From Sphagnum compactum (lineage: Eukaryota), in NCBI GenBank assembly GCA_965153455.1, contig OZ234493.1:5642001-5706000 (forward strand): a DNA stretch of 64,000 bases, written 5' to 3'. The first letter of the stretch is position 1. Every line of letters starts with the position of its first letter. Shown piece by piece: positions 1 through 64,000 of the stretch. The notes under the pieces were generated by a model. It saw nothing but the letters and a program-made list of their open reading frames with translations, was not told where the DNA came from and did not search any database. The position numbers were made by a program, and so were the translations under genes.

Positions 1-910
1 AGGAAAATCTATTAAAAGTGAAGCAAACTCTTGTTTGTGTAGGTGATCTGCCAAAGAAACCTACAACTAAGGATAAGATTGAACCATTAGGTTTTCAAAG
101 AGTGGGACCTAAGAGCAAACAATTTGGGGTAACATGGTTTAGACATTTCATAGTGCCATCTAGAACAAAGAAATGCCAATATCAACATGTGTACTACATC
201 CAAAAAAAAAGGCAATCATCCTATTAGAAATGAGTGATAATTGTAGGAACGATTAATGCCTAACACCTTAAAAATGCGAAGGTAGTAGTCCGAACCACAA
301 AAAGGAGGCTAAATCCGCTCGAAGATGTCAAAGGAGTGGCATGACGACAAATTAAGTGATTGATAAAATCGCTGAAAGACCCCACACCAAATAACTTTTC
401 CAATATAGTTATGGTATGAATACTGAACTCAACATAATGCTGCAAAATACTTGGAGATGGAAACATGGTACGAAGTAAGTAGCTCGAACACTAGGCATAA
501 CACAACGAGAGTATTGTAAACATGGGGAAATTGGATGTCATTTCAAAATCTTCATGAAGAGCCTAACCACAAACGATTCAACGAATGATGTAGATCTTAC
601 TGGTGCGCCCAAAATATGAAAACTCGAGTCGGGAGTAGGAAAGCCAGGAGGAAATGACATAAAATTTTCCAACCCCTTTGGAGACTAAGCTACACATTTC
701 GCCGACTGCACTGAAAGCCTTAATGCTGATAACTCATGTTGCAATCGTAAAAATGTAAGAATCACATCTGATGTGGGACCTATATGTGTATCATTTGGTA
801 AGGAAGGGAAAACACAAGTAGGGTAGGCTGTTACTATAAGGTGAAAAACGCAAAGGTGAGCCAAAGTAAACAACACTCCTCCCAATGGGTCCCCCTATTG
901 TGTACCTAAT
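1..910 (-). mobile_element. Decayed non-LTR retrotransposon RT (CRE/RLE-like), RT core to thumb; probably continues past the window edge
   Basis: The minus strand gives, in order and with stops/frameshifts, Q*GDPLGGVLFTLAH (QGDPLG motif), FPSLPNDTHIG (decayed xADD catalytic motif), LSVQSAKC, FHILGAPVRSTSFV and HATPLTSSSGFSL (QxxLPxxxGGxGL-like). This motif order is typical of RLE-clade RTs. Confidence 0.72.
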
Positions 911-984
911 TTTGACGAAATGAGTATGAAAAGAACACATAATTAAAACATTTGTTTTAGTTTTTCATAAGCAATTAGAGTCAA

Positions 985-1340
985 TTCCAAATCCTACCCC
1001 ACTTCCATTAACATGATTACACCACACGAACCCTTGCTCATGTAAGGGAGTATGTTCGAGTGTATGTACACTAGTTTCGAGCACACCTGTAGCCCCATTT
1101 GAAGAAACCACGAATCCTTCACCTTTTCCATCCACTTGCTAAGGTTGATCTCCCTCTTTTCATCAATGATTTCCATCCTAAAATGGAAGTTACTTTAGAT
1201 TGGGAGGCATTTGTCTCTGTTTTAACCTGTTCACCACATTTTTTTTCTTGCGACCCCTCAAATATGGTGTATGAACTTTTATAAAACGATATTGTCCTAG
1301 ATGATTCTGCGAATGGCTTTGACCTATTTTTCAAAGTACA
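985..1340 (+). mobile_element. Fragment of the N-terminal RT region of a CRE/RLE-like element, opposite orientation to 1-910
   Basis: LFHPLAKVDLP...SPHFFSCDPSNMVYELL*..DDSANGFDLFF resembles the LHP...SAPGPSGxxYExL segment that precedes RLE-type RT domains. Confidence 0.5.
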
Positions 1341-2523
1341 AACCACAATTTGCTTAGCATATTTTGTTTACAACTGGGACCTTAAACCTCAATCTTGAAA
1401 ACCCCAACTCAAAAATTCCTTTTAATCCCCTTTAAACCCTAAAAATATTGCCCTAAAATAGTATTTACAAACAAAACGAAAAAATGAAAAGGGGACATAT
1501 GGCAACAGACTCACGAAAACCCAAAGAATGGATGGGAATGGTAATGAACCTAGTTGCAAATGCACCAATGTTTGTGTGCTTGTGCTAACGTTCACGGACC
1601 CTATTTGACTACCTAGTCTGTTTTGCCTTGCTCTTGTCTTGCTTTATGTTGGCCTGCCTTGCTCTATATGCTTGGCCTTGCCCCTGCTTTAAACACTACT
1701 ACTACTAGTACTGCTACTATTACTACACTCTCAAACATTGACTGTTTTCCCAATTGTTGCTACAAGGTCGTCAAATACACGAATCGATAGAACTAGGATG
1801 AGATCCCACTCTTAAGGTTAGGTTGACAGGCGATTGTTGATGATTGTTGATGATCGTGCAACTGTTCTACTCAAATCAAAGGGCCCTTGCTTTGAAGGGT
1901 TTTGGGTTTTTATAGCTTCTTCCAGTGACGGCAGTGCGCACTCAGCAAGGGGCTATTGCAGTAGACGATGCATTGGTGTGTGAAAGGCAATGGACGTGCT
2001 TCTCAAGTGGTCAGCATAGTAGAAACAAAGAGAGAAAGTGCAGCTCCTGGAAAATGAGCAACTCCTATATGTCGTAGTGGCCCACAAAACAAAAAAGAAA
2101 AAGAAAAGCTTGCATGGAAAGCTAAAGTACGGAGACTTTCGTTGAAGCTGCCTGATTGCCATTTCTCCAAGTGCATCGTCATTGCTGGAACAACCCCTAG
2201 CCACAGCAAAATGTCCAATGATTTCACACAGTAGTGAAAGCAGCTCCAAAGCCTCCAGTAACACCTCTGCACTTCACAAGCTTCCTCCTCCTGCAAGGCT
2301 CAACTTCTTCCAGTTGAAGGTGCAAGCTGGGCAGAGCGCAGACAGAGTCCCGTACTACTTTGAACAAAATTCTCTCTTTGTGCAGCAATGTGATAACTAG
2401 ACCTGTTACCAACTCTAGCTAGGATCTGATACAGAGGAAACCACAACGTATATGGTAATTCACAAAACAGAGGTTAGAATCATGTGCCGATAGCCTAAGT
2501 ACTGGGAATGGTCAAGCCCCTCT

Positions 2524-2658
2524 CCACTCTGTTGGGTAAGGTGCCAAGCGAGTGCGTGCACTTGGCACTCACTTGGCACCTGACCCAACGTAGTGGGCAA
2601 GGCACCAAGAGAGTGCGCTTGCACTCACTTTGGGCCTCGCCCAACATAGTGGGCAAGG
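2524..2658. repeat. Two tandem GC-rich imperfect palindromes (hairpin units of about 60-70 bp)
   Basis: GTTGGGTAAGGTGCCAAGCGAGTGC...GCACTCACTTGGCACCTGACCCAAC, then GGGCAAGGCACCAAGAGAGTGC...GCACTCACTTTGGGCCTCGCCC. Both are followed by a shared CCCAAC(G/A)TAGTGGGCAAGG junction. Confidence 0.8.
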
Positions 2659-3045
2659 ATGAGGCCATTCCATGGCATTAAGATCCAGGATAGCAAATTC
2701 AGCGATTTAAAGAAATAAAAATCTTGTTCAACAGACACATTTTGGTCACTATATCAAGTCTGTGAACATCACTGGAAGATTATGTCATATAATGTAGTCA
2801 AGAATATGACATAATCTGCCACCCGGGACCTTAATGTAATACAGAAAATGGCAAAAATTTCACTTTCATTTTTGTCCGCTACGCACAAGCCAAAATGACT
2901 GACTGGTAAGGGGATCTCACAAGGGAAAAACCAAATCAGTAGGATCACCAGTAACCGGATGGACGACCTATGACCGGTAACGTGCGCCAGGGCTCGTCTT
3001 GATGCATGCATTGATCCTGAATTTGGTCGTAAATCCGTCGTTATT

Positions 3046-3163
3046 CCACGTGGATTCTCGTGATTGGGTGTAGCTCTCATTTCAAGATAGCATCGGGGTG
3101 TTGGTGAGCGGTGTGATTGGCTTCAAACCCATATCCGTTTGGATAAGGTTGAGGTTCCTATAA
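3046..3163 (+). promoter_or_regulatory. Light-responsive promoter of PsbQ: G-box, inverted CCAAT boxes, I-box, TATA-like
   Basis: CCACGTGG 3046-3053, GATTGG at about 3062 and 3115, GGATAAGG 3141-3148, CTATAA about 3158-3163, all 250-360 bp upstream of the PsbQ ATG. Confidence 0.6.
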
Positions 3164-3409
3164 CCGTGCAGAGAACGGGCTGCCCGTGAATGGAAAAAAA
3201 AAAACTAGGAGGAGGACTCGTCGTCGTCGTCGTCGTCTTCTCTTGTGGGTGAAGTACTCACGATTGCTCCACAGCACACTGTGTTGCGCTTCGTGTCCCG
3301 CAAGCTCTCGCCGCACTCAGCTAAGTTTTCGCACTCGGTTCTCGAAGCTCGAATTGTTTCAAGCTCGGTTTTCAGTTCTCGGAGCTCGGAGTTTGTTGTA
3401 AAAGGTGAG

Positions 3410-4550
3410 ATGGCAAACGCAGTAGCGTCAGTGGCGGGTCTGCGTGGAGCTTCTCAAGCTGTTTTGGAGGGAGCTTTGTTAACGTCATCCAGCACGCGTG
3501 TCCCTTCTCACAAGAGCAGCAGCAGCAGCAGAGTTTGTGGCGCCTCTGGAGCTGCTGGGAAGAGTATCGTGGTCGCCGTCCGGGCGCAACAGAATGAAGA
3601 ACCAGAGATGCTTTCCCAGTCGAGCCGGCGGTCCGTGTTGGGTCTATTGGCGGTTTCAGTTGCTGCCTCGACTTTGGTGAAAGAAGAAGCAGCGCAAGCT
3701 GAAGTCGCCTCCATTCCGATCGAGGGCCCTCCGCCACTTTCTGGCGGCCTACGTATGTCCTGTATATTTTTTTTGTCTTCTCCTTAGTCTGAGAATATAG
3801 ATACCCTTTGTGATCCGCTGACAATTTTCGGGGCTGTTTTGTGTCACAGCTGGAACTGAGAACGCTGACGAAGCCCGCGACTTCGACCTGCCGCAGAAAC
3901 AGAGGTTCTTCATTCAAATCTTGCCGCCGGAGCAGGCAGCAAAACGTGCCAAGGATGCAGCCGAAGCCATCGTGGGCGTGAAAACCCTGATCGATAAGAA
4001 GGCGTGGCCCTATGTGCAGAACGGACTTCGTGATTATGCCGGATCCTTGCGCTATGACCTGAACACCGTCATTGGCTCAAAACCTAAGGAGGAAAAGCGT
4101 GCCCTGAAGGCCATCACTGCCGAACTCTACGATTCGCTCGACAAAGTACGTTTCGCAATTGCTGTGCTACACATCTATCTCTCCTCATTTCCTTGCTTCT
4201 CAATTTTTGCAGTGCAAGCAGAGATACCTAACATGTTCAATTGGACATTGCATTCTCCGAATTGATTTGCCTCTGGACAAAATTTGCAAAGGATTCTATC
4301 TACAGATGAGGTTGTTGCAACACACAGAAACAGAAAAACACTCACACAGTCACTGCAACTCATAATCCACTCAATGAATGAATAAACAATAAACCCTAAA
4401 GCCTACTGATGCAATCAATCATGCTGCTGGTTTTTTTGTTTTTGTTGTTTGCAGTTGGATTATGCAGCAAGGGTTAAAAGCTCGACAGATGCAGAAAAGT
4501 ACTATTCAAAGGCTGTTGGGCTGTTGAAAACTGTCATCACCAAAATCTAA
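3410..4550 (+). CDS. PsbQ: Photosystem II oxygen-evolving enhancer protein 3 (PsbQ), 3 exons, 244 aa
   Basis: Exons 3410-3752, 3850-4145, 4455-4550, all GT-AG and in frame. Bipartite transit peptide with Tat signal SRRSVLGLLAV...AQA; motifs [57 protein letters not shown]..AEKYY. Confidence 0.96.
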
Positions 4551-4660
4551 GCTAAGCTGGGATTTTGGTTAAAAGCTCGACAGATGCAGAAAAGTACTAT
4601 TCAAAGGCTGTTGGGCTGTTGAAAACTGTCATCACCAAAATCTAAGCTAAGCTGGGATTT
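4472..4660 (+). repeat. Perfect ~95-bp tandem duplication covering the PsbQ C-terminus, stop codon and start of the 3' UTR
   Basis: GGTTAAAAGCTCGACAG...CAAAATCTAAGCTAAGCTGGGATTT occurs at 4472-4566 and again at 4567-4660. Confidence 0.95.
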
Positions 4661-6518
4661 GAAATGCGATTGTATAATGTGTTTTGTGAGTACAAATTTT
4701 CGATGCTATATTTCACGGTCTCAGGGTCCTCGGTGTCCATCATATCACCTCAGTTGTGAAACCTGGATTTCCATAGTGTGAAACCTAAGAAATGGGGAGG
4801 AAGAAGCCATTTCTGTGCTTGAGGATTGTGTTGTGTGTGAACTTTTTTTGAAAACTGCTCAATCAAAATTCTCTCGTGCATCACAAATCACTTGTTTTAA
4901 ATGTTGTGCGAATAGATTGCTGTGATGGGATTCAACTTCTATGTTGTAAATTCCTTGAATATCCAGAATGTATTAAATGCTTATACTATCAAAGGACTTA
5001 GTCCTTCATCAAGAGAGTCATTTTCCAAGCACTGGGGTTACTAGCTTGAAACATCTCCTAGGAAGTATAGTATTGGCTAGATAGAGTTCAACCTCAGCAG
5101 GTGTGCAATGCACTTGGGTACATGTCAAAATTCAGCTGTCATCTATTTCAGTGTGAAGTGACAGCGTTACTCAACTTTTTTCTGTGTTGTGTTTCTTCTG
5201 GTATGCAATAAATTATGAAGGCAGCTATGTATCTCCTCTGTCTGCATAATTGCAGATTCACTTGAAAGTAGGACGTCTGTATGAAAGCAGAAATGTAGAA
5301 AGGGAGGATGTACTCATGCACTCAGAGAAAGTGGCATTTAGATAAGTCAGAAGCATTCTAATCAGGATAGTACCTTGTGAGTGTACCCAGAAACAGCATT
5401 TGTGTACTGTTCCACTGTGATAGATTTCCCATTGCAGTTCTAGTTATACAAGAGTAGCCTGCCTTGGTATCATGCTTCTATGCATTTCAGCTCACAGCAA
5501 GAAAGAGGAGAAGAAAAGGTTCCAACTATGCATGAGATTTGTGAATTATGAAAACTACATTATTTGAAGCCAGAGTGGGTGGTGTGTTGTTATTTTTTTC
5601 TGTGTTTACCCGGTTGCTTCTCTGAGTTCCAGCACCAAGTGTGAAAAGTTCCTAAGAAATGGCATAAGCACATGGAGATGAGGACATACAGGATCACTTG
5701 GTACTCAGCAGGTCCAGTTCCAAAAAAAATTTAGAATGCATGAGTTTTGGTTCAGGTTCTTCCACACATAGAATTGAGCTGGATTCAGCTGATCCAGGTC
5801 TGGTGCTTCAAAACACCAAACCTCAGTTCCAGTTCTGGTTCTGAATAGCCCCTTGTTCTATTCTGTTCTTTTCAATTTTCGATTTTTTTCCCAAAAAGCT
5901 TGGTTCTAGTTCAACCTCTGATTCTAGTAATTTTTTTAAATTATTGTTTTTCTTTCCCAAAATTCTCGGTTCCAGTTCAACACATAAATGGAACCTTAGG
6001 AAACATAAATCCTTGTTCTGGTTCTCTTCTGCACTCCCCAGGGGCTAGCTATTATTAGGGTTATGACAAATTTGGGTAAGACTAGGCCTGTTTTACGAAT
6101 AAAATTCCAAACTATATTTCCTAGCTTCAAAACATAATTAGTTAGCTCATGGATTTGGAGGAAGCATAACCTAAGAAGAAGAAATTTCCAGTGATCTTGA
6201 CGAACTATCTTGAACTAGTTTTGCACCTGTTATTAAACAAAAGCTAATAACTGTGTTGTAGGTGCTTAATAACCAGTGCTTTCTGCACATCAAGATCTGA
6301 TGTTTTCTGTGGGGGAATCCACCTGCATCACCTAACTTAGTTGCTCACATCCACAAGGCAATTCTCATTCCTAGCCATGATGCTGGCTACATAAACAAAA
6401 CCTTAAAGAGATACAGAAGACCACAAACTCGAAGAAGAGAAAAGCAAAGAGAAAGAGAGGGAAAAGCCACAAAATGGAGAAAACCCAAAGGAAGAAGAAA
6501 ACATAGAGAACAGGTACA

Positions 6519-6768
6519 ATCTTTCTTTGTTAAAGAAACCTTTGGTTCAATTATGATTTAAAACAAACTTTGAAGAGTAATTTGATGATCTTGTCAGAGC
6601 TGATCTTTCTTTGTTAAAGAAACCTCTGGTTCGATTTTGATTTAAAACAAACTTTGAAGAGTAATTTGATGATCTTGTCAGAGATGATCTTTCTTCGTTA
6701 AACAAACCTCTGGTTCAATTTTGATTTAAAACAAACATTGAAGAGTAATTTGATGAACTTGTCAGAGC
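6519..6768. repeat. 84-bp tandem repeat, 3 copies
   Basis: Unit ATCTTTCTTTGTTAAAGAAACC...GATCTTGTCAGAG starts at 6519, 6603 and 6687, with only a few substitutions. Confidence 0.92.
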
Positions 6769-7680
6769 AGAACGGAGCAGAAATACTTAAGTATATACAG
6801 GGATATGTGGCCACCTGGTCCCCCCAAACTCCTGTACTCAAAGCCATACTTATATAACTGTCAAAATCCATGCATGAACAAAGCTAACCATCTTCTGTGA
6901 AACACGGTTCTGCTCATTTCAGGGCAGAAGGTGGCCTGTGGAGGGCAATTCAAAATCATTTAGCTCTACCTACAAAATGGTTTGGTGTTCCTTCAAACAC
7001 AGAGTTCCCTGTGACTTGAATCATACACCTTTCCAAAGAAATTGTGGACATGAAGCTTTCCTCACTACTCACAATGTTTGCCTCCTCAAATATCTTTGAA
7101 CTGAACTAACTAATCACTGCCCTAACTTCCTCCCTCCCTCTCTACCCTAATAAATCTTCAGCTCTATGGTTTCGAGGAGCAAGAGGGCGAGATTCTTGAA
7201 CCTATGACAAAAATGACATCAGAAGTATGTGTAATTTCTAGGTCCCCTTGAGAAGTCTCTTCATACAAAGGTCTGGTCCTGAAACAATATTCTTCAACCA
7301 CAAAACAATATAGCAGATCCATAAGCTGCAGAAAAAAGACCAATAAGAAGGACTGGGTGCCGGATTTCAAAGACATATTGCCAGACTGCAAGAATAAGAG
7401 AACAGAGATTAAACAACATCTGGGCAAAAGAATATTTATTATCTCAAAAAGTGGCAATCCAATCAATGGAAGTGTTCAAAATGCAATGTAAATTATACAC
7501 TTCAGAATGACCAGATCTCCTACGGCACTGACCACTAAATGCAACATGACTAGTGATGATGGACAGATGGATGGTCTCCAATGTTCATGCAATAAACCTG
7601 CAATTTGCTTGATCGACAATCCAATCAGCCCTATCTCATGGGTGTGCAAGCCTCTAAAACAAATGAATGTATTGCTTTGC

Positions 7681-8754
7681 TCAGCCAGCTCCTCCCAACA
7701 GTCTCTTCAAGCCTGCTTTCTGCTCTGCAGTGAGCCTAGTTGGGAACTCAATATCAAATTTGATCCTCAGGTTGCCTCTCCGCCCGGGCTCCTTTGCAAT
7801 AGGCATTCCCTCCTTGGGTAATACCTTCTCATAACCAGGACTGATCACATCTGGAATGGAGACGTTCAGAGTCCTACCATCAAGAGTGGTGAGAGAGACA
7901 GTGGTACCTGTGAGAGCCTCCACCAAGGGGATCTTCTGTGTCACAATCAAGTCATTACCATCTCGCTTGAAAACATCACTTGGTCTTTCGTCAATCACAA
8001 AGACAAGGTCTGCTGCAACAAGATTTGGTTGCTCATTTCCTTTCTCAGGGAAGGTGATCTTGGTGCCCTTTTTCCAGCCAGGCTTCACCTCAATGGTCAG
8101 AATCTCTTCAACCGGCATAGTCTTGCCACTCGCATCAGCAATGCTTCTTGAGATCTTCATCTTCCTGGTGGAGCCTTTGTACAGTTCCTCTAAGCTGCAG
8201 AGCAGCTTGTTTTCCACCGGTGCAGCTTTCCGAGGTTGCTGCTGGCCCATGTGGGAAGGTCCTCCTCCATCAGTGAATGTGCGGAATGCCTGCCCCCCAT
8301 CTGAAGTGCGAAAAGCATTCTCCCCTCCACTGAAACCTCCAAACACGCCATCGCCGAAAGGCCCTCCTCTAGATGGCCTCCCTCCCATTCCTCCCATGCC
8401 AGAAAACGGGCTTGCGGCACCGAAAAACTCTGCAAAAATATCTTCTGCATTCCTAGGGTTAAATCTGAAAGCATTGCCCGCACCATTGCCAAAACCTTGC
8501 GCTGCTGCACCAGGAGGAGGAACCTGTCCTTTCAACCCTTCCTCCCCTTCCTGGTCGTAAATCTGCCTCTTCTGCGGATCACTCAGCACCTCATACGCCT
8601 CCGAAATCTGCTTGAACTTCGCCTCTGCTTCCTTCTTATTATTGGGGTTCTTGTCTGGATGCCACTTCATGGCCAGCTTCCGGTAAGCTTTCTTCAAGTC
8701 ATCCTCCGTTGCAGTCTTCCCGACCTTGAGAACGTTGTAATAATCAACTCCCAT
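7681..8754 (-). CDS. Class II (type B) DnaJ/Hsp40 co-chaperone, cytosolic DNAJB1/Sis1-like, intronless CDS, 357 aa
   Basis: J-domain MGVDYYNVL...KWHPDKNP...[19 protein letters not shown]-rich linker with DIFAEFFG, C-terminal [29 protein letters not shown]; no CxxCxGxG zinc repeats. Confidence 0.96.
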
Positions 8755-9079
8755 CGTCGCCTCCTGCTGCCGTCCCGGCCAAAATCTTCTCCCTGCTTAT
8801 ATCTTCCTCCTCTCTACCAACTCTCGTCTCTCTTAGTTGTCTTTCCTTGTTCCCTTTCGTCTAGGCTCCGCTTTCTCCTCCTATTCTCTAACCCTCAATT
8901 CCTTTTCTTCCCGGTTCCGTCTCCTTGGTCCTCGATTCTTCTGCCGCTCTCGTTTTCTTTCTCGTCCTATTTTTCTTCTTCTGCTGCTGTTGTCCAGGCC
9001 CTTATCTTCGCATCAGTTGATTTTCTGGGTTGCGTTTCATCATCAAATTTCCATCTGCAATGTAGATCGTCTGCCCAAA

Positions 9080-9230
9080 ACATATACATAAGCCTGTTAG
9101 CAACATCCGGTACAAGGCGACGCACAAAACCAGGGCGTCACGGGTGAGAAGAGCGACACCGCCATAGCCAATTTTCTTCCAGAGATTTCCAGATCTTTCT
9201 GGTGCGTTCTTCATTAGCGTTTAGGGTTTC
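9080..9230 (-). promoter_or_regulatory. DnaJ promoter: TATA-like, CCAAT, gapped heat-shock-element-like array, telo-box
   Basis: On the minus strand, aGAAc gcacc aGAAa gATCt gGAAa tCTCt gGAAg has GAA every 10 bp (about 9175-9210). CCAAT about 9168, TTATGTATATG about 9081-9091, AAACCCTAA about 9221-9229. Confidence 0.5.
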
Positions 9231-12200
9231 TCACCCAACGCCGGTTAAGATTAGGTAACCGCGGTTAGCTGGAACAGCTCCCTTGTGTCAGCCGTTTGGC
9301 CCCCGTGGCTAGGCCGTTGTACTGGAGTCCGTTTTCAACCCTGGTTGAGCTAACAACCTTGCTCTTATGTCCTTCTTTTACTTTATTATTAACTACGCTT
9401 TTAACTTTAACGTCTTTCTGCGTGTAGGCTCTGTTAAAAAATTTATGTTTTTTCTTGTAATACGTTGGGGAGGAAAAGAAATGCCAATGGATCTTTACAC
9501 ACAGTAAAGCACTTGGTTGTGGCCTTTAGAGTAGACGGGCTGGTGACCAAACACTTAAGCTTTCAGGGCAGGCCAGATCCAAGGGGGAGGGCTCTGTTGT
9601 TTCTGGTGTCCAAACAAAACTTGAACCCTTCCTCTTGGCGCATCTGACACACTAACAATCGTTGAAAACAGATTAGAAATGAGAACGTTACCCTTCTTGT
9701 TTGAAGGGCACCTTGTGTTTGTGAATGAATATTCATTGTTAAAAAGAGAAGCAATCCTCCACCCATAAGAAGGCCTAAGAACTAAGAACCCTCTAGGCCC
9801 TCTGTACCTGGTGATCTATGTTTGATTATGTATTCATGATAAGGTTCACCTAGTGCTTGCGCTCCTATGATGGGTAATGCCCATGGGTGATGGGGTTCAT
9901 GATGCCCAAAATAGGGGCCAAACTTGGCTACCATCTCGTACTAAAACATGAATGATAAAGATGATATTCATCACATCTTTCTCTTCAAAAATATGTTTAA
10001 ATAAAATTACCTATGAGAAATGATGGAATATTGTATTAGGCTTAGATAATTAGGTGAATGCAAAGAGGGTTTGATTTTTTGAAATAGTGTAAAAGATGCA
10101 TATGGGTCTCCAGCCATCACTCATAAATTGGTTTCCAACCTGAATCCTTGAAATTTCTTCCCTACAGGCAGAGCTAACAAATTAGTGTCATGTTGATAAA
10201 TCTTTTTATTTGAAAATTTATAACCTAAATTATTAAGCAATAGAAAAAAACATGGATTCAATTTTGATCCATTTAAGGTACCTAAATTTATTAATTAACA
10301 TGGACCTAAAGGAAAGATTTTCTTTTGACACCCATTTATTAGCCCTCTTGAAAGGGCATAACAAATGTTCAGAAGCTGGTCCCAAATTGGGTGAAAATAG
10401 GGTATAGATCACATCATTGGCATTTCGGCTCTTGCTTCAAGTCTCCATTCTTTCATTAGTGATTATCAATTTACATAACTTAATTCACAAAGGGAAGAAT
10501 TTGCACAACAAAGCCTTGATATTCCAACATGGCATACCTCGGATGATCATTTTCTCATTGGAAGGTTCAAATTTAACTTAGGGAGCATGGGTAAGCTATT
10601 TGAAAGAGCTTCATATCCATCCAGGTTGCACCTGATAAGGCACCTGTCAATTATACTAAGAAAAACAAAATCTGAGGTTATGAAATGTATACCTAGAGGA
10701 TTGAACATTGTCTTTCAATGAATGCTTGGATCTATAATGATGTAATGGGTTTGTTATGCACTTGGAACAACATTAATATGGTATTATGTTGTAAGGGAGG
10801 TTCCCATATGAGTGGGTTCATCTAAGGGAGGGTCGCACAAGGGCAGTAGCCCCAGGGTGTTACTGAGAGAACACTTGAGTATGAGAACCTCCACATGCTT
10901 AAGTAAAAATTAAGAAAAAACTTTTCTTTTTCTTTCCTCCATTCTTTCCTTCTTTATTTTTTGAATTTTCCTGATCTGTCCCTTTCCTCCTTGTGTTTTT
11001 GAATTGTCCTGATTCATCCCATCAAAAAATCTTTCCATGGGAACATGGGAATGTAGAAATATAGGGGGATCTCCCCCACCACATAACTCCCTAGGATCTT
11101 CTGCTGGGGGAGATCCCTCAAAATACAAAGAGAAATAAAAAGAGAGGTCTTTACGCAAAAGTCTCATGTTGCAAATCCTTCTTAAGGAGTCTAAATGTCT
11201 AAACATTTGAAGCTGTTGTCATAGCCCAACACATCCATCCAAATTGAAAACCTAATAATAATTCATCTAAAGGGCACATCAAGACACATACATGTATTCA
11301 ATGTGCAAAAATGTGAAAACTTTCAAGGTGCAAGGGTCATAGTTTGAAACCAATGTAAATATGTGATATTGCTTTTTGGCACTTGTAACTGAGTACCTAC
11401 TCTTTTAGGATGGAACAACATCCTTTGATGAGGATTCATTTACCTAATTAACAGCACTGACAAATAGTACTCCACAACTATGAACACTAACACCCTTTAA
11501 CATGTAAAGAGTGAAATGGAAGAGATAGGCTATAGCCAACCCCATTTAAAAGCTCAATGGAAACACACATTATTGTCTCAAGAAAGTTGACAATAATTGA
11601 CAAGAGGGGACCATCTTGACAATTTGTTCCAACTCCCAAGTTTGATTGAGAGGAGGAACATGCAACAAAATTGTTAACTTATTATTGGAGTGAACAATAA
11701 AATTATTTCCACAGATACCCTAGCCTAGGATCCGTTTTCACATGGTCAGAACACCTTAGCTTCCTATTGTCATGAAAATTTGTTTCACTATTTTAAAGAT
11801 TTTATTAATGCCGAAACTAACCCTAGGGTGAAGTATATCAAGGAACCCATTTTGAATTTAATATTTTTCATGAAATTTTGCACTGCAGCAACCCCCCAAG
11901 AAATCCAGTGAGAAGGGTTTGGAGGACTTTTTTGGGACAAAAAATGTGCCAAAAGTCACAATATTTTGAGGAAAAAGTCTAAATTCGCCATATTTGGACA
12001 AAACCTCCCAAGAGGTTGCCAAAACAAAGCAGGATTCTTCAAAAAAAGAAGCACTGAACCCATCTCCTCCTGGAGTGATTATTTTTCCCATAAATTTTGT
12101 GATTTTTAGACAATAAAAATTGGGAAATTTTTGGAGATGTTTTTTTCTAGTGTAAATTTTGACTAATTTTGCTCATTTTAAAAAGAAAATTTCGCCAAAT

Positions 12201-12862
12201 TTAAAAAATTACAAAAATGAATAATAATAATAATAATATGATAAAAACCCCTAATCTCCTGCATCCATACAAACCTGCCCTAATTTAGTGCATTTAAGGT
12301 GTGTTCGCACTTGGTGTTAGGGACGCTAGTGTTTGAGTCCCCTAACACCAGGCTTCCTCTATACAAAATCAAAACAAAATTACAGAATAGAAACCCTAAT
12401 TTCTTTCTCGACTAAAACCTTAGACGAACTGCGTATTTGCCGTTGGCGGGTTTCGAACTGGGGACGTCTTTCTGTATTGACTTCGAGAGGAGAAGTCGAC
12501 AGGAAGCGTCGCGGAGGTCGCCATTGCTGCGACCTTGTTGCGTTCACCCTTCACACTTTCCTCTTCCTCTCTCCCTCAGCTCTCATCGCTACTGACATTC
12601 TCCGTCTTCTCACTCTCGAGCACTTCACTGCGGTGATTTCCAGACAATTCTGACGGAAGAAAGCCAAGAAATGAGGGAGAGCAGAGTGTTGGTATGTTCC
12701 TTCATCATGTGTGATGCTTTTCTTGCTACACACTTGTGTTGAGGGCAGTGAATCCTCGTAAGGATTGATGTACTGATTAGGTCTTAAGCTTAAGGAACGG
12801 TTGCTGTCCGGAAGCCTTTTTTTTTTCTCTTTTAAAAGGGTTTGGCGCTGTTGAAGCCGTTG

Positions 12863-15800
12863 ATGATGAAGAGAAGCAGGTCAGATAGTGAGGGAGGGGG
12901 ACGACCGGATCTTAAGGTAGAGGTACCTGTACGCCACAACATTTCATCTTGTCAACCGAGGGCGAGGTCGCCCCCCTCTTTGTCGCATCCACAAACCTCC
13001 CTGTCTCTGGCATCCTCTGATGGACGTGCTGCTGCTCCTGACCCGGCTTGGGGAAGCAACGCTGTGACCACGCAACGCGACTCGCGCTCTGACAGTGCAA
13101 GCTCGAGAGAAACATGGCCAACGGTAAGTAGGGTTTTTGGAAAGGAACTTGAGCTGTGAAAACAGAGGTTTGTGATCATGTAAATTGTGTGGTTTGGTTG
13201 ACCTAAGAAATTTACTTACCTATCTTCCCAGCAAGGCACGTCACAGCAAGACATGACGGGTGGTGGACAAGGCCCTGAAGATGATGAGGTTGGAGAAGAA
13301 GATGGAGAACTCGAAGAGGGTGAGCAAACAGTTGTCCACAGAGTCAACAATTCTAACCGGATACAACCACGTGATGTTCTGCGGGAGGGCTTGGAAGTCA
13401 TGGCAGAACGGATGCGTGATCAACCTGATGAGTTGTTGGAAGAGTTGAAGGTAAGTTCCACATCTTTCTTACATTCACATGTATGCTTGCTGCTTCTCTG
13501 GTGGCAAGAGAATGGATGAGTACTTTACGGACCTTCTTTCCAAGTGGCAACCTGAACAACAGCAGATCTCCCAGGGTTCATAAACCTTCTTCTATGATGT
13601 GGAGAAATGGCCATAAATCTAATCTTTGTTTCATCCTAACACTAGAGTTTGGGAAGTTTGGGTTCCTGTTTGTTTAAGCCCCTAACTCTCTGTTCCTCCT
13701 CCTCTTTGTTTGCCTATTTGCAGGGAGAGGGTTTCATTTTGTAATGATGTGCAACTAGTCTCTAGTTGTAACCCATATTTTTATCCCCATAGAATTTAAG
13801 TTATATGACTCATTTTTCTTTCTTGTAACAAAAGCCTGGTTTTCTTTTTGTTCTGTTATATCCCAAGATAAGTTTTCTATAATTTCCTCTCTAAATATAG
13901 AAATAAGAATCTGGTTCGTGTGCTTCTTTTGCTTTCTGATCCCCTCTTTCTGATCTGGGTCTTAGCATTGGCCATGCTTTGCAACTCATGAAGATTTTGA
14001 GACTATTTCTTAAAGAAAAGAACTTTATTCAGCTCCATCAAGTTCATTCTTCCTAGTTACAGGTCTCCTTATCTCAATCTTTGTCCTCCTGTATGAATAG
14101 TATAGATCTTTCATCCACTTAAAACTTTGCCATTGTTTTAGATTGTCCTCCTCAGATAGTTAGAATGCTTTGGTCCTCTACCTTATTGCTTGAAAGCACG
14201 TCGAAATTTCAGTTGAAGAGTTATTAAACAATATAGAGTTAGGGAGGTCTATTCATTCCTCTAAAGTCCAGCAAATGTTGCACAGTGACTGTGAGTGTAG
14301 TTGTTTTCCAAGGTTTGCTAATTCCTATTATCATGTTATTTCTGCAAATCTGGATATCCTTTCAAGCCTTTCTTTGATTTACCTCTTTTCTAGAGGTGCC
14401 AAGTTCTGAAGGGCTTTTCTTCCTTACATGTTATAACAGAAACTATTGAAAATGGTGTCAGGAAGTTTGTCAGTAAACAGGAAGAGCTTCTAGGACTTCA
14501 AGGGATCTCGAGTAAATGTAAATTCAAAGTTCTGTTGTTTGTTCAGGAGAGAATCTGCTGTCTCTCCATGTTACATTCCTCTTCTCGGTCTTCTTTTTCT
14601 GTTTTTTCAATTGATCTAGATCACCTGAAGATTTTTCATGTTTCTTTTGCTATAAGCTGCATGAATTAAGTGCACTAATATCTTTGTATTCGTCTATAAA
14701 AAGCACTATGTTTCTTCAGTTTTCTTTGAGTTTAATTTTCCAGTGGGTAAATATGAGGTTTCAAATGTTGCAAAGTCAGAAATCCGGAGACCTGATTGTT
14801 CTTTCACAAAAACTTGTAATTAAATTTGAGTGGTGAGAAGTGTGGCCTATATCTTCCTTCTCTCTGTCTTGTTTGGAAGGTTTAAAGACCCGATTAATCA
14901 AGATTTACTTGTGTGGCCAGTTTAACTTCTCACACAGCTATTTCTAAGTGGCTCAGTCCTTTCTACAAAGCTATACTACCTGTGGTCAACAATCTTTAGG
15001 CATTGAAGCTCTGAAAAGCTAGTGGTGCTTCTATTTGTAGTTGGATTCTCAATGAGTCTATAGGAGCAATGGATATAATCAAACTCCTAAATCATTCAAG
15101 ATTGGAGGTTGATAAATATTCTTTGCTTTTGCTTTTGGAGGTTTGATTTTTCAACTCTATACACTAAAAGCAACATGGTAGATTTAAAAGCTCATCTGAA
15201 TGTTCTGATTTAACCCAGTGTTTGGTTGGATGCTTAAATTTTGTGATTGTCAGTTTCTTGTTGTTTCAAAGAATGGCTCTTAATTTCAGGTATTGGTGGT
15301 GTAAGAATAAGTAAGAGAGAAGTTCTTTTGAGTTACTTAGTTTGTAGGTTTGTGGATGATTTTTTGTGTCGTGAACTTCTGAGTTTTGAGATTTTTATGT
15401 ACCTGGACAAAGATTCTTTTGGTGGCGGCATATACTGCTAAGTGTCTTGTGAGTTAAATTGCACTTCTACCTGCTTCTCCTGTAACTGTTCATAGTTTTT
15501 TCCCTGTTGTCCTTTCCTTTAGTTTTTCTTTTCCCTTTCTGTCGCTCTGTTTTTTTGTTGTGCTTGTTGTTGTGGTCTGTTGCTAGCCAGTAGTATGGCT
15601 GAGTCTTCCCATCGCTTCCAGAATTGCAGCAGAAACTCAGGTTGCAGGTTGGTGCTTGTCAAGGCCTTTACCCACTGTAGGGAGCTGATGAAGTCAGTGT
15701 GGAAGTTGTGGTAGTTAAGTCAATATCATACATACTACTGTTGATGGTCCTTGAACAGCTTTGAGACGGGCACTTTTGTTCATACCAGTGTGTGTTTTTT

Positions 15801-18800
15801 GTTTTTTGTTTGTTCTGTCGTTCCTAGTAACTTCTGGGATTTAGCCATAAACCAAAGAAAACTGTGGTCCTGGTTTCCTGAATTGTGAATATGGAGATTT
15901 CTTGATATTCATGAGTTTTTTTTAAAAATGGATTCCTTCACAGTACTGATCTGCAAATCTCTTTCAGATGGACGTGCGAGACATCCTGGGAAGTCCACAA
16001 CGAAGAGATGAATTTTTGCTACTGCAGAGGCTGCTACGGGTTCGCAGAGACCTCACTCGTGAAAATCTTATGCGGGCTCACCGAATACAGCTAGAAATAT
16101 TTGTGGCTTTGAGAACAGGCATCCTGGCATTCATACTCCCAGACATTAGTGTAACTCACACAGCCTTGGTGGAGATTTTCTTCCACAAACGGTGCAGAAA
16201 CATGGCCTGCCAAAGCCAGCTTCCAGCAAATGAGTGTTCATGTGAATGCTGTTGTTCCATGAATGGATTTTGCAACTCATGCATGTGTGTTGCATGTAGC
16301 AAGTTTGATTTTGAATCCAACAGCCTGCGTTGGATTGGGTGCGATGTTTGCCTCCATTGGACTCATGCTGATTGTGCACTAAGAGCTGGAGCATTTTTTA
16401 TGGGAGTAAGCTCCAAGGAGAAGCCTAAGTTGGGCACCAGTCACACAGGGAGGAGATCTGAACTGATGTTTCGTTGCAGAGCTTGTGGAAATGGTTCAGA
16501 GCTCTTGGGATGGGCCAAGGATGTATTCAGGCTTTTTGCTTCTCATTGGGACAGAGACACACTCATCAGGGAGCTGAATTATGTCCACCGTATCTTCCAT
16601 GTTTCAGATGACACCAGGGGGAAGCATTTCTACTGGAAATTTGAGGAACTTCTTGAGAAGCTCCAAAATGGAATGGATACCAACACTGCAATAAGAGATA
16701 TTCAGTGCTTTTGCCAAGGTCTGGTACTTGATTTTTGAACTAGATTCATCTTTTGATTGAAAAAATACTTACTGGACAAGCAGCTCACTTTTTGGATGTA
16801 TCCCATGTTCCTGTACTTTTGTTTATAGTCTTCAGGACATGAACTTTTTGTCTCCATTTTGTTGTTGCAGAGCCAGAGGTTGAGGAGAGCAAAGATGGGG
16901 ACAGGGAGGAGAAGCTGTTTGATCGGAGAGAAGTTTGTGATCGAGTTGCTGATATTGTGCAAGAAGCTATTACAAAACTGGCGACTGTTGCTGAAGAAAA
17001 GTCAAGTCAGCTGAAGAAGGCTCAGGTGGCACTTGGTGTCTATGATCGAGAGCTGGATGATAGGAAACGAGAGCTTGCAGAGTTACAGGTCTGTATTCTA
17101 GTATTCACATGTCTGACTATGATCTTATGTGCGCAAACCTAACTAGAGACATCTGAGAGGATTGGTTTGAATCTTACATACCAGCACTCCAAATAATCAG
17201 CAATTGATGTGAGAGTTCTGGTTTGGGCAGTTGGAGAAGCAAAGAAAGAAACAACAGATAGAGGAGCTGGAATCCATTGTGCGGCTCAAGAAGGCTGAAG
17301 CAGATATGTTCCAGTTCAAATCTGATGAAGCCCGACGGGGGGCTGAGGCTCTTCAAAGCATAGTGGCAGCAAAATCAGAGAAAGTTGAGGAAGAGTATGC
17401 AACCAGGTACAGCGTTCTTTCAAGCAGAGTAATGTCAAATCTCAGACTTTTACAGGGTGCATGACAGTAGGAGTTTGGAGTGGCCAATCCATTTTCAAGC
17501 TTGTCCGTGGATATGAATTCTATGTGTCAAAAGTTGCATTCTTGTTCCCAAAGCCTCATACAATAGTCTATTCCTGAGTAGACAATATTTTGTGGATTCC
17601 TGTCACCATTGTGTGACTATTTGTAGGAATTCTGGCTTACAAATGATGTAAGACAAATCGTTCTGTTTTGAGATGTTTGCATTATTCTCATGTTGTTCTG
17701 GAGACCATCAGATTCCATGTAAGCTTGCTTGATTGACTTTGTTGCTTGCTGCTTCTCTGTGGTTCAACTCTTCTAATTATTCTTTGTTAGTTCTTTTACA
17801 GGATTTGGATCACCTAAAGAGTCTACAGCGTTCCTTGGTTATCACTTACATGGATAAATGTAGTAATGATTTTGTGTTTGTTTGTAAAAAGTTCTATGTT
17901 TCTTCAATTTTCTTTGAGCTTAATTCTCCAGTTGCTATGTATGTGGTCTCCAATCTTGCCCAGTCTGAAATCCTGAAATCTCATCTTTCTTTTAATAAGG
18001 CTCATAATTTTAGTGGTGTAAAGTGTGGCCCTCATCTCCATTTCTTTGTGCTGTTTGGAAGTTTAAAAATCCAATTAAACCTAGATCTAATTGTTCAGCC
18101 AGCTCTGCTTCTCTTACTGAAGTTTCTAAGTGGCTGAGTTCTTTCTACAAAGCTTTTTTTCCTATGGTCAATGACCTTTGGGTGTCAAAACTCAAAATGG
18201 CCAATGTTCCTTGTGTTAGTAGTTGGATTCTCAATGACTCTAGAGGAGTAGTGGAGGTAATAAAACAACTTAATCTTTCAAGATTGGAAGTTGATAAAGC
18301 TTCTCCACTCTTGTTGCAGTCTTTTGATTTCTCAACTCTATATGCTAAAATTGACATAATAGATCTAAAAGCTCATTTGAAAGTTCTGATCAATAGAGTG
18401 TTTCATTGGATGTTGAAGCTTTCATCATTTTAAGTTTTTGTTGGTTCGAAGAATAGCTATGAACTTTAGGTTTTTGTGGCTGAAAAATAAATAAGAGATT
18501 AATTTGTTTGAAAATCTTCATAGCTTTAAAGTTGTGGAGGCTTCAGATTTGATCTCTTGGTTGGATTTCTTGCTAGATAATTTATTTCTTTTTTTTGGTC
18601 AATGTGGTTATAGACAATGTATTGGTATCCTCATGGGTACTAATTGTGCGGTCTATTCGGCTAATTTCTATCTCTTTTCCTATGATTTTGACTTCATAAT
18701 GCGTCTCTTGAAGAATAACAGATGTCCTGTTGTGCTTCATAGATTGTCCCTTGTTTGTAGGTTTGTGGACGATCTTCTTGTTCCTGATTTTCCAGACTTG

Positions 18801-20034
18801 TGAGTTGAATTGTACTTCTAATGGCTTCTCTCATAACTTCTTGGATCTGGTTGTGAAACAAAATCCTTAAGGTATATCCTCTGATGTCGAACGTTCTGAA
18901 TGAGAGTATGCAGGTATTGAAATGATTCGTATGCCTCATGTTCATTCCAACGTCTCAATTACTGCTAAGTTGGGTATCAATAGTCAATTTTACAGGTTTT
19001 TGAGGCTTTGTAGTTGTAAAGAGTTCTTTGTCTCTCAGATGGCCAGTCTTATTGTCCTTCTGAAAGAATAAAGAATAAAGGCTACCCTCTAAAGATTCTG
19101 TTAAACAGGACTAGAGGGTTGCTCAATAAAGAAAAATTCCTTTTTGGAATTTCAGCATTTGGAGTTTTCCAAATGATTCTGTATATAGTCTTGTAAGTGG
19201 CCAGCTTGTTGTAAGCCCACTTGGTTTTGTTCTTCCCAGCTGTCCGTTTCTGTGTTGTGTCTTTCCTGTTGTATCTTTCTGTTTTTTTGTTGTCTCCTCG
19301 TGATGTTGTTTGTTGCTAACCAGTAGCATGGCTGAGTCCTCCTGTTGCTTCTGGATTTGTAGCAGAAACTCAATATGCAGGTTTGTGTTTTCAATGGCCT
19401 TTACCCACTGTATGAGTTGATGAAGTGAGTGGGGAAGTAGTGATAGAGAAGTTCCTATCATACACACTACTGTTCTTGGTCCCTGAACAGGCATGAGACT
19501 GACACTACTGTTCATACTGCTTTCATGTTTTATTTTGTTTTTTTGGTTTTTGTTTCTTGGTCATTTGTTCTCTGTTTTGTCTTTGCTTCTTTGGAATTCT
19601 CTGTGGCTTGTTGAAGAAGTGTTAACCTTGCTTTGCTTTTTCTGAATTGTGAGAATGGAGATTTCTTGATTCTTATGAGAGATATATACTGATTCTGGCC
19701 ATATTTGTTTGTGCTCTGTTTCCTATTGAATCAGTGTAATCATTTGTTTGACTTTGACTGACCCTTTGGCCATGTGTGAAGGTATCTGAAGCTTCGATTG
19801 GATGAAGCTGAGGCTGAGAGGCGTTTACTCTTTGACAAGCTGCAAGGACCTGATGCTGTGCGGTGGCTACGAGGAGCAGACCCCTCTCAAACAGTTCTTC
19901 TCAACAAAATCCATGGCTTGTTTGAGCGAGTCGGGATGGTGTCCACCATGCCTGATACTGCTGCTCCATTCAGCCTTTCCAACTCTGGGGCATCACCAAC
20001 CAAGCCTTCTTCCTCTGGAATATCTCCACCTTGA
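12863..20034 (+). CDS. OBE: OBERON-family PHD finger/coiled-coil protein (OBE1/2-like), 6 exons, 625 aa
   Basis: Exons 12863-13123, 13232-13450, 15968-16718, 16871-17088, 17231-17406, 19782-20034 join in frame. Motifs SSRETWPT, FFHKRCRNMACQSQLP, PHD_Oberon (FCNSCMCVACSKFDF..WIGCDVCLHWTHADCALR..FRCRAC), coiled coil IEELESIVRLKKAEADMFQFKSDEARR and YLKLRLDEAEAERR. The last acceptor is AAG (19779-19781). Confidence 0.93.
14150..15920 (+). mobile_element. Penelope-like retroelement (Naiad/Chlamys-type), heavily decayed copy 1, in OBERON intron 2
   Basis: Remnants of CxC (about 14290), YHVISANLDIL (HVxTGDLxII-like, about 14330), LFSRGAKF (KGPKYR-like, about 14390), FDFSTLYTK (about 15143) and RFVDDF (about 15346). 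Clear nucleotide homology to 17780-19680, including the 3' tail. The 5' boundary is approximate. Confidence 0.75.
17730..19680 (+). mobile_element. Penelope-like retroelement (Naiad/Chlamys-type) RT, 5'-truncated decayed copy 2, in OBERON intron 5
   Basis: ITYMDKCSNDFVFVCKKFY (DK motif), WKFKNPIKPR..SLTEVSKWL, SFDFSTLYAKI, DFLLDNLF..YRQCIGILMGTNCAVYSANFYLFSY, RFVDDLL, thumb MPHVHSNVS..LGINSQFYRFLRLCS..NKGYP. No GIY-YIG seen after the thumb. Several stops and frameshifts. Confidence 0.85.
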
Positions 20035-20524
20035 GCTTTGTTTGCAGCAAGATGATGTTATACACACCTCAACAATTGTGCAATATGATTGCATCCTGAA
20101 TGTGACATGTGATTCCCAGGTATTGAACAACAGTAAGTGCCAGCGTGGACGAACTTTCTATTACTGCAGAGTTGCGTAGCGAGTGAGCCCCAGTTCAGAG
20201 GTCACGAAGTTTTCAGTTTCACATTCGCATGCAAATCTTGAACATAATACCGGAAAGAACTCAATGGAAAGGTTTTTATACATCCAAATTATGAGAATTG
20301 CATGATCAATTGGAAGAAAAGAATCTGTGTGATCAACTTCAGAATGGATGATATTAGTATATACATTAAATTAGAATACCCACAGTGATAAAAATTTGCC
20401 CGAATCTGTTTCAAGTTCATTCTTGGATGTGTTCATAAAACATCATTGAAAAACTACAAGGATAACGAAATATGTGCATGTGTTGAACAGTGAAATGTGC
20501 GGATTGTGTGCCTCTTTGAAGACA

Positions 20525-20615
20525 ATCCAGGGGGATTTTTTTTCCAATTTTGTGATGTAGTCAAACTGGCGATCATCCACACGAAGATTTATCCAAATTT
20601 GGCTATAGACCAGAT
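20525..20615 (+). repeat. Short dispersed repeat; a related copy lies at about 41705-41780
   Basis: CAATTTTGTGATGTAGTCAAACTGGCGATCATCC..GATTTATCCAAATTTGGCTATA versus CAATTTTGTGATGTAACCCAAACTGGGTATCATCC..GATTTAGCCAAATCTGGCTACA. Confidence 0.7.
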
Positions 20616-22303
20616 ATGAAAGTAATTTTAAAATAATAATCCGTCACATTTTTTGCTACAAAGCATGAACCCAAGAGAAAAATATGGCTATTTACTTAAA
20701 AATTAATCGAAATACATATATTTAAAAACCAAAAGAACAGACATAGTTTTAGCCATTTTGAAAAATAATAGCCAGAAATAAAAACGCCGGGTCCCGCCGT
20801 CCTCCTGGTCTTCTTCCGAGACATCCGATTAAAAAACTTTCCTAGCCCTGCCCGGTACGTGCAATGATAAAAGAAAAAACGCTAAAAGGACGACTCCTTA
20901 CAGCAAACGACAAAAAGCGGGAGAAAATCACGGAAAGATCGACTACTTGAGCTGAACCGACGGGCGGATACCAACGGCGACGAAAAGAGAAGGACGACGT
21001 ACGCAAAAGATGGAAAAGAGGCAAGGCCAGGGGTGGTGGTTGTTGTTGGTTTTTTTGGTTCCTTTGGTTGTTTTCTGGAAGGAAGTAAGTATTGTCGTGA
21101 TATTGTCGCTCCCACACACTCTGTCCTTTGTTCCCTCGTGCTGTTCCTGCACCCGTTGTCGTCCCTTCACCACACAAGCCCCCCTCCCCTCCCCTTCCTT
21201 CCTTCCTTCCTTCCTTCTAAGAACTTCGTCTTCTCTCTCTCACCACAAGCAGCAGCAGCAGAAGCAGCTACTCCTTTTGAAGCTCGAGACTACTTTACTT
21301 ACTATCGCTGCTGCAGCTATCTCTCTGTCTCCTCCCTTTCTCTTATTCTTCTTCTTCTTCTTCTACTAAAGCTTGTTAATTATTTTCCCTTTGCTCTTCT
21401 CTCTTGTAGCTCGAGGAGGCTGCAGACAGTCTGAGCCCAAGCATTCGTTGTTTTCTCAATTTGCTGAATCATTGAACTTCTTTCTTGGTGTATACCGGCC
21501 AGGGATTTTGATCTTGACTCCATCTTGCGTAGAAGCAGCTAGTATTACCTTCGTGTCTTCTTGCAAGCTTCGCTTTTCTTCTTTTCTTTTCGTGTTTAAT
21601 TTTGTTTTCAGCTTGTTTTGTTTATTCCTCTTTTTCTTTTTTTTGCCTCCCCAGCTTCGAGGTCATCTTATTTTGCGGCATTTTGTGTACGTCTTTTGTA
21701 CATCCTTTGTTCCTTCCTGTGGCCATTTTTGCACTCGTTTTCTTCATCTTGTTACCAGTTTTTCAACTATGCAGTAGCTTGGTTGCAACTTGCGGCCAGC
21801 ATCTCCATATTTTTGTTGCGTCTTTTTGTCCAGTTTTTTGTGCTTGTGTCGCATTTGTTATCCAGCTCTTGTGCATCTTCTCACCGTTTTGTGTCAAGCT
21901 TTTTGTGTGCAGAGTCCAGAGCTTTAGAGAATCTCTTCAGTTCATGGTGAAGACTGCTTATTTTCTTGCACCTGGAAACAGTGCAACAAATGGCCATATG
22001 TTGTTTCAGGCTGAAGAGCGGGATAGCAAAGGTTTAGATTTTTCCTCCTCCTTGTCCAGCAGAATCTGAGCTTCAGAGGCTGTCTGCTGGGGTTCTGGTT
22101 TGGACTCCGTGAGAAGCCGAGCGCACCGGTTCTGAGCGGGAAGAATAATATAGGGACACGTTCATCACGGAGTTCTCTTAAAAGAACAGAATCTTGCGAT
22201 ACGAGGGCGCTGAGAAAGGGAGACTTGGAGATGTCATCATCTTGAAGCGCCGTTATCGGTTTGCTTGGAAGTCCTTTCACTGCGGATTTGTTGATGGTAG
22301 ACA

Positions 22304-24472
22304 ATGCTTTCCCGGCAGTTGTGTTCTAATCCCCATTGCAAGCGGACATCTCCAGGAGATGGACCGTGAGTCTCTTCTTATCCTTCACCTTTTCCTCCCC
22401 TTATTTTGTCCCCTTCTTGGAGTGTTTCCCCTATTATGTGGTCGCTAAAGTGGTGGCATTTCTCCCAAGAAAGCTTGTCTGCAAGTTTGGAAGGAACAAT
22501 GATGCTTTGGTGGTAACTTCAGGCAGTGTGCAAAAGAAGATACAACAGCAATGTCTTCTCTCTATCACTGCTGTAGAAAAAAGATGCAACAATGAAGCTA
22601 CAGTGCAGTCCTTTGTCATCGTGGGTACTCCACACTTCTATTCTTATGAGAGATACTTCCTCATCTTTTGCAGGACTTGCCGGTGGCATGTGCGCAACTA
22701 CGGAAGTGAGAAGGAGCCAAAGCACGTCACGCTCTGCAATGCATGCAAAATCAACTTTGATCAGGTGAGGCTCATTGAGTCCCAGAGTCTGCAGAAGACT
22801 TTTAGGACAAGCTTTGTTTGTGACTGAAGAAGCTCCTTTTGTTCCTGCTCTCTATCATGCACAACCTAAACAAAAAAGAAGTGGGCTGGCATGCAGGGGA
22901 AGTACTGCCCATTCTGTGTTCAAATTTACCGGGAGAAGGATCCCGACAGCTTTGATGGAAAAGAGGTACTTGAAGAATGGTTGCATTCTTGACAGTTGAT
23001 GGGTTCTCCTTTTCCAGTTGCCATCAGTTCTCCTCCCTTCCATCTGGGCTCTTTCTGTCATTTATCATCTTTTCACTCTATTTCATGCAATTGGACCTTT
23101 CTTGTTTGCAGTGGGTTGGCTGTGATAATCGCACATGCCGGAGATGGGTACATGTGGACTGTGAAGTCAGTGCAGGGAACAAAGTTGATTCCACCGCTTT
23201 TTACCTATGTCCAAGCTGCAGAGAGGTAGCCATTTTGCACTAGTGATTTGTACATTGTCGGTTTGTTTTATTAGTCTTTTTCCGTGAATTTACAACAATG
23301 CATATGATCAATCTTGCTCATTTCTGTTCAAATTTTCTTCATTCTGGCGTTTGGGAAAACTGAGCTGAGTTTTTTATGATATCATTTAGCACTGATTTCA
23401 TTATCAATAGTCCAGAATCAACATGAAAAAGCTGATTGAAGCCTGGATGATCCTGCAACTGAACCCTATCTGCTACAACTGTCAAATGTATGCATTGTTT
23501 TAACTTCAGAGTTGTGGCATTTGGACACCTGCTGACTTGTTACAATCCAGAATGTGCAAGAGTTGAAGGAGAGGAAGCGGCTTAGTCGTCCTTCTGCTCA
23601 AGAGCAATCAGTTGTATTTGATAACCAAACCTATGTTGACAACGATGCCTTGGTGAGAATGTGGAAAGTGACCCCAGAGTTTGTTTTCCAAGACTGTACA
23701 TTTTACATTAGTAGAAGGAACTACAGATGTTTGGACACTTAGTGACAGAAGTCAAGATATCATACAGGAAGTTGACCAGAAGCTGAAGGGGCCATTATCA
23801 CTGAGGAGCTCCAGTTCAAGACGGCCTCTACAAGTAGATCTCTCCAAACTTGAGGTGAGTAGTCCTGTTCTGGTGCTCAGTATTATTAGCAACTTTTTGT
23901 TGAAGATTGCTGCCCCACTTCACCAGTTCATCTAAATTCAATGAACAAATTTCTTTTTTTGTGGATAATTTTGGTTATTCTTTTCCAGACTTCCTCCCTG
24001 AAGCGATACCGCCGTGTCTACAACTTAAGAGAGGTGACGAGCAGTTGCAAGGTAACATCTAGATCATGCCACCTTATTGTAGGTAGAGTGAACAGAGATT
24101 CTATTTGTGTGCTGTGCAAAGTTGATCTGTGGTTTAGCTGCTTGGAATATTACTACCTGCCATTTTTAGATTTCAGTGATACAGTTTGTTACTTTTTGCA
24201 GGAGGAGCTCATTGCAGCTGTAGCTCAGCATTTTGCTGCTCAGGTTTAGCCTCCACTGCCATTGAACCTGCTTGTGCTGTTTGTGTTTTATATACCATGA
24301 GTACCAGCAAATTGCTCTCTTTCGAGTACTGTACCACTCCTAACTGCTACTATGTCAGGTGGTGGAGGAGAACGAGACACTGTTGTCATTTGCATTCTTC
24401 TTGAAGAAACAGCAATCATTTGCAACCTCCACAATAACTCAGCATCAGGTAGCCCACACTGTAGCCAAATAA
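22304..24472 (+). CDS. Zn-finger + PHD finger + SAP30 Sin3-binding domain protein (putative Sin3/HDAC subunit), 9 exons, about 247 aa
   Basis: Exons 22304-22365, 22674-22764, 22897-22965, 23112-23225, 23551-23652, 23768-23854, 23989-24051, 24202-24243, 24359-24472; GT-AG, in frame, ATG preceded by an in-frame TAG; the exon 6 acceptor is the least certain. N-terminus CSNPHC..W..TLCNAC then KYCPFC..WVGCDNRTCRRWVHVDC..YLCPSC; C-terminus VDLSKLETSSLKRYRRVYNL..KEELIAAVAQHFAAQVVEENETLLSF. Confidence 0.85.
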
Positions 24473-25624
24473 CATCATAGCTTTGCCATGCTAACCAGTG
24501 TAATGCTCAGGATTCTAGAATCTTGCCTCTTAGCCCCTTCCATCTCCGTTTTTCCTGGGGATTGATGCGGTCATTTTGTGTATATTGGCTGTTTGCATTT
24601 GCTGGTAGATAGCTTAGTTGCGGAGGAAGGTATTATAATGTATCATACGTACATAAGTCAGCAGAACTTAAGATGCTTGTGTGTGCATTTTCATCAAACT
24701 CTGAACATTCCTTTATGCCTATTTCAGTACTTTCTATGGCTGGCTGCGGCACCAACACTCAATTTATTTATCAATTTTCAGATGATGTTATTATGTTTTA
24801 TTTAGCTTCAAGAATAATTCAAATTATGAGTACCAGATTAAACTAGTGGTAGTATTGTTCTATAATCAAAAGGATTGTCAAAGGTAAAATGCAGATTCCT
24901 TCAGACTTCTTAATCTAATTTAGGTTTAAATCCAAAGACCTAATGTGTTCACATAGGTACATCTTGGATACTACACTAGGTATTGCAAGTTGCTCAGAGT
25001 AATTGTTTTGGTCTTCAAAGGATATATGTATGGCCCTTACAAGTTTTTTTGTCCTTTTTGAGCATTTTCCAATAGCTCTGGTGTATTCTTTGAATGTTCT
25101 CTTCCTTGTAACTTGGTGACCTTGTAACTGTATAAGCTTCTAACTCTATAGAACAAAACAACACTATAAGGTTTATCTTGCATCAATTGCAACACATTCA
25201 TATTAAATAAGCCAATTTTGACAAGGCCATGGTTCATGGCGTATATGTGAGGTAAACTTTGTGGTTACATCCATTTTTATATATGACATGTGATGTTTGC
25301 TATAATTTGACATTAGTGTAATATGTGTTGATATCATAATTTGTGGCCTCACTATATTCACTAGTTTTTTTTCTTAAAGGAACCAAATTGGGTCCAGATC
25401 AATGTCATTTTATAAAATACACAAACTAGGCAATATCATGTTTAAGAAATATTTTAAAAATCTAAAACCCAGTGGTTTCAAATTCAATTTTTTTTTAGAT
25501 TACCACTCCCCAAGTTTAAAGTTTTAAGCTTTATGAAGCTCGTCACTTTGGTTTTTAGATGAGGCTAAGTCTAATTTTTCAATTGCCATTATAAACAATT
25601 TTGGAAGGGAAATAACTTAATTTA

Positions 25625-25910
25625 TAGGGTTCCTTAGGTAAAGATTTTATGTAGCCCCTTAAGTAATCTTTAGGTATTCCATAACCTAGACCCCTAGGTG
25701 TCTCCCTAGATAATCCTTAAGTAGCTCCTTATATAGGTCTTATGTATCCCCTATGTAGGGTTTTGATAGTCCCCTAGGTGGGCCTATGTAGCCCCCTCTT
25801 ACACTATGAATAAAGTTTAGGTAGCACCTTAAGGAACCTCTAGGAATCCCCTTAGGTAGATTTTGTGAATCCCCTAAATCCCCCTTAATCATTTGATAAC
25901 CTAGGTAGGC
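25625..25910. repeat. Degenerate short-period (about 11-13 bp) CCCTAGGT/CCTTAGGT minisatellite
   Basis: Recurrent ccttaggta, ccccttaagta, cccctaggtg, ccctagata, cccctatgta, ccttaggtag, cctaggtag. Confidence 0.6.
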
Positions 25911-25949
25911 CCTCTTGTGTTTTTAATGTGCTCCATGGACAATAAGTGC

Positions 25950-28350
25950 GTCAAATTCGCAAAGCACATTTGGCTAAAGGGTTTGGTCGAAATGTCAATT
26001 GTTTGGTCTTTTGACGCAACACACTTGAAATCAATGTTTTCCTTCTTTACACAATCTTGAATAAAATGATAGGCAACTTCAACATATTTGTTTCCTTCCT
26101 CTAAAAATTGGGTTCATGGCCATCTTAATGGCACGTTGATTGTCAAATAATATCTTGATTGGCTATCCAAATTGCATGCCTAGCTCTTGCAACATTTGTT
26201 TCAAGCATAATGTTTTTTTTCCTTCCCTTTACAAGCACATAATACTTTAATTCAAAGCAACTACATTTTGCTTTGTGTTGCTCCAAGGTACAAGATTGTT
26301 GCCACTTGAGAATAGGTAGCCCAATGTTATTTTTTGTCTTTCCAATATTACCATTGGATAGTCTACATTAATAAAACCTATTGGAAATAGTTCTCCCCCT
26401 TTCCAATAGTAGACTACATAATATGAAATGTCATAGAAATATTGAAAAATGGTTGTGGCAACATCCAAGTGTGGTTACTAGGGATTTTGGACATAACACA
26501 CTAATGATAGAAGTACATAAGCCACATTCAGGTGTGTTGGGGAAAGATGTCAAAGTTTGCTCACGACCTTCCAATAGTAGGCAACGAAGGAAGCTAACAT
26601 GTCATTTCTTAAGCGAGTATCTTCAACCATCAAAACCAAATCAAGGTGATAGTTAATGAGGCCAAAACCAACCAAGTAACAATGTAAATAATGACTATAG
26701 AACATAAAAATCCCACTTGGATGGTGAAGGTATTCCAAGTTAAATTTCCCTTTGGGAAATCAATCCCATTTTATTCCAAATGGTGTGTAAAAGAATATAG
26801 GGTGAAACTTATCGAAAATAATATATACGTATAATAGGATATGTATTTATTTAACTGTAAATAGGATCTTTATAATTCATTACGAGAATATGTTTTATAA
26901 TATTTTATAATATACCTAAAATATACCCTTATTTCATAGCATACCAAAATGTACCCTTTTATCTCAAGCTCGTCCTAAAATATATGAGTGACCTCCCCAA
27001 AAAATTGCCAAGAAGAGATATGGCAAATTTATTACACAATTGCTTTTGAAACCATGAGTTTTTTGTAGTATAGTCCTTTGAGTAACAAATCATTGACATA
27101 GATATAAGAATGGGAGTTTGTCCATTTTGGATAGAAGAATATACATGCTAGGGTCAAAGGAAAAACATATGCCTTGGGGGAGAAGTTAGTTATCAAGATG
27201 CAAGAGCTTATAGAGATTCTTTCAAGCCAAATAAGGATTTGTATAATTTGCATATCAACTCTTGGCTTCATTTGGAAAAACCTTGGGGTTGTTCAATGTA
27301 AATGTCTTCTTCCATATTTGCATTCAAAAATGCACTTTTAACATCCATGTGAATGGTAGGTGAATTGTGATGGGCTGCAAGAGCAACCATAGTGCAAATG
27401 GTGGTCCAACTTACAACTACAGGAAAAATGTATTGGTAATCAATGCCTTCTTGCTATTCAGAACACCAAGCAACCAAATGTGTTTTGTACTTGATGGGCA
27501 AAAATGTCTTGATGTCATCTTGGTCGTTCTTGATTTTGTAAAAACCACTTGGTCATCATTGTGGAATAACTAGTTGGAAGGTCCACTAGGTTCCATGTTC
27601 AATTAGATTCAATAGATGTCATTTGTTGGTTCATGGCCTTGCATTAGATTGGGTTTGTTTTGTACTTGATGGGCAAAAATGTCTTGATGTTATCTAGGTC
27701 GTTCTTGAATTTGTAAAACCACTTGGTCATCATTGTGGAATGACTAGTTGGAAGGTCCACTAAGTTCCATGTTCAATTAGATTCAATAGATGTCATTTCT
27801 TGGTTCATGGCCTTGCACTAGATTGGGTTTGTTGCTACTTTTACAAAAGTGCGAGGTTCTTGAAGAGGTTCAATGTAAACAATGTAATCCTTTAGTTGAG
27901 ATGGGAATGTTTTCATGTGAGTAGAATGCCAAACTTGTAGGTCTAGATCAACAATTTGTTCCTTTCCTATACTAGTCATGGTAACAAGTTGTCATCATGT
28001 GTAAACTTCGATGATGCTAAAATGGCCATTATTGCATTAGGAATGGTTCAAACCCAATCTTGAATGTTTTATTCTACAATGAAAAGAGATTTTATTTTTT
28101 TCTTTCAATATTTTATGTGGAGAGTCTATAAAAATGTGTACAAATTATGGCCAACAAAATGCATCATCATTAGTTTCTTTATGTTCTTCTTGTCATTGTA
28201 ATTTTCACATGAATATTTTTTTTATTACTTTGCTTTGTAAATTTTTTGGAGTTAAGAATACAAAGACTATAATTTGGGAGTCTCACTACAAACCCCTTCC
28301 TCTTGATTCCATGTTTGCGAACTCCACTTGAATCCATCCTTGCAAACTCT
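25950..28350 (-). mobile_element. Decayed Ty1/copia LTR-retrotransposon pol (RT-RNase H)
   Basis: The minus strand gives IHMDVKSAFLNANMEEDIYIEQPQG (about 27280-27355), WSNTKQNVVAL (about 26250-26285), DNQRAIKMAMNPIF..VEVAYHFIQDCV (about 26050-26145) and IDISTKPL (about 25975-26000). Many stops; boundaries approximate. Confidence 0.85.
27481..27831. repeat. About 175-bp tandem duplication inside the copia relic
   Basis: TGTTTTGTACTTGATGGGCAAAAATGTC...TAGATTGGGTTT at about 27481-27656 and 27657-27831, with a handful of substitutions. Confidence 0.92.
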
Positions 28351-29149
28351 TCAACTTTAGGAATGAAAGTCCAATTCATTAGAAAAGTTCATAACAATAT
28401 ACAAACAAACAAAAGGAAAAAAACATTGAAAGGATGTAATACAAACAACAAGATACAAACATACAATAACATTGAGAGGGTGCAAGACTGACAACAAAAT
28501 GCAAATAATCAAAAAAAAAAAAAAAAATCGAAATGAAATTTGATCTATGATGAATTATAATTTGGAATGATTTTGGAATTGTTGCAATGACGATCATGAA
28601 AATACCCATCCAACATAAACCAATTTTGATAAAACATCATCACAAAATATTTCAATACTTTCTAATTTTACATCACATTTCTTTTGAATTCAATTCAACT
28701 AAATTTTAATTTAATTATCAAATTCAATTTTAATTTGAATTCAATTCATTTTCATCAATTGTTATTAAATCCTTTCATTTTTTCAATTTATTGAGTTTTT
28801 CAGTCATATTTTTATTTTTAAAATGATAACTAGCTTGAAAGAATTGCATAAGATAACCAACTATTTATAATTTTGTCAAAATTGCCTACTTGAAAATTGG
28901 CTCAATTTTTCTCAAAATCAAAAGCTAAAACCTTGGAAGGTTTTCTAAAATATGAGGGGAAAAAAAAACTAATAATCAGGTTGGTTTTTCAATTTACCCT
29001 AAGGACCAAAATTGGCAATTTTGCAAAACATGGGAAACCCACCAATTAAAACATGTCCAAATCAAACAATCATTGATAGGTAATATTTTGAGCTAAAATA
29101 TAATCAACTAGCATTTTACCCAAAGCAAAAAGTAGTTTTCATAAGTTAT

Positions 29150-29719
29150 GAATTTCAGAGGTTGGGAGAAAATTTGGCAAATTGATTCCAAAGATCCAAA
29201 GAGTGATTTGAAGGACTAAACCATGTCCAATTCTAGAGATTCATATGATCTTGAAAAAGCTCTTTTCAAAGACTATAAGATAATGTACTTCATGTTCAAA
29301 ATAGAGATGTTTCCTAAAGTTATGAACTTCAAAATTTATAAGACAAGAAATAATTTAATGTAATTTAAGGAAAGCGACTTTGGGGATTTGGGAAAATGTC
29401 ATTGGTATATAGTCCTCATGGCTAATTACAATACATATTTTAAGAAATGTAAGACCTCCCATAGTGGTTGGACCATGGTTAAATTTGTGAGTTTGTGATT
29501 TAATTCTAAGTCCAATTGTTCTTTATTCCATTTTTGTTTGTTTGGTGCAATTGAGATAAAGTGATATTTTTTATAAAGAAAGTCAATTTTGTCCTAATCA
29601 TCTAAAAATTCTCATCCTTTTGTCCTAATCACCAAAGGATACATCCTCAATTTTGAATTTCGTTGATGTAGGATCTTCAATTATTACTTATAACACTTGA
29701 CAAACTTAAGGGTGTGTCA
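29150..29719 (+). mobile_element. Decayed LTR-like interspersed repeat; related copy at about 58500-59300
   Basis: Both regions share colinear words (AGTTATGAxCT, CATTxxxATxxAGxCCC, a GxxCxATGGT..GTGA segment). This copy ends GGGTGTGTCA and the other begins TGTGACCCTAGCCTTGGGCTC, which are TG...CA-like ends. Family assignment is inference. Confidence 0.4.
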
Positions 29720-31504
29720 AATTAACCACATTTTGACAATTATGTTACAAGTATTAGGACACATTGATTTTAATATAGCAAAAACTTACAACATTTTGAT
29801 TACGTTTGTCATTATGCAATTGTAATTCACAATTGGAATTTAAAGAGGTAAATGAGGACCCCATCCTATGCCATCTTTTTATGCTTTCTATACAACCGTA
29901 ACTAATGTGACTTCATAAGTGCGAACACCTTCATGTTTGAATCTATTTAAACAAGGACAATACAACATTAACAACATTATCTTTGCGTGACATTGATTAA
30001 AATATGGTAGGCCATGATGGCAATCATTGTTTCCAATCCCAAAATCTTATCCAATGTGCTTTCAAGTTAAACAAGCCAATGTCAAAAAGGGTTTTTGAAT
30101 ACAAAAAACCATCATCTACTTTCATGTTTGTTTGCATTAAGGTAAAGTTGATGAAGCCCTAAATTCACAAGGTGGGGAGGGAAGCTCCAAAGTTCATTGT
30201 CTTCAATCTTTCACATTGGCAAAGAGTGTTGTCACACTATTGTGTCCTTTGTCATCTAATGGTATAAATATTATTTGAGGAGTCCACGCTCCATCCCCGG
30301 AGATTCAATACCAAGAAGTGATTTTACTTCCAGGGATGACTTTTTGAAATCATAAATTGATCTGCGTCGTCTTGTACTTTCGTGAAACAAGATCAACAAT
30401 ACCATAAACTTTTGCTTCTTTTGCCAACATAAAAACGTCTCATGTGATCTAGACGTTTAAAGCTTAATCTTCCCCTTGTATTCAGATAGACTATCATGGG
30501 AAGTTTCAATCAACACCTTTAGATGCAATATTTCCCCGGTGGGAGTTATTCAATAAGTCGACCAACTAGGATTGATGGCCACTAAACCACACTTGTGGTT
30601 TCAATTCAACACTAAGCGTAGCTCCACCAGCCAGCAGGATCTGCCATGCCAATGGTAACCTCTAAATGATGTGCCCATAGAGCGCCAAAATATAACTTAA
30701 CAACTTGCCCACCTCAACATCGAGTACCAATTAGCCTTGACAAAAAGGCTCATTGTCCCTACACTTGCACAAAGGATCCAAAGCTCAGCAAAGCTCCCCT
30801 GCAAACTAGTAAACCATGATTGTACTATCAAAATTGGAATAGAAAGTTATGCTATCAGGACTTGTGTGCAGGGGCTATTGTTGGTGCCACATAATCTTGG
30901 CACTATTATTGGTGGGTAAAGAACCATGGCATAGCAGTGCACTCACACACTGCTATGCCATAGTTCTTTACCCAATGGAAAAAACCTTTTAATTCAAGTC
31001 TTTTGCTTGACATCACATGGTGTAAGACACTAATGGGGGAGTTGAATCTGATTGCCAACTTACACTTCCAACTGATTTCATCTTCAATCTCCACATAAGA
31101 TCCGAGTACTGAAGTGTTGCAGCAGTGAATTCCAAGCTATACCTTTAAACCACAGAGACTGACTGACATACAACCAAAGATAGTTGCAATCCTCATATTC
31201 TTGTGCGAATAGCAATTGCTGCATGCTGAGACAAATCTTTATAAAAATATTATACCATACATATCTACAGATGTTCGAATACAGACTTCCACTACTTAGG
31301 TTTTGCAACACTATCCACAAAGAGGCAGCAGCAGCAAATAGTAATTTGCAATTTGGTTTGACAAGCTTCCTGCATTTTTGTTGAGAAACTACTGAAACAA
31401 GAGGTCCTGCCCCAGACTCTGGGCAGATTATCTAGACTTGGTTTTGGTCACATGCCAGTGTTGGTGGGGTGCTCACTTAAGGACAAGTGCTTTTGTGACC
31501 TGAA

Positions 31505-34500
31505 TTACAAAATCACACTGTATGTACGATGGACTGCCCACCACATACCCCGAAGCATAAAAAACCAGCACAAGGCAGATACAGCACCCAGCAAAAAAAC
31601 AAACACAAACCCACTTTTGGAGCCTTTTGCCAATTGTCGTGTTGGAGATCTTTTCGCACTGCAGGTGCCACATGCAAGTTGCTTGCAGTCTCCTTTACAT
31701 GGTTGCTGAGGCCTGGTCAGGATATCCTTGTCAAACTTTCCTCCAGCAGTAGGATGGCCACTGGTAACAGCCACCTGAGCTTGTTGGGTGCCTTGATTGG
31801 AGCAGGAGCAAGTGATCGTGAAGGTAGTCAAATGTGAATCTGTTGCTGTTACACTGATGGAGCTGAAACTTGAGCTTGCCGCTCCTGCCTGTGAATATTC
31901 AGCTGCTGAGGCTGGTGGTGTTGGAAATGATCCCAGCAAATGGAAAAGGCCTTCAAGTCGTTTCTTAGTCTGTTCACTAGCATCAGTGCAAATTGCTGCA
32001 CTCTTGAGAGGAGGCTGTGGATTCTGTAATTTCTGCAAAGTGTACTCAGAAGGATAAAAGGTGGAAGAGTCAGATTGCATCAGGTTGTCACCCAATTGTG
32101 GAGTTGCAGGATGATATTTCTCTTCATCAAACCAGGACTGGAACCCAGAATAGTCAAAATCCAAAGAACCAGATACTGTAGTAGCAGACTCTGCAGCCAC
32201 TCCATGACTGGTGTTGTTATCTGGAGTGGTAGCGAGAACATCCTCAGAAGTCCTTGGCAACAGTGGGGTACCTGGACAAGCACAGAACTTGCATCATGCT
32301 TCCGGGAGAATCGCAACAGATCATGGTAGGATAATATCATAGAACAATTAGATCTTGTTTGATGACAAAATCTAAGACCTTCAACATGTTATACAGTATA
32401 CATAGACCCATATTGCCTGTCTACCCTTGGTAACCACAAGGTGAATTAAAAACCACCTTCAGAATCCAAATCTACAGTTGTTCCAGATGTATGTCCATCA
32501 GACGAGGCTGACTGGGGCAATAGGCCTGTAATCAGATAATCTTCCAATTCCTGGAGATTGAGGCGACAATCCACAGTAGCAACCTGTAATGTGACAATAT
32601 TCTCAGTAACTGAATGAAAATTGGAGCAATAAAACCTCCCATATAGACCACTCTAAACCTAGAACAATGACAAATTCCCTGCAAAAGTTCTTATGCATGT
32701 CAAGCCAGTGAGTCTCCAGCATACAAGTTCAGAAAAAGTCCCAACAGTGTGTTGGTACCTCTACATCACGCAGGAGGAAGTGCATGGTTGCAACACCCAT
32801 ATACAGTAGCATCTCTATACAAGGATTCAGACATATTTTCTTACAGTTCAGTCTGTATAATAAAAGCCTACAAGAATCAAATAAGTAGTATTATAACAGA
32901 GATCAGCAATGCATCCACAGTGAGTTTCCATTCCAGCAAGGCCTCGTTGAGCTCACCTTATCCTCAGAGGGGAATGAAGGACTATGTAATCCACTGAGTC
33001 TCTCTTCACTTAGAGGCTCATGATGTCCAGTCTCAAGTTTTGAGCCATGTGCAGTAGCAGCAGAAGACTGTGTAAGTTCAAGCAAGTTCATTGGTGGCAA
33101 ACTTTGCCCACCACCAGAACTTTCCAAATGTGAAATTGGCCTTGGCACTGGTCCACTCCCAGACGCACGCATTTGCAACATAGACCTTCGTTTGGCCCTG
33201 CCTTGTTCATTCTGTTGAATGGACAAGTTAGCACTCTGCCTTGCTCGCAAATGAATGACAGATTCTGGTGACTGCGAAGGTGCCTCATCAATTGAGAAGA
33301 GCAAGTCATTCAACTCAATGAAATCACCATCCAGTATCTCCCATGGTGTGAGTTCCTCCCCACTATACAAGACTGGGGCCCCAGGACCTTCTATTTCTGC
33401 GAGTGAAAATTCCCCTCCATCACCCTCAAGTGTGAACTCCTCACCAACAACCCCCCCAGAGAGAAACTGGTTGATGAAATCCTCCTGCTGATCTCCTTCC
33501 ACAAGGATTCCTTGACCTCCAGACTCTGCAATCTCAAGCATATCCTGTAACATGAGGGCTTCATCATCTAAGGCAAGAGGTTCAGCAAAATCTCCCAGGA
33601 ACTGGCTATCATGGTGGGAGGTGTGAACTTCCCACTCATCAGGCAAAGGGTAAGTTATCTTTGAACTGGCCGTCTCCCCCTCCAGATAATCCTTCATCAT
33701 CTGCAAGAATGACAAACTGAATCAGATTCTAAGTGAAGATAGCAGACAGGCCTATCACATACAAACAGTAATCTCCTCTATTGCCTCAATGGCTATCTCT
33801 GCTGAAGTATGACGGATCTCCGTACCTCATATTCTGGCATTTTACTAAGGCATTCTGGGGCAGCAGTCACAGGACTGAGGGCAGAGTCCATGGACATCTC
33901 AGTCTTGACATCAGGCACCCATTCCAGGGCTGTACCAGGTTCAGGTGGCAATTCCAGCTCTTCTACAGGAAGGACAACCACAGATTCCTCTTGTGGTGGT
34001 GACTGGTAAGCCTCCTCGATAAATGCTCCACCATACTGCTCTCCATTCTTTGGACCAGGTCCACTCTTCTTAAACACACGGGTTAGCACATAAGCATCCT
34101 GTACACCACAAATTCCACACAACACTCAGTTCCAAATTACCCACCAATGACACCAAATTTCTGAGCAGGGAGCAAGGAGCAAGGAGCTCCCACAGTTGAA
34201 TATGGCACCAAATACCATCTTCTCAAAACAACAACCCAACATTGTGTGATAAGGCTATTGAGATTTATCAGGACAGGTACCTGAAAGCCTGCTGACACTT
34301 CCTCCTCTTCTATGCGATATTCATGCATGACCCAGTCCGTACGTTCCCCATTAGGAGCTCGACCCAGGTAGAAGACAAGGGTTTTCTTCATGCCAATGTT
34401 ACGGGATCCTGAGTGCACAACCCTATCCTTTCCTGTTGCCTTCCAATAGCCCGCCTCGGTTGCACGGTTAGTTCTGGATCCATTTGGGTACTTCTTATCA

Positions 34501-35446
34501 CGAGGACTAAAAAAGTACCATTCCTGATCGTTGCCTCCAATGCAAGACTTGTCTGCATTCCCACAACCAGAGAAGGCCCATAAGAAACACTAGAATGAGT
34601 AGCTTGTCACATAATCTGCCCTTTAAATGACATCCATAAGGATGATCAACATACTAAATTGGAAACACATGATGGTTAGCATGGTCAACCCCAAGTGGAT
34701 CCTTCTTTTGTGCAAGAAAAATGTTTCTACAGTGGACTCCCCATGACTCTAGAATATAGGGATACCAAACTTTGACCCGTTTTTGCATACATCACAGTGT
34801 CTCTAGCTTGAAGGGCAGAGTCAATAAAGAAGACAGATCAAAACTCTAAGCGTTTTAGAACTTTGATACAGCTTGGCAAAGCAGTAAGCCATAAAACAAG
34901 TGGCTTGTCAGATAGTGACTTGCACCCATAAGGATGACAATATTCAACATACTAAATTGGAAACACATGGTGGTTAGCATGGTGAAGCCCAAGTGGATCC
35001 TTCCCATATGCCAGAAATGTTTCTATGGTGGATTCCACACGACCCTAGAATGTATGGATACCAAACCTTTGATCCGTTTCTGGGTGCATCACAATGTCTC
35101 TACACAGAAGGGCAGGCCAGAACCAACAAACACACCAGATCAAAAGCATTCTAGATTCCACAGGCAAATCTATAAGCTAAAAAATAACCTCTGCAAACAA
35201 CGTCATGAAATCGCACAGAGCACCCTCAGTAAAACAAACAGAAAAATTGTCAAAAATGCATGCGTGCATCTATCCACCCACATACATACCAGGCAAATCC
35301 CATGGCTCGCACTTGTACAACTCCACCACTCCGATCACATCAGCCTCGATGGAGCGACCACTCACTTTGCGTTTCAAATAGTATGCAACGAGCTCTTCAT
35401 CGGTGGGATGAAACCTAAAACCTGGCGGCACTCGTCGGCGAGCCAT
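31505..35446 (-). CDS. Membrane-tethered NAC transcription factor (ANAC017/ANAC053-078-like clade), 6 exons, about 779 aa
   Basis: Exons 5'->3': 35446-35290, 34552-34281, 34098-33826, 33700-32957, 32583-32457, 32271-31505, in frame. NAC domain [98 protein letters not shown]-terminal [22 protein letters not shown]. Confidence 0.93.
34595..35160. repeat. Diverged ~300-bp tandem duplication in NAC intron 1
   Basis: GCTTGTCA..CCATAAGGATGA..TCAACATACTAAATTGGAAACACATG..CCCAAGTGGATCCTTC..GGATACCAAAC..CATCACA..GAAGGGCAG..CAGATCAAAA at about 34600-34850 and 34900-35150. Confidence 0.85.
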
Positions 35447-35475
35447 GAGCTTATGTCGATCCTCTCTTCCAAAAT

Positions 35476-35494
35476 ACACACACACACACACACA

Positions 35495-35527
<33 letters not shown>
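35476..35527. repeat. Compound (CA)n(CT)n microsatellite in the NAC 5' leader
   Basis: ACACACAC... directly followed by TCTCTCTC..., about 30 bp upstream of the NAC ATG. Confidence 0.9.
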
Positions 35528-35532
<5 letters not shown>

Positions 35533-38500
35533 TCAGGATACAACTGTCTCGTCTCCCAATTGAGGTCACAACAGGAACCTAAACGACGGCGATGAAACTT
35601 GAAGCAGGTGGTAAACAAGAAACGAATCCCTTGACTCTCGCCGTACATTTGGTGCACCAGAGAAACAAAACAAAAAAACAGGCTCAGCCGCTCTTGTGCC
35701 GACGGCAATCACAAGCACAAGAAGAGACCAAACCCCAAGTGCACGGGACTTGACTCGACTCGACTCGACTCTCTCTTCTGTTCACCAAAGTGCGTCGTCT
35801 CGATTGCGCGTCGGGGCCAAAAGGGGGAAAAAAGGCCGTCGTGACGGAGAAGGTGGAGCTCGGGACGAAGGCACACGGCAAGAGCTTGTCTCGTCACGCT
35901 CTCGGCGTGCGAGCACTGCACACGGGGATCGGTGCGGCGGCCAGGAACTAAAGCATACCGACAAGGCCGCTGTCGACAGCCACGTAGGTCCTTAAAGCTA
36001 TGAACAGGATCAGACTAAGGATCCTTCAGGTGTGCCAACAAGCCACTTTTTAGCTGGAATCTGGACCTAAGTTGGCGTGGAGGATTTGTGTGGGGTAAAG
36101 CCCAAGGTCAAGGGCATTACCGAAATAAGGGCCTACGTTGAAATGAGGTAGTAGCCAAAATGCAGACCTGATTTTGAAAATGCCCTTGACCGAGTATTTA
36201 CGTGGCGTAAAGATTTGATAGTAGTAAAATTTATTGTGAAAAAGTCAATATCTGCCGGTTTATCTCAGGAAATTGGTTTTTCGGCACCAAATTAGTGCAG
36301 CTTGCCATGGCTGGTAAAAGTCGCAACAAAGTTGTGCACCTCCAAAAAAGAGTGTAATAAATTGGACTTTACTGTGGCTCAGTATTTCTGATTGGTCGAT
36401 CATAACGATTGGTCCGGGTGGTTTGCCATTAGTAGTTTCCATGTATATCCAGTTCCAGTTTATACCACCAAATTTTCTTGAACCATAGGTGGATTTTTAC
36501 AAGGCATAACACACCAAAATTGTAAATTGTAAATCCCGTGCCCAAAACTTTATGTACTAGAAGAGAAATGCATCCTAAAAGGCAGAATGTGGCCTCTTAG
36601 GGTAGGTTCCATCGAGTAAAGGTCGATGGGTAGGCCCTAAATTAGTTATGTAGGCCTAGGTTAGGGAAGAAATGACTGAATTTTGGCCTTGCTCCTGGGG
36701 CATTACCTGAGCTTTAGAAAGCCCCCAACAAAGCTTCTCCATTTTTACTTCTATTTATGTGTAAGGTAAAGCCCCAAGGTGTCATTTTGTGCCCTGCATG
36801 GTTCATGTTTTGATGTTCTACTCAGCTAAAAAAGAAATTTAAAAAAAAATTAATGTTCAACAAGTTTACTCTTGGGGTCCAAACCCACAATTGCATGAAT
36901 GTAAGATGAACCCCCAATTGTTACAAATGTAAGATGTAGTTAGTACCACTAGCCTACTTGAGTTTGGGTTCAAAAATAATAATAATAATAATAAATAAAA
37001 TCTTGGATGCTTCAAAATATTCTTTATTTGCCTTCACAATTTCTTTTTCTTTTTCAACTAAATTTTTTTTACGGGGTTTTTTTTTTGTTTGAGAAAATTT
37101 CAACATTTTCATGAATAATATAAGTAATGTCATGGCTGCCCAAAGTACTACAGTAATTTTTTAAGTCCATGGCGAATGAATTTGAACTTAGGTCTACTAA
37201 AACTATAGGTAGGTTCTCTAGTGCATCTAATTAACCAAAATCTTTATATGTTGCTTTGTCGTTATTAGACTTCGAAGATGATTTGTAAAAGTTCAGGTGG
37301 CATTCCTATAGCACTTTAAATTGTTTTAAATGAATAAAAAAGTTATGAGGTTTGAAAATAGAAGGGGTCCCAAGAGAAGAAGGAAAAAAAAAACGTGTTT
37401 TGTAAGTTGAAAAACTTATTTCTTCTTTGTTATTTTTTCATTACACCTTTGCACTTAAAGAATGATTTCTAAAGCTTGAGGTAGCACTTTCATAACATTT
37501 TAAATCGTTCAAATGAAGCACATATGATGAAGATATAAATAAGTGTTTGGTCAGGTGATCAATCATGGGCCTATCTACCCTAGGGCAAAAAACTGGAAAT
37601 GTATATAAAATGGCATCTATATATATACATATATATATAGTTGAAGAATTGTACACAATGGTATTGAATATCAAGGTATAAGTAAATTTAATATCATAGA
37701 AGTATTGAATATGGATATGAATATAGATTTAGTGTGTGATGCCAAAAACCAAATGTAACTTTTATTGAGTTAATTGATGAAAATTGAATTACAACATTTT
37801 GATCCAAAGCATTAAAGTTGATTGTAGAAGGCAAATTATGCATTTTTGACAAAATCTATGCTCCAAGCACAAGCCCCAAAATTGAATTGGAGTCTTAAAA
37901 TTGAATCTTCAATACACAATGAACATTACAATCCCTTAACTCCTCCAACTAGAGACCAAAGACCAATTTATATATGGTTGTTTGTCGACTACCTAAGAAA
38001 GATGCAAGCTTTGACCCCAAAGATTGGTAATGGAGGACAATGGGAAGATTTAAAACCTCCAACATTTTCAACTACACAACAAAACAAGGTTACAATATTG
38101 GCTTACTTGAGATAGGAGAGGCTTCATTCCTAGCTAAAGATCCAATTTTTTTTCTCAATTATGATTTAGTTGATCTTGCCAGGAGGTTTTCCAATAGGAA
38201 CATGTTGAAGAAATATTGATCACCAAGGGGATTTCATGTTAATGGTTTTGGGGATTTAGAAACACTAAACACATGGTTTCTTATAGCATGTGCACGACAC
38301 AAATATGGTAGAATTTCAATGCAACCTAAATTCAAACAAGTTTTCCCTCACATTCCTTTGTGTGAGAGCAACTTATTTGAGGAGGTTTCCATCCCCCACA
38401 AAACCCCGCCAACTTGGGAGATGCAAATTGGGACTACAATTCCACTCCCTTGAGCAAGGTCCTAAAACACCTTGGGACATTTTGAAGGCATGATTGATTT

Positions 38501-41500
38501 GGCATAGATGGTGCCAAAGATGCGAACATGAGTTCTATTTTCACTTGGGCAAGGTCCTTTCCAATAGCTAACAATTGATAGCAAGAATCGGATGGAAGTT
38601 TGGAGGCATGTCCACCAACACTCAAGGTCCTTTAAAAAATCCAAGCTTTTCAAACTCAACTCATAGCAATATGGACAAAAGGAATTTCTTGCTTCCTCTA
38701 GAGGAATGGTTTTCATCTCCTAAAAGTTGATACATTTTCCCATCCACACTACCTCGTGTTACAAACAACTGATCTAATTGTAATTGAATTAATTGTTTAG
38801 GAGATCCTTGTCACCTAACTTAGAAAAAGATGTTACAATCTCCCATGAAGAAGACTTCAAAGTTACACTAGACAATTTGTTAGGAATATATTGTATTGTG
38901 ATTTAGAAGAATGCCCACCAAATTTTCAGCACTTCACATTACAAAAACCCACATTGCCATCACATTCTGTGCACTCTCCACCCCCTTTTCAGCCATGCAT
39001 GTTGGTGTTGAGGATTTCTATTTCTTGGCAAAATGTTGCAATATTGCTTTTCCCACCACCCATGCCCATAACCACATCTAGTTTTGTGCATTTCTTTTGT
39101 GCAACCGCAACAACACAAATGTGTGTTGCTACCCTCACTACTTGTGACTTACATCCTAATGACATCCCATTCCTCAAGTTCAAGACTTGTAATACATTGC
39201 CCATTGACCTCTTGTTGACTTACTGAAATATTAATCATGTTCAACCCTTGCAAGATGGGGTTGGTTGTGACCTCCCTCCCAACAACTTTTCCCAAGAGCT
39301 CCAAGTGGACCCAAGAAAGAAAAGAACACTTAATTAAGGTGGGGGATCTAAGGCTTTAACACCATTGATTTTGGTGTTGTTGACAAAGCTAACAACCTTT
39401 TTGAAAACTTATGGATACAACACCTCCAAGGAGTCGACATAGACACTCACCATACTCTAAAAGGCAACGCTCAAATGCATCCACAAGCATCAAAGTTGTA
39501 GCAAGCTCCCCAACAACAAAAGTTTTATTAGATGCACAATGCAATCAACACTTGAGCATATATTGGCAAGGAGTTTATTTCTTTCAACACTAAGGAATAG
39601 GATATTTCTTGAGGTTGCATGGACTTTCTCCCCATCAAGAGCCCTCATTCCATGAAAGACCTTAATGCCTGGTTCATCATTTTAGGAGCCCTATTCCCCT
39701 AGTTTCCATGGTGTTCACCAAAATGCCTTTAGTTAGAGTTTTGGGTTCATTCCCTCTCACCAATTCTCACCTTTTCTTTGCACCTTTTCTTTTCTTTGTT
39801 TTCGAGTGATTCCCCTCCCAACCTTTGGCTTTTGTTCCTAGTTCTTGATTGATTTTGTTTCCTTCAAATGATGAAATTTTTCAATTGCATCTAGAAACAA
39901 GCTAGCATATGTTGTTGACACCAACTACGTGTGGAGGACAAATGGTGGAAAAGATTGATCTCCCCTTTGAATCTTCATCACTTACCTTAAAGAACAAATT
40001 TCAATTGCATTCCCAAATTGCAAGCAAACTTTCACCACCTTTTGTGTCCAACAAGTGCACTTGAGTTAACTAACTATATCTTTCACTTCCACCCTTTGGG
40101 GGACCCTTGCCCATTCCCACTTCTCATTTATTATGAGTCCTTGAATTATGATACTTGAATCCGCACTCCTATGCACTACTAGTGGCAGTGAAATGATAAA
40201 AAACAAATAAGGGTTTACATTTGAAATTTTTGTTATTTTCGAATATATAAAAAATTCAAAGTGTACAAAATATTGTTCAATTATCATCCATAGCGAGATT
40301 TAATTATCCACCCATGTTCTTTATTCATTGAAATTTTGGAAGCAATTAGGGTGGATAAGCATTAAATCAACTAAGCAAGTGAAGATTAAATCCTTGAAAT
40401 AGGTATTTAAAAGAGAAAATTTTATTGGAAACTAACTTAATATCAACATGTTGAAATAAAATAACACATATTTACATTTGTATGAAATTACATGTGAACA
40501 TATGTATGAAATTGGAAAGACACAAAGATTCAAAAAAATATTTGAAAAAACACAAAGATTCCAAAAGACATTGACAAAAATAAAAAGATTTGTTTCATCT
40601 TTCAATATTTTAGGATCTATAAGGACATTTTGAAACATTACAACTTGTAAAATGTTTATTTTTAAAAAAATCCGATTTGAAATCGACCTCTAATAAATTT
40701 GCAATTTGAAATTATCTTTTTATATGACCTATGACTATAGCCCATCCCACCTAAACCAACTTTGATGAAATCATTGGTCACTAGAATTTTATTTTGGCTT
40801 TCAAATTTGACCATAGGAAATGATAAATTTGGATTTAAAAACCCTAATTTGGTGTTGAAACTAAAAAAAAATCCAAAATAAATGGTCAAACATTTGAGGA
40901 AAAAAAACTTTTGACCAAAAAATTCAACACTTTTTGAGCCAACTTATTAATTGTGAAAAAGGGTTTCATCATTGTTATATAATTTGTACAGTTTTGTAAA
41001 CATGTGTCATTAGTAAATGCTAAATTTTTTTGGCGATCCTCTCTAATTAAGGTGCCAATTGCCCATCACCGATCATTACCTTATAGTCAACATCTCTTTA
41101 GATCTTTGTTATCTGCGCTTCATTTATTTTGAGTGATTTAAAATGTTATGGGAACGTTAACTCAAGCTCTAGAAATCATCTTTGAAGCGCAAACAAAAAG
41201 TAATAATGAAAACTAATAAGAAGAAAAATAAACTTTCCAACTCACAAAATGTGTTTTTAAAAACAATTCTTCTCATTGGACCCCTCCTTCTTTCAATGCT
41301 TTTAACTTTCTCATTTCTTGTTCATTTTAAACAATTTACAGTGCTATTGGAGCGCCACCTTTAGTTCTACAAATCATCTTTGAACTCTAATAGCAATGGA
41401 GCAACATACAAGAATGTTTTGGGTGTTTGGGAACTGGCTCTGTGATTTTTCTTTTTTTTGAGTTCTTGACCCCCTCTACTTTGGGGGGTCGTAACTTTCT

Positions 41501-42139
41501 CATTTTTAAACTGTCTTTGACAATCTTTAGTGCATCAGATGCGCCAAGAGGAGGCGTTCAAGTTTTGTTTCAGCACCAGAAACAACTGAGCTCTCCCCCC
41601 TTGAATCCGGCTTGCTTTGAGCACTTAAGTGTTCGCTCACTGGCCGTTCTACCCTAAAGCCCACCCAGGTTTTAAATAAAATCCAACAAGCTGGGTTCTT
41701 TTTTCTTCTCTTCAATTTTGTGATGTAACCCAAACTGGGTATCATCCCAAAGAGGATTTAGCCAAATCTGGCTACACAGGGTTTCTTCTTTTCTTTTCTT
41801 TTTTTCCCTCCCCTCTCAATTTTGTGGCATGAAAAATGTGGTGGGTGAAACCATTTAAAATCAGCAAAATTAGTCGAATTTACATTTAATTTCCCAGACT
41901 TTTTTGTTATAAAAACGGCAAATTTGACCCCCAAAAAAGTCACTGAGACCGTATGTGAACGTAAATAAATTTAAGAATATTTTAATATTCCGGCTAGCTG
42001 AAATACGGCGATTAAGTTTTTGTCTATTTATTCGAAATCCGGCGAGTTAGGGACCTTTTTTTCCACAAAAATCCCTTCGGATACGTCGAAATCATATTTT
42101 TCAGGTCGAAAAAATGCGAAAATTCAGAACGCCATTTTT

Positions 42140-42237
42140 CGACCGTTCGATCGAAATCTGGACGACTGAGGGATGCTTTCTGGTCGATCCGAGTGAACAC
42201 ACGCTATTGGCCTTCTCCTCTGTTTGCAGTATAAATA
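42140..42237 (+). promoter_or_regulatory. H2A promoter: histone-promoter-like CCGTTCGATC element, inverted CCAAT, TATA box
   Basis: GACCGTTCGATC 42141-42152, ATTGG about 42206, TATAAATA 42230-42237, about 200 bp upstream of the ATG. Confidence 0.55.
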
Positions 42238-42437
42238 GTGCATTGTTGTTCCTGCTGCTGCGCGCGTGCAGATCCTTTGAATTCGTATTTTCGCCGATTG
42301 CTACCCCGCTCGACTGTCGCTGAAATTTCTAGTCGCTCTTTCTCTGTTGCTTGCGCCCTTCCTATTGTCTTCGCTTAGATCTATTGTGACTTGTTTGTTT
42401 TGTGGATTTTTGTTTTACGTTTTTGTCGTCTGCGACC

Positions 42438-43362
42438 ATGTCGGGAAGAGGAAAGAGCTCCGGGAAGAAGGTTATGTCGCGTTCCACCAAGGCTGGGCTA
42501 CAGTTTCCCGTGGGAAGGATTGCAAGGTTCTTGAAGGCTGGGAAGTACTCTACCAGAGTCGGGGCGGGCGCTCCTGTTTATCTTGCTGCAGTGTTGGAGT
42601 ATCTTGCTGCTGAGGTATGTCTGGTTTACTCTTATTTAAATTTTAGTCGGTGCGCTGAATCCAATCTGCAAGAAATAGCCTCAGAGTCCTATGTGTAGCT
42701 TGCAGCACAATCAATCATTAAAAAAAACTCGCCAACTAACGAGAGAAGTGGAGTGTTACTGCGGTTGAAGAAATGTGCGCCTATCAGTCAGAAAGAAATA
42801 GGCTCAGAGTCCAACTCGCAGCATAATCGCTCGTAAGAACTTCTTATCAATAAATGAAGAGGAGAGTGTTAAGCGTTAACGCAGATGAAGGAACGGCGAA
42901 TCAGGTGTACTCTTATTTTAGTCGGTATGCAGAATCGAGTTCTTATTCGTCGGGGAAAATATGAGCTCAGAGTCCTGTTCGGAGCTTGCTGCGTAAAACT
43001 ACTCGTCAATTAAAAAAACAATGGAGAGCGTTGAGCGCTAACGCGGTTGAAGAAATGTACGCTAAACCGAATTATTGATTCGTCTCAGAAACATTCTTTT
43101 CGTTGTACTGATTTGTCTTTCTGTTTCAATCTGCGTTTCTCAGGTGCTGGAGTTGGCTGGGAATGCATCCCGAGATAACAAGAAGACAAGAATCGTGCCT
43201 CGTCACATCCAACTGGCAGTAAGAAACGATGAAGAACTGAGCAGGCTACTAGGACAGGTGACGATTGCCAACGGAGGAGTGCTTCCAAACATCCACTCAA
43301 TCTTGCTTCCAAAGAAATCTGGAGGAACTGGCAAACCTGGCAAGGCAGGTTCTCCAGAGTGA
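42438..43362 (+). CDS. H2A: Histone H2A, 2 exons, 131 aa
   Basis: Exons 42438-42614 and 43144-43362, intron at the conserved plant LAAE|VLEL site. [69 protein letters not shown]; tail [16 protein letters not shown]. Confidence 0.98.
42628..43062. repeat. Three diverged ~130-150 bp tandem units making up most of the H2A intron
   Basis: Each unit carries CTCAGAGTCC (about 42680, 42803, 42966) and a GC(G/A)GxTGAAG motif. Units 1 and 3 also share TACTCTTATTT..TAGTCGGT and GCGGTTGAAGAAATGT. Confidence 0.75.
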
Positions 43363-43404
43363 AAAATCTTGGAAGGATTGTTACCTTACCATTTCTCCTT
43401 CACT

Positions 43405-43430
43405 CAAATGGTGTTTTTAAACACCACCTA
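43405..43430 (+). other. Histone 3'-UTR stem-loop (histone3/SLBP-binding type)
   Basis: CAAAT GGTGTT TTTA AACACC ACCTA: 6-bp stem (43410-43415/43420-43425) opening with GG, U-A closing pair, 4-nt UUUA loop, A-rich 5' flank, ACC 3' flank; 47 nt after the H2A stop. Confidence 0.75.
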
Positions 43431-43842
43431 ACAAAAGTTTGATATCAGCTTTGGAACTTGTTTAATGTATTCATTCAATTTCATTTGCAGATAGATTACT
43501 TGAGCTCTATGAGCTTCTTCCAATTTGCTATGGCTCATGGTGTGCACACAGAAAGAGATGTTCTGATGCAGAGTTGGAGGTGGGAATGAAGCACATCCCT
43601 AGCAGGCTCTGCTCAGCAAGTGAGTGCAAAAATACTTTGATTTCAGTCTTATTAATGCACTTATGCAGAAAAAAATCCTGCAAGAATGTTCTCTCAAGAG
43701 ACATTGAAATTGGTTTGTGCAGATATATGCATATAGTACATGGGCACCTTGCAAACACTAGATTTAGAGCTTTGATTTTTCTCTCATTTTATTTAATTGC
43801 CTCATATGGTGGATAGAGCTTCCTTTGTTGCTCTCTCAACTC

Positions 43843-46800
43843 TCAGATGACTGGAGCCTCCTTCTGAGATCCTTGCAACTGCATCATACACTCCTGTAAA
43901 GAAAACACTGATTATATGATACACTGATTTGTCTCTGTTAAAACCTGAATAGCATCAACACTTGAGAGAAGTTTATGTAGAGAATGTATTTGTCAGAAAT
44001 GAAACACAATGTTCTGTGTTGTTGGGAGAAATGTTACACCTTGATTGAAGCCATTTTTGCCCGCAGACTTTGCTCAATTTGATCCCTGGCCATTAGGACT
44101 GGTACATCAATAACCATGCATTCTCCTAATGCTGTTTGAGGTGGCTCAAGATCAAACATGCCATTTGCCCTGGTTCCTCCTGAAGATCTTGGCAAACTCC
44201 CTGGCACATTCAAACACTCACGCATGTCTCCCTGTACTGCCAAGAAAATGATGATTAGAGCTTGTCAGATCATATGCATGGCAAGAGGCATTTAAGACAT
44301 AGGGAAACATCAAGAATTCATGCATCATTATACAGAGAAAAAATTCTGAATGAATCATTTGATCAACTTCATTGAAGGGGAGAGATTCCTCAGAATACAT
44401 GCCTGCATGGTTCTTAACATATTCCTCAAATCTGTGTTCTCTGTAATGAGCTCCTGCTTTTGGGCCTCATATGCATCAACCTGCAGGGACATAGATCTCC
44501 ATAAAACATGATATCTTGGGGAGCTGGAAAGCTGTTTCTCCATTTCCAGTTGATCTACTCTACTGCAAAAATACATGAAAATACTGATGAAATAGGCTTA
44601 CAATCATTTTACAGAAGTCCCCATCTGCTTTCTTGTTGAGCAATGTTCCCCTTTGCTTGCCTTCCTTCTGTTGAATAGCAACGAGATGAGGTTCTGGAAG
44701 TTCTTAGACTCAAATATTGGATTTCACCCAGGATGTGAAGGAAGATTTGCCCTTGACCAAAGAAATTATTCCATCTGAGACCAAATGGTAAGGGTTTGCA
44801 ACCATAATGGAGTTCTACTCTTTTTCTACACTTAAATAGTGCAGGTAATAATTATGAGAGGCAGGTGCATGCCTGTAGTGAGCTCAAGATGTCCATGCTA
44901 TTCTTCACCTCTTTCTTCCTCTCCAGCAACACCTGGTTAAGTCGCTCCTATAACATGGAACAAAATTCTACTGTCAGAAATGCATAATTGCCTTTGCTCT
45001 TTGATATTGATCAAAAGTGGAGGATGACTATATACAATCACTTTCCTTACATTTGTACATCAGATTTGTAAAGCAGGTTCATAAAGCATAAACTGACAAT
45101 GACAGAGTGGAACTCAGGACAATTGTTAGCAGGCTAAATGCAGTGTGACCTACAAAACATCAAGATGAAAGGAAAGAACAATGCACCACTAGAGTAAACT
45201 CCTGTACCTGTAACTTGACAAAGTCTTTTTCTTTCTTCTTCAACTCATGCATCTGCTGAATTCTTACTTGCTATACACAAACCAGCCCATCCCCAAAATA
45301 GATTAGAACATTCATCCAATAGTCTGACTTTATTCGAATAGCCATTAGCTTCAGATAAATTTTGGCAGCACATAACATCTTTGCACATGGTGATCAACAT
45401 GAGAGTGACCTGTGGAATCCATTCAGGTCTCAACATGCAACCTATACCTGAGTGCTGATCACCATGCGCTGGAACTCATCTTTCTCATGTTGGAGCCTTG
45501 CCAGCTGTGCCCTGTTAGCAGCTGCTGCCTTTTGCTCCTGGTACAAAGGACTGTTCCCTTGTTATTAAAGTCTGAAACTCATCTAGGGCCCTTCCGGAGA
45601 TAACAAAAATCCCAAGTCATCAAGTTGCATCAACATCTTCTGTCACAGTGCCTTTAATCTTGACCAGGTCTAGAGATTGTGAAAAAACCTTGGTTGTCAA
45701 TGCTTGCAATTCCCGCTCCTTGCTAGCAAGTTGGTCAGTGAGTCTCTCTACTTTAGCCTCAAGCCTTGACATGTCTGACATCAACCTGATCCATCCATAA
45801 GCAGTGAGGAGTCTGACCAGGAAAAAGACTGACATCTGCAGCTGATGCAGTTTCTAGACCTCAAGAACATGTGGGAGATGGGTAGAAACTCTGAAGATTT
45901 CAAATCAACCAAAGCTTCATCACAAGGATGCCAACAGAATCCTGCATCTTGCTCAGATTCTCATGATCTTACACCAAGGAACTGGTCAATTTCGCTCCTT
46001 GACTAAGCTTCTGTGCTTCTCAGAAAATGGAACCTACCTCTGTCTAGTGTCATTTGCTGTTTCACGGTATTCAATATCACGCTGCCGCTGCTGGATCATT
46101 GAATAAATGCAGTTACATGTGCGCACAATTGAAGCCTGCACATGGGACAAAGATGTAGGTTGATCTTCCCTGTAGCAAATTATATTGGGAGGATTTGCAA
46201 GCATTTCTTACAAAGCCCAATGGGAAAACACTGTTTTGTCATCAACTTAAAAAAAGGTTCTTCAGGAAATACATCAGTTTGATCAGTTGGGAGGAAAATT
46301 GCAAAGCACTCCTTACAGGCTCACTGGAGTAAAAATTGAGTGCTGATGGAAAGCCGAATGTGACCAATGACTGATTGAGGTATTTTATACAGTGATCCAG
46401 ATTGTGAATGTCAGCAAAAGTGTCATCTCTGCAATTTCAAACAGGACATTGCCACCCATCAAATTTTGTATGTGTGCTGCAAAACGAAAGAGGGAATTCT
46501 ATGTCACAGAGATGCTCCACACAAGCTTTTTGGGATCTGTTGGATATATTCTGCTAATACATGTCTGTAAAATCATCTAGACTCTCTCGCTGTCCTACAA
46601 AACATCAGCACAAGATGCCATAAGACTTGAGTTCTTGCTCGCTAGCCTGTGAAAGCTTTTGAGTAGGCAAATGGAGAATCTAACTTGAACCAAAATCCTC
46701 TCCCATGTATCTTCAACAAGAACACAAAGAAAATACATGAACAATTCTGCTACTGCTTGTACTGCTTGTAGGTATGAAGTGTTTAGGGTTTTCTTTGGAA

Positions 46801-47275
46801 TCAGACTGGAGGTGGATTTCAAACCAGCATTTCCCAGAGGGATGAAGAGGCCTGAGAGTGAAGTCATAGGATTGCTTACGCTGTTGTGTAGCTCATATCG
46901 TACGAACCCTGCATGCAACCAAAGTAGCGAATGGAAGGTGACAAAATATTAGATCCGGATCAACTTTGGATTTGTTGTGCATGGGATTGAACAGGCAGTT
47001 TTTTGCAAACAAGAAGCAGCAAACAGAGTTCATGTTGAGATCCTTCTTTCTCAACAAATGGAAATCTCTCAACTGCCTATGAATTGCTCACAGTTCTGAC
47101 TTAGTAGTTGTTGAAGATAATGCGGTGCAATGACATACAACTGGAGAGACAAACTTCTGTGGCTTCAGAGAAGAGTAAGTACAATTGAAATCTATATCCT
47201 GGAAGCAATATGTGAAGAGGAGGGATGGCGACATGGTACCATGTAAGCAGCGTCGGCGGCGTCACCTATTCCCAT
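43843..47275 (-). CDS. Afadin/alpha-actinin-binding (ADIP; SSX2IP/Msd1-like) coiled-coil protein, 12 exons, about 328 aa
   Basis: Exons 5'->3': 47275-47240, 46908-46880, 46428-46317, 46135-46038, 45785-45689, 45537-45448, 45270-45208, 44947-44873, 44667-44602, 44480-44403, 44231-44040, 43893-43843. Motifs FADIHNLDHCIKYLNQSLVTFGFP, RTCNCIYSMIQQRQRDIEYRE, HELKKKEKDFVKLQERLNQVL, VDAYEAQKQELITENTDLR, MARDQIEQSLRAKMASIKE. The first two small exons and the last exon are less certain. Confidence 0.88.
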
Positions 47276-48272
47276 AAGGCACTGTCGTGAGATTGCTCCC
47301 TAAGGAAGGAGTGCTGACTATAGGCGGAGGAAACAGACAGCCATGTGATTGCGAGCCTGTGTTCAAGGACCTGGAAGAGAGGCAGAGAACGGGAAAAAGA
47401 TACAGCAGAGCGCTAATAGCTTTGCAATGCCAGTCGGCTCATCAAAGGCGATGATGAGTAACCAAAAGTCCTCCCAGGACTCTCGACAAGAAGGTCTCGA
47501 GAAGAACTACGATGAGCGTGTACTGTACAGGTCTGCAACAGCGATCGTTTACCAGACCAGAGCGAGCTCTCTGGCTACCCCGCAGAAAAATGCACATTCA
47601 CAACAATGACGATCGCAAATGCTATCATCCACAACAAAATGACAATCAGGGAATGTAATTCAGTTTCCAAATGCGAAGAATTTTTTTTCTCGACGACAGA
47701 AACAAACGACGACGATGCCTTGGGACACTGGAGAAAACAACGCACAGACACACACAACACAACGACAACAACAACGAAAGATTAGGTTGCAAAAACAGGA
47801 AATGAATTTTTTTCAAAAACCCGCAGAATCAAACTGATCCAGAGAAGCGAACACAACACTGTTGTGGAAGTAACAAGCGCCGATATCTGATGAGAGAGAG
47901 AGAGAGAGAAACTCAGCCGATATATTTTTTTATACCCAAATTTTTTATAAAAAAACAACAACAACAATAAAAGGCCGTATCTCAGGGCGCAGGGCATCAA
48001 ATGAGACGAAACTTGGACCGATAGAAGCGCCTGCAAACACAGGTCCCGATGCAATAACCATGGAGCAAGAACTGGGGCCACAAGCTTCAATACCTGGCGA
48101 TGGAAAGGGCACACCAGCAGAGGTAGAGACAAAGCGCCGACGCACGCGGATCTGAAGGTGGGAGAGGCGGGGGAGAGCGCTCCCGGGGGCAGGGGGCCTG
48201 GTAACCGGCAATCTCCGGTCGCCAACTAGCGGCCCTACTAGTTACCGCCTAAGACAGCACGTTCTTTACAGG

Positions 48273-48722
48273 GGGGGAACGCGTTCTTTTCAGTGGAGCA
48301 GTTACTAAGTTACTACTACGTAAAAAGTGAAAAGTAAAAACCTGTTCATGTTATTTTTAGCCTTTATTCTTCTTTAGGGTAAATTCTGGGGAACGCGTCC
48401 TTTTCAGCGTACCAAGTTACTAGTTACTACTATGTAAAAAGTGAAAAGTAAAAACCGGTTCACGTTTTTTTAGCCATTGTTCATCTTTAGGGTAAAAATT
48501 CTGGGGAACGCGTTCTTTTCAGAGTAGCAAGTTACTAGTTACTACTACGTAAATGAAAAAATACTTGTTCCTGTTTTTTTTGCCTTTGTTCTTTTAGGGA
48601 AAATTGTGGGGAACGCGCTCTTTTCAGTGGAGCAGTTACTAGTTACTATTATGTAAAAAGTAATTTTAAAAAAACCTGTTCCTGTTTTTTTGCCTTTTTT
48701 CTTTAGGGCAAATTTATGGGGG
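48273..48722. repeat. About 105-116 bp tandem repeat, 4 copies, upstream of the ADIP gene
   Basis: GGGGAACGCGxxCTTTTCAG..AGTTACTAGTTACTACTAxGTAAA..TTTAGGG starts at about 48274, 48387, 48503 and 48608. Confidence 0.9.
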
Positions 48723-51700
48723 CAGAATTTTGCTAAGTTTTGAGAACTGCCCAACGAGGGTTTTGAGAACTCACCCAACGAGGGTTTTTTTTTTTTTTTT
48801 TTTTAAATGTAAGAATTGAAAAAAAAATTCCCCAAAAATTAGCAAAAAAACATAAGGAGGTTATTGAACTTGCCATTATAATACAATAAACCTCTTTATT
48901 TGATTTATTTGATATATTATAATTAAAATTCCAATTAACTTATTTATAACATATAGAACAACTTATATTACTTAAGAAAAATTAAAATTGAAAATAAATC
49001 ACAAATTTAAAAAGAAGGAAATGGAATGAAATGAATTTTTTAAATTAAAAATTGACCCAAAATAAATCTGAAATAAATAAAGTGTTAAATTATTGAAATG
49101 CTTTTTCTAGTTGTGATTGAAGATCATTAGGTCCCAACATCAAGTGGTTGTAGAACCAAGTGAATGGGGTGGGGCATGGCCCAATAGAGAAGGACAAAAG
49201 AAGAAAACAAAGGAACAAAGCAAACATGTCAGATGAGGCGGAGAAGGGCATTCTGTATTATTGTTGGGTGGGTACATCAATTTTAATATACCAGCCAGGT
49301 GAGGGTTAAAACCATTTTTTTTAATTTTTTATTTAAAAAAATAAAATTATATGTATATATATTTATATGCATATAATTTCCCCCAAAAAATCATATTCCA
49401 TGTACAAGTATGGCACATTGATAAGTGGGGAAATTCAATTTGTTGCACAATTGATAGTGGAAAAATCAACACATGACATTGAAAACATCATGAGCAAAAA
49501 AACCTAACAAAAGAGAAACCATTCATTCAACACCTTCAATAAGAATAATACATTAAGGTCACTTGGTAGTAGATTCTAAAACTAAGGTATAAGAGTCTTA
49601 CTTAGGGTATATTTGATGCAATCGACAAAGATGATCAAACCCCTAAACCCTAAACCTTGGTTCGTTACCATAATCAAAACCAAATCCATCACAAGTAATC
49701 CATCACAAGTGCAATGGTGAAAATATGAAAATGTGTTTAAAGCTATAGGATGGATGATGATATTTCATATTCGATTTTTTTTTTTAAACCTTCATCAATA
49801 ATTTTTTCATCAATTTTGGTGGTAAACTAAGTTTCATTCTGTCTTTCCTTTTTCCTCAGCGCTTCCATGGCTGCTGCTACATATTATATTTTCACTGCTG
49901 CTCCTACGTGTACAACTACTATAATTACTCTTCGAACCTTGTGCATTAAATGCTGAGTTTCAGGATTCCGGACCTCGATTTAATAAAATTTCCTTACTTG
50001 AGGTATTGAAAACACTCCTTCGTATCCCAACTACCTATCCTATTGAGTGCACACTTGAGTAGTTGTTTGTTTGGTGGTGTGGAGGGGAAAAATTCTCTCT
50101 CACAAAACCCTAAAAAGCTTGCCAACTTTATGCTTTGAATGGAGTGATGAAATTCATCAATAACTTAGTAGCCTAGTATGTAGCAAGTTTCAGAATTGCA
50201 AGAAAAAAGATCCTCTTGAAGGTCATCATCTGCAATATAACTATGGCCCGAGTGAACCAACCCACCATGAAGGATGGACGGTGCACCATGATGGATGGAC
50301 GGTGCATCCCATTGATAACCACCAATTCCGGGACCCAGCACTCACCATTGCACCCTTGGGCAATAATCATTGGTTACGCATAAGGGTAGGTTCTCAAATA
50401 ACCAAATTAATAATCACCTGTTCTCGTGCCATTTATTCACCGGTTATATGGTTATATATATATATCTATATGTATTTGGTATTCGTGTTTAAAGATTGAT
50501 AACCTACTTGGATCCAAGTAGGTTATTAAAAAATTGGAAATTCAATACCATGTGGTTATCAATTTGATCAGTTTTTTATAAAAAAAAAGCAATCACCGGT
50601 TGGTAGGTTATTGATAACTGGGTTGATAACCGGCTCAAACTCAATAACCGGCCAACACTAGTAACTACTTATGGAAGTGGGTAGGTAGGAGATGTAAGTA
50701 GGTAGTTGATGTAAATGGTTACTATGTATATGGGTCAGGCACTTGATACGTACTGGGTAGGTAGATACTAGATACCTTGTGGATGGTTGGTATGGTACAT
50801 AGCTAACCATTGTGGTTAGTTAGCTATGGACATGATTATACAATGGTTAGCTATGGACATGATTACAATAAAAAAAAGTGAGTCATGTCCACCTACCATC
50901 CATCTTTCATGGTGATTATCATAGCATCATTTATTTATTACCTGCCTACTAACAACCTAGTAGTGACCTATTTTCCTACCTACCTACCTGTAGATAAGAC
51001 CTACTTCTTACAACATGGGTCACCGAGGTGAAACCAAATATTTAACTATGGTGAGGTTCATCCACAACTGAGTCATAATGGGCATCCCAATGGGTATCAC
51101 GGGGAACAAAAAATTTACCCGTGCCAACATATGGTAACACCCTCAACGGGTTTTCTTAAGTACTCTAATGTAAAAATGTGCCATCATTTTTCTCAATGTA
51201 ATTGGAGGGTCCCTAACATGGAAGAATAGGTACTTCACATATTTATTTATTTATTGATTAATTCCTAAGAATTATTGCCTTTGGACCAGTGTTGTGTAGT
51301 TATTTGAATTTTTAAAGAATTGTCAGCTCTAGTTTTTTAATTATTTGCTTTCTTTTCTATCTTTAAAAAAATAAAAATCATGTTGCAATATTTCCCTATT
51401 GGTTTCGGTTTGGTAACAAATTTTTAAATGTTTAAATAGGTTCCTAGAACACGTAATCATTTAATGTGAGATCCCTTTTGGGTTCCTCATAACTAATGTA
51501 ATGTAAAAATAAAATGAAAAATAAAATAAAATCATGATTTTTTTCTCTTACAACATCATGATGTACATTTAAATAGATTTTTAAAAATTTTCCCCTAGCT
51601 ATGACCAATTTAACATAAATATCAATCGTTGATATTAAATTGATGGCAAGGCCATTGTGTATAAGTATAACACACACTTGTTCCTATTTGTAATATCCAT

Positions 51701-51910
51701 CCCAACTTTGGTTTGTACATTGTGTTCCTTTATGCAAGTCTTTTTTTCCATGACTTGATCTAGGAACAAGATAAGTTGAGCCCTAAAATCAAAGTAGTCC
51801 TTATTATTTCTTGACCTAGGGGCTCAAACCCATGAAGAACCATGCACCAATTCATTAACATTCACAATCGCTACTTAAATAGTGATGATAAAACATAATT
51901 GATTTTTTTA

Positions 51911-52106
51911 TGCTCCTTGTATCTAGAAAGCTACAACTTCACCTTCAAGCACATTGCATTTGAGCTAATGTTGTTATTTTCATTTTGCAAGTAACATGAA
52001 TGTCGTGCTGCTCCTTGTATCTAGAAAGCTACAACTTCACCTTCAAGCATATTGCATTTGAGCTAATGTTGTTATTTTCATTTTGCAAGTAACATGAATG
52101 TCGTGC
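51911..52106. repeat. 98-bp near-perfect tandem duplication
   Basis: TGCTCCTTGTATCTAGAAAGC...GAATGTCGTGC at 51911-52008 and 52009-52106, with one mismatch seen (CAC/CAT). Confidence 0.95.
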
Positions 52107-55100
52107 TTCACATTCTTAGTAATCGTGGAAGGAGGATTAGGGAATAAGTTGGATGTGACTCATGGAGATCTTGGAGTCTATGAGTTGATGTGGTTCATCG
52201 AGATCTTGGAATGCATGAGCACGTCCAACAACAACAAAATGGCATGTGCATTGTACTTTGGATGAAGTTTCATGGCTTTCAAATAGCATGAAAATGGGTT
52301 AACCCAATGTTATTTGGTTCTTGATTTTAAAAGGAACCTTCGATCCTAGTTTGAAACTTCTTAGTTTTTTATGGAACCTCGAGTCTAAACCTAAGATTAG
52401 TTTTTTGGCTTTTTAAAACTTGTAATTCTAGTCTTTTTCTTAACAAAATTGGAGTCTAGTTTGATTTTAAATAAGTTTAGTTCTATTACACACAATAAAG
52501 TATAACATAATCTAGATACCTTGGAGCCTAACATGGGGCCTAGACTTAAACCTAAAGCTACTTAAAATTAAGAAATTCCAATGGACTAGTTTTGTTCACT
52601 TCTTGATTTTGAAAAGAACTTTCAATTTGTAGGGTTTTTTTTTTGAGGGGGGGGGGGGGATAAAACCTATAATGTGGTGTTGAAAACATTTTTTGTGGAT
52701 TTGTTAAACCTTTGATTTTGGAGACTTCCCCAAAATTGGAACTTGAAGTGGTGACACAACTTCTTTTTTTCATTTTTTTGGTGATGCAACATGCATTCAA
52801 CATGATCATCATAATTTATCTTATGAGATTTGCTCAAAGTTGAATTGCCACGACCTAAAAGACAAGGCATGATTGTTAAACATTAGATAAACCTTGTACT
52901 TATATGGCAAAAAAAACTTGGATTTGTTTTGAAAGGGACAACAACCCAATCTATTTTTGGTTTCAATTTTAACAATAGACAATTTTACAATCTATATCAA
53001 ATTTGGTTTCAACAAAATTTGAAATCTCTAGTTTGAATACTTGAAAACCTAACCTAATTCACCTAGACCTAAATTGGGCAACACTAGCTTGGACCAATGT
53101 TAAGTTATTGAAGATTCTTTGATTTTGCTAAGAACCTTTGGTTTTGGGGTTTTTTTAATAAAAAATCAAACCTTTAAAGTTTTGATTTTTTTTTAAAATC
53201 AAATAATTCAAAACCTATCCTTTCCAATTTTTGAAATTTGTTTAGAAACAAAAAAACCATCAATCCTAAGTTTTTGAATTTTTTCCAAAGAACTAACAAT
53301 TTTCATGAAAATTTTGACAATTGAGGGTAGGCTCTTTAACCCAATTATTTGATTTTTAAAAAACCCCTATTGAAGGTCAAAATGATTATATGATTTTTTG
53401 GAATCCTTAATCAAGGTTTATAACCAATTCTTTGATTTTGAAAATCATTGGTAAAAGGTATACTCTTACACACCAATTCTAGGTTACAAATAATGAGAAC
53501 TTTTCAACATTGATTTGGACATTTGGACATATAAATTTGCAAATGGTACAATGGTTTCCACAAGGCCAAGTTTAAAATATTATTGCTTTTGATTGGTCGG
53601 CCATAATGATTGGCCCAAGTGATGACATTTAAACAATCTTTCAATTTTTGTTGTCCATTTTTTCATGTTCAATTATGAATGGGGCAAGGGCATCTCCACC
53701 GATGCCCTACACATTATTTTTTAGATGTTGAAGAATAATGAAATTTACACTAGTTTGGGTTAATAATGTCTCTGTGTTAATACATGTGCATATAATCCAT
53801 TTGTGATGGTATAATCATTTTTTTTTATTCACTAAATCAAATGATTGATCCATGTTGGTTTATTTAAATAGTCTCCCACCTTTTATTGTTTTCGTTTTCA
53901 TGTGTTATGTGTGAGGGTTGGGAAACAATAAGTAATCCATCTTCCATGTGAGAAACAATGTTGGAGGCCCAAATAAAAGGTATGGGTGGGGCTATTACAA
54001 AGGAAACAATTCATATTTTATGCTAGATGTGATAAACAATAATAACGGCCCAAATATGGGGGTGTGGGTGGACCTCTATTCTAACACCAAGAAATATATG
54101 AATGTTAATGAATTGACTTATGGAAATGATTAAATTATCTAAAGACAAACTTTGCATTTTGTATGTGTATTTTTAAGTAGATTGCAAGGTTGATCCTTCT
54201 TCTTTGCAAATGAACTTGAAGGTTATCCATATATAGTTTGAACATAATTTTGTTAAAGGGGTAGATGTAAACTATGGTGGCTCATTTTTTGCAATTTATG
54301 GACTTGTTGCAAAGTGTACTCTATTCAAATGTCATAAACTCATAGTAAAATCATCAATTTGACAAGAATATTTATTGAGGTGTGAAATTCAATAAACATA
54401 CATCAATCATATAATAATAGACTTTTAAAGTGAACATATGGACTATAATCTAGGTTTTGCATTAACATTCAAATGCATTTTTAATTTTGATTTCATCTCA
54501 ATATTTTTTATAGGGATTTTATATATGATCACAATGGAAAAAATATATGGATTGAAAAAATTATAACAAAAACTTTAACTAACAAATAACTATGGACTTT
54601 TGAATCATCAGATTTGGACTTTATTTTCAAAAGTTCCTATCTTGGTCATTTTTATTGGATTTATATTTTTTTTCTCCCTAACATGTATGTCAAAAAGTTG
54701 TCTAAATGGGTAGCCTTTCCTATGGACTTTATTATTTAATTAATCACCACATAGGGCCCACTTAACATTGGTTTTTAACTATTTCATCCATTTTAATGTT
54801 AAATTTTGGACTTGTGGGACTGGGATTTTTGTTCCTTTTGAGCCACCCTAACTTGCATCTACCCAAAGGTGCAAAATTGAACCCAAATTCCATTTTTTTG
54901 GTGATGCCATTTGAAATTAAAAAATTATAGTTTAATTGTTTTGTAATTTATTAAAGACAATTTTCAAATTCTAGTTGAACATGATTTCAAAATAGTTGAA
55001 TTTTCATTTCTTGCATTGCATTAACTTAATGTAAGACAACATTCATATTTCACACATATAACTCCATTTATTAATGACACATTTAGGTATTTTTGAACCC

Positions 55101-58100
55101 AAGTGCAATTCTAAAATTCCCACATGTGTTGCACTTAATTTCTTATTGATCATTTATGCAAAAGGCCTTCACATATGACGTATGTACTAGAAAACATGAT
55201 AGGAAAGGTAAATTTTGCTAGCTAAGCCTTTAAGGTGAAAAAATTAAGGGCACACCTAACTAAATTTGTTATTCACAACCTTTTTTTAATTGTCAAAAGC
55301 TAGGGAACTCTATGAGGGAAGAATAGATGAATCAACATTGCTATGGAATCGATGACAAATACCAATCCAAGGAAACATGAATAGAATTCCTCTATTTTCA
55401 TTGTCTAGTAAAGAGTGAGTCAACTAGTAGGGTTTATTTTTTCTCCTAACAAGTCAATGCAAACCCCATTACAATGAGCCTATAAACATTCTAAGAGTAG
55501 GAATTGACCATATATAGTTGGAACCAATTGTAATTGATTCATTATTTGGTGTTAAAAGTAAGGGATTGAAAATAAAGGTAGGTATTTGTGCAAAATTTAT
55601 ATGGTTAACCAATTTGGCGACCACAAATGTTGAATGGGTCACTAAGATAGATTTAACACAATTATACACACTAAAAATTTGTGTTAAAGAATGTGTCTAA
55701 CTTTAACTATTGGAAATGTTTTTGTTCATAATGGGTATGTGAACATGTTAATAAAAGGCAAATCCCCATTCATATAACCCTAGATATTGAATCCACTTAT
55801 TTCACATCTAGTTTATATATTATTATCAACAATAAGATGAATTTTTTTGGAGTCAAGCATGCAAAGTTTACTACATGTCATGTACCAACTAGTTCAAATT
55901 GGCTAGTTGTCATCCTCAAATGTTGCTTCAATGTAGAATCACAAATTAATGAATCAAATGTGCACCTTGAAAGTTTTAATAGGGAGTCTTGATTTTTTAC
56001 AAATAGGTTTCCACATGGTAGTGCAAGATTGACCAAAATGTATTTAAATAATGTTTAAATTGTCCTAAAACAGTTCTAAAATGGTAAATTAAACATTAGT
56101 TACAATGTTTAAAAATAAGTTTGAGCATTTTACACTTATTGGATTACTTTCAAATTCATCCACATGCTACATCAAAATATTAAAAACATTGTAGTATAAA
56201 TGTACTAAACATTCATGAGATGTAGGAATTAAACAAAATATCTCAAATATGTACAAGAATTTGAAATCATGTAAACTAAACACTAATTACACTTCCTATG
56301 ATTCATTAATTCATGATGTACCCTTCAATTGTGGTTGGAATTAGTACTTGAGGAGCTCAATTTACTAAAACCAACAATGTGCATGTTGTAAAAAAAAAAC
56401 CCAATTTTTTTTTAATGCCCTTGAATTAACTTAGAAGACACAAATGTTACATATGAATTGATGGTTTTAACCATCCCATGTTGTGTTTTAGATAAATATA
56501 TCTTATTTCATTATGATGGCAACAAAATGCAAATCTTGTACAAAAACCCAATGACATCAAATAATTGTCTTTCATAAGTAGTGAAAACTTTTCCATACAA
56601 GCAATTTAAGAAGAATTTAGGTCAACTTGAATAGAATTGAAAGATGATCCCATAGTATTGTTACAATTTTTATTTATTTTTGATAATATGTATTGATGAT
56701 CATGGTGAAGAAAAAAGTTTAAAAACGAAACAAACAATTGATGAAAATTGGTTACATAATAAAAAGCTAAGTACAAACATTTCAAGTTAGTTTCAACAAC
56801 ATGTATGATGCTAACTTTTGGAGCTCCCATGCCTTATTCTCTTTTTAAAGTTAAAGAACACCTCATGTTTGCATTTCGTTGTAAAATTGGGAATCGACAA
56901 GGTTTTTGCCCATAGAAACCACTTTCCAACCCTAGGGTTATGTCTCAATCTAGTGCTTGTAAAAGGAATTGAATTCCCCAAATGATTGTTTTTAATGGGT
57001 TGGTTATAATGATTGGGTCATATGGTTAGTTACATCTTTAGAAAAATTCACCTTATATTATTTCATTTTGCATGTTTATGGGATTGGAAAACAAGCAATA
57101 CATTACATTGCATGTGATAATTATTGTTAGAGGCCCAAATGAAGGATATGGGTGAAATTATTCATAGAACATATCCAACCACACCCATTGTGTGGGCCTC
57201 TAACAATGTCTACCACACATTTAATGGTGTCTATCACATTTAAAATAATGTGCAAGTTATTTCCCCATCCCCACCCATAAACATGAAATATTATAGGAAA
57301 GCTTAGACAATCAATTAAATGCGACCACATTGGGCTAATAATTATGACACATCAATTGAAGCAAATCATATTTCTTACAAGGCTTTGAGGATTGTGCATA
57401 TTTGCAACTCCAAGTTTAAATTTCACATTATTTCTATAAATTGGAACTTCATCCAAACTATTATTTGTAGGCCATTCTATAATTAATGTTGACGAAAAAA
57501 AATTTAAACTAAAGAAATCATTTTGAACATTACTTATAAAATATCTCCACCAATGTAGTTAATATTTCCCACATTTCAATTTAGTGTTAATGTTTTTCCT
57601 TCCCCTACCCATAAACAATAAATTTTGAACAATATACAATAAGGAACAAAAGTGCCACATATAAGCCAATCATTGTGACCACCCCATCAATAGTGGTCAA
57701 TGTGTAACTAATGAATGTGGCTAGCCAATAAAGAAGTAGTCATTGTTCATGTATATTTGTTTCCCACCATTGTGGCATTTCATATAAAATTCAGCATACA
57801 AGCCATTATATTAATCTTGGTGGAAATTGTTTTACACCAAAATCTTTTAATTTATACATCTTATACCAAATAGCTCCCACACAACCAACATTTTGATTAA
57901 ATGTCATATGAAACATTCTATGCTTTTCATTTAGGTCAAGATATAATGGTGGCCCAAGTCAACCAATAACCACATAAAACAACTAAGGGATGGATGGTGG
58001 CTGGATGGAAACATTTTTTCATTTGGTTCCAATTTTTTATGGAGCCATGTTAATTAGTTTTACTACCTACCTACTGAAGACCCACTTAACTTTTAATTAT

Positions 58101-59804
58101 ATATATACAATCTTCGTGCATCTACTTTTTGTAGTATTTAGTCACCTATTGTCCTAACACTAGAAAAAATAAAATCTTTTGTATCTAGTCTTATGCACCT
58201 AAAGGTGTATTATGCAATTAAAAAATAGCTAGTGGTCATGGTTAGTGTTGGTGGGTTTTTGTTTTTAGAAAAGTTATTTGATTTAGGTTTATATTTTTTT
58301 TGTAAAATGAAAGACATTTCTGTTTAAGTCTAGGGAATATTTTCAAAAATTAAAATTGATCAATTCCAAGGCTAGGTTGAATTTTTTAAACCAATGTTTT
58401 TGTGTTTGATAGGTCCAAGCTTCATAAGACCTATAATTCCAGGTTCAACACACGGCCAATTTTAGCTTAAATGCGGGGATGGTTTCAAGGTTAATTATAT
58501 TGTGACCCTAGCCTTGGGCTCATGGCCAAGTCTAACACAACAAAAAGGGAGTGGGTTGGGAAAATGTTCCAATACTTATGTTTTCAAAAGTGTGGGAGAA
58601 TGAATCCCAAACCCAAGTGGTTTTTCCCACTTTGGGCATTAAAATCCTATGAAGGCTTGAATTTTGGGGACAAGAATGTAAATAGTAAACTTAATCCAAA
58701 TTGAATCCCCAATATACCATTGGAAAGGTTTTGAACAAAATAAATTGAAAGTGAGCTTACATCTTCCATTTGGAATTTTGAGCTCAAATTTATGGCCAAA
58801 AGAAGGTCCAAAGTCAAATTAGGAATTAACTTCTAGCCACAAAAACTCAAGAAACGAGGCTCAAATGACTTCCAAATTGAACATGTGATGTGGAGTTAGA
58901 AGGTATTTTCAAGGGCATGACTTTGATTTTGAAAGCTCTTCAATTGAAGCTTATATGTGAGAGTTATGAGCTTGTAAAGTTGTGTAAAGATGTGAGATTC
59001 ATAACTTTGACAAAACAAAGTCACATGTTTTTTTGTCATTTTGATGCAAGCCCCACCATTGTTCACATAATATATTGTAAGAGAAGAAGTGGTGGCTCCT
59101 TTCCAAGTGTAGGCTATGGTGAGTCTTGTGAAAGTTGTTGGATGTCGTTCATTTGTGCACCACTTTGGTTCCAACTTGCACTAACTACTTCTTTTCTCGG
59201 TTTGTGCAAGTTAATCACACGTTGAACTCCTACTGTGAATTCATCCTAGTCTTCTTTTGGAGCTCTTGATTTGTTTTTTTTTCAGAGTTAAGGAATGTGC
59301 ATTTTGCTACACATTTGGGAATTGGTAGGTTCTTTTACCCTTGATACCACTTGATAATAAACCTTGACGTGCATTAGGTTCCATCATCAATGTGGGAATG
59401 GTTTCAAGGTGAAATTCAAGTTTATGAACTTCCATGTAATTATTTTTCCTTTTTCTATTCCTACCCATATTTAAATTTCCCATTTTTTCTTTCATTCATC
59501 ACTTATCCTATCCTTTTCTCTATACCCCCTTTCCTCCTTCACCATCCCAATTTGCCCCTCCATAAAATTCTAGTGTTGGTTAATTCATGGTTAACAACTA
59601 AGGACCATTGGGTCCAAGTCTAAAATGATTTGTAAAATTGAAAACCTTCTATTAAAGGTGAAGCATTTTGAAACTCTTTTCACAAAGATCTTCAAGTTTA
59701 ATGAGAAAATTGGTGGTTCAATGAAGGTTTCTTGGCCAGTTATTTGATTTTTTTGGAACTTTAATTACAAGTCAAAATTTTAATTTTTAGAATATTAAAC
59801 CTTT

Positions 59805-60410
59805 TGTTATCACAAGCATTAAGTAATAAAAGAAGTTTCTAGAAAGATCTTAAGGAATATGTTTAGAAATTTCTAGAAGATATAAAAGTAATGAATTTTC
59901 TTAGAAATTTATAAGAAGATGTATTTAATAAAAGCTTCTAAAAGATGAAGTTTTTAGAAAAATAGTTATTAGAAGTTTTAAAAAGATGTAATTAGTGAAA
60001 TTTTTTAGAAGATGAAGTTGACATAAGTTTGTAAAAGATATTATCAACAAAAACTTTTAGAATAGGTGGTTAGTGAAAGGTTTTATAATATGTGGTCAAC
60101 ACAAATTTCTATAAGGTTATGTAATAGAAGCATATAGAAGGTTTAGTTAACAAATCTTTTTAAATAGTTAACGAACTTTTAAATTGTTCCATTCAATAAT
60201 ATAAATAAATAGTCTCAAGGGCACCACCTTTCAATGTCGCTAGTGCAAATTATGGCCCTTGTACTTTTAATTAATCTAATGTTTAATTTGCTTCATGTCT
60301 TATTCAAATGATGAAGTCATCTTATTTTTATTCATTATTGAGTTCCTTGTTTGTCAAATTCATATAGTCTTTTCAAAATTATATCATTGTTTTGTTTTTG
60401 ATACTCACAT
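59805..60410 (+). mobile_element. Candidate solo/decayed LTR with an array of TTCTAGAA-type heat-shock-element repeats
   Basis: Starts TGTTA at 59805. Perfect aGAAgtTTCtaGAAa (59831-59845) and aGAAatTTCtaGAAg (59865-59879) plus many decayed variants, then a TATA-like tract about 60200. 3' end and TSD not resolved. Confidence 0.4.
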
Positions 60411-62274
60411 ACTAATTTTTTCTTTTAAAAAAAAAATGCCCCTAACCCAACATTAGTTTATAATTTACACCTTAAAGACTTAAGAAGATTGAAACCAAAT
60501 TAAATATGACTAGCAACATTTACCTTCCAAAACAAAAAATCTTTGCAGGGAAAATTTAGTTTTATAAGACAAAAAAATCATAATCATGGAAATTTAATTA
60601 AAATCATTGTTGTTGGGTCTACAAACTTAAGAATTTAAAAACCTTAAACCTTATCTAAACATAGGAGGTTAGCCTTCATGTAAACCTATTTAATGCAAAC
60701 ATATTGATAGGAGTCAAAACAAGTGTAACCAATGTTTAAATATCAAAAAATGTAATAATGTTGAATGTCACTCAAAAGCACTCATGGAAATGTTTAAAAT
60801 ATATCATGAAAACATGTGTTATGATTTGCAATGATATAAATGCTAATAGAATATTCTAAATCATTCATTTAACATTGTAGATTTTTTTTTTAATAGAACA
60901 TCTTTTAAACATAACATATTTTGAAGGAGGCTCATTAAACATATATTTACATAATAATATATTGCAACATTCTTGTAGGTCAAATTTGATTTTTTCAACT
61001 TTCAAAGAAAATGTTTTTTAATATTTTGAGAATATTCCAAAATGAACAATCATCTAAAGATACAACCTTGATTTGTATTATCATGTTTGGACCAATGATT
61101 TGGACCTTTAAAAATATATATATATCATAAGGTTTAGTTTTTCAACAAATCTTCAACACATATTTGGATTTGGACTTAAACCCAAATCTAGCCATAAACC
61201 TAAACTTTAGTCCTAACCTATTTACGCACCTACCCACAAGGCCTATTTTTAAGGTATAGGGTATAGGGTTTAGGGTTTAATGTCAACTCAATTTGGGGTT
61301 TATACAATATTGAATCAGAACAAACTAACAACTGCAATTAACTAAAGAATTTAAAACATGATGAAAACATGTTTACTATCCACCCACTATTTATTCCTTC
61401 GTGGTATGGTAGTGCCTATTGATTCACTTGGGGTAATAATGGGGCCAAGTTTTATGGAATCTTTTACAACGACTCCATTAATGTTGTGCATAATATTTTT
61501 TGGATGAAGTATAGTCAAGTTTATGCTAATATGGGATAATAATTTGACTTTGGGTCAATATATGTGCATAAGATCCAAGGCATTGCAAAATATAATAATA
61601 CCGTAGTACCTTTTTAGGTTCAACAAAAATTACATTATTTTTTAAATGCTAATTTTTAAAAAACATTATCATTTATTAAAGCCAAAATTCCATAGGATTC
61701 TTGATTATTAAAAACAAATCTCTTTTGCCACTAAACAGCCTTTAATGAACTCTATCCGACACCTTTTATGGGCTTAACAATGTAGCCCTATGGAGAATTG
61801 CGTTGTTCTACTGCATGGTTTTTTAAAAAAATTCCCTTTTTGACTTTGTGTATGTAATAAATGTAAAATATAAACCCTAATTTTCAAGAATAAACCCTAA
61901 TAAACCCTTTTGTTGTCATATTTGTTAGAGTTGAGGTTCAATAGGCTTAAGTCACAAAATACACTCCCACCCACTACAACTTAGATGACATGGTAAGATT
62001 AACTTAGTTTTGAGATTAATTGAGGTTGTAGATAGTGGTTATTTTTCAACAAATTTTGTTGTTTTTTGACCAAAAATTTCAGAATAAAAAAAGATAGTGT
62101 AAATTCAACTCTTCTTTTTGAAATTTCATTTTTTGGTGGAAAGTTTGAGTTTTCTATATCACAAAATTGCAAAGAATAGAAAAAAAAAACATCCTTGGTT
62201 TTAGATTAGCATCCAAAATAGGTTTATTCACAACTAATAACTCCTTGAACTATTCATATGGAAGGTGGAAACCG

Positions 62275-62571
62275 GTGTTGAGCAATTATTTGAATTTCTA
62301 AAGAATCCTGGTTCTAGCTTTAAAAAGAAAATTCATAATAGAAGAATCATTGGTCTTAGTTATTTCAAAAACCGTAGAAAATTGGTAGTTTTCACGAAAG
62401 AAATTATAAAGAACTAATAGTTTTGTAGGCAACTTTTTTTTCAAACTTTTTGAAGACAATGGTTAAATACTAAAATAAGTTCTTTGATTTTTTGAGAGCC
62501 ATGGATATGAATCCTAAGAACCACCGTGATACCACAAAGGTATGTTCCTCTTTGTGAGAAATGCTTAACAC
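62275..62571. mobile_element. MITE-like element with short terminal inverted repeats
   Basis: GTGTTGAGCA (62275-62284) ... TGCTTAACAC (62562-62571) around an AT-rich non-coding interior. Similar termini occur at about 51288 (CAGTGTTG) and 53095-53512 (CAATGTT...AACATTG). Confidence 0.5.
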
Positions 62572-64000
62572 TAAAGGAAGCAACAAAAGATTTTTTTTTG
62601 GGGGGTAAGTAAGCTAATGTCGGGTGGGTATTTGATTGTGTTAGTAACCATCCATTTTAATCTTGAAACATTTTCAAATTTGAGAACCATCATTCTAGGT
62701 AGTTTGAAGAAAATAAAATCAAAGAACCACCAATTCATGTTACTTCAAAAGTCTTAAAGAACAACTAGGTTTCATGAAAGAACCACAAAAAAATTGGGAG
62801 GTTTAAGTATAAGTATCGTTTGTCTTTTATGCCACATTGGAAAATCACAATAGTTTGTTGAGAGGAGACTCAAAAGGATTTGATCCATCTTATGCCATTA
62901 GGTTAAGGTCTACAACCAAGTTAAATTGGGTTGGAACACAAATTTATGAAGAAATTTGGAACAATGTTATAATTATTGAATTATTTTCATAGGCAACTTT
63001 TTTTGTTAGTTTTACAAGTGTTTATGATGAATTTTGATATAGGTGTTATGCCCCTATTTTTGGTTATCACCCAATGTGATCATTTTAACACCAAAATCAA
63101 ATAACAATGTATGTGTGTGAAAATGATATGAAAAAATTTGAAGTTTCATCCAATAGGGAAGCAAAAACCCTAAAGCCTTCCAATAGGAAAGCAAAATCCT
63201 TCTCACTTATGTTCCAACCCAAAAAAAATAAATTGTCTAAATTATGTCTTTTAGCAATTGCACAATACATACTTGTGAGCCATGGATCATGTATATTAAA
63301 CTTCCTCATAAAATATGACCACACCCAATGTTAATTCTAGTGTTAGGTTAGTGTTTAAAATGTTAAAATTAAAGACCAATTCACATTTAAAATGTTAACT
63401 AACATTAAATATTAAGTGGCATATGACATGACATGGATGACAAGATGATGTTAATAATCGTTGTTAATTAACACTATATGTTTTTAAAGAATAAACTCAA
63501 AGCCAAACATCAATGCTAATTAAAGTTTCAAAAATGACAAATTAACTTAATGTTTAGTGCATGCATCCTTGTGGGTACTCATTTCTTTTTCTTTCTATAT
63601 TTCTCATTATCAATCTGGGTAAGACTATGGCAAAAAAGAAAAAGGGGAGAGGAAAAAAGAAAAGACAAAAGGAAGATGACCCTAATAAGTAAGTGTGAAT
63701 TGTTTCACAAACTCAATGAAAATAACTTAACGTTAGTTATCATTGAATATCATAGGTGGACATGTTTCAATAACAACATTAATGGTAACTTGTAGTGTTA
63801 GAAATTGTGTAATTGAGGACACTTTATTGATGCTAGGTTGATGTTATTTGCAAGCCCTAAACATCAAGTATGGCCATACATGAAGGTCATCCATTCCAAT
63901 ACTACTAAGGGGGAAAGTGGGCTTAACTTGAGAAATTCTTAAATGGGGACCTTGCTTAAAAGTTAGTTGTAACCTTTAATTAATTTTTATTGATAATGAT

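Follow-up and report, generated by a model that had tools for sequence, protein, structure and literature searches.

Traditionally, histone mRNAs that end in a stem-loop were regarded as peculiar to animals and some algae. The question raised by this locus is whether a short hairpin, lying just downstream of the H2A gene of a moss, represents a histone mRNA 3' end signal of the same kind. The hairpin lies within the 64-kb stretch of DNA that we analysed, hereafter the window. An initial annotation, made from sequence, had suggested that a bryophyte may retain a stem-loop system for histone mRNA. For comparison, public metagenome contigs were searched with exon 2 of the window gene, and 80 of the 423 confirmed H2A loci were kept. 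Most of what follows concerns six copies: the window gene and five related moss-type metagenome H2A loci (L001-L005). Identity to the window is 91-97% for L001 and L002, which are collinear with it. The other three, L003-L005, have diverged further (~70-78% identity) and are syntenic, also sharing the downstream neighbour gene, as determined by BLAST.

Translation of the window places a two-exon H2A gene, with a product of 131 amino acids, at 42438-43362 on the plus strand. The gene, and the promoter block before it, are composed as follows.

42138-42252, plus strand: promoter block, kept in the diverged copies L003-L005 (BLAST) and with invariant stretches in the alignment.
42438-42614, plus strand: H2A exon 1, 59 codons including the ATG, identified from the translation, PF00125 positions 41-90 and RNA contigs.
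42615-43143, plus strand: H2A intron, 529 nt, GT..AG, phase 0, with the joint found in RNA reads and contigs.
43144-43362, plus strand: H2A exon 2, with the TGA stop at 43360-43362 and a Histone_H2A_C match of 67.6 bits.

The two halves of Pfam domain PF00125 are split over exons 1 and 2, and Histone_H2A_C falls in exon 2. H2A.X, H2A.Z and H2A.W each have recognised hallmarks, and the C-terminal tail of the protein, ...GKAGSPE, lacks an SQ-type end. Hence, by these hallmarks, the H2A is of canonical type. With the histone fold, the C-terminal domain and none of the H2A.X, H2A.Z or H2A.W features, the product would belong to the canonical (replication-type) plant class. Evidence that the exons are joined across 529 nt comes from one poly(A)+ read of library X22, and from contigs of RNA data sets X1, X2 and X3. 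Hence, the gene is expressed and spliced. Note that X1 and X2 have identical tables and are counted as one data set. The assignment of the gene to a moss rests on the labels of the sequencing runs, 'moss metagenome' and 'plant metagenome'. Two exons, GT..AG borders, Pfam H2A domains and spliced RNA all uphold the view, taken in the initial annotation, that an intron-containing H2A gene precedes the hairpin. The intron position is common to the window and L003-L005 (BLAST). Intron length is 529 nt in the window, roughly 460 nt in L003 and ~215 nt in L004 and L005. A degenerate internal duplication occupies 42640-43062 of the window intron; it comprises four match pairs of 22-33 nt, with 81-86% identity, of which three are spaced by ~275-286 nt and one by 123 nt. 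Tandem Repeats Finder detected nothing in the gene region (41800-43700).

The promoter block holds GTCGATCCGAGTGAA (42183-42197), ATTGG (42206-42210) and TATAAATA (42230-42237). In the alignment with L003-L005, the invariant stretches are ACCGT, AATCTGGACGA, GTCGATCCG.GTGAA and ATTGG, and a TATA box is found ~200 nt upstream of the H2A ATG. The middle stretch in L004 and L005 is GATCCGCG, which we take to be the reverse of the plant histone octamer, an element tied to S-phase expression. The block may thus contain counterparts of the plant histone octamer and CCAAT elements. Two similar stretches of ~30 nt, recognised by eye, are present upstream at 42031-42060 and 42150-42180. They share the pattern TCGAAATC.GG.CGA.T.AGGGA and are absent from the computed repeat families.

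Downstream of the stop codon, four features can be listed, the third and fourth of which overlap.

43363-43404, plus strand: 3' UTR spacer, poorly conserved, with 10-18 of 43 columns identical to L003-L005.
43405-43429, plus strand: putative histone 3' stem-loop block, matching RF00032 at 29.3 bits and conserved in six copies.
43430-43649, plus strand: read-through part of the transcript, abutting a convergent minus strand gene, from X1/X2/X3 contigs and X22 coverage.
43431-43452, plus strand: downstream block CAAAAGTTTGATATCAGCTT, partly conserved, with a BLAST match to L004/L005 that reaches 43451.

The window reads CAAAT-GGTGTT-TTTA-AACACC-ACCTA-ACAAAAG at 43405-43436. Within this, GGTGTT (43410-43415) pairs with AACACC (43420-43425) to give a hairpin, 43410-43425, with the loop TTTA (43416-43419). 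The 5' flank is CAAAT (43405-43409) and the 3' flank is ACCT. Exactly 47 nt separate the TGA from the first G of the stem. Both these letters and this distance agree with the initial annotation. The geometry is that of the Rfam histone stem-loop model, RF00032: a stem of 6 bp with two basal G-C pairs and a U-A top pair, a 4-nt loop, an A-rich 5' flank and ACC on the 3' side. Unlike the RF00032 consensus, one U separates the A run from the stem. This T43409 and A43426 are able to make a seventh pair, which is present in the minimum-energy fold.

The initial annotation had proposed running RF00032 on the 3' flank of the gene. The hairpin matched the model over its full length, with a score of 29.3 bits and an E-value of 1.1e-6 (261 nt against 4227 Rfam families). 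The gathering score for RF00032, 34 bits, is not reached. Hence, a scan of the whole 64-kb window at the gathering level returned no Rfam match, U7 included. The folding energy is unremarkable, at -8.0 kcal/mol (z -1.5), and was equalled by 19 of 200 shuffled sequences. Hairpins of the form GG..CC, with 6 pairs and a 4-nt loop, are scarce; both strands of the window contain only 6 besides the one behind H2A. A loose IUPAC pattern that ignored pairing did not discriminate, with 2 matches where 1.93 were expected. A scan for bacterial promoters and terminators found nothing, and that method is not suited to a plant. Taken on its own, the Rfam match is good but below threshold. The case for the hairpin therefore rests on comparison.

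CAAAT-GGTGTT-loop-AACACC-ACCT was found in all five of the closest H2A loci (L001-L005, among the 80 loci kept of 423), 31-48 nt past the stop. The initial annotation had counted absence of the hairpin from orthologous and other histone 3' UTRs among the findings that would speak against its reading; the hairpin is present in all five. In every pair among the six copies, 23-25 of the 25 nt in the block are identical. The three diverged copies, L003-L005, match the window at 23-24 of 25 positions in the block, and at 10-18 of 43 before it. Thus for L003 the identity is 24/25 in the block, 18/43 from stop to block, 14/28 in the next ~30 nt and 31/80 further on. The equivalent values for L004 are 23/25, 11/43, 17/30 (next 30 nt) and 29/88. 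We conclude that the hairpin block is a conserved island, fixed while the remaining 3' UTR drifts.

Only loop positions 2 and 3 vary within the 25-nt block across the six copies; the stem, and the CAAAT and ACCT flanks, are invariant. The window has the loop UUUA, L001-L003 have UUCA, and L004 and L005 have UCCA. Position 1 is kept in six of six copies, and position 3 is C in five of six. The RNA contigs of X1-X3 carry a T>C change at 43418, which is loop position 3. In the animal histone stem-loop, U is conserved at loop positions 1 and 3, and the Rfam consensus loop for RF00032 is UUUa. When applied to the diverged copies, RF00032 scored L003 at 21.8 bits and gave no match to L004 at E<=1. 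As scores drop with these loop changes, the Rfam model, with its UUUa loop, undervalues what selection keeps here. A 43-kb Rfam scan across 12 loci gave matches in two of them, L030 (27.4 bits) and L042 (23.8 bits), and missed L001-L005, probably because of speed filters. We therefore rescanned short stretches. Note that the stem is constant among the moss copies, and compensatory changes are therefore lacking inside this clade.

A wider survey of H2A genes gives a similar picture. Within 150 nt past the stop, a GG..CC hairpin with a 6-bp stem and a 4-nt loop is present at 33 of the 80 H2A loci kept of 423, many of which are near-duplicates (about 22 distinct versions). The background for the same rule is 41 hairpins in 501,888 positions across the 80 loci, or 0.012 per 150 nt. 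Such hairpins are consequently ~34 times commoner in the 150 nt past the stop than in the background. The GGTGTT/AACACC stem, with its ACCT flank, recurs behind five more distant metagenome H2A genes (L025, L030, L042, L045, and L061). This fits the likeness to a green-algal stem proposed in the initial annotation; GGTGTT/AACACC may be the volvocine green-algal variant. The histone 3' palindromes of volvocine green algae, reportedly described by Muller in 1990 and Fabry in 1995, resemble the window hairpin in being green-lineage histone hairpins. The exact 19-letter motif had 5 bacterial matches elsewhere, in 596 billion bases of the genome_contigs set, against ~4 expected by our own estimate. 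Among viral contigs there was one match, inside a giant-virus ORF, which is at chance level. Searches with short peptide motifs revealed no H2B, H3 or H4 gene in L001-L005 or in the window itself.

One algal contig, L027, encodes both H4 and H2A, and a separate GG..CC hairpin, flanked by ACCA, follows each gene. The two stems differ, being GGTTTC/GAAACC and GGTGAA/TTCACC, so that stem covariation is apparent between histone classes in one organism. A further observation concerns the letters either side of the stem, equivalent to 43409 and 43426 of the window. These can pair in 32 of the 33 H2A hairpins (26 T-A and 6 A-T, with 1 C-C), a count taken over many near-duplicate loci with a search rule that did not require the pair. 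All A-T cases come from hairpins of the GGAAAT/GGAAAA group, in which the flank is TCC. The H4 hairpin of L027 is without this flanking seventh pair. Since the flanking letters are pairable in 32 of 33 cases, a stem of 7 bp is suggested, and the green-lineage H2A hairpin may take this form.

We also looked for the hairpin in RNA. A spliced contig of 565 nt, from X1/X2, extends from exon 1, through the hairpin, to ~43529. This is at least 99 nt past the hairpin. A contig from X3 also passes the hairpin and continues into the neighbouring gene. The X22 library is poly(A)-selected and provided 6 reads only, from ~12% of the data. Its coverage of the H2A strand, from one poly(A)+ fragment, spans ~43446-43649, and coverage of the opposite strand begins at 43650. 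Hence, RNA continuing downstream of the hairpin, as suspected in the initial annotation, is seen both in contigs, to ~43529 and further, and in the poly(A)+ fragment. All of the RNA evidence passes the hairpin or lies beyond it, and comes from poly(A)-selected reads and contigs, in which poly(A)-less ends are not detectable. With a poly(A)-selected library, and contigs that hold no end information, the lack of ends at the hairpin is uninformative. We conclude that some molecules do pass the hairpin; these could be read-through mRNA, or pre-mRNA that is spliced but still uncleaved.

The read-through transcript meets a convergent, multi-exon gene on the minus strand (43650-45900). According to stranded X22 reads, this gene ends at ~43650, tail-to-tail with the H2A transcript. 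The same neighbour is kept beside H2A in L001-L005, and one of its reading frames is coiled-coil-like. In X3, which is from a close relative (95-99% alike), 231 other letters replace 17 nt at 43618-43636, an intergenic indel difference. L002 has a similar break at 43636-43637.

Immediately after the hairpin, the downstream block contains ATCA.CTT, which the alignment shows to be common to the six copies. Compared with L003-L005, only 14-17 of 28-30 columns are identical. Between L003 and L004, the identity of the block is at the level of unconserved 3' flank. From these comparisons, we infer no more than that 43431-43452 is a candidate second processing signal. It is also the sole hint at this locus of the purine-rich downstream element that pairs with U7 snRNA in SLBP/U7-dependent processing.

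How does this locus compare with known systems? The metazoan RF00032/SLBP/U7 system is alike in its GG..CC stem of 6 bp, U-A top pair and U-first 4-nt loop. Also shared are the A-rich 5' flank, the ACC on the 3' side, and a location within a few tens of nt of the stop. The window hairpin differs in its sub-gathering score, and in having a U before the stem that could pair with the A after it, giving 7 bp. The moss H2A genes differ further in their variable loop positions 2 and 3, their intron, and the read-through to a downstream end. A separate likeness is found in a different kingdom. In Physarum, individual histone genes are described that combine a stem-loop with a poly(A) signal, and some have introns (PMC8600027, NAR Genom Bioinform 2021). 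The combination of stem-loop and polyadenylation, with introns in some Physarum genes, is thus alike; the evidence presented there includes a comparison of poly(A)+ and total RNA.

Closer parallels come from land plants. Poly(A)-less histone mRNAs have been reported for the moss P. patens, together with RF00032 stem-loops and SLBP (PMC13130582, Genome Biol 2026). That report also covers a fern and a cycad, and describes SLBP homologues in those species. RF00032 motifs are given for 33 of 51 histone genes in the reported set, and some moss genes make both forms of mRNA. Our locus is alike, in that a land-plant histone gene carries an RF00032-like hairpin, and adds read-through. The 3' ends in that report are from nanopore data, whereas the H2A gene described here is known from contigs and poly(A)-selected reads. 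A survey across eukaryotes (bioRxiv 10.64898/2026.10.14.759114) states that the G-C pair and the loop uridine are retained in bryophytes, that mosses keep SLBP, with Sphagnum magellanicum named, and that land plants have LSM10/11 homologues. The preprint attributes earlier findings to Lopez and Samuelsson (2008). Its scope is that of a survey; individual loci, loop variation between paralogues, and read-through do not feature in its sections 5, 7 and 12. Hence, stem-loop histone 3' ends in mosses and bryophytes are already published, in these two 2026 reports and, as the preprint has it, to some extent in 2008. The H2A locus is therefore an added example, not a discovery. The premise that land plants do without the stem-loop system is out of date given the 2026 literature. 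The suggestion, in the initial annotation, of a bryophyte stem-loop system, already in print, gains support from the island conserved in six copies, spliced expression and read-through.

On the strength of the sequence comparisons, we conclude that the moss H2A gene family carries a genuine histone mRNA 3' stem-loop. It is probably a working one, bound by the moss SLBP and serving to direct, or to mark, the 3' ends of histone mRNA. We envisage that an SLBP orthologue would recognise the hairpin together with its single-stranded flanks. Binding would direct cleavage a few nt past the stem, at ~43429-43430, on part of the transcripts. The product would be a poly(A)-less H2A mRNA of S-phase type. 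The remaining transcripts would read through to a poly(A) site ~200 nt downstream (43620-43650) and retain the hairpin internally.

Two other explanations bear on this conclusion. The inverted repeat could be a chance hairpin or a palindrome that matters in DNA, such as a protein site or the leftover of a duplication, and have no role in RNA. The stem is indeed a perfect DNA palindrome, present on both strands, and neither its ordinary folding energy nor an Rfam score under gathering sets it apart. The palindrome, however, does not account for what is conserved: a 25-nt island in 3' UTRs that are otherwise unalignable, complete with flanks that are specific to one strand. The same stem and flank also occur behind distant H2A genes, and similar hairpins are enriched ~34-fold over background in the 150 nt past the stop. 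Because the conserved flanks are strand-specific above all, we disfavour this reading and consider it very improbable.

The alternative that deserves more weight accepts conservation, and binding by a protein, but dispenses with cleavage. All H2A mRNA would then be polyadenylated downstream, and the hairpin would act on stability, export or translation only. Each RNA molecule seen is compatible with this, since all pass the hairpin or lie beyond it (to ~43529 and further, or ~43446-43649 for the poly(A)+ fragment). The loops of the sister copies depart from the Rfam consensus, and the survey preprint itself speaks of SLBP and the stem-loop becoming decoupled in plants (bioRxiv 10.64898/2026.10.14.759114). 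Poly(A)-selected reads and contigs are, however, blind to poly(A)-less ends. Moreover, a subset of P. patens histone genes is reported to be >80% poly(A)-less, with others producing both forms (PMC13130582). Finally, the ACCT flank, where cleavage is expected, is as invariant as the stem. A hairpin that never directs cleavage thus strikes us as rather unlikely, and we retain the working stem-loop, with cleavage on part of the transcripts, as the preferred explanation.

A more elaborate version of the working stem-loop can be imagined, in which this moss group uses a modified signal on spliced pre-mRNAs. Here, the stem would have 7 bp (with U43409-A43426), the loop would be relaxed to U-Y-Y-A, and 43431-43452 would dock an undescribed plant U7-like snRNA. 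Every H2A gene would alternate between two ends, one at the hairpin that is poly(A)-less and one ~200 nt further on that is polyadenylated. We offer this complete scheme as speculation, and think it unlikely to hold in full.

Beyond the main text of the 2026 papers, what seems new is the set of letters fixed among diverged paralogues, the possible seventh pair, and the partly conserved downstream block. The letters in question are those of the stem and of both flanks, plus the first and fourth of the loop. The locus also adds that the hairpin is carried by intron-containing genes throughout the H2A family, and that read-through RNA exists. Fixed letters, intron-containing hosts and read-through RNA could together guide the mapping of 3' ends in mosses. 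More broadly, survival of the stem-loop in mosses bears on the timing of the switch, by land plants, to polyadenylated histone messages.
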